A stretch of DNA of 64,000 nucleotides, taken from positions 2,894,821 through 2,958,820 of the forward strand of contig CAWCNI010000004.1 of NCBI GenBank assembly GCA_963796915.1. The letters are read 5' to 3'. Positions 1-64,000 of the stretch are shown piece after piece. The notes under the pieces are model-generated. The model did no database searches. It was not told the origin of the DNA and worked only from the letters and a program-made list of their open reading frames with translations. This DNA comes from Vicinamibacteria bacterium (GTDB lineage Bacteria > Acidobacteriota > Vicinamibacteria > Vicinamibacterales > JAENWD01). Made by a program: the position numbers and the translations under genes. The stretch's first letter is position 1. Each line of letters opens with the position of its first letter.

Positions 1-1125
1 CCACATGAAGGCAAACGTCGGGACCACTGCCAGCGGCAGCGTCACCGCCGCGATCATGGTGAGGCGCCAGTCGCGGAGAAAGACAAGCAGGACGACGATG
101 GCCAGGAAGCCGCCAATCAGGATGGCGTCGCGTACACTGGCGATCGACTCCTGGACGAACTCGGCAAGGTCGTACACCAGGTTGACGCGGATCCCCGCGG
201 GCAGGACCTTTGCCAGGCGGCCCAGCAAGCCGTCGAGCCCGGCCTTGAGGTCGAGGATGTTGGCGCCGATCTGCTGCGCGATGGTCATCACCACCGCGTC
301 GCGCCCATTGCCGGTCACCAGCAGCGTCCGATCCGGGGCGCCGCGCGTCACAGCGCCGACATCAGAGACGCGAATCACAGTGCCGTTTTTGACGTGAACC
401 GGAGACTGCGCGATCTGATCGACGCTGTGCCAGAGCGTCGACGCGAGGGTCAGGTGCTGCTGGCCCGACTCCTCGAATCGTCCGACCGGCACGATGGTGT
501 TCTGGATTTTCAACGCGTCAGCAACGTCCACCACTGTCAGTTCTGCCGCGGCGAGCTTGGCCGGGTCCAGAATGACCTCGATTTCCCTGGTGTCGGTGGC
601 CTGCACCTCAATCATCCCGGCCCCGGGCAGGCGCGCCATCTCCGGCTTCACGACGAAGCTGGCGTAGTCGTAGAGGTCAGGCACCGCCAGCGGCCCGGTG
701 AAGCTCAAGATGAAGACCGGGAAGATCTCCGGCGTCATGCGCTCGATCTGCAGTTCGGTGCCGGCGGGCAGGTCGCCGGTGATCTCGGCGATCCGGTTCT
801 GCGCCATCTGCAGCGCGACCACCATGTCGGTCGTCGGATCGAACTGCGCCGAGATCTCCGCGGCGCCCCTGATGCTCTTCGATCGGACCCGGCGGACACC
901 GGGCACGGCCATGATGACCTGCTCGATCGGGCGGGTCACGATGAGCGACATCGACTGCGGCGGCAACGTCCCGGCGTGCGCCACGATGACGATGCGGGGG
1001 AATTGCAGGGGAGGATAGATGCCGCTCGGCAACACGAAGGCGGCCATCACCCCGCCCACCACCAACGCTGCCGCCAGCAGTCCGATGAGTCGCGAATGTC
1101 GCAACGCCAGCGCCGCGACGTTCAC
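1..1125 (-). CDS. RND efflux transporter permease (CusA/CzcA/AcrB family), N-terminal part, runs off the window
   Basis: GTG at 1125 overlaps the MFP stop. Reads MNVAALALRHSRLIG...YPPLQFPRIVI...VTRPIEQ...YDLAEFVQESIASVRDAILIGGFLAIVVLLVFLRDWR, the typical RND N-terminus and TM2/3. Open to base 1. Confidence 0.9.
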   Translation of the reverse strand, partial: MNVAALALRHSRLIGLLAAALVVGGVMAAFVLPSGIYPPLQFPRIVIVAHAGTLPPQSMSLIVTRPIEQVIMAVPGVRRVRSKSIRGAAEISAQFDPTTDMVVALQMAQNRIAEITGDLPAGTELQIERMTPEIFPVFILSFTGPLAVPDLYDYASFVVKPEMARLPGAGMIEVQATDTREIEVILDPAKLAAAELTVVDVADALKIQNTIVPVGRFEESGQQHLTLASTLWHSVDQIAQSPVHVKNGTVIRVSDVGAVTRGAPDRTLLVTGNGRDAVVMTIAQQIGANILDLKAGLDGLLGRLAKVLPAGIRVNLVYDLAEFVQESIASVRDAILIGGFLAIVVLLVFLRDWRLTMIAAVTLPLAVVPTFAFMW

Positions 1126-2264
1126 TTGGCGTCGTCCTCGCCGCCGCTGGCCGGTGCGGCCTTGTCCTTGCCGGCATCGGCTGCGATGGCAACCGGCGCG
1201 CCGTCGGGCAAGCCGGCCTGACCATCGACGATCACGATCTCGCCGGCCTTGAGCCCGGAGACGATTTCCACGGCGGCGCCGTTGGTGAGCCCGGTCTGGA
1301 CTTCCCGCCGCTGGGCCTTGCCGGCGTTCACGATGAACACGGCTACGTCCTCGCCCTCGCGGACAATCGCCGCAACGGGAATGACGATGACGTTCTCGTG
1401 TTCGTCGGTGTCGATCTCGACGAGCACCGGTGACCCGGCGGGGATATTGGTCGGCGCAGAGAGCGCGAGCCGAACCGGGACGGTGGCAGTGCCAGCCTCG
1501 ACGGCGGCCGGGCGCGAGATCACCTTGAGGCCGATTTCCGGAGTCGCCTGGTCAGCAGGCACACGCGCCGCTGCCCCGATTCGAACGCGGGGCGCATCAG
1601 CGAGCGGCACGTTGGCAAGGACCTCGAATCGCCGCGGATCGATGACCCGGAGGACCGTATCCCCCGCCGCCGCGACGAGATCGCCGGGGTTGTGCAGGCG
1701 TGCGGCGACCAGGCCGTCAAAGGTGGCACGCACCGTGGATCGCTCGGCCAGGGTGCGAGACGACGCCAACGACGCTCGCGCCTGCTCGACGGCCGCCTCG
1801 GCGTCGGCCAGGGTCCGGTTGGCGTCTTCGATGTCCTTGCGAGCGGCAACACCTCGCTCGACCAGTTCAGTGGACCGCTTCAGGGTGACCTTGGCGTTGG
1901 CGAGGCTGACCTCGGCACGCGTGACCTCGGCCTGCTGGCGCTGGACGTCAGCGGCCACCGTAGGAATTTCGAAGCGCACCAGCACGTCGCCACGCCGCAC
2001 GCGATCCCCTATGGCAAAGCCGACCGCCGCAATGCGCGCGGGCTCGGGCGCCGTGATCACGAGGTCCGCGCCGGGTGCGGGATTCACCGTCCCCGTCGCG
2101 CGAACCACGCCGCGGATCTGACCGAGCGCCGCAGGCTGGGCCTTCACGGAGACGGCGGCTTCGCTGTCGACCTCCTCGGGAGCCGTACCACGGCAGCCGG
2201 GCAGCATCGTGAACACGGCAGACAGCACGGCCGCGACGAGGGCGTGGCGGGGCGTGGAGGTCAT
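1122..2264 (-). CDS. RND efflux membrane-fusion (periplasmic adaptor) lipoprotein
   Basis: Lipobox-like LPGC, GDRVRRGDVL lipoyl motif, alpha-hairpin, IPVAAI and VEIVSGLKAGE motifs. Confidence 0.92.
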   Translation of the reverse strand: MTSTPRHALVAAVLSAVFTMLPGCRGTAPEEVDSEAAVSVKAQPAALGQIRGVVRATGTVNPAPGADLVITAPEPARIAAVGFAIGDRVRRGDVLVRFEIPTVAADVQRQQAEVTRAEVSLANAKVTLKRSTELVERGVAARKDIEDANRTLADAEAAVEQARASLASSRTLAERSTVRATFDGLVAARLHNPGDLVAAAGDTVLRVIDPRRFEVLANVPLADAPRVRIGAAARVPADQATPEIGLKVISRPAAVEAGTATVPVRLALSAPTNIPAGSPVLVEIDTDEHENVIVIPVAAIVREGEDVAVFIVNAGKAQRREVQTGLTNGAAVEIVSGLKAGEIVIVDGQAGLPDGAPVAIAADAGKDKAAPASGGEDDAK

Positions 2265-3508
2265 GGCAGTGATGTCCCGATGGCTCGTTCGAGATCGGCG
2301 AGGGCGGCCTGAAACTGCGACACGGCGTCGAGCGATCGGAGCCGCGCGTCCCGGGATGCCTGCAGCGCCTGCAGCAGGGCGGCGATGCCCGTCTGGCCAA
2401 GCTGGTAGGAGTCCTGGGCCAACTGCTCCACCTGCTGCGCCTGCGGCAGGATGACGTCCCGATAGCGCGCGTACGCCTGGCGCTGGGTCTCCGCGATGGC
2501 AGCCGCGGCCGTGACGTCGCCGTCGATGCGGAGTTGGGCGGCTTGCCGTTGTGCGGTGAGAAGGGCCAACGTAGTCTCCTCGACCAGCACGCCCGCCTTG
2601 TGCGTCGTGAACACCGGCAGCGTGACCGTGACGCCTGCCCGCCAGCCGTAGGTGAACTCCGGCTCGGCGTCGTGGGTGAGCGTGGCCGTCGGCACGATGT
2701 CGGGGACACGAAGAGCTCGGGCAAGATCGACCTTCGCGCGCTGCTCCTCGATGCGCCGATCGAGGACGACCAGCTCCGCGCTGGCACCATGCGCACGATC
2801 AAGAAGCGCCGCGGTGGTCACCGGGCCTCCCTGGTCGATCGCCGTTGACAGCAGTGGCCGCGTGTCGAGGGAAAAGCCGAGCAGGGCGTTGAGGCGCGAC
2901 TGCGCCGCGACGACGGCACCCTCCGCAGAGGCTGCGTCGTTCTGTGCGGCGCTCAAGGCGAGCTCGGCCTGCATCGTCTCCAGCCTCGGCGCATCGCCAC
3001 TTTCGAATCGTGCCTGCGCCGAGTCGCGTGCCCGCTGCGAGAGGTCACGCAGCTCTCGAAAAATCTCCAGGCGTGCTTCGGCAATCACTCCTTCGAAATA
3101 GGCGCGCCGCACGTCGTTGCGAACCTGGGTGATGGTCGCCGCGAGCTCGGCGTCGCCAGCGCGAATAGCCGCCTGACTGACAGCGAGACGCTTGCCGCGC
3201 TTGCCGCCGAGCTCCACGGGCAGCGCGAACCCGAACGCCTGCTTCGGTGCTTCCTTTTCGAACTCGACAGTGGCCTCCGGGTTCGGACGCTCCCCGGCAA
3301 CCTCCAGCGCGGCCGCGTTCACGGCACCCGCCAGACGGGCCGCGGCAATGGTGGGATTGGCCGCCAGCGCGCGGTCGATCGCCGCCTCGAGGGTGAGCGG
3401 GCTCGTGGGCGCGGACTGCGCGGACAAGGGCAGCGGCTTGAGCCCCAGCGCGAGCAAGGCGGCGAGGGCGCATCGGACCAGCCGTCCCGTTGAGGCAGAC
3501 CACTCCAT
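2261..3508 (-). CDS. TolC/CzcC family outer-membrane efflux protein
   Basis: LTLEAAIDRALAANP, ELGGKRGKR and YQLGQTGIAALLQA motifs; first gene of the RND operon. Start placed at ATG 3508 (ORF track extends to 3574). Confidence 0.9.
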   Translation of the reverse strand: MEWSASTGRLVRCALAALLALGLKPLPLSAQSAPTSPLTLEAAIDRALAANPTIAAARLAGAVNAAALEVAGERPNPEATVEFEKEAPKQAFGFALPVELGGKRGKRLAVSQAAIRAGDAELAATITQVRNDVRRAYFEGVIAEARLEIFRELRDLSQRARDSAQARFESGDAPRLETMQAELALSAAQNDAASAEGAVVAAQSRLNALLGFSLDTRPLLSTAIDQGGPVTTAALLDRAHGASAELVVLDRRIEEQRAKVDLARALRVPDIVPTATLTHDAEPEFTYGWRAGVTVTLPVFTTHKAGVLVEETTLALLTAQRQAAQLRIDGDVTAAAAIAETQRQAYARYRDVILPQAQQVEQLAQDSYQLGQTGIAALLQALQASRDARLRSLDAVSQFQAALADLERAIGTSLP

Positions 3509-3534
3509 TCGTCCTGAATGATGAGGGCCGGCGC

Positions 3535-3550
3535 ATGACCTCACGATGAC
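3535..3550 (-). promoter_or_regulatory. Putative OmpR-family regulator box (GTCAT direct repeat, 11-bp period)
   Basis: ATGAC-CTCACG-ATGAC on + (GTCAT-N6-GTCAT on -), between tolC and the divergent response regulator. Confidence 0.45.
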
Positions 3551-3622
3551 TTCAGCCCGGCCCCAGAGAGCCATCCGTGACGGCTCAGCGGGGCCGGACT
3601 ATCATGTCGTCGATATCTGGCG

Positions 3623-4306
3623 ATGCGTCTGCTTGTGGTCGAAGACGAACCCGATGCGGCACACGTGCTGGCGAGGGGCCTGCGCGAACAGTCCTATGCC
3701 GTTGACGTAGTCACCAACGGAGAGGCGGCCCTGTTTCAGGCCGGCACCAACGACTACGACGGCATCATCCTGGACGTGATGTTGCCTGTCGTCGGCGGCA
3801 TCAGCGTCTGCCGGACGATCCGGAAGTCCGGGAGCATCGTGCCGATCCTGATGCTGACGGCGCGCGACGCCGTCGAGGCGCGCGTCGAAGGCCTCGACGC
3901 CGGCGCTGACGACTACCTCGTCAAGCCGTACGACTTCCGCGAGCTCACGGCGCGGCTGCGCGCGCTGATCCGGCGAGGCCATCAGCCGGTGCTTGCCGAG
4001 CGCCTGGTGGTCGGCGTCCTGACCATCGACACGCGAAGCCGCCTGGTGAGAGTTCGCGATCAGGACGTGCTGCTGAGAGCCAAGGAATACGCCCTCCTGG
4101 AGTACCTGGCCAGGCGAGTCGGTGACGTGGTCAGCCGCAGCGACATCGCCGAGCACGTCTGGGATGAGCACTACGACCCGTTCTCAAACGTCGTCGATGT
4201 CTACGTGAAGCGGCTCCGCCAGAAACTCGACCTGCCGGGTCAGACGTCGATGATCCGGACACGTCGCGGCGAAGGCTACCAGTTCGTGGACGCCGGCGAG
4301 CCGTGA
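3623..4306 (+). CDS. OmpR-family response regulator (CusR/CopR-like)
   Basis: LVVEDE, ILDVMLP, GLDAGADDYLVKP and C-terminal IRTRRGEGY winged helix. Confidence 0.95.
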   Translation: MRLLVVEDEPDAAHVLARGLREQSYAVDVVTNGEAALFQAGTNDYDGIILDVMLPVVGGISVCRTIRKSGSIVPILMLTARDAVEARVEGLDAGADDYLVKPYDFRELTARLRALIRRGHQPVLAERLVVGVLTIDTRSRLVRVRDQDVLLRAKEYALLEYLARRVGDVVSRSDIAEHVWDEHYDPFSNVVDVYVKRLRQKLDLPGQTSMIRTRRGEGYQFVDAGEP

Positions 4307-5730
4307 CCACCCTGTCGCTGCGATCGCGGCTCACCATCTGGTGTGTGCTCGTGGTGATCGCCGTCCTGGCGATCTTTGCGGTCGACGTGCTCGTCAGCCA
4401 GAACCGGATTGGCCTGCGGCGCCTCGATGGCGAGCTCGATGCCACGCGCCTGCAGTTGACGCACGTGCTGCGCGAGGAATTACGCGAGCTCGATCCGCCG
4501 AAGCTCGCGGCAGAAGAGTCGCGCGATGCCATCGCGTCGGCGAGCCGTCCGGTGGCGATCCTGGACAGCGACGATCAGGTGCTCGCCAGCAGCTTTCGCC
4601 CGGCGGATCTCGCAGTTGTCCTTCCAGCCGCGCGCGCGGGAGCCGGGGTTCGAACGGTCACGACGTCCAGCGGTGAATGGCGCGTCCAGGTTCGGCGTGA
4701 GACGCTGGGCGAACGCCACTGGTCGATCGTCGTTGCCAGCCCGATGACTGACCTGGCCCGCGACAAGCAGGAGTTGCGCGAGGCCATCTGGCTGGGCATC
4801 CCCGTGGCTCTGGTCCTCTCAGCCGTCGGCGGGCTCTGGCTGGCGTCGGTGGGTTTGCGGCCGATCACCACCATGGCCCGGCGGGCGATCAGCCTGCCCC
4901 CGACTGGCGTCGACGACCTCGGCCCGCCAGTGCGTGACGACGAGCTCGGGCAGCTGACGCAGGCATTCAACGCGCTGGTCGCCCGGCTGCGGTCGGCGGT
5001 GTCCACACAACAGCAATTCATGGCGGACGCGTCACACGAGCTCCGCACTCCAGTCTCGGTCATCCGGACGGCGTCTGAGGTCGCACTCAGCCGCGACCAT
5101 CGTGAGGAGTCGGACTATCGCGAGGCTCTGGCGATCACCGGCGCCCAGGCCCGCCATCTGGGCATTCTCGTCGACGACATGCTGGTGCTCGCTCGCGCCG
5201 ACGCCGGCGCGTACCCGCTCAGGCTCACCGAGTTCTTTCTGGATGATGTGGTGGATGAGTGCTCACGGGCAGTCGGCGTCCTGGCTGAAGACCGATCAGT
5301 CACGGTGAGGTCAACAGGCGCCTCTGACGTGCCGATCCGCGCGGATCAGGAGCTGATGCGCCGATTGCTGGTCAACCTTCAGCAGAACGCCGTGCAGCAC
5401 ACGCCGCCGGGCGGCACGGTTTCCGTCGACGTCGGCGTCACGGGAGCGGATGTCTGCATCCGCGTCGCCGACACCGGCAGCGGGATCCCTGCCGCCGACC
5501 TCGAACGGGCTTTCGATCGCTTCGTGCAGCTGGATCCGTCGCGCCGGTCCGACGGGGCGGGGCTCGGCCTGACCATCGCACAGTGGATTGCCAAGGCTCA
5601 CGGTGGCTCGCTGACGGTCGAGTCCAGTAGCCCGAGCGGGACGACGTTTCGGGTCGCCCTGCCGGGCGCCGCCAGGCTGTTGGCATCGACGTTTCCCGAG
5701 GTCATCGACGATTCATCGTCCCATCCGTAG
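4303..5730 (+). CDS. Sensor histidine kinase (HAMP-HisKA-HATPase, CusS-like)
   Basis: Two TM segments, DELGQL HAMP, ADASHELRTP H-box, DTGSGI and GAGLGL boxes. Confidence 0.95.
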   Translation: MTTLSLRSRLTIWCVLVVIAVLAIFAVDVLVSQNRIGLRRLDGELDATRLQLTHVLREELRELDPPKLAAEESRDAIASASRPVAILDSDDQVLASSFRPADLAVVLPAARAGAGVRTVTTSSGEWRVQVRRETLGERHWSIVVASPMTDLARDKQELREAIWLGIPVALVLSAVGGLWLASVGLRPITTMARRAISLPPTGVDDLGPPVRDDELGQLTQAFNALVARLRSAVSTQQQFMADASHELRTPVSVIRTASEVALSRDHREESDYREALAITGAQARHLGILVDDMLVLARADAGAYPLRLTEFFLDDVVDECSRAVGVLAEDRSVTVRSTGASDVPIRADQELMRRLLVNLQQNAVQHTPPGGTVSVDVGVTGADVCIRVADTGSGIPAADLERAFDRFVQLDPSRRSDGAGLGLTIAQWIAKAHGGSLTVESSSPSGTTFRVALPGAARLLASTFPEVIDDSSSHP

Positions 5731-5767
5731 GATCCGGCCGTCCATTGCGGGCGCAGGAGGGATCCGG

Positions 5768-6487
5768 GTGAGGCTCGTCGATCACATGACTCAGTCGGGA
5801 CGGGTCCTGTTCCGAGGGCGAAGTTTCATCCCGCTCGTCCTGGTGCCGCTTCTCATCATTCCATTCCGGATGTCGCGCACTGGCGAACTGCCGCTCGCCT
5901 GGGAGTTACTGGCCGGCGGTGTCGCGATCAGCGGCGAGGTACTGCGCTTTCTCGTCGCCGGACGAGTCGCCCCGGGCACGTCCGAACGATCGACGACGTC
6001 GGCACGTGCCGAGTCCCTGAGCACGACTGGCGCGTATTCCCTGGTCCGCCACCCGCTCTATGTGGCCAACACTCTGACGATGGTGGGGCTCTCGCTGTTT
6101 CCAGGGCTCTGGTACCTGCCGGTGATCGTGATCATTGCCAGTGTCCTGTACTACGAACGCATCGCGATTCATGAGGAGTCATTTCTGGAAAGCCGCTTCG
6201 GCGAGGACTTTCGGCGGTGGTCGAGGCGAGTCCCGGCCGTCGTGCCGCGGATCAGCCGGTACGTGCCCACTACGCAGAAGTTCAGTTGGCGGCAGGCGCT
6301 CGAACGCGAGTTCAACGGCATCCTGGCCATCGCCGTGTCGTTGTTCGTCCTCGACCTCGTCGATGACTCCCCGAACATCCGGACCCTTCGGGTCAACGCC
6401 GTCTGGACGGCGATGCTGGTCGGCGCATCAGTGACGTTTGTGGCGATGGTCGTACGCAAGCGCATCGCCAGGCGCCGACTCGCCTGA
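5768..6487 (+). CDS. Isoprenylcysteine carboxylmethyltransferase-family membrane methyltransferase (LmtA/PEMT-like)
   Basis: LSTTGAYSLVRHPLY and EESFLESRFGEDFRRW motifs; multiple TM helices. Confidence 0.75.
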   Translation: MRLVDHMTQSGRVLFRGRSFIPLVLVPLLIIPFRMSRTGELPLAWELLAGGVAISGEVLRFLVAGRVAPGTSERSTTSARAESLSTTGAYSLVRHPLYVANTLTMVGLSLFPGLWYLPVIVIIASVLYYERIAIHEESFLESRFGEDFRRWSRRVPAVVPRISRYVPTTQKFSWRQALEREFNGILAIAVSLFVLDLVDDSPNIRTLRVNAVWTAMLVGASVTFVAMVVRKRIARRRLA

Positions 6488-6771
6488 GTGCGGGTCCGTC
6501 GAGCGGTGCCACGCCGCCGAGAGGGTCCGCCTGGTTGTTTGTGACACCCGCGCTTCGCCTTCGATGCTGCAGCTGGAGGCGGCACAAACAACATGAACGT
6601 TCCATTAACATCTCGCGGCTCAACGACACCACGGCATCAGCGCTCACGCAGGTGACGCGACAGGCGGAAACAGCGTGAACGTTACGCTGACGTCGCTCTG
6701 TTGACGCATCGCGATCACGCCGCAGGTCCACTCTGGCCATGTCGTCCTCTTTCTCCAACACGAGGAGTCTC

Positions 6772-9586
6772 ATGGCAAGAACACCGCGGCTGCAGTTCGT
6801 CCTGATCGTGCTCGTGCTATGTCTCTCAGTATCCGGAGTGGCGTACAGCCAGGCGGCCAGGGGCGAAATCGAAGGGCGCGTCACCGATTCGTCCGGTGCC
6901 GTCCTCCCCGGCGCCATCGTCAGCCTCGCGCCCGGCGGCATTCGAGCGGTCACCGACACACACGGCGGATACGCCCTGCCGGGAATGGCCCCGGGCGACT
7001 ACACGGAAACTGTCGCATTTCTCGGCTTCAAGACTTACACCACTGCGGTTCACGTCGAGGCCGGCCAGTCGGTTCACGTCGATCCGAAACTCGACGTGGC
7101 CGGACCGAGCGAGGCGATCCTGGTGACCGCCGGACGGTCACGTGGCGAAGCTGGCGAGATCAACCGCGAGCGCACCGCGGACAACATCGTCCAGGTGTTG
7201 TCGTCCGAGGTCATCACGAGCCTGCCGAATGCCAACATCGCCGATGCAGTCGGGCGGCTCCCGAGCGTCACGCTCGAGCGTGACGAAGGCGAAGGCAAGT
7301 ACGTCCAGATTCGCGGCACCGAGCCGCGGCTCAGCAACCTGACGATCGACGGCGTCAACGTGCCGTCTCCGGAGAGCGGCGTTCGCCAAATCAAGATGGA
7401 CACGATCGCCTCCGACCTCGTCGAGTCGGTCGAAATCAACAAGACGCTGCAGGCGAACATGGACGGAGACGGCATCGGCGGCAGCGTCAACATCCGCACG
7501 AAGACGGCTGCGGACCAACCCATGGCCATGGTGTCGGCGCTCGGCGGGTATACGCCGATCATCGGCGGCCGCGGCGTCAGCCAGTTCAATGGGACCGTCG
7601 GCCAGCGTTTCGGCGCCGACAAGCACCTGGGCGTGCTGGTCGGCGGCACGTACGACTGGAACGGACGGGGCATCAACGACATCGAGCCATCTCCGACGGT
7701 CTCGAGCCTGAGCCCGCACTACGACAGCATCGACCTGCGTGACTATCAGGTACTACCGCACGCGATGGGGCTTCACGGGCAGCACTGACTACAAGGTCAA
7801 CAACGGGACGGCGCTCGCACTCCGGGGCCTCTACTCGACGTTCAGGAACTGGGGCCAGAAGTGGGTCTATGGCCTGAACGACAACGACGTGCCCGGCGCG
7901 AGCATCGACTGGCGCCGCCCGGACTATGCGGTCGGGAACCTCGTCGGCAGCGGCCGTCACACATTCGGCGACAACTGGCTGAACTGGGATGCCTCCTTCG
8001 CCCGCTCGCGGATGCTGCAGTCGGGCGGCAACGGCGGGTCGAAGTTCAAGTGGAACAGCGACGACACCAACTGCTTCTACGATTCACAGGCGACCACGGA
8101 CCCCTACGTCCCGCAGTTCAGCGCCTCGTGCTACACGCCGGGCTCGACCGACGTCCAGGACGTCAACAACTATCGGCTCACCAACTGGTCGCCGGCGTCG
8201 GTCGGCGAGTCGGCGCAGCGAAACCTCCAGGCGGCAGCCTCCTTCGGCAAGGCGTACCACTGGGGCGATCGCTTCGGGACGCTCGAGTTCGGCGGCAAGT
8301 ATCGCGACGGCCACAAGTACGACAACTGGTACAGCACGACGTACAACGTGGCGAAGGGCGTGGTGATTCCGGTCGCGCAGTTCGCCGGGTCCTTCACGGA
8401 CCCGAACTACTACGAGGGCTCGTACCCGTGGCCCCTGCAGAGCGTCGACTACACGAAGGTGCAGCGCTACGTCGAGGGGCATCCGGCGCAGTTCGTGGTC
8501 GATGGCGGGCCGGGAGTCAACGAGGCGAACTTCGACCTCACGGAACGCGTCGGCGCCGGATACGTGATGAACACGATCGACCTGTCGTCGCGGGCGCGCC
8601 TCGTCGCGGGTCTGCGCGTTGAGTCAACGCACGTCCACACATTGAGCTTCAACGACAACACGGGCCTCATGGACTTCGTCGCGGGCGGCAACTACACCGA
8701 CGTCCTCCCGAGCGCCGCCGTCAAGTTCGCGGTCACGGAGGACACGGCGATTCGCGTGGTCTACAGCCGCGCGCTCTCGCGGCCGGATCCGCAGAACCTT
8801 GCGCAGGCCGTCGGCCCGATCGACGACACGCAGAATCCGCCGACCGTCAGCCTCGGCAATCCCAACCTGGTTGCCGAACACGCGCAGAACTTCGACGTGT
8901 TGCTCGAGAAGTACCTGAAGCCGCTCGGCATGATTTCGGCCGGCTATTTCTACAAGTACCTGACCGATCCGATTATCGCGACGGAAACACGGCCGACATC
9001 CGGCCCGTACGCCGGGTTCCTCGTGTCACAGCCGGGCAACGCTGGCACGGCCACCCTGCAGGGCTTCGAGATCGCCTATCAGCAGCACATGGCGTTCCTG
9101 CCCGGCGCGCTTCAGGGGTTCGGGCTCTCGGCGAACTACAGCTACACGACCTCCACCGCGCATGGGCTGCCGTTGCGTGCCGATTCGCCGACGCTTCTGC
9201 GTCAGGCGCCGAACACGTGGAACATCAGTCCCACGTACGATCGCCAGAAGTATTCGATACGGGCGGGTATCAGCTACAACGGCGCGAACGTCTTCGCCTA
9301 TCAGTACCAGAGCCTGAACAGCGATGGGACGCCGATCGACCCGGGCGATCTGTCGGCGGGTGGGGTGAAGGGTCCAGGCGGAGATATCTACCTCTATCCG
9401 CACCTCCAGTTCGACGTGCAGGGGACCGTGCACGTCGCGTCCACGGTGTCCATCGTGGCCTACGGGCTGAACCTCACCAACGAGGTCTTCGGCTTTTACA
9501 ACGGCAGCCCCGAGTACGTCCTGCAGCGCGAGTTCTACAAGCCGTCGTTCGCCGTCGGCGTCCAGTGGGATCCCGGTCGCCACTGA
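6772..9586 (+). CDS. TonB-dependent receptor with N-terminal carboxypeptidase-regulatory-like domain; +1 frameshift at about 7747-7750
   Basis: SD GAGGAG before ATG 6772, signal peptide, GRVTDSSGAVLPGA, plug NIADAVGRLPSV...ERDEGEGKYVQIRG. ORF 7739-9586 continues the barrel (GNPNLVAE, NLTNE). The two ORFs join if one base is removed at GAC TAT CAG G TAC. Confidence 0.9.
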
Positions 9587-9604
9587 CATCGAGAACCGGA
9601 TGGG

Positions 9605-10663
9605 CTACCTCGCCGGCGAGACAACGACGAGTGCAGGCAGCTTCACGCCGCCGCCGTGGGCCAGATAGACAGTCCCGTCGTTCGCGACGACGGCATTGCG
9701 GGCCCCGTTCTGCGTCGGCACTTGCGTGACCATCGTCAATGTGCCGCGGCTGTCCGCGCTGGCGACTGTCAACCTGGCCGCACGGGCCGCGCCGACGTAC
9801 AGAAGGTGTGTCGCAGAGTCGTAGTGGATGTCGTCGACGCCATCGCCGGTGTCCACCTTTGAGAGGACCGCGCCATCTCCGGCTACGTTCATCACCTCGG
9901 CGGCGGCGTCACAGCCGATGAACAAGTGGCCAGCCGCGACGTCCAGGCTCAGGCCGTGCGGACCACCGCCGCCACACGCGGGAAGCCACGTTGCAACGGT
10001 CTCGTGAGTCTTGAGATCGATGGCGATGGTGCGATCTTTGTCTTCGAGGTTCGTGTAGAAACGACCGCGTTTGGCATCCACTGCGAAACCTTCCGTGTCG
10101 CCAGGAAATGTGAGCTTCGCCTTTTGCACCAGAGTGGTCGCGTCCAGGATCCGAATGCCTTGTTCGCGGGGGGTGGTCACCCAGACTTCCCCGGTCGGTG
10201 CGACATAAGCGACGCCGTCCGGCCTCGAGTCGAGATGCTGACACGCCACACGCGCGAGCGTGCGGGAGTTGAACGCACACACGTCCGACCCGCCCCGATT
10301 GCCGACGTAGACGACGCCTTCGCCGATGCTGACACCGGACGGGCCCAGGACGCGCGTGCCGCCTCGAGTCTGGACCTCCGCGGTCGGGAGATTTTGAATC
10401 TGTCGAACCTTGCCGGTCGCGACGTCGACGACGTTCACGGCCCCCGTATTCCCGCCCGGCACCCACACGCTGCCGGTGGCCGGGTCGAAGGCGATGTAGT
10501 CCATGGAGACGTCGCCCGTGCCGTTGTCCGGCAGTGGCAGCGTCTGGACTGTGTAATGGGTCGGCGTCGCGTTCTGTGCGGCGGCCGCTGTGGTCAGGAT
10601 TCCACACGCGACTACGATGACGCCGCGGATGACCGACCGTTTGCGTGTTGCCCTACTCGCCAT
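9605..10663 (-). CDS. YncE-family secreted beta-propeller protein
   Basis: Signal peptide; MDYIAFDP, PDGVAY, PHGLSLD and TQNGARN repeats. Confidence 0.8.
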   Translation of the reverse strand: MASRATRKRSVIRGVIVVACGILTTAAAAQNATPTHYTVQTLPLPDNGTGDVSMDYIAFDPATGSVWVPGGNTGAVNVVDVATGKVRQIQNLPTAEVQTRGGTRVLGPSGVSIGEGVVYVGNRGGSDVCAFNSRTLARVACQHLDSRPDGVAYVAPTGEVWVTTPREQGIRILDATTLVQKAKLTFPGDTEGFAVDAKRGRFYTNLEDKDRTIAIDLKTHETVATWLPACGGGGPHGLSLDVAAGHLFIGCDAAAEVMNVAGDGAVLSKVDTGDGVDDIHYDSATHLLYVGAARAARLTVASADSRGTLTMVTQVPTQNGARNAVVANDGTVYLAHGGGVKLPALVVVSPAR

Positions 10664-10967
10664 CTGCTGCCTCCGTGAGCGTGCTGCCGACCGCCGGTTT
10701 CGTCAGGGCGGGTGGCCGTCATTCCGGTCCTGGAGCCTCTGACTTTCAGTCCCGATCTGAGTTTGCGGATCTTGCCACACGCACATGAATGAATGATGAC
10801 GTCGGGCGTCAAGACCCAGCCCCTGCGGAAACCGACAATAAGGTACAAAAAAGGCTACAGGTCTCCTCTGACAGCGATGGGCCGCGTCACCCAGCGCCGG
10901 GTCCTGAATGCGCGCAGACAACAGCATCAAGTTCCGATCAACGGGCGCCCCGACCCCACAGGTCGGC

Positions 10968-10983
10968 AGGCAGCGAACTTGCA
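10968..10983 (+). promoter_or_regulatory. Putative sigma54 (-24/-12) promoter
   Basis: AGGCAGCGAACTTGCA = GG-N10-GC with TTGCA; lies upstream of the ORF at 11070. Confidence 0.5.
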
Positions 10984-11069
10984 CAGCGTCTCAACGTGCA
11001 TCTCATGGGGAGAAGGCGCGGCCGCGCTGAGGCCGTCACCTTGTGCACGACCATCCAGGAGCGAAAAGA

Positions 11070-11264
11070 ATGACCAGAGTTGTGACCGACGACGAAGTCG
11101 CGAACCATGACAACACGCTGGAGCCCGATCCCGATCCGATCGTCAACGGCGACGACACGGGCGCAGCGGTGGCACTGCCCATGAAGCGAAGCGAGGCCGT
11201 CGGCGACGAAGACGACGGCGGAGCGGCTGAGGACGACCGGAAGCCGAAGCGAGACACACCGTAG
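11070..11264 (+). CDS. Small acidic, probably disordered hypothetical protein (64 aa)
   Basis: SD AGGAG before ATG 11070; D/E/G/P-rich sequence. Confidence 0.55.
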   Translation: MTRVVTDDEVANHDNTLEPDPDPIVNGDDTGAAVALPMKRSEAVGDEDDGGAAEDDRKPKRDTP

Positions 11265-11443
11265 CGCCCGCCCGCGGCGCTGGGCCTTTGTGGCTGGCCG
11301 CCACACGGCTCCAGCTGGCTTCCCGCCGCCGAGGGCGCGATCGTCGACCACCTCAGTCGGCTTCTCGCGCTGGCTGAGTCGCGGGTTTTCCGTCACGACG
11401 GGTCAGCCCGCATCAGGCGGCCGATTCAGTAAATGAGCACGGT

Positions 11444-11746
11444 ATGCAGAAGCCGACGATCCTCACAGCGAAAGAGCTACGCGTCATCATGCCGCGCCTC
11501 TCAGGTTGGAAGCTCGCTCACAACAAGCTCTCGCGGACTTTTGAATTTCAGGATTTCGTGCAGTCGCTCAGCTTCGTCAACAGCCTGGTCGCGTATTTCG
11601 AGACCATGGACCACCACCCCGACATCTGCATCGCGTACGGCGAGGTGACCTTCGAGCTGACGCGCTACGACGTCGGGGGCAAGGTCACCGACCGCGACGT
11701 CGAGGTCGCGAAGAAAATCTCCTCCGTCTACAGGGCTCGATCGTAG
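11444..11746 (+). CDS. Pterin-4-alpha-carbinolamine dehydratase family protein
   Basis: LSRTFEFQDF, DHHPDI and GGKVTDRD motifs. Confidence 0.88.
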   Translation: MQKPTILTAKELRVIMPRLSGWKLAHNKLSRTFEFQDFVQSLSFVNSLVAYFETMDHHPDICIAYGEVTFELTRYDVGGKVTDRDVEVAKKISSVYRARS

Positions 11747-11975
11747 TCGCCGCCGAGACGAGTTGGCGGAGCCCGATCCCGGCGACCCGCCCACCGCGAC
11801 GTTCAAACCAGGGCTACCTGTAGTCGATCGCTGCAACCCGTCCGAACAGGCAGGAGTTGGTATGTGGCGCGCGCCTGTTCCCGGCGCCTCGCCGGGAACA
11901 GCGTCGTGGCGAAACATAACGCGAATCCGCACGATCAACTTCACGCGGCACCTGAGCGGGCGAATCATTCGGCGC

Positions 11976-11991
11976 TGGTACGCAAGATGCT
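11976..11991 (+). promoter_or_regulatory. Putative sigma54 promoter
   Basis: TGGTACGCAAGATGCT = GG-N10-GC, about 40 bp upstream of ATG 12030. Confidence 0.55.
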
Positions 11992-12029
11992 CTTGTCGAT
12001 CATCGTCTGAATCAGGAGGAGCAGAACCG

Positions 12030-12437
12030 ATGACGAACAAGATCCGATCAGTGGGCGATTCGACTGGCGATGACGTGAACAGCTTGATGAGCGATCTGTC
12101 TCAGCGCGCGCGAAACGCAGGCGCGTCAGTGCGCGACGCCGCGAACGATGCGGCCGCCGCCGTCGATGACGGGCGCTCAACGGCCGCCGACGGCCTCGAC
12201 ACTGCGGCGTCCGCACTGCAGGACAGGGCCGATGACCTGCCTGGTGGCGAGAGCGTCCGACAGTTCGCGCGCACGACCGCCGATCGTCTCAGCACCACCG
12301 CCGACTACGTCCGGAGTCACGATACCGGGCGGATGATGGCCGATGTCGGCACCTTCGTGAAGGGCAATCCCGGTCCCGCGCTCGCCGTCGCCGCCGCGTT
12401 CGGCTTTCTTCTCGGCCGAGCGTTGTCCCGGGATTGA
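12030..12437 (+). CDS. ElaB/YqjD/DUF883-like membrane-anchored stress protein
   Basis: SD AGGAGG; helical Ala/Asp-rich body and C-terminal FVKGNPGPALAVAAAFGFLLGRAL. Confidence 0.75.
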   Translation: MTNKIRSVGDSTGDDVNSLMSDLSQRARNAGASVRDAANDAAAAVDDGRSTAADGLDTAASALQDRADDLPGGESVRQFARTTADRLSTTADYVRSHDTGRMMADVGTFVKGNPGPALAVAAAFGFLLGRALSRD

Positions 12438-12463
12438 GCGACGTCCAGAAAGGGAGCTGACTC

Positions 12464-12847
12464 GTGCCTGAACAGCGATCGGTATCGGACGTCGTGCAGG
12501 ACATCCTGCACAACTTGCAGGACATGGTCCGCTCCGAGATCCGCCTGGCCAAGGTGGAATTGCGCGAGGAGGGTCGACGCGCGGTCGCCTCGGGCGTCTG
12601 GATTGCCGCCGGGGCTGTGGGCGCTGTGAGCGCGTGGATCTTCCTGCTCTGGACACTGGCCTACGGGCTGGCGACCCGCATGCCGATGTGGGCCGCCACC
12701 CTGCTCGTCTCCGCCGTGATGGCGACCGCCGCCGCGGTGCTGATCATGAGTGGCCTTCGGAGGGTCAAAGATATTCAGCCGCTTCCTGAACGCACCCTGG
12801 AATCGGTGAAGGAGAACCTGGAATGGATGAAACAGCCAACGAAATAG
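12464..12847 (+). CDS. Phage-holin-superfamily (YqjE/YhjD-like) membrane protein
   Basis: RSVSDVVQDI...VRSEIRLAKVEL, two TMs, PERTLESVKEN. Confidence 0.8.
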   Translation: MPEQRSVSDVVQDILHNLQDMVRSEIRLAKVELREEGRRAVASGVWIAAGAVGAVSAWIFLLWTLAYGLATRMPMWAATLLVSAVMATAAAVLIMSGLRRVKDIQPLPERTLESVKENLEWMKQPTK

Positions 12848-13236
12848 CCGCGCGCATCGACAGAACGCGCGAGCGCCTGGGATCGAATCTGCGGGAGCTC
12901 GAAGACAAGGTCGACGCTGCGACCGACTGGCGTGAGCACTATCGAGACCGGCCGCATGTGTTTCTCGGCGCGGCGTTCGTCGGCGGTGTCGTCCTTGCGG
13001 GCGTCCTCAGGCCGAGATCCGCCGGCCGCGCGCTGGCAGCGATGGCCTCTTCATCGGCAGTGCGGGGCAGCAGCCCGGTACGGGCGCAGGCGCGGGACTT
13101 CTGGAACAACGTTCAGGGAGCGCTGGTCGGCCTGGCGAGCGCCAGAATCAAGGAGTACATCGACGAGTTCATACCGGGCTTTGAGGAGCACTATCAGCGG
13201 GCCACGCAACGAACAGCGATCATCGACCCGCGATGA
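12823..13236 (+). CDS. DUF3618-like protein
   Basis: EIAARIDRTRERLGSNLREL N-terminus; standard third gene of this triad. Confidence 0.7.
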   Translation: MDETANEIAARIDRTRERLGSNLRELEDKVDAATDWREHYRDRPHVFLGAAFVGGVVLAGVLRPRSAGRALAAMASSSAVRGSSPVRAQARDFWNNVQGALVGLASARIKEYIDEFIPGFEEHYQRATQRTAIIDPR

Positions 13237-13286
13237 GTGTAGACTGTGCCTCCACGTATGGTCGAGCTAGACTCAACTGGAGGCAT

Positions 13287-13955
13287 ATGCGCAGGTTGCT
13301 GTTCGTCTTCGCGCTCACGATCGGGTTAGGTGTGGCGGCACGTGCCGCGGCGCAGGACCCCATCAAGTCCAATCCGAAGGTCTATCACCTGGTTTTCGAG
13401 AACGCGACAGTCCGCGTGCTGCACGTCACTGTGCCGCCCGGCGGAAAGACAATCCTCCACGAGCACCCGGACAATGCCGTCGTCGTACTCAGGGACGGCA
13501 AGATCAAGTTCACCGACGACGCCGGGAAGTCGCAGGACGTCGCGATGAAGGCGGGCGAGTCCATGTGGAGTCCAGCCGGGAAGCACTTCGGCGAGAACAT
13601 CGGGACCGAACCCATTGAGGCCATCATCGTCGAGCTCAAGGGGAACAACGCGCCGACAGCAACGCTGCCGACCAGTCGAGCCGATACGACGATGGCAGTG
13701 GCTTTCGACAATCCCAGAGCGCAGGGAATCAAGGCCACGATGCAGCCCGCGTTTCACGAGCCGGCAGGCACGACGCACGCGTTCGATCAGGTGGTCATCG
13801 CGCTCGCTCCTTCCGCGATCTCATTGAACGTGGAAGGGAATGCGAAGACAAGCTGGAAGGCCGGCGACGCGATGTTCATCGGCCGCGGCCAGAAGCATGA
13901 GTCGAAGAACACGGGCGGAAAACCCGTGGACGTGTTCATCCTCGCGATCAAGTAG
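13287..13955 (+). CDS. Secreted double-cupin domain protein
   Basis: SD GGAGG, signal peptide, two cupin repeats (FENATVRV...HEHP and FDNPRAQ...HAFD). Confidence 0.78.
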   Translation: MRRLLFVFALTIGLGVAARAAAQDPIKSNPKVYHLVFENATVRVLHVTVPPGGKTILHEHPDNAVVVLRDGKIKFTDDAGKSQDVAMKAGESMWSPAGKHFGENIGTEPIEAIIVELKGNNAPTATLPTSRADTTMAVAFDNPRAQGIKATMQPAFHEPAGTTHAFDQVVIALAPSAISLNVEGNAKTSWKAGDAMFIGRGQKHESKNTGGKPVDVFILAIK

Positions 13956-13970
13956 GTCACAGTCATCTGG

Positions 13971-13995
13971 CGCGAGCGGGCGTTGCCCGCTCGCG
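13971..13995 (+). terminator. GC-rich hairpin downstream of the cupin gene
   Basis: CGCGAGCGGGC-GTT-GCCCGCTCGCG, 11-bp stem, no U-tract. Confidence 0.5.
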
Positions 13996-14153
13996 TCACG
14001 CCCCTTCGCACGCTTCCTCTTCGACAGCGGTTTCGAAATCCACCTCCCGTCGAATTAGTGTGCCAAGCCCGGAAACAAGAGACTAGACTGTCGTTTCGGT
14101 GACGGTCCGGGCGCAGCGAGCTGATTCGTACCAACGATGAGGGAGTGTGCACC

Positions 14154-15821
14154 ATGTCACACCAAGACGACGGGACCCCCGTTCGCGCACTTCGCTCTAC
14201 CGAGACTCCTGAGGCTCATCAAGTCGATCCGCTCGCGGATGTGCGCCCGTTGGTCGCACAGGAGATTCCATCCGGCGTCGACCGCCGCGGTTTTCTGATC
14301 CGAAGCGCGGTGGGCGGCGCTGCCGCCGTCATGATGGGTCGCGCGGTGTCGGCGGAAGAGCGAACAGCGATGGCCGTCGCGACGGTGCCGCCGCAGACGA
14401 AGGGATCGGCGCCGCCGCTTTCTGCCGACCTGGACGTCGTGAAGAAGGAAAAGGGGCCGGTACTGACGACAGTCGACGAGTTCTACAAGGTGGGCCCCGG
14501 CCCTTCCAGCTCGCACACGATTGGTCCGATGCGGATCACCTACGACTTCTATCAGCGGTGCACGAAGCTGCCGGCCGCCAAGCTCGCCACGGCGACGAAG
14601 CTGCAGGTGAACCTGTTTGGAAGCCTCAGCGCGACAGGCAGGGGCCACGGCACTGAACGCGCCGCGCTCGCGGGGCTGGTCGGGAAGGAACCGGCCACTG
14701 TCGACCCGAAATTCCTGGACGGCTTGCGCGACAAGCCCGACCAGGTGTTCCCGGTGACGCTCGGCGACAAGTCGATCGACGTGAGCCTGAAGGACATCAT
14801 CTACGACGCCACCAAGGGCGACTTCAAACACCCCAACACGATGACGTGCAAGCTCCTCGCCGGCACCACCGTGTTACTGGAGCAGGAGTACTACTCCGTG
14901 GGCGGTGGCTTCATCGAGTGGAAGGGGTACACGCCGCCGAAGAAGAACCCGCCGAAGTACCCGTTCGCCACGATGAAGGAGCTGCGGACTCACGCCGACG
15001 ACAACAAGACCACCATCGCCAAGATCATGCTGGCGAACGAGATGTCGATCGCCGGCCGGACCGAAGACGAGGTCTATGCCTTCGTCGACAAGATCATCAG
15101 CGCGATGGTCGCAACGGTGAAGTCGGGGCTGTCGATGCCGGAAGACGACGTCCTGCCTGGCCCGATCAAGCTGCACAGCAAGGCGGCGACCGTTTACCGG
15201 CGCGCCATGGACGACAAGTTCGAGGCGGACCGCGGTATCGGCGCGCTGTCGGCCTTCGCGCTGGCGGCCTCCGAGGAAAACGGGCGCGGCCATCTCGTGA
15301 TCACGGCGCCGACCGGCGGTTCCGCCGGCGTCATGCCGGCGCTGGTCTACGGGCTCGTCGAGGTCCGAAGAGTCGATCCGCAGAAGGTTCGTGAAGGCAT
15401 GCTCGCGGCGGCGGCGATCGGCTACCTGTGCAAGCACCATGCGACGTTGTCCGCGGCCGAGGGCGGCTGCCAGGCCGAGATCGGCGTGGCTTCGTCAATG
15501 GCGGCGGCCCTGGTGGCAACGGCCTACGACGCAGAGTCGCGCATCGTCGAAAATGCCGCCGAATCGGCGTTGGAGCACCACCTCGGCATGACCTGCGACC
15601 CCGTCGCCGGCTACGTGCAGGTGCCGTGCATCGAGCGCTGCGCCTTCGGCGCTGTCAAGGCGTGGACTGCCTACGCGATCGCCAGCAACGAGATCGCGTC
15701 CCGACACCGCGTCGATTTCGACGCCACAGTGATGGCGCTGGCCCAGACCGCGAAAGACATGAACAGCAAGTACAAGGAAACCAGCGAGGCTGGTCTCGCC
15801 CTGTCCGTCGTGCTCTGCTGA
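14154..15821 (+). CDS. sdaA: L-serine ammonia-lyase (Fe-S dependent, fused) with N-terminal Tat-like leader
   Basis: VGPGPSSSHTIGPM, GSLSATGRGHGT, TAPTGGSAG, GGCQAEIG and HHLGMTCDPVAGYVQVPCIER motifs. Confidence 0.93.
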   Translation: MSHQDDGTPVRALRSTETPEAHQVDPLADVRPLVAQEIPSGVDRRGFLIRSAVGGAAAVMMGRAVSAEERTAMAVATVPPQTKGSAPPLSADLDVVKKEKGPVLTTVDEFYKVGPGPSSSHTIGPMRITYDFYQRCTKLPAAKLATATKLQVNLFGSLSATGRGHGTERAALAGLVGKEPATVDPKFLDGLRDKPDQVFPVTLGDKSIDVSLKDIIYDATKGDFKHPNTMTCKLLAGTTVLLEQEYYSVGGGFIEWKGYTPPKKNPPKYPFATMKELRTHADDNKTTIAKIMLANEMSIAGRTEDEVYAFVDKIISAMVATVKSGLSMPEDDVLPGPIKLHSKAATVYRRAMDDKFEADRGIGALSAFALAASEENGRGHLVITAPTGGSAGVMPALVYGLVEVRRVDPQKVREGMLAAAAIGYLCKHHATLSAAEGGCQAEIGVASSMAAALVATAYDAESRIVENAAESALEHHLGMTCDPVAGYVQVPCIERCAFGAVKAWTAYAIASNEIASRHRVDFDATVMALAQTAKDMNSKYKETSEAGLALSVVLC

Positions 15822-15866
15822 GCGGAGGGTGGCGCGCAGCGGCTCCTGTCTGCAGTGGAGGGGTGT

Positions 15867-16740
15867 TCAGCCGGATCGAGGCGACGCGCTCGCCAGGGCG
15901 AGAATGGTTCCCGCAAAGAGCAGCGTGTCGGCAAAGTAGTTCACCCCTTCCAGTTGGGTGGCGATCGCGGGTTGGGATAGCGCCAGCACCAGAACAGGGC
16001 CATAGACGACGAGGATCAGCAGCAAGATCCAACCGCCAACACAGGCCGCGACGAGACGCGTGTTCCTGGACAGCAGAACGCTTGCGCCGGTGACGAGAAG
16101 AGCGACACCCGTCACATAGTCGATGAGCACCCGGCCCGGAATCCACGTCGGCATTTCCTTCAGGAGCGGGACTCCAGGAAGTGCCGTCGCGTGGAGAAAG
16201 TGTTCGACTCCAAAAAATACAGACGGTGATCGCGACCAGTACGCGGCCGACATTTATCAGCACGCTCCTGGCTGGCTCGCGCCACCCGTCCGGCGCCGCT
16301 CCCGCGAGAAGCCAGCCGCCACCGCCGAACGACAACTCACGGAAGACGATGGTCCAGATGATTCTGTCTGGCGGACCGCCCAGCGCTCCTGGGAGATGGA
16401 TCATCGCGACAAACGAAAACATCATGATCCCGACCAGCAGTCCGGACCAGCGGACCGCGGTCCTGGTGGCGATGCTCAACGACGCCGCGATCAGGGCACA
16501 GCCGACGAAATAGACCCAGAACGCGCGCCAGGGCATGTACGGCGGCACGAGCGGCGCGACGAATTGGGGGCCGAAAAGATGCAGTGCGCCGAAGGCTGCC
16601 AGCGGAATCGCGAAACACAGATGACTGAGCGCGACGATCCGCTCCAGGCCTCGAGCCGCGGCGATCTCGTTTCTCGCGGCGATGACTCCGATCACGAACA
16701 GCGCGATCATTGCCGCGCCCATCGCGACGACGGTCATCAT
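15867..16740 (-). CDS. DoxX-like membrane protein with two repeats; frameshift at about 16212-16217 (A6 run)
   Basis: Two homologous halves (FGALHLF...VPPYMPWRAFWVYFVG and FGVEHFL...MPTWIPGRVLIDYVTG) lie in different frames that join at the homopolymer. Confidence 0.75.
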
Positions 16741-16814
16741 GAATACTCCTCGCGGCCCAGAGCGTATGTGGGACGGTGAAGGTGCCGTCGTAGGCGCGGG
16801 CTCGCGTCCGCGCT

Positions 16815-18224
16815 TTACTGAAGGGTCAGAAGGACGAGAATCTCGCCCTTTCCCGCCGGCAGGGCCTCGAGCGCCTTGCCAAGCAACGTCCCTGGCCGGT
16901 GCATCGACTGCTCGCCCACCCGCACGGGCCGCGATCGCATCGCGTAGCCGGGCGTCGGGCTCGTCGAGAGCAGATCGCCGATTCTGATCGCCCCGTACGT
17001 CGCGTCCGCCTTGACGAGGACGCGCCCGCTCTGCGCCACGATGACCTTGGTGTCGCTGCGCTCGCCGAGGACGAGTCCCGGCTGCCGGGACACGGCGCCC
17101 GCAACGCGCGTGTCGTAGGCCCTGGGCGACGGCACGACCCGGTTGGGCTGCGCCGGATCGACGATCACCACCGTACCGGCCTCGATCGGCGACGACGCCT
17201 CGACCCATTCGGCGACGTCCTGATACTTCGCGGCGATGTTGCCGCTGACAGTCACGTTCCCCGCGACCTGCAGCTTGGCAGTCGGCGTCGACGTCCCGAT
17301 CCCGATGTTGCCGTTGTTCGCGACGAAGAACTTCGAGCTGCTCCCGATCATGAAGTTGTACGAGCCGCCCGCCGCGATGTTGTTGATGCGGTACTCGTGC
17401 GTCGCGTTGTTGAACCCCTGGAACTGCACGAGCGCGCCGTTCTGGTCGTAGAACAGCATGCCGGAGAAGGCCGCCGCCGCTCCGCTCTTGTTCTGCACGG
17501 CGTAGCCGGTATGCGCGCCATTGGCGTCAGTGAAGGAAACGTGGAATGCCTCCAGCGGCGTCGTCGTCCCCAGCCCGATGGAGGTGCCGCTCTGGAACAT
17601 GGCAGAGTCGCCGAGGTTCGACGCATCGACGAACTTGCCGATGCGCCCGGTCGTCCCCAACGTGTTCGGCTGCGGAGCTGGCAGGCCGGCCGGCGCCGCC
17701 GTTGCCGCACGGGCCGCATCCGCGGCCGACAGCGTCGGGGCGAGGCGATAGGCAGACGCCGGTCTTCCGCCGAGCGTGTCCGCATCCGCCGCCTTGAGGG
17801 CGTAGGGCACGCTGGCGAGCAGCAGGCGCGGCTGTTCGGTTTCGCCGGCACGAAGGAAGCGGACGCCCAGCCATCGTGGCTCGCCGGCAGTGAAGAGATC
17901 AGGCGGCAGTCCGTCCGCGGTCCCCGCGCCGAGCAACAGGCGGTAGTGGCCGTCGCGCTCCACTGCCACTCGCTGCGTCTCTTCCCACAGCGGCTCGCTG
18001 GTCTGCTGGTCGCGATAGATGGCGAGAGTCACGGTCTCGACCGGCGCGATGGGTTGTCCGTCGGCTGGACGAAAAGTGCCGTTGAACCACACGACGTGTG
18101 GCACTGGCCACAGGGCCGCCGGTCCCGGCGCGGTCTGCTGGGCGGAAACGCCTGAAAGGCACGACATCCAGGCGAGTGCGACGAGCCCGCCCGCGCCTGC
18201 CCGTAACCGTGACGCTGCAGTCAT
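16815..18224 (-). CDS. Secreted tail-fibre-like protein with C-terminal intramolecular-chaperone/peptidase G2-like domain
   Basis: SD AGGAGG, signal peptide, SVPYALKAADADTLGG, GNIGIGTSTPTAKLQVAG repeats, C-terminal DVAEW...GDLLSTS...LGKALE. Confidence 0.65.
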   Translation of the reverse strand: MTAASRLRAGAGGLVALAWMSCLSGVSAQQTAPGPAALWPVPHVVWFNGTFRPADGQPIAPVETVTLAIYRDQQTSEPLWEETQRVAVERDGHYRLLLGAGTADGLPPDLFTAGEPRWLGVRFLRAGETEQPRLLLASVPYALKAADADTLGGRPASAYRLAPTLSAADAARAATAAPAGLPAPQPNTLGTTGRIGKFVDASNLGDSAMFQSGTSIGLGTTTPLEAFHVSFTDANGAHTGYAVQNKSGAAAAFSGMLFYDQNGALVQFQGFNNATHEYRINNIAAGGSYNFMIGSSSKFFVANNGNIGIGTSTPTAKLQVAGNVTVSGNIAAKYQDVAEWVEASSPIEAGTVVIVDPAQPNRVVPSPRAYDTRVAGAVSRQPGLVLGERSDTKVIVAQSGRVLVKADATYGAIRIGDLLSTSPTPGYAMRSRPVRVGEQSMHRPGTLLGKALEALPAGKGEILVLLTLQ

Positions 18225-18258
18225 GGAGCCTCCTGGACCCGGAAACATCCGACGACGT

Positions 18259-18276
18259 GCGCATAATATTGTGCGC
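18259..18276. promoter_or_regulatory. Near-perfect palindrome with central TAATAT between divergent genes
   Basis: GCGCATAATATTGTGCGC, one mismatched pair. Confidence 0.35.
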
Positions 18277-18480
18277 CGCGAGAGGTGTCGAGCCTCCAGT
18301 TCGGCCCTCCTCCACGAGTGTGCTGACGCTGTTCTGCCGGGCATCCTGGCCGTGACTGGTGCGGGTTGATCGGACGACGCACGATCGGGTTGACCGCGCG
18401 GACACAACCGCTTACCCTTCACACGCGTCGCCGCCCGTCATGGACTACTGGCAGACACGGGCGACGTTGTTCGGCCGCCC

Positions 18481-19320
18481 ATGAACCGGTCGCTTTTCGA
18501 CGACCTCGCGCGACTGTCGGCCACGCCGATGTCCCGCGCCCGCGCGCTGCGCCTGATGGGCAGAGCCATCGTCGGAGCCGTCGTGACGCTGTGGTTCCCG
18601 CGGGAGGCGAGCGCGCTCAGTTGTGCCGCCACGACGTGTACCCCGGCAACGCCGGACCTGTGCTGCATCGACTTCCCGACGAACCCGAACGCCTCGATCA
18701 ACACCTGCTGCAAGTCCACCGACCGGTGCTGCAAGTTCTTCACGCCCGAAGGCGGATCGTTCGCATCAGTGACCTGCTGTGGACCGACGCAGGCCTGCCG
18801 CATGCTCAATCCTCCGATGGAGGCGGCGTTCTGCGAGGACTGCGGGCCCAACCCCGTTGCCTGCGGCACGGAACCGTGCTGTCCCGCGGGTTACCTGTGC
18901 ATCGCCGGCCAGTGCTGTCCGTCGCAGCTGGTCTGCGGAGCCGTGTGCTGCGGGACGAACCAGAGCTGCGTCAACGGGACGTGCACGACCAATTCGTTGT
19001 CGTGTCAGTTCACCGACGATCCGTTGACCGCGGGCACGACATTCATCAAGGCGGCGCACATCACCGAGCTCCGCTCGTGCATCACCGCCCAGCGGATCCG
19101 GTTCGGGCTGCCGCTCTTCATCTTCACTGACGGCATCCTGGCGGGTGTCGACGTCAAAGCCGCGCACGTGCTCGAATTGCGGACGGCGCTGAACGGCGCG
19201 TACGTCGCTGCCCTGAAGCCGGTGCCCACCTACACCGACACGACGCTCACCCCGCAGCAGACTGTCATCAAGGCCGTGCACATCCAGGAACTGCGCGCGG
19301 CCCTGATTGCGCTGCAATAA
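18481..19320 (+). CDS. Cysteine-rich secreted protein with C-terminal triple KAxHxxELR repeat
   Basis: Tat-like leader ending ASA; 26 Cys including 7 CC pairs; three (F/Y)TD..L....(I/V)KAxH(I/V)xELR repeats. Confidence 0.75.
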   Translation: MNRSLFDDLARLSATPMSRARALRLMGRAIVGAVVTLWFPREASALSCAATTCTPATPDLCCIDFPTNPNASINTCCKSTDRCCKFFTPEGGSFASVTCCGPTQACRMLNPPMEAAFCEDCGPNPVACGTEPCCPAGYLCIAGQCCPSQLVCGAVCCGTNQSCVNGTCTTNSLSCQFTDDPLTAGTTFIKAAHITELRSCITAQRIRFGLPLFIFTDGILAGVDVKAAHVLELRTALNGAYVAALKPVPTYTDTTLTPQQTVIKAVHIQELRAALIALQ

Positions 19321-19347
19321 CACAACGCCGAGTTCGGAGGCCGCCGC

Positions 19348-20571
19348 TCATGCGGTCGCCAGCTCGTGGAACTTCGCGATGGCGCTCCACGCGCCCAGGC
19401 CGATGCCACTTGCCATCTGGTGCAGCTCCACCATGTTGTGCGTCAGAAAGATCAGGACAGAGTGGTTGGTCGGGTCCGCCTGCCACCAGCCGCCATACGC
19501 GCCGGCCCATCCGACAGTCCCGACACCGCCGCGACAGGTCAAGGGATCGGCCTTGTCCGGTTCCGTGACCACCGCAACGCCCATCCCATAGCCGTGACCG
19601 ACGGCGAACAGCGACCTGCCCAGCAATCGAGCCGTCATCCGCTGGCCTGACGTGAGCTGGTTCGACGCCATCAGGGCGCACGTTTCCGGGCGCAGCAGCC
19701 GCACACCGTCCACCTCTCCACCGCCGAGAAAGATTCGGGCGAAGGCAAGGTAGTCGTCCAGCGTCGTCAAGAGACCCTGGCCCCCAGACTCGAAGGTCAT
19801 GTGGTCGGGCCGCTCCGCGAGCGCGTTCCCGCCAGGCGCCTCCGTCAAGGCCGTCAACTTCCCCTCGGCGTTGAACCCGCACAGGCCCGCACGACGGGTT
19901 CGTTTCTCTCGAGGGACGACGAAGCCCGTGTCGTGCATGCCCAGCGGCCTGAAGACACGCCGCTCGAGGACAGCGCCGAGAGGAGCGTCGTCGAGACGAG
20001 CGATGAGGAAGCCGAGCAGATCGTTCGACACGCCGTAGTGAAAGCCAGCCCCCGGCTGATCGATCAGAGGCAGCGTGCCGAGTGCGGCGATCCACTCATC
20101 CGGCGTGAGGGGGTTGTCGATCGCCGGTCCGAGGGTTTCCGTGTAGACGCGACCGATCGGGCCACGATGAAAGTCGCCGTAGGTGAGGCCCGAGCGGTGC
20201 GTCAGGAGATCGCCGAACGTGATCGGCCGTTGCGCCGCGTCAGTCTGGTCCAGCGGTCCATTCGAATCGCGCAGGACGCGGAGGTGCGCGAGCTCCGGCG
20301 CGAGGCGCGTGATTGGCTCGTCCAGTGCGAAGCGGCCTTCGTCGTACAGCGTCAGCGCGGCCACCGTCGTCACCGGCTTGGTCATCGACGCGATTCGAAA
20401 GATCGTGCCCCGCTCGACGGGCAGGTTCGTCACCAGATCCCGACGGCCCAGGGCGGTCGTGTGGACGACGCGTCCGTCCCGCCACATGAGAGTCGCGGCG
20501 CCGGCGAGGGCTCCGGCGTCGACATAGGCTCGGAGAGCGGCTTCAATCGAATTTCCCTTAGTCATAGCCAT
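19348..20571 (-). CDS. Serine hydrolase, beta-lactamase class C-like family
   Basis: FRIASMTK (SxxK), LLTHRSGL, FHYG, PLGMHDTGF and GWAGAYG motifs. Confidence 0.92.
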   Translation of the reverse strand: MAMTKGNSIEAALRAYVDAGALAGAATLMWRDGRVVHTTALGRRDLVTNLPVERGTIFRIASMTKPVTTVAALTLYDEGRFALDEPITRLAPELAHLRVLRDSNGPLDQTDAAQRPITFGDLLTHRSGLTYGDFHRGPIGRVYTETLGPAIDNPLTPDEWIAALGTLPLIDQPGAGFHYGVSNDLLGFLIARLDDAPLGAVLERRVFRPLGMHDTGFVVPREKRTRRAGLCGFNAEGKLTALTEAPGGNALAERPDHMTFESGGQGLLTTLDDYLAFARIFLGGGEVDGVRLLRPETCALMASNQLTSGQRMTARLLGRSLFAVGHGYGMGVAVVTEPDKADPLTCRGGVGTVGWAGAYGGWWQADPTNHSVLIFLTHNMVELHQMASGIGLGAWSAIAKFHELATA

Positions 20572-20605
20572 ATAATATTGACATTATTAAATAGATCAAC
20601 TATTT
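20572..20605. promoter_or_regulatory. AT-rich divergent promoter region with putative TetR operators
   Basis: Inverted repeats ATAAT-ATTGAC-ATTAT and AAATAG-ATCAA-CTATTT in the 42-bp gap between hydrolase and tetR. Confidence 0.6.
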
Positions 20606-20613
20606 TTTATCCG

Positions 20614-21279
20614 ATGACAGCGAAGAACATCGGGTCTCGGCGTGTACCCAAGGGCGACAAGCGCGACCGGACGCGCGCCACGCTGCTCGAAGCGGCACGA
20701 GCCGTCGTTCGGGAAAAGGGCCACGCACGCACCACGCTCGAAGCTGTCGCGCGACGCGCCGGCATGACGACAGGTGCCATCTACGGGAACTTCAAGAACC
20801 GCGACGAGCTCTTCATCGCGCTCGGCCAGGCCTACTGGGCGCCGGTGAAACCCCGCATCAAGCCTGGCGCGACGTTCGCCGAGGCGATGCACGCAATGGC
20901 CAGGGCGACGCTCGACGCAATCCCGGAGCGCAGCACGGCGGCGGTCGGACGCTTGACGGGGATGGCTCACGCGCTGACCAGCCCGGGCCTGCGGACCCGA
21001 GTTCACGAGGTCACTGCCGGCAGCTACGCGCTTGGCGAGGAATGGCTCCGGACCTTGTGGGATGAGCGAGAGCTACCCATGGCGCCGGAGCATCTGGTGC
21101 GCGTCATTCACGCGCTGATCGAGGGACTTGTGCTGCAGAGAATACTGACTCCGGAGCTGTTTCCTGACGAGGTGTTCTTCGCCGCCTTCGCAGCGCTGGC
21201 CAATCCGCGCACGAAACCCGGTCTCGCTGCAACCGCCGTTGACTTGCCCGCATCGAATCCGCAGACTGCGGGAACATGA
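20614..21279 (+). CDS. TetR/AcrR-family transcriptional regulator
   Basis: TRATLLEAA...TTLEAVARRAGMTTGAIYGNFKNRDEL HTH. Confidence 0.93.
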   Translation: MTAKNIGSRRVPKGDKRDRTRATLLEAARAVVREKGHARTTLEAVARRAGMTTGAIYGNFKNRDELFIALGQAYWAPVKPRIKPGATFAEAMHAMARATLDAIPERSTAAVGRLTGMAHALTSPGLRTRVHEVTAGSYALGEEWLRTLWDERELPMAPEHLVRVIHALIEGLVLQRILTPELFPDEVFFAAFAALANPRTKPGLAATAVDLPASNPQTAGT

Positions 21280-21331
21280 TAGATGTCGTGGTGCGCGACC
21301 GCTTTTTCCGAGTTATCGCGCCAAACGTCCG

Positions 21332-23533
21332 ATGACCGCATTCGCGGGACAGCGACCCGCCAGCACCGGGTTGTTTGCCGCCACTGGCTTCTCGTGGCAC
21401 ACGCCCATTCTCGCCGCCGTCGTCGTCGTCCTCGCTCTCGCTCCATGCGCCGCCGCGGATAAGACCGCAGCCAAAAACGTCCTGGTGCTGTCCGGTGGAC
21501 GCGGCCGGGTCTCGATCAACCAGATGCAGTCCGCGCTGCGGGCGCGTTATCCAGGGCCCGTCAACCTTTCCATCATCGACTTGGAGAACCCGCGGTTCGA
21601 ACAGGACGCGTATCAGGACCACCTGGCCGAAGCGCTGCGCAGCGGATACGCCAGCGACAGGCAGGATCTCGTTGTCGCCGTCGGCGGGACGTCGCTCGAA
21701 TTTGCAGTGCGATACCGCGACCGGGTCTTTCCGGGCGTGCCGATCACCTTCATGTCCGTCAACACGTCGCTGCCTCCGAAGTTGTGGCCCGGCGTGACGG
21801 GCGTTCAGTCCGCGCTGGGAGTGCGGGAAATCATCGAGCTGGCGCTCCGGCTGCATCCCGATACCGAAGCGATCGCCGTGATCACGGATGGTGCCGCAAT
21901 CAGCAACGACTGGCTGGCCGCGGAGGGCGAAGAACTGCGTCGTCATCGCGACAAGGTCAGGGAGATCGACATCATCGGACCTCCCAGCCCCGAACTGCTC
22001 CGGAAGGTGGCTGCACTCCCACCCCATACCGTGGTGCTGTTCCAGTTGGCTCCGCTCGACTCCGATCAACCGGCGTTCGGCGCCCTGGACGTCCTGGATG
22101 TCGTGGCACAGCACCGGCCCGTATATTCCATCCTGACCTATATGGACCGCGGCGCCGTTGGTGTGGCAAGCGACGACGCCACCAACGATGCGGTGTTGGC
22201 GGGCCAGCTGGCCGCACGTCTGTTGGCCGGTGAGCGGCCTGACGACATTCCCGTCGTGCAGAACTCCAAGGTGCTGGTGTCAGTGGATTGGCGGCAGCTT
22301 CGGCGCTGGAACATTCCGGAGTCAGCGCTGCCGGCCGGCACTCTGGTTCTCCACCGCGAACCCACCCTGTGGCAGCGCTACTGGCAATACATCATCGCCA
22401 TAAGCGCCGTCGTCGCCATTCAATCGCTGTTGATCGTCGGACTCCTGTGGCAACGCAGGCGAAGACAGAAGGCGGAGGCTCTCATACGCGAGAGCGAGCA
22501 ACGCTTTCGTCTGGTCACCAATACGGCGCCAGTCATGATCTGGATGGCCGATCCGGATCGATCGTTCAGCTATGTCAACCAGCCGTGGCTGGATTTCACC
22601 GGGCGGCCGATCGACGCCGAGCTGGGCAACGGCTGGGCGCAAGGGATACACCCGGAGGATCGCGATGCACATCTGGAGGCACAGGCGCGCGCGTTCGACG
22701 TTCAGGCGCCATTCCGGCTGCAATATCGGCTTCGCCGGCACGACGGAGAATTCCGCTGGGTCTTCGACATCGGCGTGCCACGGTTCGCCGCCGACGGCTC
22801 CTTCGCCGGCTACATCGGCTCCTGCCTGGACATCACGGAACGCAAACTGGCCGAAGAGGCTCTGGCCAGTCTCGGCGGCAAGTTGATCGCGGCGCAGGAA
22901 CAGGAGCGCGCGCGCATTGCGCGGGAGCTGCACGACGACATCAACCAGCAACTCGCGTTCCTCTCGGTGTCGCTCGACGAACTCAGCCAGAATCCTCCGG
23001 ACTCGATTGCGGCGATCCCGGGCAGGCTCGAAGCTGTCGAAATCCAGGCCGCCGAGATTTCGCGGAGCGTGCAGAATCTTTCCCACCGTCTGCACTCGTC
23101 AAAACTGGAATACCTGGGCCTGGTTGCCGCATTGCGGGGCTTCTGCCGCGAGTTCTCCGAACAGCACCGCGTCGACGTCACGTTCTCACACGAGCCGATC
23201 CCCGAGGGCCTGCCGGCGGAGATCTCGCTGTGCCTGTTCCGCGTGGCGCAGGCGGCACTGGTCAACGCCTTGAAGCACAGCGGCGTCAAGTCTTTTGACG
23301 TTCACCTGGGGTCCCTGCGTGGCGGCATTCGCCTGAGCATCCGCGATGAAGGCGTCGGCTTCGATGTCGAGAAGGTCCTGGGCGGCGACGGTCTCGGGCT
23401 GGTCAGCATGCGAGAGAGAGTGCGTTTCGTGGATGGCGAGATTTCGATCATTTCAAAGCCACAAGGCGGCACCACAATCGAGGTCGATGTGCCGCTGCCC
23501 GCCGCCGACACCCTCACATCGCAGAGCGCGTGA
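21332..23533 (+). CDS. PAS-domain sensor histidine kinase (HisKA_3/NarX-type) with periplasmic binding domain
   Basis: PAS (IHPEDR, YRLRRHDGEFRW), ERARIARELHDDINQ, NALKHSG, DEGVGFD, GLGLVSMRER. No cognate regulator adjacent. Confidence 0.92.
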   Translation: MTAFAGQRPASTGLFAATGFSWHTPILAAVVVVLALAPCAAADKTAAKNVLVLSGGRGRVSINQMQSALRARYPGPVNLSIIDLENPRFEQDAYQDHLAEALRSGYASDRQDLVVAVGGTSLEFAVRYRDRVFPGVPITFMSVNTSLPPKLWPGVTGVQSALGVREIIELALRLHPDTEAIAVITDGAAISNDWLAAEGEELRRHRDKVREIDIIGPPSPELLRKVAALPPHTVVLFQLAPLDSDQPAFGALDVLDVVAQHRPVYSILTYMDRGAVGVASDDATNDAVLAGQLAARLLAGERPDDIPVVQNSKVLVSVDWRQLRRWNIPESALPAGTLVLHREPTLWQRYWQYIIAISAVVAIQSLLIVGLLWQRRRRQKAEALIRESEQRFRLVTNTAPVMIWMADPDRSFSYVNQPWLDFTGRPIDAELGNGWAQGIHPEDRDAHLEAQARAFDVQAPFRLQYRLRRHDGEFRWVFDIGVPRFAADGSFAGYIGSCLDITERKLAEEALASLGGKLIAAQEQERARIARELHDDINQQLAFLSVSLDELSQNPPDSIAAIPGRLEAVEIQAAEISRSVQNLSHRLHSSKLEYLGLVAALRGFCREFSEQHRVDVTFSHEPIPEGLPAEISLCLFRVAQAALVNALKHSGVKSFDVHLGSLRGGIRLSIRDEGVGFDVEKVLGGDGLGLVSMRERVRFVDGEISIISKPQGGTTIEVDVPLPAADTLTSQSA

Positions 23534-23720
23534 CTCACGACCCGTGCGAAGTGCCCTCGATTGCCGGCGCATGCCGCGTCCGATGAGGCTTGCGAACTGC
23601 CGCGGAACACCACGATGACTGACTGGTTTGCCCGGCTATCGGGTCCTGGTGATGACGACCCCGACGGCAATCAGCTCTAGTTCAACTACCGAGAGCCCGC
23701 TGGCTAGCCATCGCCTTCCC

Positions 23721-24218
23721 TCAGGCGCGCCGTTCGCGGAGCCGAAACGCGATAGGGAGCAAGGCGATCACCGCGGGTATCGCGGCGACCGCGCACCAGA
23801 ACCCGAACCAGAGACTCCATCCCTCGAGCTCGGTCCTCACGTCGGCGCGGCCGGGATCTGCCGGGTCGTAGACCACGTCCACCACCTGCCCGACAGTCCA
23901 TGGCGCGGGGTGACGGTTCACGCTGCCCACCATCGATCGCGCTTCTCCGCTCTGCGTCGTGAACGCCACCACCGGCGATTGGCCGCTGCCCTTGCCGCCC
24001 CGCACGTTCTCGGCAACCGACGGGTTGCTCGCTACGTAGCGCAGCTCAGTCACCCGGCCGGAGACTGCCCGACCGCCGCGCAGCAGCTCGCCCTTTGCCC
24101 AATGCGTGCGCGCACCCCAGAGCAGCGTGACCAGGGCGATGAGCAGAAACGGGACTGTAATGCAGCCGTACGCGCTCGCGTGGACTCTGCCCTGAGCGCT
24201 GTTTGCCGACGTCGTCAT
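23721..24218 (-). CDS. DUF3592-like membrane protein
   Basis: TM, then GRVTEL...PVVAFTT...VGQVVDVVYDPADPGRA, then TM. Confidence 0.7.
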   Translation of the reverse strand: MTTSANSAQGRVHASAYGCITVPFLLIALVTLLWGARTHWAKGELLRGGRAVSGRVTELRYVASNPSVAENVRGGKGSGQSPVVAFTTQSGEARSMVGSVNRHPAPWTVGQVVDVVYDPADPGRADVRTELEGWSLWFGFWCAVAAIPAVIALLPIAFRLRERRA

Positions 24219-24341
24219 GGTCGCTCCACCTGTCACCGCAGCTATGGCCATCCCGCTTGTCGCGCTATCATCCCGCACATTAGCCCGGACCGCATGGTCT
24301 CGCGAGATGTGGGACGGCGCGATCCAATCACAGGTGCCCTG

Positions 24342-26270
24342 ATGTACGGTCAGCGTTTCTTTCGAGCAGCTTCATTCCTCACAATGTGCGCCCTGGCAGC
24401 AGTCGCGTCGGCTCAGACGCCGCCCCTGACGCCGGACGTCCCCGCGAAGTTCCAGGCGCCGGTGGACGCCAACGACTACGTCAAGCGCACGGTGATGATC
24501 CCGATGCGCGATGGCGTCAAGCTGTTCACGGTCATCGTCGTGCCAAAGGGCGCACAGCACGCGCCGATACTCCTCACCCGCACGCCGTACAACGCCACCG
24601 GCCGCGCCACGCGCGGCCATTCGACGCGCATGCTGGCCACGCTGCCGCAGGGCGACGAAGTCTTCGTCTCGGATGGCTACATCCGCGTCTTCCAGGACAT
24701 CCGCGGCAAGTACAAGTCCGAGGGCGACTACGTGATGACGCGCCCGCTCAAGGGGCCGTTGAACGCGAGCGAGGTCGACCACTCCACCGACGCATTCGAC
24801 ACGATCGACTGGCTGGTGAAGAACGTCCCTGAATCCAACGGCAAGGTGGGCATGCTCGGCAGCTCCTACGAGGGCTTCACCGTCGTCACCGCGCTGGTCC
24901 ACCCGCACCCGGCACTGAAGGTCGCCGCGCCGATGAGCCCGATGGTCGACGGCTGGATGGGCGACGACTGGTTCCACTACGGCGCCTTCCGTCAGACGAA
25001 CTTCGACTACATCGCCGGGCAGACAGCAGCCCGCGCCGAAGGCGAATCGATCCCTCGCGCGGGCGCCGACGACTACGACAACTTCCTCCGGGCTGGATCG
25101 GCTGGCGCGTTTGCGACGGCTGCCGGGCTCGACCAGTTCCCCTTCTGGAAGAAGATCAGCGAGCATCCCGCCTACGACAGCTTCTGGAGCAACCAGGCGC
25201 TCGACAAAGTGATGGCGGCGCAGCCCATGACCGTGCCCACGATGTGGATCCAGGGGCTGTGGGATCAGGAAGACATGTGGGGCGCCATCCACTGCTACAT
25301 GGCCACCGAGCCGCTGGACCACACCAACACGATGAACTACCTCGTGATGGGCCCGTGGCGCCACAGCGGCGTCAACTACGAGGGCTCGACGATGGGCCCG
25401 TTGCATTTGCAGGGGGATACCGCCCTCGAGTTCCGGCGCGACGTGCTCAAGCCGTTCTTCGATCAGTACCTGAAGGACGGCGCGCCAAAGGCGGACACGC
25501 CGCCGGTCTTCATTTACAACACCGGCGAGAACCACTGGGACCGCCTGAAGTCATGGCCGCTCGCCTGCGACACCTGCACGACGAAGGCGACCCCGCTCTA
25601 CCTGACCAGCGGCATGGGGCTGTCGTTCACCGCCCCCGGCGCCCCCGGCAGCGACGCGGCCTCCTACGACGAGTTCGTCTCCGATCCCGCCAAGCCGGTG
25701 CCGTACCTGCCGCGCCCGGTGCGGCCGGATAACAGCGCCTGGCCGCGCTGGCTCGTGACCGACCAGCGCTTCGTCGACGGACGTCCCGACGTGCTCACCT
25801 ACGTCACGCCAGCGCTCGCCGAGCCGGTGCGCATCAGCGGGGCGCCGGTGGTCCACTTGACGGCAGCCACCAGCGGCAGCGACGCCGACTGGGTCGTCAA
25901 GCTGATCGACGTTTACCCCGACGAAGTGCCGAGCCAGCCCGACCTGAGCGGCTACGAGTTGGGCATCTCGATGGACATCTTCCGCGGCCGCTATCGCGAA
26001 AGCTTCGAGACGCCGAAGGCCATTGCCGCCAACGTGCCGCTCACGTACACGTTCGGCCTGCCAACGGCGAACCACGTCTTTCTGCCCGGGCACCGGATCA
26101 TGGTGCAGGTGCAGTCCACCTGGTTCCCGCTGTACGACAGGAACCCGCAGACGTTCGTGCCGAACATCTTCTTTGCCAAGCCGGAGGACTACCGGAAGGC
26201 GACAGAGCGGGTCTACCACTCCGGAACTGCCGCCAGCTTCATTTCCCTGCCGGTGGTCGCCGTCAAATAG
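24342..26270 (+). CDS. CocE/NonD family hydrolase (alpha-amino-acid ester hydrolase-like)
   Basis: IPMRDGVKL, RTPY, GSSYEG nucleophile elbow, GPWRH and QSTWFPLYDRNPQ motifs. Confidence 0.93.
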   Translation: MYGQRFFRAASFLTMCALAAVASAQTPPLTPDVPAKFQAPVDANDYVKRTVMIPMRDGVKLFTVIVVPKGAQHAPILLTRTPYNATGRATRGHSTRMLATLPQGDEVFVSDGYIRVFQDIRGKYKSEGDYVMTRPLKGPLNASEVDHSTDAFDTIDWLVKNVPESNGKVGMLGSSYEGFTVVTALVHPHPALKVAAPMSPMVDGWMGDDWFHYGAFRQTNFDYIAGQTAARAEGESIPRAGADDYDNFLRAGSAGAFATAAGLDQFPFWKKISEHPAYDSFWSNQALDKVMAAQPMTVPTMWIQGLWDQEDMWGAIHCYMATEPLDHTNTMNYLVMGPWRHSGVNYEGSTMGPLHLQGDTALEFRRDVLKPFFDQYLKDGAPKADTPPVFIYNTGENHWDRLKSWPLACDTCTTKATPLYLTSGMGLSFTAPGAPGSDAASYDEFVSDPAKPVPYLPRPVRPDNSAWPRWLVTDQRFVDGRPDVLTYVTPALAEPVRISGAPVVHLTAATSGSDADWVVKLIDVYPDEVPSQPDLSGYELGISMDIFRGRYRESFETPKAIAANVPLTYTFGLPTANHVFLPGHRIMVQVQSTWFPLYDRNPQTFVPNIFFAKPEDYRKATERVYHSGTAASFISLPVVAVK

Positions 26271-26286
26271 CTGCCACGCACCGCCA

Positions 26287-26316
26287 GGCACGCTTCGTCG
26301 CGCGACGAAGCGTGCC
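26287..26316. terminator. Perfect 30-bp palindrome after the CocE gene
   Basis: GGCACGCTTCGTCGC-GCGACGAAGCGTGCC. Confidence 0.5.
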
Positions 26317-26343
26317 GGTTCGGCGACGCCTACGATGGCGTTC

Positions 26344-26811
26344 ATGGCCATCGTCGAGCACCGCTATCGCGCGCATCTCACGTGGGAAGGCAATGTCGGC
26401 CACGGCACTGCCAGCTACCAGGGGTACCAGCGGACATTCCGCGCCACTGTCGTTGGCAAACCAAGCCTCGTCGGCTCCGCAGATCCGGCGTTCCGCGGGG
26501 ACGCCGCCCTGCTGAACCCGGAAGATCTCTTCCTCACCGCAATTGCCGCGTGTCACATGCTCACCTACCTTGCCTTGTGCGCCCGCCGCGGCATCGCCGT
26601 CCTGGCTTACGAGGACGCGCCGTCTGGCGTCATGCGCCTGGAAGCAGGCGGCGGGCGCTTCGAAGAGATCGTCCTTTCGCCGGTCGTGCGGGTGGCCAGC
26701 GCCGACCATCTCGAATCGGCGCGCGCGCTACATGACGCCGCCCATCGCGACTGCTTCGTCGCCAGCTCCTGCAATGTCGCGATCGAGTTGCGCCCGGAGG
26801 TGAGGGCATGA
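26344..26811 (+). CDS. OsmC-family protein
   Basis: HRYRAHLTWEG, SADPAFRGD, NPEDLF...ACHML and AHRDCFVASS motifs. Confidence 0.9.
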   Translation: MAIVEHRYRAHLTWEGNVGHGTASYQGYQRTFRATVVGKPSLVGSADPAFRGDAALLNPEDLFLTAIAACHMLTYLALCARRGIAVLAYEDAPSGVMRLEAGGGRFEEIVLSPVVRVASADHLESARALHDAAHRDCFVASSCNVAIELRPEVRA

Positions 26812-27206
26812 GAGACGTGGCGATCGCGCTTCCCCACCGACCCGGCGCGCTGGCTGAACTCGGCGAGGCGTTCGGCCGGGCGAGCATCAGCATCGAAGGC
26901 GGCGGCGTCTTCGCGACGGCGGATTCGGCGGTTGCGCATTTTCTGGTTCGTGATGCCGCCGCCGCACGCGCCGCGCTCGCAGGCACCGGCCTGTGCGTCC
27001 TGGGCGACAATGAGGTCGTGATGCTCACCCTGAGGCAGGACGAGCCGGGCCAGCTCGGCTCCGTGGCGCGGATGATGGCCGAGTGCGGCGTGAACATCGA
27101 AGTCCAGTACAGCGATCACGACGGCCACCTGATTCTGGTCGTCGACGATCTGCCGCGTGGACAGGCAGTGTCCGTGGAGTGGGCGACGCGTGCCGCACGC
27201 CCCTGA
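26808..27206 (+). CDS. ACT-domain (amino-acid-binding) protein
   Basis: HRPGALAELGE and DEPGQLGSVAR...GVNIEVQYSD tandem ACT motifs. Confidence 0.8.
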   Translation: MRDVAIALPHRPGALAELGEAFGRASISIEGGGVFATADSAVAHFLVRDAAAARAALAGTGLCVLGDNEVVMLTLRQDEPGQLGSVARMMAECGVNIEVQYSDHDGHLILVVDDLPRGQAVSVEWATRAARP

Positions 27207-27867
27207 TCTTGCCGGCGTGGCGGCACTGCTCGGCGAGCCGGCGCGCGCGCGCATCCTGACCGCGCTGATGGGCGGCGTCGCGCTGACCGCAACGGAGCTG
27301 GCGATGGAGGCGGGCATCGCGCCGTCGACGTGCAGCGCCCACCTTGCGCGACTGACTGAAGGTCGAGTGCTCCGGGTCGCCCGCCAGGGCCGGCATCGCT
27401 ATTTCCGCTTGTACGACGAGCAGATTGCGACGATTGTAGAAGCCCTGATGGGCGTGGCGGCGGAGCGTGACGTCGTCGTGCGGACCGGCCCGGCGGAGCC
27501 CGCCTTGCGGATCGCGCGGGTGTGCTACGACCATCTGGCCGGCGAACGTGGCGTCTGGCTGCTGGCGCAGCTCCGTGCACGGGCATTGCTCACCGGGCGC
27601 GACGGGTGCGGCATCTCTGCTGCGGGCGAGGTGTTCTTCGCCCAACTCGGCCTCGACCTCGACACGATCGGGAAATCGCGGCGCGTGACGGCCCGCGCCT
27701 GTCTCGACTGGAGTGAGCGACGCGACCATCTGGGCGGCGCGCTGGGCGCGGCCATCTTCGGCCGCCTGCTGGCCCTCGGATGGGCAGAGCGCGAGTCCGG
27801 CAGCCGCGTCGTGACGTTCACGACACACGGGGCGCGGGCGTTTCGCCGGCGGTTCTCGGCGCAATAG
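27190..27867 (+). CDS. ArsR/SmtB-family regulator
   Basis: LGEPARARIL...TATELA...SAHLARL, ARVCYDHLAG and CLDWSERRDHLGG motifs. Confidence 0.9.
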   Translation: MPHAPDLAGVAALLGEPARARILTALMGGVALTATELAMEAGIAPSTCSAHLARLTEGRVLRVARQGRHRYFRLYDEQIATIVEALMGVAAERDVVVRTGPAEPALRIARVCYDHLAGERGVWLLAQLRARALLTGRDGCGISAAGEVFFAQLGLDLDTIGKSRRVTARACLDWSERRDHLGGALGAAIFGRLLALGWAERESGSRVVTFTTHGARAFRRRFSAQ

Positions 27868-27904
27868 CGGCGACCCGTCAGGCCTCGCCGGCGGCCGTGG
27901 CTCG

Positions 27905-28759
27905 TCAGGCGGCGCGGCGGGGGCGGCGCGGTCGGGCCCGTGACGTCTTGCCGGCGTCGCGACCTTTGCTGGCGCCGGTGCGGCCACTGCCTGCGCCCTC
28001 GAGGCTGCGGCGCAGGCGCTCCATCAGGTCGACGACGTTGGAGTCGCGCTCGGGAACCTCCGCCACCAGCTTCGCCTTCGTGCCCTTCATCTTCGACTTG
28101 ATCACGCGCATCAGGTTTTCGCGGTAGTCGTCCTTGTACTTCTCGGGCGCCCACTCGGCGGCCAGGCTTTCGACCAGCATCTTCGCGAGATCCAGTTCCT
28201 TCTTGCCGATGGCTCCAGCCTTGGGGAAGGTGAGCGTGCTCTCGTCGACCAGCTCCTCGGAAAATCGCAGTGTCGTGATGACCAGCGCGTCCTCGATGGC
28301 TTCGACGGCCGCGAGGTGCTGGACCTCACGAAGGAGAAACTTGCCGATGCCGATCCGGTTCGATCCGCGAATAGCCTCGCGCAGCAGCGCGTAGGCTTTG
28401 TCTCCGCCCTTGCCCGGGGTGAGGTAATACGGGGTGTCGAAGAACCTGTCGTCGATGGAACCCGCCTCGACGAAGTCCAGGATGTCGATGCGCCGCGTCT
28501 TCTCGAGCGCCGCGGCCGCGATGTCTTCTTTCGTCAAGACGACGAAGCGGCCCTTCTCGTACTCGTAGCCCTTGACGAGCTCGCTCCAGGGGACGGGTTT
28601 GCCGTCTTTCTGGCACACGCGCTCCATGCTGATGGGCGACTTGTCCTTCGCGTGCAGCATGCGGAAGCGGGGGCGACTATCCCGGACTGCGGGATAGACG
28701 CCCACCGGGATCTGCACGAGGCCAAAGGACAGCACGCCGTTCCAGATCGATCGAGCCAA
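27905..28759 (-). CDS. ku: Ku protein (non-homologous end joining)
   Basis: RSIWNGVLSFGLVQIPV, VKGYEYEKG, VVDLMERLRRSL and a basic tail. Confidence 0.95.
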   Translation of the reverse strand: MARSIWNGVLSFGLVQIPVGVYPAVRDSRPRFRMLHAKDKSPISMERVCQKDGKPVPWSELVKGYEYEKGRFVVLTKEDIAAAALEKTRRIDILDFVEAGSIDDRFFDTPYYLTPGKGGDKAYALLREAIRGSNRIGIGKFLLREVQHLAAVEAIEDALVITTLRFSEELVDESTLTFPKAGAIGKKELDLAKMLVESLAAEWAPEKYKDDYRENLMRVIKSKMKGTKAKLVAEVPERDSNVVDLMERLRRSLEGAGSGRTGASKGRDAGKTSRARPRRPRRAA

Positions 28760-28832
28760 GGCGGACTCCAGGATTGACTGTTGAACTGTGTGTGTTCTGC
28801 ACGAGTGTCAGCGTCGCGACACGCGACAGAAA

Positions 28833-28982
28833 TCAGCTGTGCTTGAAGTATTGCACCGCGCGCTCGTGCTTTTCGGCCGCCGCGCGCGAGCGGAACGTTC
28901 CGAGGTTCCGCCGCCGTCCGGTCTTCGGGTCCTGCTTCCGCGAATAGAGCCGGTACTCGCCGGTCTTGAGCTTGCGGATCAT
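28833..28982 (-). CDS. Small basic conserved-looking hypothetical protein (49 aa)
   Basis: SD GGAGG; MIRKLKTGEYRLYSRKQDPKTGRRRNLGTFRSRAAAEKHERAVQYFKHS. Confidence 0.75.
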   Translation of the reverse strand: MIRKLKTGEYRLYSRKQDPKTGRRRNLGTFRSRAAAEKHERAVQYFKHS

Positions 28983-29004
28983 ATCGACCTCCATCGATCG
29001 GGAT

Positions 29005-29020
29005 TGCAGACTTGTTGCCA
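29005..29020 (-). promoter_or_regulatory. Putative sigma54 promoter for the small protein and ku
   Basis: Minus strand TGGCAACAAGTCTGCA = GG-N10-GC. Confidence 0.55.
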
Positions 29021-29157
29021 TATCGGCCCCGCCGAGCAGGCCGTGCGCCGCTCAGCTGGAGGTTTACAAGTCCCGAGTGGACAACGGTTCGTCCCCGCGC
29101 TACGTCAGCCGTCCCATCAGCCCCGGCGCGTCGATGCGACTGTGAGATACGTCCACC

Positions 29158-31621
29158 ATGACCTCCCTTCGACTCGAAGACGTACGCGCGCGACCTGGCC
29201 GGGGCGGTCCGGTTTGCGCGCCGGCAGCCGATGTTCACAGCGCTCACCGTGCTGACGCTCGGGCTCGGCATCGGCGCCAATGCGACGATCTTCAGCTTCG
29301 TCAACGCCGTGTTCCTGCGGCCGCTGCCAGTCCGTGACCCGCACGAGATCGTCGCGCTGTTCACGGCGGACACGACTTACCAGGGCCGGCTGCTCCCGGT
29401 CTCCTATCCGAATTTCGTGGACTATCGCGACAGCCATGTCCTGACGGATCTGGCCGCGGAAGTACGCGTCGACCTGAACGTCGGCACCGCCGGCAGCCCG
29501 CCGGAACATGTCTCGGCGGCGTCGGTGTCCGCCAACTACTTCGACGTGCTCGGCGTCGGCGCGCGCGTCGGGCGGCTGTTCGCGCATGGCGAGGATGCGC
29601 CACTCGACGCGCATCCGGTCGTCGTGCTGTCGGCCAACCTGTGGCGGCGGCGATTCGGCGCCGATCCCGGAATTGCCGGTCGCACGGTTCTCGTCAACGG
29701 CCAGCCCTACGTCGTCGTCGGCGTGGCGGCTGACGGGTTCCGTGGACCGCAGCTGCTGTCGCGGTACGACGCGTGGGTGCCCATCGGCCAGCGCCGCGGC
29801 ATCGTCGGCTTCCTCGATCGGTGGTTCGACGCCCGCCAGGCAGCGATGTGCGCGGTCTACGGCCGTCTCGCGCGCGGGGCGGACATCACACAAGCGCGGA
29901 CGGCGATGGCGCTCGTGTCGGACCGCCTCGCTCGTGCGTACCCGCAACAGAATCACGCGCGTGCGGTGGTCGTGCTGCCGTTCGACGAGGCGGCGCTCAA
30001 CCCGAACCAGCGCGGTCAAATCGTGCGTATGGGCTGGTTCCTGTCGGTGATCGTCGGCCTGGTGCTGGCGCTGGCGTGTACCAACGTGGCGAATCTCCTT
30101 CTGCTTCGGGCGCTTGGCCGGGAGCGCGAGATCGCCGTGAGGATCGCAAGCGGCGCCAGTCGCGCCCGGATTGTCAGGCAGCTGCTCGCAGAGAGCCTGC
30201 TGCTCTCGGCCGCGGGCGGGATGGCCGGCCTCCTGCTCGCTACGTGGGGACGTCGCGTCCTCTGGTCCTTCAAGCCACCGACGGTGCCCGAGACGCTGGA
30301 CGTGCCGTTCGACAGCCGCGTGCTGCTCTTCACCATCGGGGTCACGCTCGTCACCGGGCTGGTCTTCGGCCTCGTGCCCGCGCTGCAGGGCTCGCGCGCA
30401 GATCTGGTGCCGGCGCTCAAGGGCGTACGCGGTCGCCGGGACCGCGTGCTTCCGTTCAAGCACGCGCTCGTGATCGGACAGGTGGCGTTGTCGCTGATTC
30501 TGCTCATCGGCACCGGCCTCATCCTGCGCAGCCTCGGTCGTGCACAAGGCGCGGACCCTGGCGTCGCCGCTCACGAGCTGATCGCGCTCAACATGAACCC
30601 GGACAGCATCGGCTACGATCGGCCGCGCGCGCTGGCGCTGTTCCACCGGACAATTGACGTGCTTGGCGCAGTGCCCGGCGTGCGAGCCGCCTCCTTCGCA
30701 TTCAACCGGCCCCTGACGCCGGCAATCTCCGCGCTCTTCTACCTCGAAGGCAAGAACGTCCCGTCGCCCGCCGATGGCGCGCCCATCGCGACCAATGCCG
30801 CCGATCCTGCGTACTTCAGGACCGTCGGTATTGCCCTGAAGGAGGGACGGACGTTCACCGACGCCGACACCGAAACCTCGACGCCCTCCATCGTGATCAA
30901 CCAGGCGCTTCGAGACCGCTACTTCGCGCGCGGCGAGAGCCCCGTCGGCCGCCACATGCGGTTCGTCGACGTGCCGACGGCGTTCGAGATCGTCGGCGTG
31001 GTTGGCGACGCCGTCTACGCGTCGATCGGCGAGCAGACACCCGACTACCTGTACTACCCCTTCGCGCAGGCCTATGGCGCCGGAGAGATCACGCTGTACG
31101 TGCGAACAGCTGGCGACCCGCACACGATGGTCGGCGAGGTGAGGCGCGTCGTACAGGCTCTCGATCCGAACCTGCCGCTCTACAACGTCGGCGTGGTCTC
31201 CGACCTTGTGACAGAGTCCTTGTGGGCCCCGCGCGCCGCCGCGGCCCTGCTTGGGTTCTTCGGCGTGCTCGGCCTGGCGCTGGCCGCCGTGGGGACTTAC
31301 GGCGTGATGGCGTTCCACGTCGATCAGACGCGGCGCGAGATCGGCATCCGCATGGCGCTCGGCCAGGGCCGGCCCTCGATCCTCGGCGGCATCGTCGGCA
31401 GGGGCATGGCCCTTGTCGCCATGGGTCTCGCGCTTGGCCTCGGTATCGCGTACGCAACTGCCCCGCTGATCGGGTCGTTCCTCTACGGGCTGCCGGCCAC
31501 CGATCTGGTGACGTTTGCGGCCACGCCGCTCGTGCTCGCCGTCGCGGCCCTCGCCGCCACGCTCGTCCCGGCACTCCGGGCACTGGGCGTTGACCCGGTC
31601 CAGGTGCTCAGGGCCGAATAG
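29158..31621 (+). CDS. ADOP/MacB-like duplicated ABC permease; probable frameshift at about 29161-29190
   Basis: LTLGLGIGANATIFS, LACTNVANLLL, REIGIRMALG and VDPVQVLRAE motifs. The N-terminal RDLAGAVRFARRQP lies upstream of ATG 29231 in frame, while ATG 29158 is one base out of frame. Confidence 0.88.
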
Positions 31622-31704
31622 CCACGCCGTTCACCAGTGCCTGCGCGATTCGCCGGTAAGATGTGCGTGACGCCGGCCGGCGGCCAGTCGGCGACCCGTG
31701 AAGC

Positions 31705-32787
31705 ATGGCCTCCTCCCATCCCACCCCGCGGCCCGTCCGCGTCGGCCTCATTGGCTACGGCCTCGGCGGCGCCGCGTTCCACGCGCCGATCGTCTCGACG
31801 ACGCCGGGCATGGCCCTCGCGGCGATCGTGACCTCCAACGAGACGCGTCGGGCGCAGGCGCTGCATGACTACCCTGGCGTCACGGTCTACGCACACGCGG
31901 ACGAGCTCTGGGCCGCTGCCGCGGATCTCGACGTGGCTGTCGTCACGACGCCCAATGTCACCCACGTGCCGCTGGCGCTCGCCGCTCTCGATGTGGGACT
32001 TGCAGTGGTCGTGGACAAGCCATTTGCGCCTACGGTCACCGAGGCGAGACGCGTAATTGCCGACGCGGGGCGCCGCGGTCTGCCGCTGACGGTGTTTCAC
32101 AACCGCCGATGGGACGGCGACTTCCTGACACTCCAGCGGCTGTTGGCCGCGGGACGCCTCGGCGCGGTGGCGCGATTCGAGTCGCGATTCGAACGCTGGC
32201 GTCCCGAGACGCGCCAGAACTGGCGTGAACACGGCGCGGCGGGCGAGGGCGGCGGCCTGCTGTTCGATCTCGGCAGCCATCTGATCGATCAGGCGCTGGT
32301 GCTGTTCGGCCCGGTCCGATCCGTGTACGCGGAGCTCGATCGTCGGCGCCCCGGTTCGGAGGTCGATGACGACGGGTTTGTGGCGCTGAGTCATGAATCC
32401 GGGGTGCGATCGCACCTCTGGATGAGCAGCGTCTCGGCTCAAGGCGGGCCGCGGATGCGGGTGCTCGGCAGCCTGGGCGCCTACACGAAGCGGGGGCTCG
32501 ACGTGCAGGAGGCCGCCCTCCGTGCGGGCCAGCGCCCCGGTCCGGGGTGGGGCATCGAGCCCGCAGAGCACTGGGGCCTGTTGGGCATCGACGGCAGCGC
32601 GGCGCCGTTCCCAACCGAGCCGGGCGACTACCGGCGATTCTATGAGGGGGTCGTCGCCGCTGTCCGCGATGGCGCGCCGGTGCCTGTCGCGCCAGCCGAC
32701 GCGGTCGCGGTCATCGAGCTCATCGAAGCCGCGCGGGCATCAGCGGCCGCCGGCTGTACGGTCCCCGTCGATCCTTCGTTGAGCTAA
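31705..32787 (+). CDS. Gfo/Idh/MocA family oxidoreductase
   Basis: GLIGYGLGG, VVDKPF, HNRRWDGDF and DLGSHLIDQ motifs. Confidence 0.92.
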   Translation: MASSHPTPRPVRVGLIGYGLGGAAFHAPIVSTTPGMALAAIVTSNETRRAQALHDYPGVTVYAHADELWAAAADLDVAVVTTPNVTHVPLALAALDVGLAVVVDKPFAPTVTEARRVIADAGRRGLPLTVFHNRRWDGDFLTLQRLLAAGRLGAVARFESRFERWRPETRQNWREHGAAGEGGGLLFDLGSHLIDQALVLFGPVRSVYAELDRRRPGSEVDDDGFVALSHESGVRSHLWMSSVSAQGGPRMRVLGSLGAYTKRGLDVQEAALRAGQRPGPGWGIEPAEHWGLLGIDGSAAPFPTEPGDYRRFYEGVVAAVRDGAPVPVAPADAVAVIELIEAARASAAAGCTVPVDPSLS

Positions 32788-32811
32788 GCTGAGCCCATCA
32801 ACTCCAGCCCA

Positions 32812-34851
32812 ATGGCCCCCGAAAAGCTGGATCGCGTCCGCGAAATCCTCGAACATGCGCTCCGCCTGCCGCAGGCTGAGCGCCACGAGGCGGTGGCGAG
32901 GGCCTGTCGCGGCAACCCCGACCTGCTGCGCGACATCATCGGGCTGCTCGCCGTCTACGACGAGCATGGGCACGCGTCCAGTCCGCCGCAGTCGCCAATC
33001 TCGTCGCCGACCACGTTTTCTCCCGACACGGCCCCGGTTCCGGCTCCCGACTCGAAAGTCGGCGTCCCCGCTGCCCCGACGACCTGGGGCGGGTTCCTGC
33101 TGCTCGAGGAGCTGGGCCGCGGCGGCTTCGGCGTCGTCTATCGGGCGTGGGATAGCGCGCTCAAGCGGGACGTCGCGCTGAAGATCATCGACGTCACGCG
33201 GCTGCGTGGCATCAGCGTCGAGGCCGTGCTGCTCGAGGGCCAGATGATGGCGCGCGTGCGCCATCCCAACGTCATCACCGTGTTCAGCTCGCAGCAAATC
33301 GGCAGCGAGGTCGGCCTGGCGATGGAGTACATCCGGGGCCGGACACTGGCGGCGCTGGTAGCGGAGGACGGGCCGCTCAGTGCCGACGAAGCGACCCTGG
33401 TGGGGCTGGCGCTCTGCGACGCGCTGGCCGCGGTACACAGGCTGGGGCTGGTGCACCGCGACCTCAAGGCCAGCAACGTCATGCGACAGCATGGCGGGCA
33501 CATCATCCTGATGGACTTCGGCGCAGGGCGTGAGATGGGCACGGCGCAGGACGGCCGGCGACAGATCCTGGGGACGCCGGTCTACATGCCGCCGGAAATG
33601 CTGCTGGGCTCCCGCGGTACGCCGCAGTCCGATGTCTACAGCCTGGGCGTCCTGCTCTACAACCTCGTCACCGGCGAATATCCGGTGGGCGGCCGCGGGA
33701 TCGACCAGTTGCGTCTGGCGCACCTCGCCGACGATCGCTTCCCGCTGTCCGAGCGCCGACCCGAGCTGCCGCTGCCGTTTGTGAAGTCCGTGGAGCGCGC
33801 CCTCGCGCCGGATCCCGCCAGCCGTCCGTCGAGCGCGGTGGCGTTCAAGCGCGTGCTCACCGACGCGATGCCGCATGTCTCGTCGCGATCGGCACGGAGG
33901 CGGCGCGACGGACGCAAGGACCCGCTGGCGACACCGACCCCGGTGGTCCTGCCGCTGCCGTCGGGACCAACCACTACGGTGCAGAACGCCGTTTCGTGGC
34001 AGCCCGTCGTTCTTGGCGGCCTGACGCTGTTCGCTCTGCTCTCCGCCTTCGGGTTTCTGACGAGCATGGCGTACAACGCCACGCTGGTCCGGACCGGCCG
34101 CTATGCCGAGGAGAGCCTGTGGACCTACCCATTGCTCGGCGTGCGGACGGTGGTGCCGTCAGTGCTCATCATCCTGTTCGCGATCATCGTCTTCAACGTC
34201 GCCGCCGCAATCCTTCGCCTGGTGCGGCATGCGGTGCCGCGACTCGATGGCGCAACGGCGCGGGGCCAGGCTCGCGCCGCGGGCTGGATTGCCAGGACCG
34301 GGTTGGCCCAGCCAGGCCCCTTGTCGCAACTGCTCACCTCCGTCGGCGCCGTGGCGCTGGCGGCGACGGTCTGGGCACACTTCGATCTGCTGCACGCGGT
34401 GATCACGCCAGTGAACGAGGCGCCGGTGAGCACGCTGGTGCTGTTGAGCGAAGGCAACGAGGGGCAGCAGATGCGCTACGTCCTCGCGCTCGACGCGATT
34501 CTCGCGGTGCTCGGCGCGGGTCTGATCTACATCCGGCGCAGCGCGCGCGCGGAGGGCCGATCGCCCTGGTCGCTGCTGGCTCCGCCCGCGGCGGTGCTGC
34601 TGGCGGCGCTGGTGCTGCTGGTCATTCCGTGGCGGCTGTTGAACCTGGTGGAGTTTCGCCGCGTCCTGTTCGGGGACCGGTCGTGCCTCGTGATCGCCGA
34701 AACCGTCGACAGCGAGCTGTTGCATTGCCCGTCAACCGATTTGAACCGCAGCTTCGACGTGCCGACGAGCGACCCGCGCCTTCGCCGGACGCCGGAGCGC
34801 GGCCAGTTGTTCGACTCGTATGAGGCACTGCAGGCACGTCGCCCGCAGTAA
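32812..34851 (+). CDS. Hanks-type Ser/Thr protein kinase with multi-TM C-terminal region
   Basis: LGRGGFGVVY, VALK, HRDLKASN, DFG, GTPVYMPPE and DVYSLG motifs. Confidence 0.92.
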   Translation: MAPEKLDRVREILEHALRLPQAERHEAVARACRGNPDLLRDIIGLLAVYDEHGHASSPPQSPISSPTTFSPDTAPVPAPDSKVGVPAAPTTWGGFLLLEELGRGGFGVVYRAWDSALKRDVALKIIDVTRLRGISVEAVLLEGQMMARVRHPNVITVFSSQQIGSEVGLAMEYIRGRTLAALVAEDGPLSADEATLVGLALCDALAAVHRLGLVHRDLKASNVMRQHGGHIILMDFGAGREMGTAQDGRRQILGTPVYMPPEMLLGSRGTPQSDVYSLGVLLYNLVTGEYPVGGRGIDQLRLAHLADDRFPLSERRPELPLPFVKSVERALAPDPASRPSSAVAFKRVLTDAMPHVSSRSARRRRDGRKDPLATPTPVVLPLPSGPTTTVQNAVSWQPVVLGGLTLFALLSAFGFLTSMAYNATLVRTGRYAEESLWTYPLLGVRTVVPSVLIILFAIIVFNVAAAILRLVRHAVPRLDGATARGQARAAGWIARTGLAQPGPLSQLLTSVGAVALAATVWAHFDLLHAVITPVNEAPVSTLVLLSEGNEGQQMRYVLALDAILAVLGAGLIYIRRSARAEGRSPWSLLAPPAAVLLAALVLLVIPWRLLNLVEFRRVLFGDRSCLVIAETVDSELLHCPSTDLNRSFDVPTSDPRLRRTPERGQLFDSYEALQARRPQ

Positions 34852-34879
34852 CGATTGCCGGACCCACGGAGGTCTCTCG

Positions 34880-35599
34880 ATGCCGTACCGAAACCGCCAC
34901 ATCGCGCTGGCACTGATCCTGTTGCTGGTGGGCGTCCCCGTCGAGGCGTCCAGCCCCTGGGGATGGCTCCAGAAACTGAGCGGGCCCGGCCCCTTCGAAC
35001 GCCGGCTCCCTGGCTTCGACGTGCCGTACTGGGGCATCACGCCGAGGTGTCCGAACTCGGCGCCCCAGACACTCGACGACAAGCTGCTGGCGCCGGCGTT
35101 CACCATCTCTCAGTACAAGTCCGATGCCGACGACCGGTTCGATCGGACAGACCTGACCACCTACAGCGCGATCCTGTACCTGCACCCCGCCGGCTTCCTG
35201 CACCGCGCCGAGCTGTGCAGCAACAAGACGCCGCACACCTCGCCGCTCAATGCGCTTGATATCGGCGCCGGCATCGCGTGGTATCACTTCGCTGGCGACG
35301 CGACCTCGTCCATCGGCACGTCCACCGGCCAGCCGGCTACCGCGTCGGGCCCGTTCACACGGACAGCAATGCCCCTTCGGTTCAAGATCACGCCGAGCGA
35401 GCTCTTTTCGGGGAAACTGCACGGGACGACGCGGAAAGTGCTGGCGATGTTCTCGTACAACATCAACGTCGATCTCTTCGTCGGCTCCTTCGACCAGGGC
35501 GACTTCAACTACAAGGGCCCGGGCGTATACCATGCCGATGACAAGGCCCTGTGGAGCGGCGGGATCGTCGTCGACGTCAGCTCCCTCTTCTTCCGGTAA
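34880..35599 (+). CDS. Secreted hypothetical protein (possible outer-membrane beta protein)
   Basis: SD GGAGG, signal peptide, WLQKLSGPGPF N-terminal motif, alternating beta-strand C-terminus. Confidence 0.6.
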   Translation: MPYRNRHIALALILLLVGVPVEASSPWGWLQKLSGPGPFERRLPGFDVPYWGITPRCPNSAPQTLDDKLLAPAFTISQYKSDADDRFDRTDLTTYSAILYLHPAGFLHRAELCSNKTPHTSPLNALDIGAGIAWYHFAGDATSSIGTSTGQPATASGPFTRTAMPLRFKITPSELFSGKLHGTTRKVLAMFSYNINVDLFVGSFDQGDFNYKGPGVYHADDKALWSGGIVVDVSSLFFR

Positions 35600-35607
35600 C
35601 GGAGACC

Positions 35608-36057
35608 ATGTACCTCACACTCAAGTTTTTTCACATCCTCCTGGCGATCATCGCTGTCGGTTTCACGTCGTCGTTCGGGCTGATCCTCGGCCGTGCGCGC
35701 GCCGGCGGCGCGGACGGGCGCGAGATGAAGTTCGCGCTGCAGACCACCAACCTCATGGGCCGCATCTCGCACATACTCTTCCTGGTCGTGACGCTGATTG
35801 GCGTGGCGATGGTGCAGATGGCCGGCTTCGGCTACCGTCCGATCTGGATTCACGGCTCGCTGGCGCTGTTCGTGATCGCGTTCCTCATCGGCAGTTTCGT
35901 CATGCCGGGCCTGTTCAAGCGACGGCTGGCCATCCTGGAGACCAGGGGGCCTGCCGATCCCGAGTTCGTGGCGCTTTCGAAGCGCGCGGCGATGGTTGGC
36001 GGACTGCTCGGCCTGATCACGCTCGCCATCCTGTGGATGATGATCGCCAAACCGTGA
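35608..36057 (+). CDS. DUF2269-like membrane protein
   Basis: MYLTLKFFHILLAIIAVG...WIHGSL...LWMMIAKP. Confidence 0.75.
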   Translation: MYLTLKFFHILLAIIAVGFTSSFGLILGRARAGGADGREMKFALQTTNLMGRISHILFLVVTLIGVAMVQMAGFGYRPIWIHGSLALFVIAFLIGSFVMPGLFKRRLAILETRGPADPEFVALSKRAAMVGGLLGLITLAILWMMIAKP

Positions 36058-36067
36058 GGCGGCGCCC

Positions 36068-36523
36068 ATGTTGTATGTCGTCCTGAAGTTCGTGCACGTC
36101 CTGCTCGCGATGATCGCGATCGGCTTCAACGCGTCGTACGGCCTGCTGATCGGCCGGGCACGCAGCGGCGCCGGCGACGCCCGCGAGTTGAAGTTCGCCC
36201 TGCGGACCGTGAAGGTGATGGACGACTACGTCGCCAATCCATGCTACGTTCTGCTGCTGATCACGGGCGGCGCGATGGTCCACGTGGGCGGCTACTCGTG
36301 GTCGCAGCCGTGGCTGCACGGGTCGCTGGCCTTGCTCTTCGTGGCCTTTGTCGTTGGCCTGGCGCTCTACACGCCGACGCTGCGGCGGCAGATCGAGGCG
36401 CTCGACGCGCGTGGCGCGGCGGATCCGGAGTTTGTTCGACTGTCGAAGCGCGGCACCTTGCTGGGCATCGTGCTGGGCGTCATCGTCATCGCCATCGTGG
36501 CGCTGATGGTGTTCAAGCCGTAG
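36068..36523 (+). CDS. DUF2269-like membrane protein (tandem paralog)
   Basis: LYVVLKFVHVLLAMIAIG...WLHGSL...ALMVFKP. Confidence 0.78.
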   Translation: MLYVVLKFVHVLLAMIAIGFNASYGLLIGRARSGAGDARELKFALRTVKVMDDYVANPCYVLLLITGGAMVHVGGYSWSQPWLHGSLALLFVAFVVGLALYTPTLRRQIEALDARGAADPEFVRLSKRGTLLGIVLGVIVIAIVALMVFKP

Positions 36524-36532
36524 GAGGATGGG

Positions 36533-37459
36533 ATGAGGCGACGTGAATTTCTGACACGAACCGCGGCAGCCGCCACAGTGTTTGGCGCGGCCGGCGCGAA
36601 TTCAATATCCGCGCAGACGCCGTCTGCGCCGGCCAAGCGAACGTTCAAGTTGAAGTACGCGCCACACATCGGGATGTTCGAGAACTCCGCCGGCAAGGAC
36701 CCGCTCGACCAGATCAATTTCATGGCCGACGCCGGCTTCCGCGCCTTCGAGGACAACGGCCTCATGGGGCGCACGCCGGAGCTGCAGCAGCAGATCGGCG
36801 ACCTCCTCGCGAAACGCGGCATGACGATGGGCGTGTTCGTCATCGACGGCGGCGACAACTGGAAGGTGTCCTACACGACGGGCAAGCAGGAGTTCACCGA
36901 CAGGCTGGTGAAGACGTGCCAGGACGCGCTCGTGACGGCCAAGCGCGTCAACGCGAAGTGGGCGACGTGGGTGCCCGGCTACTTCGAGCGCAACCTGCCG
37001 ATGGGCATCCAGACGGGACACGTCATCGACGTCCTGCGCAAGGCGATGGAGGTACTGGAGCCGGCCGGACTCGTGATGGTGCTCGAGCCGCTCAGCGACA
37101 ACCCGGACCTGTTCCTGCGCACGCCCGACGAAGGCTACGCCTTCTGCCGCGCGATCAAGAGCCCGTCGTGCAAGATCCTGTGCGACATGTACCACGTGCA
37201 GCGGAACCAGGGCCGGATGATCGAGCACATCGACTGGGCGTGGGACGAGATCGGCTACTTCCAGATCGGCGACGTCCCCGGGCGCAAGGAGCCCGGCAGC
37301 GGCGAGATGAACTATCGCAACATCTTCAAGCACATCGCCGAGCGGGCGCAGGCCGAGAACAAGGACTTCGTCCTGGGCATGGAACATGGCGCGTCGATGC
37401 CCGGCAAGGAAGGCGAAGCCAAACTGATCGAGGCCTACGTCGCCGCCGACAACTTCTAG
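36533..37459 (+). CDS. Tat-exported hydroxypyruvate isomerase / xylose-isomerase-like TIM-barrel protein
   Basis: MRRREFL Tat signal; VLEPL, DMYHVQ, GDVPGRKEPGSGEMNY and GMEH motifs. Confidence 0.88.
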   Translation: MRRREFLTRTAAAATVFGAAGANSISAQTPSAPAKRTFKLKYAPHIGMFENSAGKDPLDQINFMADAGFRAFEDNGLMGRTPELQQQIGDLLAKRGMTMGVFVIDGGDNWKVSYTTGKQEFTDRLVKTCQDALVTAKRVNAKWATWVPGYFERNLPMGIQTGHVIDVLRKAMEVLEPAGLVMVLEPLSDNPDLFLRTPDEGYAFCRAIKSPSCKILCDMYHVQRNQGRMIEHIDWAWDEIGYFQIGDVPGRKEPGSGEMNYRNIFKHIAERAQAENKDFVLGMEHGASMPGKEGEAKLIEAYVAADNF

Positions 37460-37467
37460 TTTCGGCG

Positions 37468-37863
37468 ATGCCCGTAGCGGTCATCTCTCCACCGGCGCCC
37501 GGCACCGCCGATCGCCTGGACGCGGACGGGTGGCCGCTGCTGCGCCCGACGACCCTGACGGTCCATCGCACCTCGCCAGAGGACGTGAAGGATCGTCAGG
37601 TCGTGCTGAGCCTCGACGGCGCGAAGATCGGGACACTGCTCTACGGACACAGCCTGACGCGAGAGATCCCGCCCGGTCGCCATTCGCTGCGCGCGAACAA
37701 CACCCTGGTCTGGAAGACGGTGGCGTTTGACGCCGAGCCCGGCGCGGAGGTGCAGTTCACCTGCATCAACCGCGCGCCGGCCAGCCTCTACTTCATGCTG
37801 TTCCTCTTTGGCGTCGCCCCGCTCTACGTGACGCTCGAACGCGTCGGCGGCAGCTCGCGCTGA
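37468..37863 (+). CDS. Hypothetical protein (DUF2846-like beta fold)
   Basis: LDGAKIGTL...IPPGRHSLRA pattern; GC3-rich codon usage. Confidence 0.6.
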   Translation: MPVAVISPPAPGTADRLDADGWPLLRPTTLTVHRTSPEDVKDRQVVLSLDGAKIGTLLYGHSLTREIPPGRHSLRANNTLVWKTVAFDAEPGAEVQFTCINRAPASLYFMLFLFGVAPLYVTLERVGGSSR

Positions 37864-38051
37864 GCGTCGTCCTTCGGCCGCAACGCGGACGCTGGCTGCC
37901 CGCAGATCGCCAGGACACCGAAATCGACGTCTACGGCGGCCATCACGAGCCTCCCAGGCTTGACGATCACGTCAGTTCGGCGGGAAGGCGAGCAGAAGTT
38001 ACGCGACGCGGCTGCGCGCGCCAAAAAGCCCGAAATCAGGCCGTGCAATCG

Positions 38052-38080
38052 TTGACTCGCCCCGGGAATGGGCCTATAGT
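38052..38080 (+). promoter_or_regulatory. sigma70 promoter of the cold-shock gene with about 180-nt 5' UTR
   Basis: TTGACT-17 bp-TATAGT. Confidence 0.8.
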
Positions 38081-38269
38081 GCCGTGGGATTTCCGTGGTC
38101 GACAGGACCGGGTTCCCGCAACAGCAGGCAGTCGCCGCAGCGGCGACGCAAGAGGCCTGACAGCGTCGTCTCCGTCCGGCTCAACGCCTGGCGCCGTCGC
38201 GTGGCGGGACTCCTCGATCCTGCCCTCCCGTAGAGATCCTGACGGACACGTCTATCGGAGGACACGGGT

Positions 38270-38476
38270 ATGCCGACCGGCACAATTGCACGGCTCCTGA
38301 TCGACAAGGGTTTCGGGTTCATCCGCGACGAGAGCGGGGTCGAACACTTCTTCCACCGCAGCGCGGTCCGCGGCGCAGTGTTCGAGTTGCTGCGCGAAGG
38401 GCAGCGGGTGGAGTTCGTGCCCGAGGAGTCGGGTAAAGGCCCCAGGGCGGGCGACATTCGCCTCATCGAGAACTGA
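38270..38476 (+). CDS. cspA: Cold-shock domain protein
   Basis: KGFGFI (RNP1), FFHRSA (RNP2), KGPRA; SD GGAGG. Confidence 0.93.
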   Translation: MPTGTIARLLIDKGFGFIRDESGVEHFFHRSAVRGAVFELLREGQRVEFVPEESGKGPRAGDIRLIEN

Positions 38477-38491
38477 TCGTCGTCGGCAGTC

Positions 38492-38515
38492 CCCGGCCCT
38501 GGTGACAGGGCCGGG
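38492..38515 (+). terminator. Hairpin after csp
   Basis: CCCGGCCCTG-GTGA-CAGGGCCGGG. Confidence 0.55.
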
Positions 38516-38628
38516 ACGGCGGCCCCGCACTTCGCCACTCCCTTGCCGTCCGTCCTGAGCCGCTTATCGTGAGCCCTTTGTCCTGAGCCTGTCGCAGGGC
38601 GACTCACGCGCCGTCAGATCACCATCCC

Positions 38629-38723
38629 GGAAGCGAATGGGGCCCGGTGGCCCTCACGGTCTTCAAAACCGGCAGCTCTCCGCTTGCGGAGAGGCTCGGT
38701 TCGACTCCGAGTCGCTTCCGCCA
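38629..38723 (+). tRNA. selC: tRNA-Sec (anticodon UCA)
   Basis: 8-bp acceptor GGAAGCGA/TCGCTTCC, 6-bp D-stem with CGGT loop, CT-TCA-AA loop, long variable arm CTCTCCGC/GCGGAGAG, T-arm CTCGG-TTCGACT-CCGAG, G73 and encoded CCA; 95 nt. Confidence 0.95.
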
Positions 38724-38799
38724 CGCACACCGCCAGAACGCCATGCCACGCCGGCGTGCCCATCGCGCGCGGCGCCGATGGGCCACCGACGTCATCCCG

Positions 38800-39003
38800 C
38801 TACTTCTTGATCTTCTTGCCCAGGTCCTCGACGGCCTGACCGACCTTGCGCTTGGTCCGTCCGACGGCGTCCTGCGCCTGGCCGGCAGCTTCATCGACAA
38901 CGCCTTCGTCGTGGAGATTGGGATCGTTGGTCAGATCGCCCGCCGCCTGCTTCATGCGCCCCTTGACGACGTTGGCCTTGCCCTTGAGCTCGTCCTTGTT
39001 CAT
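38800..39003 (-). CDS. csbD: CsbD-family general stress protein
   Basis: MNKDELKGKANVVKGRMKQAAGDLTNDPNLHDEG...AAGQAQDAVG. Confidence 0.9.
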   Translation of the reverse strand: MNKDELKGKANVVKGRMKQAAGDLTNDPNLHDEGVVDEAAGQAQDAVGRTKRKVGQAVEDLGKKIKK

Positions 39004-39073
39004 GGCGACACCTGCTGCCGATCGAGTGGAGCGGCGAAGCTGCCGCAGCGTCGATTGGCCTGCCAGTGTGTTC

Positions 39074-39089
39074 ATCAATTCCAGTGCCA
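39074..39089 (-). promoter_or_regulatory. Putative sigma54-like promoter of csbD (variant -12)
   Basis: Minus strand TGGCAC-TGGAA-TTGAT; TTGA in place of TTGC. Confidence 0.4.
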
Positions 39090-39271
39090 GCCTCAGCGAC
39101 AGAAGAAGCGCGAGGGCACGCGCTTTACATCCGCGCCTGACGTCTCGCGGACCAGATCGGAACACGCTTGTAGCCTTTCGCTACCCCCTCGACAGCTCAG
39201 CCCACCGCCCGACAATCCGCGCTTCGCGCGACTTGGCGAGACTTCAGGGCATTGAGGCGCGCTTCGCGAGA

Positions 39272-39287
39272 TGGCAAACCATTTGCT
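39272..39287 (+). promoter_or_regulatory. Putative sigma54 promoter with no downstream ORF
   Basis: TGGCAAACCATTTGCT = GG-N10-GC, close to the TGGCAC-N5-TTGCW consensus. Confidence 0.65.
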
Positions 39288-39297
39288 CTAGAGGTCG

Positions 39298-39371
39298 GCA
39301 TCATTCGCCCGGCGCCGTTCCGGCAGCCGGCATCCTCCTCCTCTTGAACGGAGGGCCGACGAGGCCCTCCG
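39298..39371 (+). ncRNA. Candidate small RNA with anti-SD CCUCCUCCUC motif
   Basis: Hairpin 39309-39330, unpaired CCTCCTCCTC 39334-39343, 9-bp hairpin 39349-39371; begins about 12 nt after the sigma54 motif. Confidence 0.55.
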
Positions 39372-39423
39372 GCTCGCCCACCGCAAATCCGTGAGTTGGA
39401 AGAAAGTGAAAGCCGGCGCGCGG

Positions 39424-40137
39424 CTAGCTTTTGGAGGGGCTTGTGGTGAGGCGTCCTATTGCCTGAAGCACCTCGGTCGTCTTCGACAAATCGTCGAACA
39501 CGACGTCCGCGCCTGCGGCACGCAAGGCGTCCGTGGTGTACTCGCCGGTTGCCACTGCCACGACGGCGGCGCCGTGCGCGTGGGCGCAGGCGACGTCGCG
39601 CGGCGTGTCGCCGATCACCAGCACGTGTGCCGCTTCGACCTGCGGGCGCAGGCCCTGCGCGCGTGCGCGTTCGAGCGCGACCGGCACCAGGTGGTTCCGG
39701 TCGTGCGCGTCCTCGCCGAACGCGCCGCAGCGGAAGTGGCGCCACAGGTCGAAGTGCGCGAGCTTGACCTCCGCGGCGTCGGCGAAGTTGCCGGTCAGCA
39801 GCGCGAGGAACGCGCTTCGATCGGCGCCGAGCGCATCGAGCAGCGGCGTGATCCCCGGAAGCACCCGTTTGCCGGGCCCGGACCGTGGCACCTCCTCGCG
39901 CAGGCGTTCGAGATAGCGCGCGCGAAAGGCGCGGGTGTTGTCGGCGTCGGCCGTCATGTCGAGGCGGCCGAAGGCGTCGGCCAGGATGCTGGTGTCGGTC
40001 CGGCCCGCCAGCTCCAGCCCGGTGAAGGCGCCGCTGATGCCGAACACGTCCTCGAACGCATGGTTCATGGCGCGTTGTCCGGCGCCGCCGGTGACGACGA
40101 GCGTGCCGTCGATGTCGAACAGGATGAGTTGGTTCAT
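39424..40137 (-). CDS. HAD-family hydrolase (phosphoglycolate phosphatase-like)
   Basis: LFDIDGTL, LLTGN and IGDTPRD motifs. Confidence 0.92.
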   Translation of the reverse strand: MNQLILFDIDGTLVVTGGAGQRAMNHAFEDVFGISGAFTGLELAGRTDTSILADAFGRLDMTADADNTRAFRARYLERLREEVPRSGPGKRVLPGITPLLDALGADRSAFLALLTGNFADAAEVKLAHFDLWRHFRCGAFGEDAHDRNHLVPVALERARAQGLRPQVEAAHVLVIGDTPRDVACAHAHGAAVVAVATGEYTTDALRAAGADVVFDDLSKTTEVLQAIGRLTTSPSKS

Positions 40138-40208
40138 GACAGAACGAAGGTCTCCGGCCGATCTACAATCGGCGATAGCTCGCCTCTGCGAGCACGAGGA
40201 GGCAGCAC

Positions 40209-40793
40209 ATGGTGCAGTGGAAAGGTCTCGCGGCGGCCATCGTCATTGCCGGCGCTGGCGCGACGCTCGATGCGCGGCAGCAGGCCGGTCACGACATGTC
40301 GAAGATGAAGCCTGTCGCGGAGGCCACCGCCGACATCGCCGGCGAGGGCGTGACCGGCACGGCCACGCTGGCCGAGTATCAGCACGGCGACAGCCGGATC
40401 GTGCACGTCCACCTGTCGGTGTCCGGCCTCAAGCCCGGGTTGCACGGCGTGCACCTGCATGCGGTTGGAAAGTGCGAGACGGGACCGCCGAACTACGTCA
40501 GTGCGGGCGGGCATTTCGATCCGGGCCCGGCCGGCAACACCGACCCCGATGCCAACCATCCGTTCCACATGGGCGACCTGCCGAACCTCAAGGTGGGCGC
40601 CGACGGGAAGGGCGAACTCGAGGCGACCACCACCCGCGTGACGATTTCCGACGGACCGCTGTCGCTGCTCGACACGGACGGCTCGGCAATCATCATTCAC
40701 GGCAACCCCGATCAGGGCATCACCGGCGAGCCGAAGTCCGGCGTCTCTGGCGGGCCGCGGGTGGCCTGCGGGGTCATCAAGGCGAAGATGTAG
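40209..40793 (+). CDS. sodC: Cu/Zn superoxide dismutase, secreted
   Basis: GLHGVHLH, SAGGHFDP, HMGDLPNL, IIIHG and GPRVACG motifs. Confidence 0.93.
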   Translation: MVQWKGLAAAIVIAGAGATLDARQQAGHDMSKMKPVAEATADIAGEGVTGTATLAEYQHGDSRIVHVHLSVSGLKPGLHGVHLHAVGKCETGPPNYVSAGGHFDPGPAGNTDPDANHPFHMGDLPNLKVGADGKGELEATTTRVTISDGPLSLLDTDGSAIIIHGNPDQGITGEPKSGVSGGPRVACGVIKAKM

Positions 40794-40810
40794 CGCCCGG
40801 CGCGGCGACC

Positions 40811-41522
40811 TCATCGCGCGAACCATCGCGACAGCAGGCCCTCGCGGGCCTCGGTGAGGTCGCCGGTGCCCCCGTTCAGCACCAGCACGCGATCGGCGAA
40901 CGGACGCGACGCGGCGGCGTCGGCCGCGAGCACAATCATCCCGAGATTCCGCGCCCGCGCGACACGCAGGAGATCCTCTGCCAGCGGCCGCACCTCGTCG
41001 GCCGCGAGGCCGGCAAGGGGATGCTCCACGAGGAGCACCTCGGGCGACGCCGCGACGGCGCGTGCGAGTCGTACGCGGTGGCGGGTCGCCACGCTCGTGG
41101 CGTGGACGGGCTTGGCCAACTCCCCGACGGTCAGGCCCATCTCGACGCCCAGCGCTTCCGCCGCGGCGGCGATGTCGGGTGGCATCGGGTCCAGGTCGAG
41201 CGTGAGCGAGATGGCGATGTTCTGCGCCACCGAGTACCTGATCGAGCAGCACCACACGTTCGCTCACGATCCCGAATCGATCGACAGTGGTCAGCCAGTC
41301 CTCGCTGTCGACGATGTCTGCTGTGCGGCGGCCGAAGATGGTCACGGTGCCGTGCTCCGGCAATGCCGCGCCGGTGACCAGCCCGACGAACATCTCGGCG
41401 GATCCCTGGTCGAAGCCAGCCAGCGCGACGCGCTCCTGCTCCGCCAGCGTGAACGCGCTCACACGCAACGGACGGATCCCGCCGTAGGCCTTCACGACCT
41501 GTTCGAGCCGTACAAGAGGCAT
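40811..41522 (-). CDS. Degenerate ABC-ATPase-fold protein; +1 frameshift at about 41238
   Basis: LVRLEQVVKAYG, GTVTIFG, SVAQNI and RVRLARAVAASPEVLLVEHP give an ABC fold with catalytic motifs eroded; the two ORFs join at GAT CAG G TAC. Confidence 0.7.
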
Positions 41523-41533
41523 TCCCACCGTCG

Positions 41534-42430
41534 TCAGGCCTGCGGCGTGTCGGCAGGCGCTTCGGCGTGAGCGCGGACGGCCCTGGCCGCGCGCTGTTCC
41601 AGCGCCGCGAAATGCTCGGGAGGGAGGCTGATGCGACCAAGACGGGCACGTTCCGCCCGCTCGTCGCCGTGATAGTCGGAGCCGCCGGTGATGGCGAGGC
41701 CCAGATCCGAGGCCATGGCGCGATAGCGCGCGACGGCGACCTGGTCGTGATCGCTGTGGTGCACTTCGAGGCCGTCGAGCCCCGCCTCCGCCCAGACCGG
41801 GATCCGATCGTCCCGGCCGTTGACGCCCGGGTGCGCGATCACGGCCAGCCCGCCAGCGGTGTGGACGCACTCGATCACTTCGGGCACCGACGGACCGGGC
41901 CGGGGCACGAAGGCCGCGCCCTTCCTGGCGAGATAGCGATCGAAGGCATCGGCGGTCGAGCGGGCGTGCCCTGCCGCCACCAGCGCCGCGGCAATCGCCG
42001 GCCGGCCGATCGCGTCTTCCTTCCCGTCGCGGGTCGCCAGCAGCGCGTCGGTGTCGATGGCGACGCCCAGCGCCGCCAGCCTGACGCCGATCTCGCGGAG
42101 CCTGTCGATGCGGGCACGACGCTGCGCGGCCAGGAACGACGCGAAGGTCGGCTCGTCCGGATCGATGAAGTAGGCAAGCACGTGGATATCGGCGCCGCTT
42201 TCGATCGCCGTCACTTCGACGCCCGGAACCAGTCGCAGGCCGAAGGCGCGTGCCGCCTCGGTGGCCTGCCGCACGGCGCCCATGGTGTCGTGATCGGTGA
42301 CCGCCAGCACACGGATGCCGGCCATCCAGGCGTGGCGCACCAGATCCGCGGCCGGCAGACGCCCGTCTGACGCGTCTGTGTGCGTGTGAAGGTCGATCAC
42401 CGCGAACGGGTGGTCATCTGGCCGCGGCAC
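41534..42430 (-). CDS. PHP-domain phosphoesterase (TrpH/YciV-like)
   Basis: IDLHTHTDASDG, TDHDT, IAHP and GGSDYHG motifs. Confidence 0.92.
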   Translation of the reverse strand: MPRPDDHPFAVIDLHTHTDASDGRLPAADLVRHAWMAGIRVLAVTDHDTMGAVRQATEAARAFGLRLVPGVEVTAIESGADIHVLAYFIDPDEPTFASFLAAQRRARIDRLREIGVRLAALGVAIDTDALLATRDGKEDAIGRPAIAAALVAAGHARSTADAFDRYLARKGAAFVPRPGPSVPEVIECVHTAGGLAVIAHPGVNGRDDRIPVWAEAGLDGLEVHHSDHDQVAVARYRAMASDLGLAITGGSDYHGDERAERARLGRISLPPEHFAALEQRAARAVRAHAEAPADTPQA

Positions 42431-43412
42431 GCGCGCCGCCGCTGCGGCCGGCGGGGCGTCGGGCCGCCGGACGGCGGGTCCGGCCCTGGCGCTTCAGCAA
42501 TGCCTTGTACTCGCGGATGAGCAACTCGAGGTGGACACGTTCCTCCGCCGCGAACTCCAGGAAGATCTGCTTGCCTTCCGAGTCTTCAAAGCGCTCGCCG
42601 TAGCGCTTGAAGAAGCGGTGCGAGCCACGCTCGCAGCGGATACCGATCAGGTAGGCCTGCTGGTCGTTGACGCCCTGCGTGAGCCGTTCGGCGCCCTCGG
42701 AGAACAGGCCGTTGGCCGCGCCCTTGAAGAACAGGAACGTGGGCCGCGACTCGAGCTGCGGATCGCGCTCGAGCAGCTTCTTGTAGCGGGCCTCGAGCGT
42801 GCCCAGGTGTTCTTTCTCTTCCTCGGCCAGCTTCTGAAACACGCTGCGGCCGCGCGCGTCCTTGGTGATCGCCGAGGCCCGCGTGTAGAACTCGAGGCCG
42901 CTGCGTTCGGTCGCGATTGCGATGCGCAGCGCGTCGCGGGCGAACAGCAGCTCGGTGGTGGCGCCGTTGATCGGCGCGCCGTGCCGGCCCGTGCGGCAGT
43001 CCTCGCACTCGCCGTAAATCTGGAGCACGCTCTGCCGCGCCGTGAAATTGCGCGCCGTCGCGATCTCCTCGATGAGCGCCTCGATGTCGGAGCTCAGGAA
43101 CTCCGAGGACTGGTTGCAGGTCTTGCAGATCAGATGGAAATGGCGCGGATGGCGGTACGAGTGCTCGAAGCGGAACCGGCCCTCGCCGAAGTCGACCTTG
43201 CGGGCAATGCCCGCGTCCACCATCCACTGCAGCGTGCGGTAGACAGTGGCGCGGCTGATGCGCTGATCCTCGCGCCTGATCAGATCGACCAGGTCATCGG
43301 CGCTCAGGTGCCCTTCCTGGCGCAGGAAGGCGTTGACGATCAGATCGCGCTTGTCCGAGCGCTTGCCGCCCGCTGGGCGCAGCCGATCGAGATCTGGCGG
43401 TGTCGCGCTCAT
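42414..43412 (-). CDS. Fur-family regulator fused to a rubrerythrin/ferritin-like di-iron domain
   Basis: N-half HLSADDL, SRATVYRTL, HFHLICKTC, GECEDC. C-half ALRIAIATE...FY...LAEEEKEH and E...FF...FAAEERVH. Confidence 0.88.
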   Translation of the reverse strand: MSATPPDLDRLRPAGGKRSDKRDLIVNAFLRQEGHLSADDLVDLIRREDQRISRATVYRTLQWMVDAGIARKVDFGEGRFRFEHSYRHPRHFHLICKTCNQSSEFLSSDIEALIEEIATARNFTARQSVLQIYGECEDCRTGRHGAPINGATTELLFARDALRIAIATERSGLEFYTRASAITKDARGRSVFQKLAEEEKEHLGTLEARYKKLLERDPQLESRPTFLFFKGAANGLFSEGAERLTQGVNDQQAYLIGIRCERGSHRFFKRYGERFEDSEGKQIFLEFAAEERVHLELLIREYKALLKRQGRTRRPAARRPAGRSGGARAAAR

Positions 43413-43453
43413 CGCAGTCGGCACAGGCTCCCGCAGGGTCAGGCCCCGACGCG

Positions 43454-43777
43454 TCAGACGCTGAACGACGAGCCGCACCCGCAGGTGGACACGGCGTTGG
43501 GGTTCTTGATGGTGAAGCCGCCGCCGGTGACGGTATCGACGAAATCCACTTCGGCGCCCTGCAGGTAGCGGACGCTGATCGGATCGACGTACAGCTTGAC
43601 GCCGTTGCTCTCGAACACCTGATCGCCGCCGGTGTTGCCTTCGTCGATCATCAGCCCGTACTGGAAGCCCGAGCAGCCGCCGCCCTGCACGAACACGCGC
43701 AGCCCGCTGCCGTCCTTCTGTTCCTCCGCGAGCAGCTCTGAAATCTTGGAGGCTGCTGTCGAGGTCACGTTGATCAT
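43454..43777 (-). CDS. erpA: A-type Fe-S cluster carrier (ErpA/IscA)
   Basis: GGGCSGFQY and NPNAVSTCGCGSSF motifs; TATAAT and SD upstream. Confidence 0.9.
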   Translation of the reverse strand: MINVTSTAASKISELLAEEQKDGSGLRVFVQGGGCSGFQYGLMIDEGNTGGDQVFESNGVKLYVDPISVRYLQGAEVDFVDTVTGGGFTIKNPNAVSTCGCGSSFSV

Positions 43778-43875
43778 CTGGTAAGCTCTCCTATCAGCTC
43801 AATTATAGCGGCCGCGCCGTCCAGCCTCAAGCTGGAAGGCGACCTCCCCGGCGCCGCGACGAGACGGTCAACCAA

Positions 43876-44802
43876 TTGCAGCTCAGTCAGTTACCAGACG
43901 ATGTCGGCGAACGCCGTCGTCGGGCGGCAGCCCGCTGGCAGTCAATTGCCGCTGAGCGGCCCGCCCTTGGGCGCGCCCTCGACCTCCAGCGGCGCCTGGT
44001 GGAGCGCCAGCTCGAGCTCCTGGGGATTGTCGGCCCCATCGTCGCGGCGGTGCCGCCCCCGGCTGAAGCCGCGGTGCTCCACGCGCTCGCCGGCGGCTTT
44101 CCGGTGCTCCGCGGCCGCATATTCCCGCTGCCAATCGACAGCCTGGCGCCCGTCATGGTCGAGCTGGCTCAGGACATCGCGACGGTCAGCGGATATGCCG
44201 CCGCGTCGCGCGTCGGCGAGGCCATCGCCAGCGCCACCGTCGATCGCGCCGCGCTGCTGGCGCACGTCTACCAGCGAGACCAGGACGCGGTGCGCCAGAT
44301 GGCCGCCGACCATCACCTGGTCGTCGATCTCCTCTGGCTGGTGGGCGATCTCGTCACAGCGCCGGTGGTGTATCTGGAGCAGGTCGCGGCGCTGCGCGAA
44401 GGCAGCGTCGACTCACCGGTGCGCGAGGCGCTGGAGCGATGGGGGCAGGGCTACTGCCCCGCCTGCGGCTCGTGGCCCGCGCTGGCAGAGTTCTTCTTCG
44501 GCGAGCGGCTGCTGCGCTGTGCCTTCTGCGCCGCGACCTGGCGGCTCGAAGCCGGCCGCTGCGCGTACTGCGCGGCGGACGGCGAGGAGTTCCGGACGAT
44601 TGTCATCGACAAGGACCGCCCGGGCCGGCGTCTCGAGGCGTGCCGCGCGTGCGGCGGGTTCCTCAAGACACTGGACGTCGATCTCGTCACGCCGTTCCCG
44701 CTGGTCGCGATCGAAGACCTGGCCAGCTCCGATCTGGACCAGGCAGCCCTTCACCACGGCTTCAAACGACTCGCCCTGCCATTGTTGAAACCTCACCCGT
44801 AG
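43876..44802 (+). CDS. fdhE: Formate dehydrogenase accessory protein FdhE
   Basis: GYCPACGSWP, RCAFCAATW, CAYC, CRACGGFLK and EDLASSDLD motifs. Confidence 0.85.
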   Translation: MQLSQLPDDVGERRRRAAARWQSIAAERPALGRALDLQRRLVERQLELLGIVGPIVAAVPPPAEAAVLHALAGGFPVLRGRIFPLPIDSLAPVMVELAQDIATVSGYAAASRVGEAIASATVDRAALLAHVYQRDQDAVRQMAADHHLVVDLLWLVGDLVTAPVVYLEQVAALREGSVDSPVREALERWGQGYCPACGSWPALAEFFFGERLLRCAFCAATWRLEAGRCAYCAADGEEFRTIVIDKDRPGRRLEACRACGGFLKTLDVDLVTPFPLVAIEDLASSDLDQAALHHGFKRLALPLLKPHP

Positions 44803-44817
44803 TCCTGTTGGTCATCG

Positions 44818-45381
44818 ATAGGGCCAATCTTGAGATTGGCCATCGGCGGATGTTGGCCGATCGGCCGATCTAAAGATCGGCCCTACAGGGAATAATCGCA
44901 CCGTCATCGGTAGGGTTCCTGATCGGTAGGGCCAATCTTCAGATTGGCCATCGGCGGATGTTGGCCGATCGGCCGATCTAAAGATCGGCCCTACAGGGAA
45001 TAATCGCACCGTCATCGGTAGGGTTCCTGATCGGTAGGGCCAATCTTCAGATTGGCCATCGGCGGATGTTGGCCGATCGGCCGATCTAAAGATCGGCCCT
45101 ACAGGGAATAATCGCACCGTCATCGGTAGGGTTCCAGATCGGTAGGGCCAATCTTCAGATTGGCCATCGGCGGATGTTGGCCGATCGGCCGATCTAAAGA
45201 TCGGCCCTACAGGGAATAATCGCACCGTCATCGGTAGGGTTCCTGATCGGTAGGGCCAATCTTCAGATTGGCCATCGGCGGATGTTGGCCGATCGGCCGA
45301 TCTAAAGATCGGCCCTACAGGGAATAATCGCACCGTCATCGGTAGGATTCCTGATCGGTAGGGCCAATCTTTAGATTGGCC
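44818..45381. repeat. Tandem REP (BIME/REPIN-like) array, 108-bp unit x5 plus one extra REP
   Basis: Forward GTAG-GGCCAATCT-TC-AGATTGGCC at 44818 (ATAG variant), 44926, 45034, 45142, 45250 and 45358, alternating with inverted GGCCGATCTAAAGATCGGCC-CTAC. Confidence 0.92.
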
Positions 45382-45410
45382 ATCGGCGCTGATGATCGAC
45401 TCGGCCGATG

Positions 45411-45870
45411 TCAGAGATGTCGCTCGCGAAACAACGTCCCACCGGTGAACGGCCACTCCGCGCTGGTCCGCACCAGGCCCGCGCGGACGGGATTGTTCGC
45501 GATGTACGCGGCGACCACCTCGAGCCGGTCGTCGTCTCGGACGACGTGCTCGAAATAGCCGCGTTGCCACAACGCGGCGGCGCTCAGCCGCCGGAACACC
45601 AGGGACGCCCGCGCGCGACAGACGCGAGCGAATGAAAGCAGGTCCGAGCCAGGTGATGTGCCGGCGACGAGCAGGTGCACGTGGTCCGGCATGAAGCAGT
45701 ACAGCAGAAGCTGAAACGCCTGCTCGGTTGCGGTACGCAGGATTTCCCCCGTCACGCGTTCAACGACGATGGCGGCCGAAAAGATAGGGCGACGTTCGAA
45801 CGTGCAGAACGTCAACGAGTACGCAGTGGAATCCGGAGTAGTCGAAGGCCGTCAGCCGTCGCGGGCGCAT
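45411..45870 (-). mobile_element. rayT: REP-associated tyrosine transposase (RAYT, Y1 HUH); +1 frameshift at about 45823-45834
   Basis: Joined sequence MRPRRLTAFDYSGFH/AYSLTFCT...YCFMPDHVHLL...LWQRGYFEHVVR...YIANNPVRAGLV...EWPF; flanked by REPs on both sides. Confidence 0.9.
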
Positions 45871-45882
45871 GCCTGACAGGTC

Positions 45883-45898
45883 GCAAGCAGAGTGCCAA
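45883..45898 (-). promoter_or_regulatory. Consensus sigma54 promoter of rayT
   Basis: Minus strand TTGGCAC-TCTGC-TTGC; predicted +1 at about 45871, next to ATG 45870. Confidence 0.7.
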
Positions 45899-45939
45899 CC
45901 AATTTCGGCGGGGCCGTTTTCAGATCCGCTGCGGTGAGT

Positions 45940-46086
45940 GGCCGATCTAAAGATCGGCCCTACCGGGGTTTCTTCAGATCGCCCAATGGCGGGGCGGCCG
46001 ATCTCAGGCGTCGGCCCTACCGGGATCCATCGTCTCAGCGGGTGGCGACCACATCGTCCTCGGTAGGGCCAATCTTTAGATTGGCC
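45940..46086. repeat. REP copies upstream of rayT
   Basis: Inverted REPs at 45940-45963 and 45996-46020, forward REP at 46063-46086; a degenerate copy near 45908. Confidence 0.85.
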
Positions 46087-46106
46087 GGCGCGGCTGCTGG
46101 GCGACC

Positions 46107-47630
46107 CTATCGCGCGGCCAGCTTCTCGAGCGCCTCGCCGGAGGTCTGCTCCAGGTCTTTGTGCAGGCTGTTCCCGTGTGCGTCCATCGTGACGATCGCG
46201 GGAAAGTTCGTGACGTGCAGGTGCCACATCGCTTCCGGAGTGCCGAACTCCATCAACGACACGCCGTCCACACTGTCGATCGTCCGCGCGTAGAACTGGG
46301 CCGCGCCGCCGACGGCGTTCAGGTACACCGCGCCTGACGACTTCAGGGCCGCCAGCGTCTTGCCGCCCATCCCGCCCTTGCCGATGACAGCGCGCACGCC
46401 GTAGCTGCTGATGATGTCGGCCTGATACGGCTCTTCCCGGATGCTCGTCGTCGGTCCCGCCGCGGTGACAGTCCACGTGTCGCCCTCTTTGCGCACTACT
46501 GGACCGCAGTGATAGAGCGCCGAGCCGCGGAGATCGACCGGAGGCTCGTGCTTCATCAGGTGGGCGTGCACCGCGTCACGCCCCGTGTGCATCGCCCCCG
46601 AGATCAACACGACGTCGCCGACCTTCAGCGATCGAATCGCGGCTTCATCGAGCGGTGTCTGCAGTGCCACCTCTCTGCCACTTCGCCGGAATCCTTCCTG
46701 GTCGATCATCGGGATGACCGGCATGGACGGGTCGCGATAGAGCCATCGCTTGATCACGCCCGTCCGCGCGTCGAGGATGACGCCAAGACGGCGAAACGCC
46801 CAGCAGTCGTAGGCGACCGACACGAAGAAGCTCGCGGGCAGCCGGTTGAGCGCGCCGACCTTGCAGCCGATGAGCGACACGCCGCCGCCAAACCCCATCG
46901 TGCCGACGCCCAGCGTGTTCACCGTCCTCATGATCTCGGCTTCGAGGTCTGCCAACCGGCCGTCGGCGTTCACGTCGTCGAGGGGACGGAACAGCTGCTG
47001 CTTGGCCTCGAGGTAGCCCGACGTGCGGTCGCCGCCAATCGCGACGCCGAGCGCGCCCGGCGCGCAGCCCTTGCCCTGCGCCTGCCACACCGCGTGCAGG
47101 ATGCACTTGCGCACGCCGTCGAGCGTGCGGTCGGCGCGGCCCAGGTGCGCCAGTTCCGCCGGCAGCGAGTACTGCGCGTTCATGTTCTCGCAGCCGCCGC
47201 CCTTCAGAATCAGGCGCACCTCGATCTCATCGTCTTGTTCCCACTGCTCGAAGTGGAGAATCGGCGTGCCCGGCCCGAGGTTGTCGCCCGAATTGGCGCC
47301 GGTGAGGGAATCGACGGAGTTCGGCCGAAGCTTGCCGCGACGCGTCGCCTCGGCCACCGCCTCCCGCACCTGGGCCGCCATCGTGATCTGGTTCGCCCCG
47401 ACCGGCGTCTTGATCTCGAAGGTCGGCATGCCGGTGTCCTGGCAGATCGCGCCCTCGCCATTGGCCGCCAGATCGATGTTCTGCGCGATGATGGTCAGCG
47501 CCTGCGCGGACCGCGTCTCCGCCGGCTCCTCGGCCATCGCGTGCCCCATCGCCGCACGCACGTCCGGCGGCAGATCGGTCGAGGTCTTGACGATGAGCGT
47601 GAGCACCGAGTCGAAGAAGGCGGACGTCAT
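46107..47630 (-). CDS. Class I (Fe-S) fumarate hydratase, fused alpha/beta
   Basis: ICQDTG, KGGGCEN, GKGCAPG, GRDAVH, AGPTTSIR and IGKGGM motifs. Confidence 0.92.
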   Translation of the reverse strand: MTSAFFDSVLTLIVKTSTDLPPDVRAAMGHAMAEEPAETRSAQALTIIAQNIDLAANGEGAICQDTGMPTFEIKTPVGANQITMAAQVREAVAEATRRGKLRPNSVDSLTGANSGDNLGPGTPILHFEQWEQDDEIEVRLILKGGGCENMNAQYSLPAELAHLGRADRTLDGVRKCILHAVWQAQGKGCAPGALGVAIGGDRTSGYLEAKQQLFRPLDDVNADGRLADLEAEIMRTVNTLGVGTMGFGGGVSLIGCKVGALNRLPASFFVSVAYDCWAFRRLGVILDARTGVIKRWLYRDPSMPVIPMIDQEGFRRSGREVALQTPLDEAAIRSLKVGDVVLISGAMHTGRDAVHAHLMKHEPPVDLRGSALYHCGPVVRKEGDTWTVTAAGPTTSIREEPYQADIISSYGVRAVIGKGGMGGKTLAALKSSGAVYLNAVGGAAQFYARTIDSVDGVSLMEFGTPEAMWHLHVTNFPAIVTMDAHGNSLHKDLEQTSGEALEKLAAR

Positions 47631-47659
47631 GAGAGCAGTATAATTTCATCGGGGACTGC

Positions 47660-49063
47660 ATGCCGTTTCGCATCGAGCGCGACTCGCTGGGCGACAAGCC
47701 GGTACCGGAGGAGGCCTACTACGGCGTCCAGACGGTGCGGGCGCTCGAGAACTTTCCTGTCAGCGGAATCCGCCCGCATCCCTCGCTCGTCTACGCCACC
47801 GTCCTCGTGAAGAAATGCGCGGCTGAAGCGAACCTCGCGCTGGGCCGCCTCGACGCTGACGTGGCGCAGGCGATCGTCGCCGCTGCCGACGAGGTGCTCG
47901 CCGGCGCGCTGGCCGATCAGTTCGTCGTGGACATCTACCAGGCCGGCGCCGGCACGTCGCACAACATGAACGTGAACGAGGTGCTCGCCAACCTGGCCGC
48001 CGAGCGGCTTGGCGGAGCCCGCGGGTCGTACGATCGCGTCCACCCGAACGATCACGTCAACATGAGCCAGTCCACCAATGACGTCTTTCCGACGTCGACG
48101 CGGCTGGCGCTGCTGAAGGAGACGGCGGGGCTGACGCAGGCCGCGCGCGCACTGGTCGCCGCGCTCGAACGAAAGGCGTCCGCGCTCGCGCCTGTCCTCA
48201 AGGTGGGCCGGACACACCTCCAGGACGCCGTCCCCATCACCTTCGGTCAGGTCTTCAGCGGCTACGCTGCCAGCGTGGCGCGCGGGGCTGACGATGTGGA
48301 GCGCGCGCGCGAGCAGTTGTTAGAGCTGAATCTCGGCGCGACGGCGGTCGGGACGGGCCTCAACGCGGGCGACGACTACACCCGGCTGGCCATCGCGGCG
48401 CTCGCACGCGAGACGTCGTATCCCGTCGTGCCAGCGGCCAACCGGTTCCGCGTGACGCAGAGCATGGGCGACGTGCTCGCCGTCTCTGGCGCCGTGCGCC
48501 GGCTGGCTGTCGAAGCGAATCGCCTCGCCAGCGACCTGCGCCTGCTGGCGAGCGGCCCGCGCGCCGGCCTCGAGGAGATCCGGCTGCCGGCAGTGCAGCC
48601 CGGCTCGTCGATCATGCCGGGGAAGGTGAACCCGTCGGTGCCGGAGATGGTGAATCAGGTCTGCTACCAGGTGTACGGCTGCGACGCGACCGTCGCCGCG
48701 GCTGTCGATGCGGGTCAGCTGGAGCTGAACGTCATGATGCCGGTGATCGCGTGGAACGCCCTGCACGCCGCCGGCATTCTCGGGCGAGCGCTGGCCATCC
48801 TCGCGACGCGGACAGTGGAAGGGCTCGAGGCCGACGCCGATCGCTGCCGCGAGCTGCTCGATCGCAGCACTGCCGTCGCGACGGCGCTGAGCCCGTATCT
48901 CGGATACGCCCGCACTGCCGAAGTCGCGAAGGACGCCGTCGCCAGTGGCCGATCGATTCGCGACGTCGTGCTGGCGCGCGGCTGGATGGCGCCGGCGGAG
49001 CTGGACGCGATTCTCTCGCCCGCCGCCATGACCTCGCCGGGCGTCGTCGGAGGGCGATCGTGA
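47660..49063 (+). CDS. aspA: Aspartate ammonia-lyase (fumarase/aspartase superfamily)
   Basis: QAGAGTSHNMN, SQSTNDVFPT and GSSIMPGKVNP; these variants are closer to AspA than FumC. Confidence 0.82.
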   Translation: MPFRIERDSLGDKPVPEEAYYGVQTVRALENFPVSGIRPHPSLVYATVLVKKCAAEANLALGRLDADVAQAIVAAADEVLAGALADQFVVDIYQAGAGTSHNMNVNEVLANLAAERLGGARGSYDRVHPNDHVNMSQSTNDVFPTSTRLALLKETAGLTQAARALVAALERKASALAPVLKVGRTHLQDAVPITFGQVFSGYAASVARGADDVERAREQLLELNLGATAVGTGLNAGDDYTRLAIAALARETSYPVVPAANRFRVTQSMGDVLAVSGAVRRLAVEANRLASDLRLLASGPRAGLEEIRLPAVQPGSSIMPGKVNPSVPEMVNQVCYQVYGCDATVAAAVDAGQLELNVMMPVIAWNALHAAGILGRALAILATRTVEGLEADADRCRELLDRSTAVATALSPYLGYARTAEVAKDAVASGRSIRDVVLARGWMAPAELDAILSPAAMTSPGVVGGRS

Positions 49064-49719
49064 GGTCGGTCGCGCTCGCCGCGCTGCTTGTGATCGGCGG
49101 TGCGCTGGTCGCGGCAGACGGCGTGGTCGCGCAGCAGGATCGCGGCCGGCGGCTGTTCCGGCCCGACGAGCTCGGCGTGCTCGAAGGACCCGATCGTGAC
49201 GCGTGGCAGAAGCCGGACCTGGTGATGGACGCGCTCCGCATCGGCGAAGGGTCCGTCGTCGCCGATCTCGGCGCGGGCAGCGGCTGGTTCACGGTGCGCC
49301 TTGCCCGACGCGTGGGGCCTAACGGCCAGGTCTACGCGCAGGACGTGCAGCCGGAGATGCTCGAGGCCATCAAGCCTCGCGTCGATCGTGAAGGCTTCCG
49401 CAACGTGCTGTACGTCCGGGGCGAGGCAGACGACCCGCGGCTCCCGGCGGGGGCGCTGGACGCGGTCTTGATCGTCGATTCGTATCACGAGTTCCGCAGC
49501 CCGGTGATGCTGCTGCAGCGCCTCGGCGCGTCGCTCCGGGCAGGCGGCCGCATCGGCATCGTGAACTTCACGCTGGAAGGGGGCGGACCGGGACCGCCGC
49601 TGTCTGAACGCGTGGACGCGCAGAAAGTGATCGACGAGGCCGCGCAGGCTGGCCTCCGGCTCGTGAGCCGCGAGACCTTCCTCGACTTCCAGTACCTGCT
49701 GATTCTGTCGCGGGACTGA
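49060..49719 (+). CDS. SAM-dependent methyltransferase with signal peptide
   Basis: RDAWQKPD, VADLGAGSGWFT, VYAQDVQ and DSYHE motifs. Confidence 0.85.
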   Translation: MRSVALAALLVIGGALVAADGVVAQQDRGRRLFRPDELGVLEGPDRDAWQKPDLVMDALRIGEGSVVADLGAGSGWFTVRLARRVGPNGQVYAQDVQPEMLEAIKPRVDREGFRNVLYVRGEADDPRLPAGALDAVLIVDSYHEFRSPVMLLQRLGASLRAGGRIGIVNFTLEGGGPGPPLSERVDAQKVIDEAAQAGLRLVSRETFLDFQYLLILSRD

Positions 49720-49739
49720 ACTGGTATCTTGAAACGGTT

Positions 49740-50363
49740 CTAGTCGATCGATCCGAGGAGCCGCCACGCCATCGGCATGATCGTCGCGGCGAGGCACACC
49801 TTGATCAGGTCGGCGACGACGAACGGATACAGGCCGACGGCCAGGGCTGCGGCCAGCGAGCGATGATCGGCGCCTGGCGCAAATGCCGCCAGCCAGCTGA
49901 CGCCGCCGGCGAAGACCACTGCCAGCCCGGCGATCATGGCGGCGACTGATGTGAGATATCGTCGGTCCAGACCGCGACGGGCGAGAGTGCCCGCAACCCA
50001 GGCGGCCAGCGGATAACTCAGAAGGTATCCGGCAGTCGGGCCGATCAGGCGCAGCGCTCCCTGCGGCAGCTCAGGCGACGCGGCAAAGACCGGAAGGCCG
50101 GCCAGTCCTGCCGCCAGATAACAGACCTGACTGAGCAGCCCCAGTTCCGGGCCGAGTACCACGCCGCTGAGCAGCACGACCATCGGCTGGAACGTGAACG
50201 GCACCGGCGTGAACGGCAGCGGAATGCTGATCTGCGACGCCGCCGCCGTCAGGACTGTCATGAACAGCGTCGCGGCAAGCTTGAGAGGCACCTCGATGCT
50301 GTGGGCGTCGGCCGAGGCCAGCGCGGCCTCCATGAACACGGGCGCGCGGCGGGATGGCAACAT
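49740..50363 (-). CDS. bioY: Biotin ECF transporter S-component BioY
   Basis: PFTPVPFTFQ, GLAGLPVFA, GPTAGYLLSY and PFVVADLIK motifs. Confidence 0.92.
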   Translation of the reverse strand: MLPSRRAPVFMEAALASADAHSIEVPLKLAATLFMTVLTAAASQISIPLPFTPVPFTFQPMVVLLSGVVLGPELGLLSQVCYLAAGLAGLPVFAASPELPQGALRLIGPTAGYLLSYPLAAWVAGTLARRGLDRRYLTSVAAMIAGLAVVFAGGVSWLAAFAPGADHRSLAAALAVGLYPFVVADLIKVCLAATIMPMAWRLLGSID

Positions 50364-50382
50364 GCGGGCGGAATTCTAACGT

Positions 50383-51177
50383 ATGGCCACAGCCCTGACA
50401 ATTGCAGGCAGCGATTCTGGCGGCGGCGCCGGGATTCAGGCCGATCTGAAGACCTTCGCCGCCCTCGGCGTCTACGGGACGAGCGCCATCGCGGCCCTGA
50501 CCGCCCAGAACACCGTCGGCGTCGAAGGCGTGCATGCCGTGCCGCCTGCGTTTGTGGCCCTCCAGATCGACGCCGTTGCCAGGGACATCAGGATCGACGC
50601 CGTGAAGACGGGCATGCTCGCCACGCCGGACGTGGTCGAGGCCGTGGCCGAGGCACTGGTCCGCTGGAGCCTCCCCAACGTGGTGGTGGATCCCGTCATG
50701 GTGGCCAAAAGCGGCGACCAACTGCTGGCAGAGGCCGCTATCGACACCGTCCGCCGGACCCTCCTGCCTCGGGCGGCCGTCGTGACGCCCAACCGCATGG
50801 AGGCCGAAGTGCTGCTCGGGCGGACGCTCCGTACTCTCGACGACGCCAGGGACGCGGCGAAGCGCCTCGCCGATCTCGGTCCGCGCGCGGCGGTCGTCAA
50901 GGGCGGGCACTTCGACGGAGTCGATGTGGTCGACGTGCTGTACGACGGGACGACGTTGCACGAGTACCGGCACCCGCGACAGCAGACACGAAACACGCAT
51001 GGCACCGGCTGCACGTTTGCCGCCGCCATTGCCGGTCGGCTGGCGCGAGGCGCGAGCCTCGAGGTCGCCGTCAGCGACGCCGCAGACTACGTGGCCGGTG
51101 CCATCCGCCACGGCCTGGCGATCGGCCACGGCCACGGCCCGCTCGATCACTTCTGGACGTTCCGGCTGCCCGACTGA
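50383..51177 (+). CDS. thiD: Hydroxymethylpyrimidine/phosphomethylpyrimidine kinase
   Basis: LTIAGSDSGGGAGIQADLKT, KTGML and NTHGTGCT motifs. Confidence 0.95.
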   Translation: MATALTIAGSDSGGGAGIQADLKTFAALGVYGTSAIAALTAQNTVGVEGVHAVPPAFVALQIDAVARDIRIDAVKTGMLATPDVVEAVAEALVRWSLPNVVVDPVMVAKSGDQLLAEAAIDTVRRTLLPRAAVVTPNRMEAEVLLGRTLRTLDDARDAAKRLADLGPRAAVVKGGHFDGVDVVDVLYDGTTLHEYRHPRQQTRNTHGTGCTFAAAIAGRLARGASLEVAVSDAADYVAGAIRHGLAIGHGHGPLDHFWTFRLPD

Positions 51178-51198
51178 GCGAGGCTATACTTGAACGTT

Positions 51199-51684
51199 AT
51201 GCCCGCCCGGCGGTTCGACGTCTCGTCCTCGCCTCTGTCGCTCGAGGCGCTGACCGGCGCCGTGACGGCCGCCGCGGGGGCATCGACCGGCGCCATTTCG
51301 AGCTTCGTCGGCCTGGTCCGCGGACAGAACCTCGGGCGGGAAGTGCGTTTTCTCGAATACGAGGCCTACGAGCCGCTCGTGTTGAAAGCGTTCGCTCGCA
51401 TCGAGGAAGAAGCCGCGGGCTGCTGGCCGTCGGTCACGATCGGCGTGCATCACCGCACCGGACGGGTGGACGTCGGCGACGCCAGCATCGCGATCGTCGT
51501 CAGCTCGCCGCACCGTGCCGCGGCGTTTGCCGCCTGCCGGTACGTCATCGAGCGAGTGAAGCAGATCGTGCCGATCTGGAAGCACGAGCACTTCGTGGAT
51601 GGCGATGCGTGGATCGAGGGCGCGACCGCCGACCCCGACGACGAAGCGGCGAGGGAAGCCGCACGGCGGCTGGCATGCGCGTGA
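51199..51684 (+). CDS. moaE: Molybdopterin synthase catalytic subunit
   Basis: GAISSFVGLVR, LEYEAY, HRTG, HRAAAF and PIWKHE motifs. Confidence 0.93.
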   Translation: MPARRFDVSSSPLSLEALTGAVTAAAGASTGAISSFVGLVRGQNLGREVRFLEYEAYEPLVLKAFARIEEEAAGCWPSVTIGVHHRTGRVDVGDASIAIVVSSPHRAAAFAACRYVIERVKQIVPIWKHEHFVDGDAWIEGATADPDDEAAREAARRLACA

Positions 51685-51920
51685 AGGTGCGGCTGTTCGC
51701 CCGGCTGCGTGAGATTGCCGGCGCCGGCGAACTGGATCGGGACGTGCCCGACAACGCGACGCTTGGCACCGTGTGGGACGTGCTGGCGGGCGAGTTCCCG
51801 GCCTTCAGCGCGTATCGCGCGTCGGTGTCTGGCGCGGTCAACGCCGACTACGCCCGCCGCGATGCACACGTCCACGACGGCGACGAAGTGGCGTTCCTGC
51901 CGCCGGTGTCCGGCGGCTGA
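51675..51920 (+). CDS. moaD: Molybdopterin synthase sulfur carrier
   Basis: MRVKVRLFARLRE...GDEVAFLPPVSGG. Confidence 0.93.
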   Translation: MRVKVRLFARLREIAGAGELDRDVPDNATLGTVWDVLAGEFPAFSAYRASVSGAVNADYARRDAHVHDGDEVAFLPPVSGG

Positions 51921-51927
51921 TGACAAC

Positions 51928-51998
51928 AACCCGATCGAACCCGATCCAACCGGATCGAACCCGATCAAACCCGATTCGAAGCCGATAAGACCCGATAC
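51928..51998 (+). repeat. Seven degenerate 10-bp tandem repeats (AACCCGATCN) abutting the prfA start
   Basis: aacccgatcg aacccgatcc aaccggatcg aacccgatca aacccgattcg aagccgataa gacccgatac, then ATG. Confidence 0.85.
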
Positions 51999-53093
51999 AT
52001 GTTCGACAAGCTGAATGCCGTTGAAACCCGTTACAGCGAGCTCGCGTCGCTCCTCGCGGACCCGTCTGTCCAGAGCGACGCGTCGAAGTATCGCGAGCAC
52101 GCAAAGGCGCTCGCCGAGCTCGAGCCGCTCGTGGACAAGTACCGGGAGTACAAACGCGCCGCTGAGCAGGCGCACGGCGCCGACGAGCTCGTCAAAGGCG
52201 GCGATGCCGAGATGGCGGCGCTCGCCAAAGAGGAACTGAACGAGCTGCGGCCGCGCATCGACACGATGCTCGACGAGCTGAAGGTCCTGCTCCTGCCCAA
52301 GGACCCCAACGACGAGAAGAACGTCCTGCTCGAGATTCGCGCCGGGACCGGGGGCGACGAGGCGGCGCTGTTTGCCGGAGAGCTGTTCCGGATGTACTCG
52401 CGGTTCGCCGAGCGCCAGGGCTGGAAGATGGACGTCATGTCGCTCAGCGAGACCGGCATCGGCGGCATCAAGGAAGCGATCGCGTCCATCGAGGGCAAGC
52501 GCGTTTACAGCCAGCTGCGCTACGAGAGCGGCGTGCATCGCGTGCAGCGCGTGCCGGCCACCGAGGGCAGCGGCCGCATCCACACGTCTACCGCCACTGT
52601 CGCCGTGCTGCCCGAAGCCGAGGAAGTGGACATCCAGGTCCAGGAAAAGGACATCCGGGTGGACACGTTCTGTTCGAGCGGCCCCGGCGGTCAGAGCGTG
52701 AACACGACGTACTCCGCGGTCCGCATCACGCACATTCCGACCGGACTCGTCGTCTCGCAGCAGGACGAGAAGTCGCAGATCAAGAATCGCGCGAAGGCGA
52801 TGAAGGTCCTGCGCGCGCGGCTGTACGAAATCGAAATGCGCAAGCAGCAGGAAGCCATCGCCAAGGACCGCCGCAGCCAGGTCGGGACCGGCGAGCGCTC
52901 CGAGAAGATCCGCACCTACAACGTCCCGCAGAGCCGCATCACCGACCACCGCATCAACTTCACGACTCACCAGCTGGTCGGCGTGCTGAACGGCGATCTC
53001 GACGAGCTCATCGAGGCTGTCACGTCGTACTACACGGCGGAGCGGCTCAAGGACGCCGTCGGTTCTGACGCCGGCAAGACGGGCCGGAGCTGA
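51999..53093 (+). CDS. prfA: Peptide chain release factor 1
   Basis: [14 protein letters not shown] (PxT) anticodon-mimic motif, GPGGQSVN and SEKIRTYN. Confidence 0.97.
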
Positions 53094-53113
53094 CGCGGGC
53101 CGCGGCGAGGCCG

Positions 53114-53987
53114 ATGTCGCTTCACCGGCTTGCCCTTGCCGCCCGGCAGCGCCTGGTCACCGCCGGCATCCCGCCGGATCAGGCCGCCATCGACGCCGAC
53201 GTGCTCGCGCGGCGTGCCGCCGGGTGGGATCGCGCGACCTGGCTCGCCCATCGCGACGAGGACGGCGATCCCGACGTGACGGCACGGCTCGAGTCGTGGG
53301 TGGCGCGGCGTGAACTGCGCGAGCCGGTCGCGTACATCATCGGCGTCCGCGAAATTCTGGGGCCTCGATTTCACCGTCTCCCCTGCCGTGCTCATCCCAC
53401 GCCCCGAAACAGAGCTCATCGTCGAAACCGCCCTGGACGTGCTGGCCAAGAAGGACCGCGCGTGGGCCATCGCCGACGTCGGCACCGGCAGCGGCTGCCT
53501 TGCCGTGGCGCTGGCGCACGAGCGGCCCGCGGCGACGGTGGTAGCCAGCGACATCTCAGGCGCCGCGCTCGACGTCGCGAGCGGCAACGCGCAGCGCCAT
53601 GGCGTCTCCAGTCGCATCAGGTTCGTGCAGACGTCGCTGCTCGATGGCCTCTCCGGTCCATTCGACCTCATCGTCGCCAACCCGCCATATGTGCCGGCGG
53701 CCGCGCGAGCGTCACTCTCTCCGGATGTGAAGGACCACGAGCCGGAGGCCGCGCTGTTCGGCCACGGCGGGGACGGCCTCGACGAAATCCGCGCGCTGCT
53801 GGCGCAGGCCGGCTCGCGCCTGGCGCAGGACGGCGTGCTCCTCATGGAGTTTGGATTCGGACAGGGCGACGCGGTCCGCGACGCCCTGCAATCCGCGCCG
53901 GGCCTGCGCCTGGACAGGGTCCTGCGCGATCTGCAGGGGCATGAACGGACGCTTCTCGCGCGACGAGGGGCTCGGCTTGAGTGCTGA
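53114..53987 (+). CDS. prmC: Release-factor glutamine methyltransferase; +1 frameshift at about 53352-53354
   Basis: RREPVAYIIGVRE/FWGLDF..VLIPRPETE, DVGTGSG and NPPY. GAAATTC should read GAA TTC. Confidence 0.92.
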
Positions 53988-54069
53988 CGTGCTGAAGTGC
54001 CGGGGTGCGGAGGTGCGGTGCTGAAGTGCTGAAGTGCTGAAGTGCTGAAGTGTCGACGTGCGGAGTGCT
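53981..54069 (+). repeat. GTGCTGAA-type octamer tandem repeats downstream of prmC and hinT
   Basis: About 11 copies, four perfect in tandem at 54018-54049. Confidence 0.85.
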
Positions 54070-54098
54070 TCCAATCGTCAATCTCCACCGCAAGTGTC

Positions 54099-54440
54099 CT
54101 ACCCCGGTGGCCATCCCATCACGCGTCCCGCCAGCAGGTGCAGGTGGATATGGAAGACAGTCTGGCCCGCCTCGGCGTTGCAGTTCAGCACCGTCCGATA
54201 GCCGCGGGCTGCGTAGCCCTTCTCCGCCGCGATAGCGGCCGCCCGCCGGACCAGCATCCCGACAAGGCCATCGTCTTCGGCCGTGAGGTCGTTGGTGGTC
54301 GCGATGTGCCGTTTCGGAATCACCAGCACGTGTAACGGCGCCTGCGGGTTGATGTCGTTGAACGCAACGACGTCATCGTCTTCGTACACCTTCGATGCGG
54401 GAATCTCGCCGGCGACGATTCGGCAGAACAGGCAGGGCAT
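54099..54440 (-). CDS. hinT: Histidine triad nucleotide-binding protein
   Basis: CLFCRI, DINPQAPLHVLVIPK and GQTVFHIHLH motifs. Confidence 0.95.
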   Translation of the reverse strand: MPCLFCRIVAGEIPASKVYEDDDVVAFNDINPQAPLHVLVIPKRHIATTNDLTAEDDGLVGMLVRRAAAIAAEKGYAARGYRTVLNCNAEAGQTVFHIHLHLLAGRVMGWPPG

Positions 54441-54455
54441 CGGCGAATTATATAG

Positions 54456-54515
54456 GTGCTGAGGTGCAGGGGTGCGAAGTGCGGGAGTGCGGTGCTGAAG
54501 TGCTCAGGTGCTCAG
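54456..54515 (+). repeat. GTGCTGAA-type octamer tandem repeats upstream of hinT
   Basis: gtgctgag gtgcaggg gtgcgaa gtgcggga gtgcg gtgctgaa gtgctcag gtgctcag. Confidence 0.8.
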
Positions 54516-54517
54516 CC

Positions 54518-54938
54518 GGCCAATCTGAAGATTGGCCCTACAGACACACGTCGCCGACTACACCTGCACCGGTACGGCCGATCTTCAGGTCGGCCTTGGT
54601 CGTCGATCGCGTGGCAATCTGAAGACTGGCCCTACAGACACACGTCGCCGACTACACCTGCGCCGGTACGGCCGATCTTCAGGTCGGCCTGGGTCGTCGA
54701 TCGCGTGGCCAATCTGAAGATTGGCCCTACAGACACACGTCGCCGACTACACCTGCATCGGTACGGCCGATCTTCAGGTCGGCCTGGGTCGTCGATCGCG
54801 TGGCCAATCTGAAGATTGACCCTACAGGCGCACGTCGGCCGGCGACACCGTATCGGTAGGGCCAATCTTTAGATTGGCCACGAACTCTCGACTGGCCAAC
54901 CCATCGAGGCTCAAGGCCGATCTGAAGATCGGCCCTAC
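54518..54938. repeat. Second REP array (about 95-bp unit x3 plus a terminal REP pair)
   Basis: Inverted REPs end at 54541, 54635, 54730, 54825 and 54938; forward GTAC-variant REPs at 54572, 54666 and 54761; forward GTAG REP at 54856. Confidence 0.9.
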
Positions 54939-54953
54939 CGAAAACTCGGTCAG

Positions 54954-55778
54954 CTACGAATTCCGAATCGTCGTCAGCAGATAGCGCCCGCGCGCGTGCG
55001 TTGGGTCCAGCGCGAAATCGACGACGCGATAGCCGCGGGAGAAATAGCGCTGGAAGATCGCTCTCGATTCGAGGCGCCAGGCGCGCGCGAGGGCGGGGTC
55101 GGCGGACAGCATCGCCGTGTACTCCGTGGGAATCTCCACGTGCAGTCGCGGGTCGTCCAGATCGCCGTCGAAGCCCTGCGGCTCGATCCATCGACCGGCG
55201 GCGCCCGTGCGATTGACCACAGGCGCTGCAGCCACCGCGTGCGCCGTCGCGGTCAGCGCGGCTGGGCGGACCCGGCGCTCGACGTGCGGCGTGCGAATCC
55301 GCCACTGGCAGATGAACCTGTCGGTGGGCAGGCCGCCATGCAGCGGGCTGGTCGACTCGCCGTAGACGTTCTCGACGTACTCCTCGACGACCACGCCCAG
55401 GCGGGTGACGTTGAGATGGGCGTTGGCGGCCTGCAGCGGGTCCACGGTCCACTCGATCAAATCGAGCCCCAACGCGAGCACGCGCTCGCGTTGCGCCAGC
55501 TTCAGGTCGCGGCCCAGGCCGGAACGGCGATGGTCGGGATGCACGCCGAGCATGTGCGACCAGTGCGACGGCTTGTCTTCGCCAGGCTTCAGCGCGACAA
55601 AGGAATAGACAAAGCCGACCAGCCGCGCCGCGTCCCACGCGCCGACGAGCACCGCCCCGCGATGGACGGAGACCGCCAGGATGGGCACTGGCACCAGGTC
55701 GATCGGTCCCCAGATTTCAGCTTCGAGACGTTCGACCTGCTGAAACTCGTCGAGCGTCGTCAGATCGGCCAGGCGCAT
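54954..55778 (-). CDS. GNAT-family N-acetyltransferase
   Basis: HWSHMLGVHPDHRRSGLGRDLKLAQR, WTVDPLQAANAHLN and PTDRF motifs. Confidence 0.85.
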   Translation of the reverse strand: MRLADLTTLDEFQQVERLEAEIWGPIDLVPVPILAVSVHRGAVLVGAWDAARLVGFVYSFVALKPGEDKPSHWSHMLGVHPDHRRSGLGRDLKLAQRERVLALGLDLIEWTVDPLQAANAHLNVTRLGVVVEEYVENVYGESTSPLHGGLPTDRFICQWRIRTPHVERRVRPAALTATAHAVAAAPVVNRTGAAGRWIEPQGFDGDLDDPRLHVEIPTEYTAMLSADPALARAWRLESRAIFQRYFSRGYRVVDFALDPTHARGRYLLTTIRNS

Positions 55779-55781
55779 GGT

Positions 55782-56477
55782 CTAGAGGAGCGGCATCAGA
55801 TCGGCGAGCGTGTGGATCACGGGAACCGGGGTCTGCTCGCCTGCCGCGGAGAGCGGCTGGTCCCCCACCCCGCGCCGCACGAGCACCGCGCGCATTCCCA
55901 CGCCAAGGGCGCCCGCGATGTCCTGGCCCAGACTGTCGCCGACCATCACCGCGTCGGCCGCCGGGACGCCCATCAGCTGCAATGCCGCCATGAAGATGCT
56001 CGGGTGCGGCTTCAGGTAGCCGTGCGACGACGACGACAACGCGACGCTGATCAGGCCCTCGAGCTCGAAGTGGTTCTGGAACGAGGCGAGGCAGCGGTGG
56101 CTGTTGGAGATGAGCCCGATGCGGATCCCGCGCGCCGCAATCGCCTTCAGCGCCGCCGGCACGTCCTCGTACATCTCGAAATGATGGTTCGACGCCCACT
56201 CGTCGTAGATCTCGACGGCGCAGGGCTCGACGCCGGCACCAGCGCCGCCCATGCCCTCGATGATGAGCGCGGTGTAACGGTGGAAGATCGCGGGATCGTA
56301 GATGTCGCCTTGCGCGGCATCGAGCACTGGCGCCGCCAGGCGCACGGCGCCTTCGAACCGCGACTCGTCGAGCGCCATCCCGTGACGCTCGCCAAAGCGC
56401 CGGTAGCCTTCGCCGCGAAACGTCGGGCCCGGGTAGATGAGCGTGAAATCGACGTCGAAGAAAACAGCCGCCGTCAC
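55782..56477 (-). CDS. HAD-family hydrolase
   Basis: FFDVDFTL, ISN, KPHPSIF and VGDSLGQDIAGA motifs. Confidence 0.9.
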   Translation of the reverse strand: MTAAVFFDVDFTLIYPGPTFRGEGYRRFGERHGMALDESRFEGAVRLAAPVLDAAQGDIYDPAIFHRYTALIIEGMGGAGAGVEPCAVEIYDEWASNHHFEMYEDVPAALKAIAARGIRIGLISNSHRCLASFQNHFELEGLISVALSSSSHGYLKPHPSIFMAALQLMGVPAADAVMVGDSLGQDIAGALGVGMRAVLVRRGVGDQPLSAAGEQTPVPVIHTLADLMPLL

Positions 56478-57735
56478 GGGCCCGCCACGACGATGGACGC
56501 GTGGTCCGGCGAGAGGAAGCGATGGGCGACCTCGCTGACCTGCTCGAGCGTGACGTCGGCGAGCAGTTGAGGCAGCCTGTCGGCGAAATCGAGACCGAGA
56601 CCGAGGTACTCGGCGCCGTGCAGGAAGGCCGCGATGCCGCCGTTGGTTTCCAACACCCGCGGCATGGAGCCCACGAGATATCGCCGTGAATCCGACAGCT
56701 CGGCTTCCGTGATGCCGTCGCGTCCCATCCTGCCCACTTCCTCGTCGATGGCCGCCACGGTGCGGTCGACGTTCTCGGGGCTGACGCCTGCGCGAATGAC
56801 CAGCGGCCCCTCGGCGACGTTCGCGTCGAAGGAGCTGAACACGTAGTACGCCATGCCCTGCCGCTCGCGGATGTTGTCGCCAAGGCGGCCGCCCATCGCG
56901 TACTGGCCGAGGACGTTGTTCATCAACGTCAGCGCGTAGTACCGCGGATCGGCACGCACGATGGTCGGGTAGCCGTAGGCGATGTCTGCCTGCGGCTTGC
57001 CGGGCATCGGACGGTGGACGTAGTGTCTCGAGGCCGGCGGCGGCGCGTGCGGAGGTTCCAGCGGCGCGACGAGCGTTGGCGTCCAGTCGCCGAACGCCTG
57101 CTCCGCGAGATCGTGGACGCGGGACGCCTCGCAGTCACCGACGACGACGAGTCGCAGGCCCGACGGCCCGGCGTGGTCGCCGTGGAACTCAACGAGCGCG
57201 TCGCGCGAGATCGACTCGACCGACGCCACGGTCCCCCGCGCCAGGCGCCCGTATGGGTGGCCGTCAGGGTAGATCAAGGCCATCAGGCCTTCCGTTGCGA
57301 CCGCTGCCGGGTTGTCTTCGTCCTGCCGGATGCCCGTGACGATCGTGCCGCGGCGCCGCTCGACCTGATCGACGGAAAAGAGGGCCGCCGAATCACGTCC
57401 GCCAGCAGTTCGAGCACTGGCTCGACGTCCTCGGTCAGGCAGGCGCACGAGAACCAGAGCGAGTGACGCGTGACCCCGGTCGAGAGCGAGACGCCGCGAC
57501 CGTCGAGCGCGTCGGCGATGTCGTCGGCGGAGCGGCTGGTCGTGCCCCTGTCGATCACCCGCGAGACGAAGTGCGCGAGCCCGAGCGCGGAGTCCGGGTC
57601 GAAGCCGCTCCCGGCCTCGAGCGTGGCGTAGAACGTCACTGCCGGATGGGTGCTGGTCTGCCGGGCGATCACCACGGCGCCGTTGTCGAGTTGCCGGCGG
57701 ACCGGCGCCAGGCCGCGAGCCGCAGCTGACATCAT
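56474..57735 (-). CDS. M16 zinc peptidase, non-catalytic subunit; frameshift at about 57374-57380
   Basis: LDNG...GLAHFVSRVIDRGT (no HxxEH), then GHPYGR and RLGDNIRERQGMAYY in the second frame; one base missing near TCT TTT CC GTC. Confidence 0.85.
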
Positions 57736-59054
57736 GACCGGCCGGCGCCGGCGATCGGCTTGAAGGTCCCGACAGTGCAGGACGTCCCGCGAAGGTACTT
57801 CACCGCCACTCGTGCCACATCGTCGGGTGTGACGGCGGCAATGCGGGTGGGCATCGTGGTCAGGACGTCGAGAGACGCCACTGTGTGAAAGTAGCCAAGC
57901 TGGTGGGCGATGTTGGTGATGCTGTCGGCCTCGAAGACAACGCGCGCCCGCAGCTGATGTTTCGCGCGCGCCACTTCCTCCGGCGGCAGGCCGTCGCGGG
58001 TGACGCGGGCAAGCGCCTCCAGCAGCGCGGCCTCGAGCGTGGCGGTCGCGATGCCGTCGGTGACTGTGCACGACACCGAGTAGAGGAACGGGTGCTCGGT
58101 CGGCAGGATCGCGCCAAACACCGACGCGGCCAGGCCGGTTTCGACGAGCGCGCGGTAGAGCCGCGTGCTGCGCTGCGGCGGGTTGCGGAACGACGCCCAG
58201 ATGTTGACGCCCTTGGCGCCGGTCAGCGCCGCGTCGAGCACCAGCATCGGCGCGAAGTCGTCCGACGTCACCTCGGGCGCTCGCCAGGCGAGCTTCAGGT
58301 AGGCGGTGGTTCCGGGGCGCTCGACTGACACGCGACGCTCCCCGAGCTGGGCGGGCTCGTGGGTGACCAGCCTGCGGGGCAGGCTCGCCGCGCGAATCGA
58401 GCGGAAATGCGTGTCCACCCGCCGGAGCACGTCCTCGGTGTCGATGTCGCCGACGATCACCAGCGCGGCGTTGTTGGGCGCATACCAGCGCTTGTAGTAG
58501 CCGTACAGGTCGTCGCGCGACATCGAGCGAAGATCGCTCGCCCAGCCGATGGTGGGGTGGTGGTAACCATGCGCCTTGAAAGCCGCCGCCGTCACTTCAG
58601 TGTCGAGCAGCTGCTCCGGATCGTTGTCGCCGCCATCGAGCTCCGACAGGATCACCGTGCGCTCGGACTCACAGTCGTCGGGGTGATACAGACCCGACGC
58701 CATGCGCTCGGCCTCGATGAACAGCATGCGGTCCAGGGCGTCGGTGGACGCGGTCTCCATGTAGGTCGTCTGGTCCACCCAGGTGTAGCCGTTCCAGCTG
58801 CCGCCGAACTGCTCGATGATGCCCTTCACCTGGTCGCGCGGGATGTTGGTCGTGCCCTTGAAGTTCATGTGCTCGACCCAGTGCGAGACCCCGGTCTGGC
58901 CGGGGCCTTCGTCCTTCGAGCCGACCTTGTACCAACACCAGACAGATGCCAGGGGTGCGGTGTGCACTTCCTGTACGAGGACGGTGAGCCCGTTGTCGAG
59001 CTCGACGCGCCGGACAGGGATTTCGGACGGCAGGGCGGGGGCCGGTGAGGCCAT
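57732..59054 (-). CDS. M16 zinc peptidase, catalytic subunit
   Basis: WYKVGSKDE, GVSHWVEHMNFKGT (HxxEH) and WYAPNNA motifs. Confidence 0.93.
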   Translation of the reverse strand: MASPAPALPSEIPVRRVELDNGLTVLVQEVHTAPLASVWCWYKVGSKDEGPGQTGVSHWVEHMNFKGTTNIPRDQVKGIIEQFGGSWNGYTWVDQTTYMETASTDALDRMLFIEAERMASGLYHPDDCESERTVILSELDGGDNDPEQLLDTEVTAAAFKAHGYHHPTIGWASDLRSMSRDDLYGYYKRWYAPNNAALVIVGDIDTEDVLRRVDTHFRSIRAASLPRRLVTHEPAQLGERRVSVERPGTTAYLKLAWRAPEVTSDDFAPMLVLDAALTGAKGVNIWASFRNPPQRSTRLYRALVETGLAASVFGAILPTEHPFLYSVSCTVTDGIATATLEAALLEALARVTRDGLPPEEVARAKHQLRARVVFEADSITNIAHQLGYFHTVASLDVLTTMPTRIAAVTPDDVARVAVKYLRGTSCTVGTFKPIAGAGRS

Positions 59055-59200
59055 CCCCACATTATATCGGGCGAAATTGACGGCCCGAACCTTGCTATTG
59101 CTCAGTGTGCCAGCAGCGCCGCGGAAAGCGGTGTGTATGATGGCGACGAGTTGACGAATGGCTGAGGTTGCCGGCTCCACCGGCACCTGAGGAGACTGGA

Positions 59201-60031
59201 ATGAACAAGCTTACAGGGGTGGCGGGCGTCATCGCCCTGGGACTGATGCTGGCGGCGCCGGCGTCGGCGCAAGTCGGCGCGACGCTGGTGCTGACCAGTG
59301 GGCAGAGGGTCGGCGGTCAGCTGATCGATCTGAACGCCAGCGGTGTCGTCATGACCGTGAACGGGTCGCAGCGGAACTTCAGTGTGGGTGAGGTGGCCGT
59401 CATCGACTTCGTCGGCGGGGGCAACAACCTCCCTTCCGGCGAGGTGGACAAGGCAGGCTCGGGTCATGTCCTCGCCCTCCGAAGTGGACAGGTCCTCGGC
59501 GGACATCTCGACGATGTCGGCGGCAAGAGCCCGCTGCGGATCACCTTCAGCGGCTCTGACTACTCGTCCAACGACGTCGCACGGATCTACTTCTCGCGGC
59601 CGCCGGGCACGAGCAACACCGGCAATACCGGGACTGGAAGCAGCGACCTCAAGCCGGCCCAAGGCCGGATTCGCGTCGCCGGCAACGCGTCCTGGGTGTC
59701 GACCGGCGTCAACGTCGTTCAGGGGCAGTCGATTACCCTGCAGACGACCGGCGAGGTGCAACTGAGCACCGACCCGAGCGATACCGCGACCCCCGCCGGT
59801 TCGACCAAGGGGCGCTATGCGCAAAACGCGCCGCTGCCGCAGGCGCTGGCTGGCGCGCTCATCGGGCGAGTTGGCAACGGACCGCCGTTTGGCATCGGCA
59901 ACCAGACCAGCTTCCCGGCGCCGGGAACCGGCATGCTGTACCTGATGGTCAACGACGACGGGTTGGGCGACAACGCGGGAGCCTTTGGCGTAAACGTCCA
60001 GGTGTTCGGCAACAACAATCGTCGTCGCTGA
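59201..60031 (+). CDS. Secreted protein with C-terminal LecA/PA-IL-like lectin domain
   Basis: Signal peptide, two LxLxSGQxxGG repeats, WVSTGV...GALIGRVG...LYLMVND...DNAG. Confidence 0.65.
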   Translation: MNKLTGVAGVIALGLMLAAPASAQVGATLVLTSGQRVGGQLIDLNASGVVMTVNGSQRNFSVGEVAVIDFVGGGNNLPSGEVDKAGSGHVLALRSGQVLGGHLDDVGGKSPLRITFSGSDYSSNDVARIYFSRPPGTSNTGNTGTGSSDLKPAQGRIRVAGNASWVSTGVNVVQGQSITLQTTGEVQLSTDPSDTATPAGSTKGRYAQNAPLPQALAGALIGRVGNGPPFGIGNQTSFPAPGTGMLYLMVNDDGLGDNAGAFGVNVQVFGNNNRRR

Positions 60032-60108
60032 GACGTTCGACGGTGGAGAGGTCCGGCACTCGCCGGATCTCTCCGTCGAGTCGTGCGGCCGGGAGCCGCG
60101 AGCAGACG

Positions 60109-60729
60109 TCAGCTGCCCTTGACCAGCCCCTGCTTTTTCATCACCTTCGCAGCTTCCTTCACGAGATCCTCAACGAACTTCTGCAGCGTCTTCGGGTTCT
60201 TCGTCTCGCTCACGGCGGCCCAGAGCAGCTTGTCCTTCGGCACGCTGAAGATCAGCGTCTCCACGACGACCACGGTGTCTTCACTCACCGAGCCGGGGAT
60301 GTAGGTGTTGCCCCACCCGTAGCCGTAGTAGCCCCAGAACGACCCGTAATACGGGTTGAGCCAGGTGCCGGGGTTGTAGGTGCGCACCTTGTCGGCGCTG
60401 ACAGGCCGCATCGCGATCACGCCCTGGACGCCCTTGCGCTCGAACCACGGCTTGGCGTGGTCGGCGTCCTTCAACTCCTCCTTCGGCGCGATCCGGTAGG
60501 TGGCGAGTCCTTCCATGCCGCGGGCGGTCAATTCGCGGCTCAAGGCCTCTTCGCCCGAGACGCGCAGCGAGTCGTCGTTGGTGATGACCAGTGCCGCGAC
60601 CTTCTGGCCCTTGAAGCTGACGCCGTACGCATCCATCGACTTCCAGGTGGACGTGAACTTCGGCGCAGCGAGCAGGACGGCGGTGAACGACACGGCGAGA
60701 GCAGCGGCGGCCGGCAATGTTCGTGGCAT
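60109..60729 (-). CDS. Secreted hypothetical protein (DUF4136-like)
   Basis: Signal peptide, Y/G/W-rich loop YYGSFWGYYGYGW and VETLIF...KLLWAAVSET. Confidence 0.7.
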   Translation of the reverse strand: MPRTLPAAAALAVSFTAVLLAAPKFTSTWKSMDAYGVSFKGQKVAALVITNDDSLRVSGEEALSRELTARGMEGLATYRIAPKEELKDADHAKPWFERKGVQGVIAMRPVSADKVRTYNPGTWLNPYYGSFWGYYGYGWGNTYIPGSVSEDTVVVVETLIFSVPKDKLLWAAVSETKNPKTLQKFVEDLVKEAAKVMKKQGLVKGS

Positions 60730-60801
60730 GGCAGCCCGAAGTATATGGGAACGCGTGGCTCTGGGCCGCACCGCAGCCGTGCGGTACAATTGACTGTTCC
60801 T

Positions 60802-63627
60802 ATGCCCGACTGGAAAGACACGCTGAATCTGCCCCGGACCGGGTTCCCGATGAAGGCCAACCTTCAGACGGCCGAACCGGAAATGATGGCGCGATGGCGC
60901 GAGATGGGCCTCTACCGGCTCATTCGCGCGCGTCGTGCCGGCGCACCGCGTTACGTGCTGCACGACGGCCCGCCCTACGCCAACGGCCAGATTCATCTCG
61001 GCACCGCCCTGAACAAGATCCTCAAGGATCTGGTCGTCAAGGCGCGCTCGATGGCGGGCTACGACGCGCCGTACGTGCCGGGCTACGACTGCCACGGGCT
61101 GCCGATCGAGCTGAAGGTGGACCGCGAGCTGGGATCGAAGAAGCGCGACATGTCTGTCGCCGACTTCCGGCGCGCGTGTCGCGGGTACGCCGAGCGCTTC
61201 ATCGGGGTCATGACCGACGAGTTCCAGCGCCTCGGGATCTTCGGCGAATGGGACCACCCGTACCTGACGATGGACTTTCGTTACCAGGCGGCGATCGCTC
61301 GCGCGCTCGGGAAGTGCGTCGCGCGTGGCCTGGTCTACAAGGGCAAGAAGCCGGTGCACTGGTGTCTCCACTGCCGGACCGCGCTGGCGGAGGCGGAAGT
61401 CGAACACGAAGAGCACATCTCGCCCTCGATCTACGTGACCTTCCCGATCGCCGAGGCGAGCCGATCGGAGCTCGCCAGCCGCGTACCTGCGCTGGCGGGC
61501 CGCAATGTCGAGGTGCTGATCTGGACGACGACCCCGTGGACCATCCCGTCCAACATGGCGGTGGCCTTCCACCCGGAGTACGTCTACGGCGCGTACGAGG
61601 TGGATGGCGCGGTGGTCCTGATCGCGGAGTCGATGTCCGCCCGGGTTGCGGCCGCCACCAAGCGCACGCTCGGCGAGCCGTTGGCGCTCGTGCCCGGAGA
61701 GCGCCTTGAAGGCCTGAAGTTCCGGCATCCGCTCTACGAGCGCGATTCTCTTGCGGTGCTCGCCGGCTACGTGACGCTCGAGCAGGGCACCGGCATCGTC
61801 CACACTGCGCCGGGTCATGGCGCCGACGACTTTGCCACCGGCGTGAAATATGGGCTCGAGATCTACGCCCCGGTCGGGCCCGACGGCCGGTTCCTCGACA
61901 CGGTCGGCCTGTTCGCCGGCGAGCAGGTTTTCGAAGCGAACCCGCAGGTGATCGAGGCGCTGACGGAGCGCGGGCGGCTCTGGCACTACGAGCCGTACGA
62001 GCACACGTATCCGCACTGCTGGCGCTGCCACAACCCGGTCATCTTCCTGGCGACCGCGCAGTGGTTCGTGCGCATGGACGGCGAGCCGACGGTCACGCCG
62101 GATGGCTCGTCGCCGCGGACCCTGCGCGACGCGGCGCTGCGGGCGATCGACGAGCAGGTGACGTGGGTTCCCACCTGGGGACACGACCGCATCTACAACA
62201 TGGTCGCGCACCGCCCCGACTGGTGCATTTCGCGGCAGCGGGCGTGGGGCGTGCCGATCCCGGCGCTGGACTGCGCGGCGTGCGGCGAGGCGGTGCTGAC
62301 TGCGGCCATCGTCGAGCAGGCGGCGAGCGTGTTCGACCAATACGGCGCCGACGCCTGGTACGAGCGGCCCCTCGAGGAGTTCGTCCCGAAGGGGCTGACC
62401 TGCGCCGGCTGTGGCGGCACCAGCTTCGAGCGCGAGACCAACATCCTCGACGTCTGGTTCGACTCGGGGTCGAGCCACGAAGCGGTGCTGCCCTTCTGGC
62501 CCGACTTGCGCTGGCCGGCGGATTTTTATCTCGAAGGAGGCGACCAGCACCGCGGCTGGTTCCAGAGCTCCCTGCTCGTCGCCCTCGGCACGCGCGGCGC
62601 GCCGCCGTTCCGCGCCTGCCTGACGCACGGCTTCGTCGTGGACGAAGAAGGGCGGAAGATGTCCAAGTCGATCGGCAACACGATCGAGCCGCAGGAGGTC
62701 ATCGCGAAGAGCGGCGCGGAGATCCTCCGTTTGTGGATCGCGATGGTGGACTATCGCGAGGACATCCGCGTCGGCAACGAGATCCTCGCGCGCGTGGTCG
62801 AGGCATACAGGAAGCTGCGCAACACGTGCCGTATCCTCGCGGCGAACCTCTTCGACTTCGACCCGGCGCTCGATCAAGTGGCGGTCGACGCCCTCGAGCC
62901 AGTGGACCGCTACATCCTGTCGCGCTATTCCACCGTCGCGCGTGACGCCCTGGCAAGCTACGACGCCTTCGACTTCCAGCGCGTCGTCCACGGGCTGGGC
63001 GCGTTCGCGACAGTCGATCTCAGCGCCTTCTACGTCGATGTCTCGAAGGACCGGCTGTACACGTTTGGCGCGCAGTCGCCGAGCCGTCGCTCCGCGCAGA
63101 CCGCGATGTACCTGATGGTGGACGGACTGGCCCGGCTCATCGCGCCGATCCTGCCAGTGACCGCAGATCAGCTGTGGGCCGCGCTCCCGGGCACGCGCGA
63201 GGCATCGGTGCACATGGCCGACTTCCCCGCTACCGCAGTCCTCGAGCCGCTGGCCGATCCGGTCTGCACGGCGGACTGGGAGCGGCTCCTCGCGCTGCGC
63301 GGCGCCATCAACGCCGAGATCGAGCTGCGCCGCAAGGAGAAGCTGTTCGGCACCTCGCTCGGAGCGGCGGTGACGATCGCCGCCGGTGGCGATGAGCTGG
63401 CCCTGCTCCGCCGCTACGAAGCCTCGCTGCCGACTCTTTTCATCGTCTCGAGCGTCCAACTCGAAGAGGCGCCGGCGGGATCGCCGTTGACCTTGAATGT
63501 CGGCCGCGCCGACGGCGTGAAATGCGAGCGCTGCTGGCGTATCGTGCCCGGCGTCTCCGGCGGATCGGGGCGCGAGGGCTTGTGCGATCGGTGCGTGGAG
63601 GCGCTGGCGGAGCCGGTCGAATCGTGA
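60802..63627 (+). CDS. ileS: Isoleucine--tRNA ligase
   Basis: DTLNLPRTGFPMKA, HDGPPYANGQIHLGT, DWCISRQR, KMSKS and C-terminal CERC/CDRC zinc finger. Confidence 0.97.
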   Translation: MPDWKDTLNLPRTGFPMKANLQTAEPEMMARWREMGLYRLIRARRAGAPRYVLHDGPPYANGQIHLGTALNKILKDLVVKARSMAGYDAPYVPGYDCHGLPIELKVDRELGSKKRDMSVADFRRACRGYAERFIGVMTDEFQRLGIFGEWDHPYLTMDFRYQAAIARALGKCVARGLVYKGKKPVHWCLHCRTALAEAEVEHEEHISPSIYVTFPIAEASRSELASRVPALAGRNVEVLIWTTTPWTIPSNMAVAFHPEYVYGAYEVDGAVVLIAESMSARVAAATKRTLGEPLALVPGERLEGLKFRHPLYERDSLAVLAGYVTLEQGTGIVHTAPGHGADDFATGVKYGLEIYAPVGPDGRFLDTVGLFAGEQVFEANPQVIEALTERGRLWHYEPYEHTYPHCWRCHNPVIFLATAQWFVRMDGEPTVTPDGSSPRTLRDAALRAIDEQVTWVPTWGHDRIYNMVAHRPDWCISRQRAWGVPIPALDCAACGEAVLTAAIVEQAASVFDQYGADAWYERPLEEFVPKGLTCAGCGGTSFERETNILDVWFDSGSSHEAVLPFWPDLRWPADFYLEGGDQHRGWFQSSLLVALGTRGAPPFRACLTHGFVVDEEGRKMSKSIGNTIEPQEVIAKSGAEILRLWIAMVDYREDIRVGNEILARVVEAYRKLRNTCRILAANLFDFDPALDQVAVDALEPVDRYILSRYSTVARDALASYDAFDFQRVVHGLGAFATVDLSAFYVDVSKDRLYTFGAQSPSRRSAQTAMYLMVDGLARLIAPILPVTADQLWAALPGTREASVHMADFPATAVLEPLADPVCTADWERLLALRGAINAEIELRRKEKLFGTSLGAAVTIAAGGDELALLRRYEASLPTLFIVSSVQLEEAPAGSPLTLNVGRADGVKCERCWRIVPGVSGGSGREGLCDRCVEALAEPVES

Positions 63628-64000
63628 CGCGCCGCCTCGAATTGTTCGTGGCCATCGGTGTCGTGCTCGCGGATCAGATCACCAAAGCGCTCGTCGTGGC
63701 CGACCTGGCGCTGCTCCAGTCGGTGACTGTGATTCCGGGGGTTCTGAATCTGACTCACGTCCGCAACTCCGGCGTGGCGTTCGGCTTCATGAACTCTGTC
63801 GATTTCGCGTTCAAGCCCCTGCTGATGGCGGTCTTCGCGCTGGCCGCCCTGGTCGGCGTGGGCCTCTACGCCGCGCAGTTGCCGCTGGACCACTGGCGAT
63901 CACGCGTCGGGCTGGCGCTGATTCTGGGGGGCGCCGCGGGCAACCTGCTCGATCGCGCCCGCCAGGGCTTCGTCGTGGACTTCGTGGATGCGTACTGGCG
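63624..64000 (+). CDS. lspA: Lipoprotein signal peptidase, partial
   Basis: ADQITK, NSGVAFG and GGAAGNLLDR..GFVVDF motifs; follows ileS. Confidence 0.93.
   Translation, partial: MTRRLELFVAIGVVLADQITKALVVADLALLQSVTVIPGVLNLTHVRNSGVAFGFMNSVDFAFKPLLMAVFALAALVGVGLYAAQLPLDHWRSRVGLALILGGAAGNLLDRARQGFVVDFVDAYW

Follow-up and report, generated by a model that had tools for sequence, protein, structure and literature searches.

A candidate sigma-54-driven small RNA unit on a genome-specific csbD segment in Vicinamibacterales

Positions 39272-39371 of the window (the whole 64,000-nucleotide stretch of DNA that was analysed) may hold a small, stand-alone and lineage-specific transcription unit, in which a sigma-54-type promoter would drive a short RNA from the segment that carries csbD. 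We put this reading at a little under an even chance. Chance does not readily explain an orphan box with a stem behind it at +52 to +74, and a dedicated short unit is therefore the single most likely reading of the locus. As it stands, there is one unconserved candidate in one genome. The features are collected in Table 1.

In the proposed mechanism, the sigma-54 promoter at 39272-39287 would be switched on by one of the many enhancer-binding proteins of the genome. The RNA would start near 39298; its length would be about 75 nt if it ended at the 9-bp hairpin and about 135 nt if it ran on to the weaker stem near 39430. Its predicted fold has a hairpin at either end, with 18 nt of unpaired, C/U-rich RNA between them. 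Through back-to-back boxes, csbD and the RNA may be under one stress signal, and the C/U stretch would pair with GGAGG-type ribosome-binding sites and lower translation. The synthesis of the RNA, its end point and the pairing of its C/U stretch with ribosome-binding sites are steps that we infer. The anti-Shine-Dalgarno function is the weakest step; it is unsupported, and we regard it as quite doubtful.

Table 1. Features at and around the candidate unit (window coordinates)
Feature	Position	Strand	Remarks
tRNA-Sec gene	38629-38719	+	Rfam RF01852, 68.5 bits; left anchor of the genome-specific segment
Genome-specific segment, ~0.7 kb	38725-39450		csbD, 420-nt gap and last HAD codons; right edge approximate
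csbD, 67 aa, general-stress CsbD family	38800-39003	-	Pfam PF05532, E = 8.3e-14
Degenerate sigma-54-like box TGGCACTGGAATTGAT	39074-39089	-	71-86 nt upstream of csbD; -24 perfect, -12 GA not GC
Two copies of CGCGCTTCGCG(C/A)GA, 40 nt apart	39218-39271		Direct repeat, 14 nt, just upstream of the plus-strand box
Sigma-54 type -24/-12 box TGGCAAACCATTTGCT	39272-39287	+	Read directly; predicted start near 39298
Mini-ORF MPAAGTAPGE*, 10 codons	39301-39333	-	Abuts GAGGAGGAGG; coincides with hairpin 1
Hairpin 1, CCGGCGCCG-TTC-CGGC-A-GCCGG	39309-39330	+	9 pairs, one bulged A, loop UUC
Unpaired stretch CATCCTCCTCCTCTTGAA / CAUCCUCCUCCUCUUGAA, 18 nt, C/U-rich	39331-39348	+	Read directly, and fold
C/U run CCTCCTCCTC / CCUCCUCCUC	39334-39343	+	Minus strand reads GAGGAGGAGG
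Hairpin 2, perfect 9-bp CGGAGGGCC / GGCCCTCCG	39349-39357 and 39363-39371		100% complementary, loop 5, G+C-rich
Weaker second stem, 5 bp	39411-39432		Located at the HAD stop codon; both strands have T-rich tails
HAD-family hydrolase gene	39424-40137	-	Pfam HAD_2, E = 8.4e-14; convergent with the candidate RNA

The sigma-54-type box and the hairpin unit

The consensus of sigma-54 promoters is TGGCAC-N5-TTGCW-like. The box TGGCAAACCATTTGCT, parsed as TGGCAA-ACCAT-TTGCT, has the GG-N10-GC spacing and fits this promoter pattern. Its -12 GC lies at 39285-39286, and the +1 position was therefore predicted near 39298. The host genome encodes rpoN (PF04552, 224 bits), and its bacterial enhancer-binding proteins (bEBPs) number at least 26 (35 PF00158 matches for enhancer-binding ATPases, 26 of them at E ≤ 1e-50). 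The occurrence of such boxes was measured genome-wide on a gene map called crudely from third-position G+C (4286 genes, 83% coding, 16.6% intergenic). The strict box TGGCA-N6-TTGCW was matched 14 times, with 12 of the matches intergenic, versus 6 matches (2 intergenic) for the reversed control, 6 (1 intergenic) when the spacing was changed by +1 and 3 (0 intergenic) when it was changed by -1. Because merely 16.6% of the genome is intergenic by this crude call, the strict box is strongly concentrated between genes. An earlier note, made from the letters of this DNA, had pointed to a near-consensus -24/-12 element here, and the presence of rpoN and of at least 26 activators, together with this distribution, bears it out.

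The sequence behind the other intergenic strict boxes was read by eye. An ORF starts within about 130 nt in 10 of the 11 and after a leader of about 200 nt in the remaining one; several of these ORFs encode signal peptides or a pilin, and two of the boxes adjoin activator genes. The 39272 box is the sole one among the 12 intergenic strict boxes with no downstream ORF. The box at 39272-39287 is probably a genuine sigma-54 site. The controls also suggest that about one chance intergenic box is to be expected per genome, for which the lone orphan at 39272 is the natural candidate. Another strict box, C2:1425558-1425573 (minus strand), lies about 16 nt before the TTG start of an IF-1-like gene in A+T-rich surroundings, and may be a chance member of the 12. 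At C2:640400-640575 (minus strand), a strict box adjoins an activator gene. The next called gene comes after a leader of some 200 nt, which has strong repeated stems (ccgggccgtg...cggcccg); this is possibly another structured leader or small RNA. The window holds a second sigma-54-type box, TGGCACTCTGCTTGC (about 45883-45897, minus strand; C4:2940703-2940717), which lies 128 nt upstream of a co-oriented gene of the crude call.

The direct repeat at 39218-39271 is a possible enhancer or activator site for the plus-strand box. The motif CGCTTCGCG occurs no more than 200 nt upstream in 4 of 206 TGGC-N7-TTGC boxes, and two copies occur solely at the 39272 box. Comparison of these 206 boxes revealed nothing telling in the way of a shared activator motif or regulon. 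There is no activator gene beside the 39272 locus, and the nearest bEBP matches are far off on the contig.

The elements which the earlier note had listed (the box, the two hairpins and the C/U run) were all found in place by direct reading. Folding of the plus strand over 39296-39376 returned both hairpins with the C/U run unpaired between them, as had been proposed, with an MFE of -38.3 kcal/mol and z = -1.95 (8 of 200 shuffles as good). The minus-strand fold of the unit gave z = -1.26 (20 of 200 shuffles as good), and a longer fold over 39298-39436 also gave z = -1.26. Relative to the predicted start, the 9-bp hairpin lies at +52 to +74. A perfect stem of at least 9 bp within +10..+130 was found behind just 1.3% of 6000 random intergenic sites, and the combination of box and hairpin is therefore an unlikely coincidence. 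The unit behind the box has the appearance of a small RNA gene. The 10-mer CCTCCTCCTC itself is not over-represented; the 5.2-Mb genome has 6 copies on one strand and 7 on the other.

The 9-bp hairpin is a candidate terminator for the plus-strand RNA and/or for the HAD gene, whose stop codon lies 52 nt from it on the minus strand. Stems of at least 9 bp occur in 4.0% of 1596 gene 3′ flanks versus 1.4% of 2046 5′ flanks. There is no U-tract after the hairpin on the plus strand and merely UU on the minus strand. This absence weighs little, because strong stems in this genome rarely carry T-tails (at least 4 T in 5.7% of 211 strong stems behind genes). A terminator-like site was also found on the minus strand at 39425..39411, overlapping the weaker second stem. 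Behind many genes of this genome an 8-bp palindromic element recurs, GGCCGATCT-N2-3-AGATCGGCC (with variants such as GGCCAATCT...AGATTGGCC), whose tail is often CTACCG; it has the look of a dispersed REP-like repeat.

The gap between csbD and the HAD stop codon is non-coding and measures 420 nt (39004-39423). No frame in it showed third-position GC enrichment, and tblastx against 76 related loci, including csbD loci of the order and others from genome and metagenome collections, gave nothing significant as a gene remnant. The earlier observation that the gap has no credible ORF agrees with both results. A remnant of a truncated protein gene was considered as well and was set aside, since the coding signal is absent and tblastx was negative.

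The csbD segment and its insertion site

Nucleotide homology with related genomes stops at 38723-38742, just past tRNA-Sec, in 12 of 15 cases, and restarts at 39452-39491, inside the HAD gene, in 14 of 15. The csbD segment beside tRNA-Sec was absent in all 13 same-genus genomes. In 10 same-genus genomes, a cold-shock gene is followed by tRNA-Sec and, some 40-120 nt further on, by the converging HAD gene. csbD was found in none of 9 sampled same-genus genomes, and blastn found no second copy or paralogue of the segment in its own genome. HAD orthologues, 56-77% identical, are present in 15 of 18 other same-family genomes, and the best csbD relatives in all collections searched are 70-73% identical. 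The G+C content is 62% for csbD and 64.5% for the gap, versus 67-68% for the genome (5.2 Mb).

Metagenome contigs from three studies cover 39268-39418, 39168-39348 and 39174-39325 with 0, 0 and 2 substitutions, respectively. Because the same DNA was recovered in the contigs of three studies, the segment is not an assembly artefact. What stands at the tRNA-Sec/HAD junction varies within the family: nothing, csbD as here, an unrelated gene (two loci) or other DNA (two loci). The junction therefore looks like an insertion hot spot, suggesting that the 3′ flank of tRNA-Sec is one. No attC site and no tRNA-derived direct repeats were seen at the segment ends.

No public run covered half of the stretch, and the four that were aligned with it consist of contigs. 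One of them is an RNA library, X6. Of its 14 aligned contigs, only one is 99% alike, and it spans 38746-38962, on csbD; 13 lie only partly on the stretch. The low cover of about 39320-39401 in the same library (depth 1.35-1.62) was rejected as a sign of expression, and it is probably a contig of another organism. The missing X6 cover over 39033-39319 and over the HAD gene was given no weight either.

In Bacillus, csbD is a sigma-B gene. In soil genomes and metagenomes, a TGGC-N8-TGC box was found 37-62 nt before the csbD ATG in 27 of 88 loci, versus a chance expectation of about 2 of 88 (from 1862 matches on both strands of the 5.2 Mb). Two same-family genomes carry TGGCACAGACCATGCT and a GGAGG-type ribosome-binding site directly before csbD. 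It is reasonable to think that csbD is commonly driven by sigma-54 in related soil bacteria, and the stress link through csbD which the earlier note had drawn is reasonable on the same counts. The box TGGCACTGGAATTGAT matches the csbD-proximal boxes of relatives in position and type, and we infer that it would serve as the csbD promoter. Nearly all relatives of csbD have GGAGG-type sites, whereas the ATG of csbD here is preceded by no Shine-Dalgarno sequence.

The plus-strand box and TGGCACTGGAATTGAT stand back-to-back, about 180 nt apart, with the 14-nt direct repeat between them. Because the 39272 promoter is back-to-back with the box before csbD, csbD and the RNA may answer to one stress signal. 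In the closest csbD lineage (72% aa identity), the gene divergent from csbD encodes a PEGA-domain protein and is driven by a sigma-54 promoter.

Homologues, targets and known small RNAs

The earlier note had proposed an undescribed small RNA. The plus-strand box, the lack of an ORF and the fold stood as described; on the other hand, a homologue or conservation was found by none of Rfam, BLAST or a covariance model. A scan of the window with Rfam 15 at the gathering score matched tRNA-Sec alone, so that no family matches the feature, and at E ≤ 10 over 38950-39480 there were two unrelated weak matches, both outside 39272-39371. BLAST of 39230-39430 against 40 relatives gave two 30-nt matches; both are inside coding DNA and were therefore taken as chance. 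With a covariance model for which the one sequence had been entered twice, 20 heterogeneous matches (21.5-30.7 bits) were obtained in 18 of 60 relatives. The five best matches were inspected; they lack one or both hairpins or resemble coding DNA, and on this inspection no structural homologue was recognised in the 60 relatives.

Loci anchored on csbD were also collected (30 from the order, 23 from genome contigs and 69 from metagenome contigs). The gap was found in 0 of 92 of them (23 genome and 69 metagenome) by blastn at word size 7. By tblastx, too, it was shared by none of the loci compared. Across 401 genomes of the order, the class Box-N{32,62}-CCTCCTCC gave 13 matches versus 14 for the reversed control, and no unit similar to 39272-39371 was found among the 136 CCTCCTCC sites of the genome itself. 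Conservation of the unit cannot be shown, because the entire segment, and the locus with it, is absent from the relatives.

The 18-nt seed was compared by RNAduplex with 4284 crude start regions. It gave 149 windows at or below -16 kcal/mol, and five shuffled seeds gave 56-160. Pairing of the seed with ribosome-binding sites was thus not better than that of the five shuffled seeds over these regions. The repression of GGAGG-led mRNAs, which the earlier note had suggested, was borne out neither by this target prediction nor by the box-and-motif class across the order. As for the traits of Hfq-binding small RNAs, the genome encodes Hfq, the 3′ hairpin has no U-tail, and the seed does no better than shuffled seeds over the 4284 start regions.

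Kinship with the cuckoo/CcsR RNAs had been suggested, and the candidate was compared with them as they are described in the available parts of the sources. Like cuckoo, alpha-r14, CcsR and NfeR1, it would be a short, stress-linked RNA with a C/U-rich anti-Shine-Dalgarno-like motif (CCUCCUCC) in unpaired RNA (PMC4615179, PMC10746234), and the proposed action, pairing with ribosome-binding sites, is shared with cuckoo-type RNAs. In the cuckoo/alpha-r14/CcsR family, 2-4 adjacent hairpins each carry CCUCCUCCC in a loop of 9-27 nt (PMC4615179). Here, in contrast, a single CCUCCUCCUC stands in the linker between two hairpins with loops of 3 and 5 nt. The family has several copies or modules per genome in alphaproteobacterial hosts, whereas the candidate is a single copy in the phylum Acidobacteriota. 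The promoters differ too, in so far as the sources cover them: CcsR (RSs0680) depends on RpoHI/HII and is co-transcribed with a small protein gene (PMC4615179), and NfeR1 has a sigma-70 promoter (PMC10746234), whereas the candidate has a sigma-54 box. Membership in the cuckoo/alpha-r14/CcsR family was rejected, given that the motif is not in the loops, the copy is single and Rfam gave no match.

Stand-alone -24/-12 promoters with no ORF behind them are also known from GlmY/GlmZ of Enterobacteriaceae and Qrr of Vibrio, which are, in the available text, short structured RNAs that need an enhancer-binding activator (PMC3045617, PMC10162802). The candidate resembles them in its promoter. However, the Rfam scan showed no sequence or structural relation to them, and the candidate differs from them in having no adjoining activator gene, no U-rich tail and no conservation. 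In E. coli, non-productive or orphan sigma-54 sites have been mapped genome-wide and are, as far as the available part of the report goes, largely intragenic and conserved (PMC4591121). The 39272 box is like them a good consensus site that does not front a gene; unlike them, it is intergenic, stands on a genome-specific segment and is followed by a rare strong hairpin.

Competing readings and wider meaning

The main rival to a dedicated short unit treats the locus as a leftover of the insertion that has no function. The box, once real or there by chance, would have lost its gene when the csbD segment left its donor; GAGGAGGAGG-ATG would be a remnant of a second lost gene (ribosome-binding site and first codons), the hairpin would end transcription of the HAD gene, and any RNA made would have no evolved role. 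In favour of this, the gap is confined to this genome in its entirety and adjoins a tRNA gene, and the cargo of this junction differs in other genomes. The closest csbD lineage has the same back-to-back layout with its PEGA-domain gene, the G+C of both csbD and the gap is below that of the genome, and the controls allow about one chance intergenic box. Moreover, stems of at least 9 bp follow genes about three times as often as they precede them, and the best covariance-model match in a relative is a hairpin followed by a GGAGG run, read backwards. However, the downstream frames have no coding signal and tblastx found no gene remnant, the HAD gene already has a T-tailed stem at its stop codon, and a 9-bp hairpin at +52 would have to be luck, given its frequency of 1.3% behind random intergenic sites and 4% in gene 3′ flanks. 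We consider the leftover unlikely, if still a serious contender.

The two remaining alternatives assign the transcript differently. The minus-strand mini-ORF that the earlier note had raised is indeed present, running from 39333 to 39301 and abutting GAGGAGGAGG, and the locus could be read from that strand: a transcript running past the HAD gene, or starting after its hairpin, would present the Shine-Dalgarno run and a translated 10-codon ORF. This ORF would either yield a small peptide or serve as an upstream ORF within a long leader of csbD, and the plus-strand box would be irrelevant. The run stands directly before an ATG, about 10 of 28 intergenic GGAGGAGG sites in the genome precede evident gene starts, most csbD relatives, but not csbD here, have a Shine-Dalgarno sequence at the ATG, and a terminator-like site at 39121..39108 (minus strand) could close the unit. 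However, the gap between the GGAGGAGG run and the ATG is 0 nt, shorter than the 2-8 nt measured by eye in 10 evident ribosome-binding sites with the same 8-mer. The ORF has just 10 codons, overlaps hairpin 1 and shows neither conservation nor coding signal, no minus-strand promoter was found upstream, and the sole sigma-70-like site listed is on the plus strand. Translation of the mini-ORF is very unlikely on these grounds. Alternatively, sigma-54 would bind the box and the transcript would be long, reading through the hairpins antisense to HAD and possibly as far as position 40209, where a Cu/Zn superoxide dismutase gene lies. A U-tail is missing behind the 9-bp hairpin on the plus strand, and the next plus-strand gene, about 920 nt downstream, is a stress gene (Sod_Cu). 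Against this, two consecutive stems lie in the path, the missing tail says little where strong stems are rarely T-tailed, and no other strict box has a leader near 900 nt when read by eye. A long transcript is highly improbable.

The dedicated short unit, if real, would belong to established kinds, as a sigma-54-dependent small RNA with an anti-Shine-Dalgarno-type seed, and would be restricted to one genome-specific segment. Acidobacteriota (order Vicinamibacterales), a phylum abundant in soil, would gain a regulatory RNA, and a stress gene and a companion RNA would be seen to move together as a small unit. A limited literature search found no work on sigma-54-dependent small RNAs in Acidobacteriota. 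The gain would be modest, because sigma-54-driven small RNAs and anti-Shine-Dalgarno small RNAs are both established ideas. In a bolder form, which we think improbable, the segment of about 0.7 kb would be a portable stress module of two parts, which inserts next to tRNA genes, with back-to-back sigma-54 promoters and one enhancer serving csbD and an anti-Shine-Dalgarno RNA. The exposed CCUCCUCCUC would then mimic the 3′ end of 16S rRNA and damp the minority of mRNAs that are led by a Shine-Dalgarno sequence. Only about one quarter of the crude gene starts have even a 4-mer Shine-Dalgarno core (25.5% of 4285, versus 12.3% of random 17-mers). If true, such a module would be the first case of a sigma-54-dependent anti-Shine-Dalgarno RNA, and the first such regulator in Acidobacteriota.

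A sturdier by-product of the analysis is the sigma-54 box that often (27 of 88 loci) stands before csbD in soil Acidobacteriota and in Rokubacteria-like contigs. A different upstream motif (cattgacc...catgaacagat) is common to another group of csbD loci.
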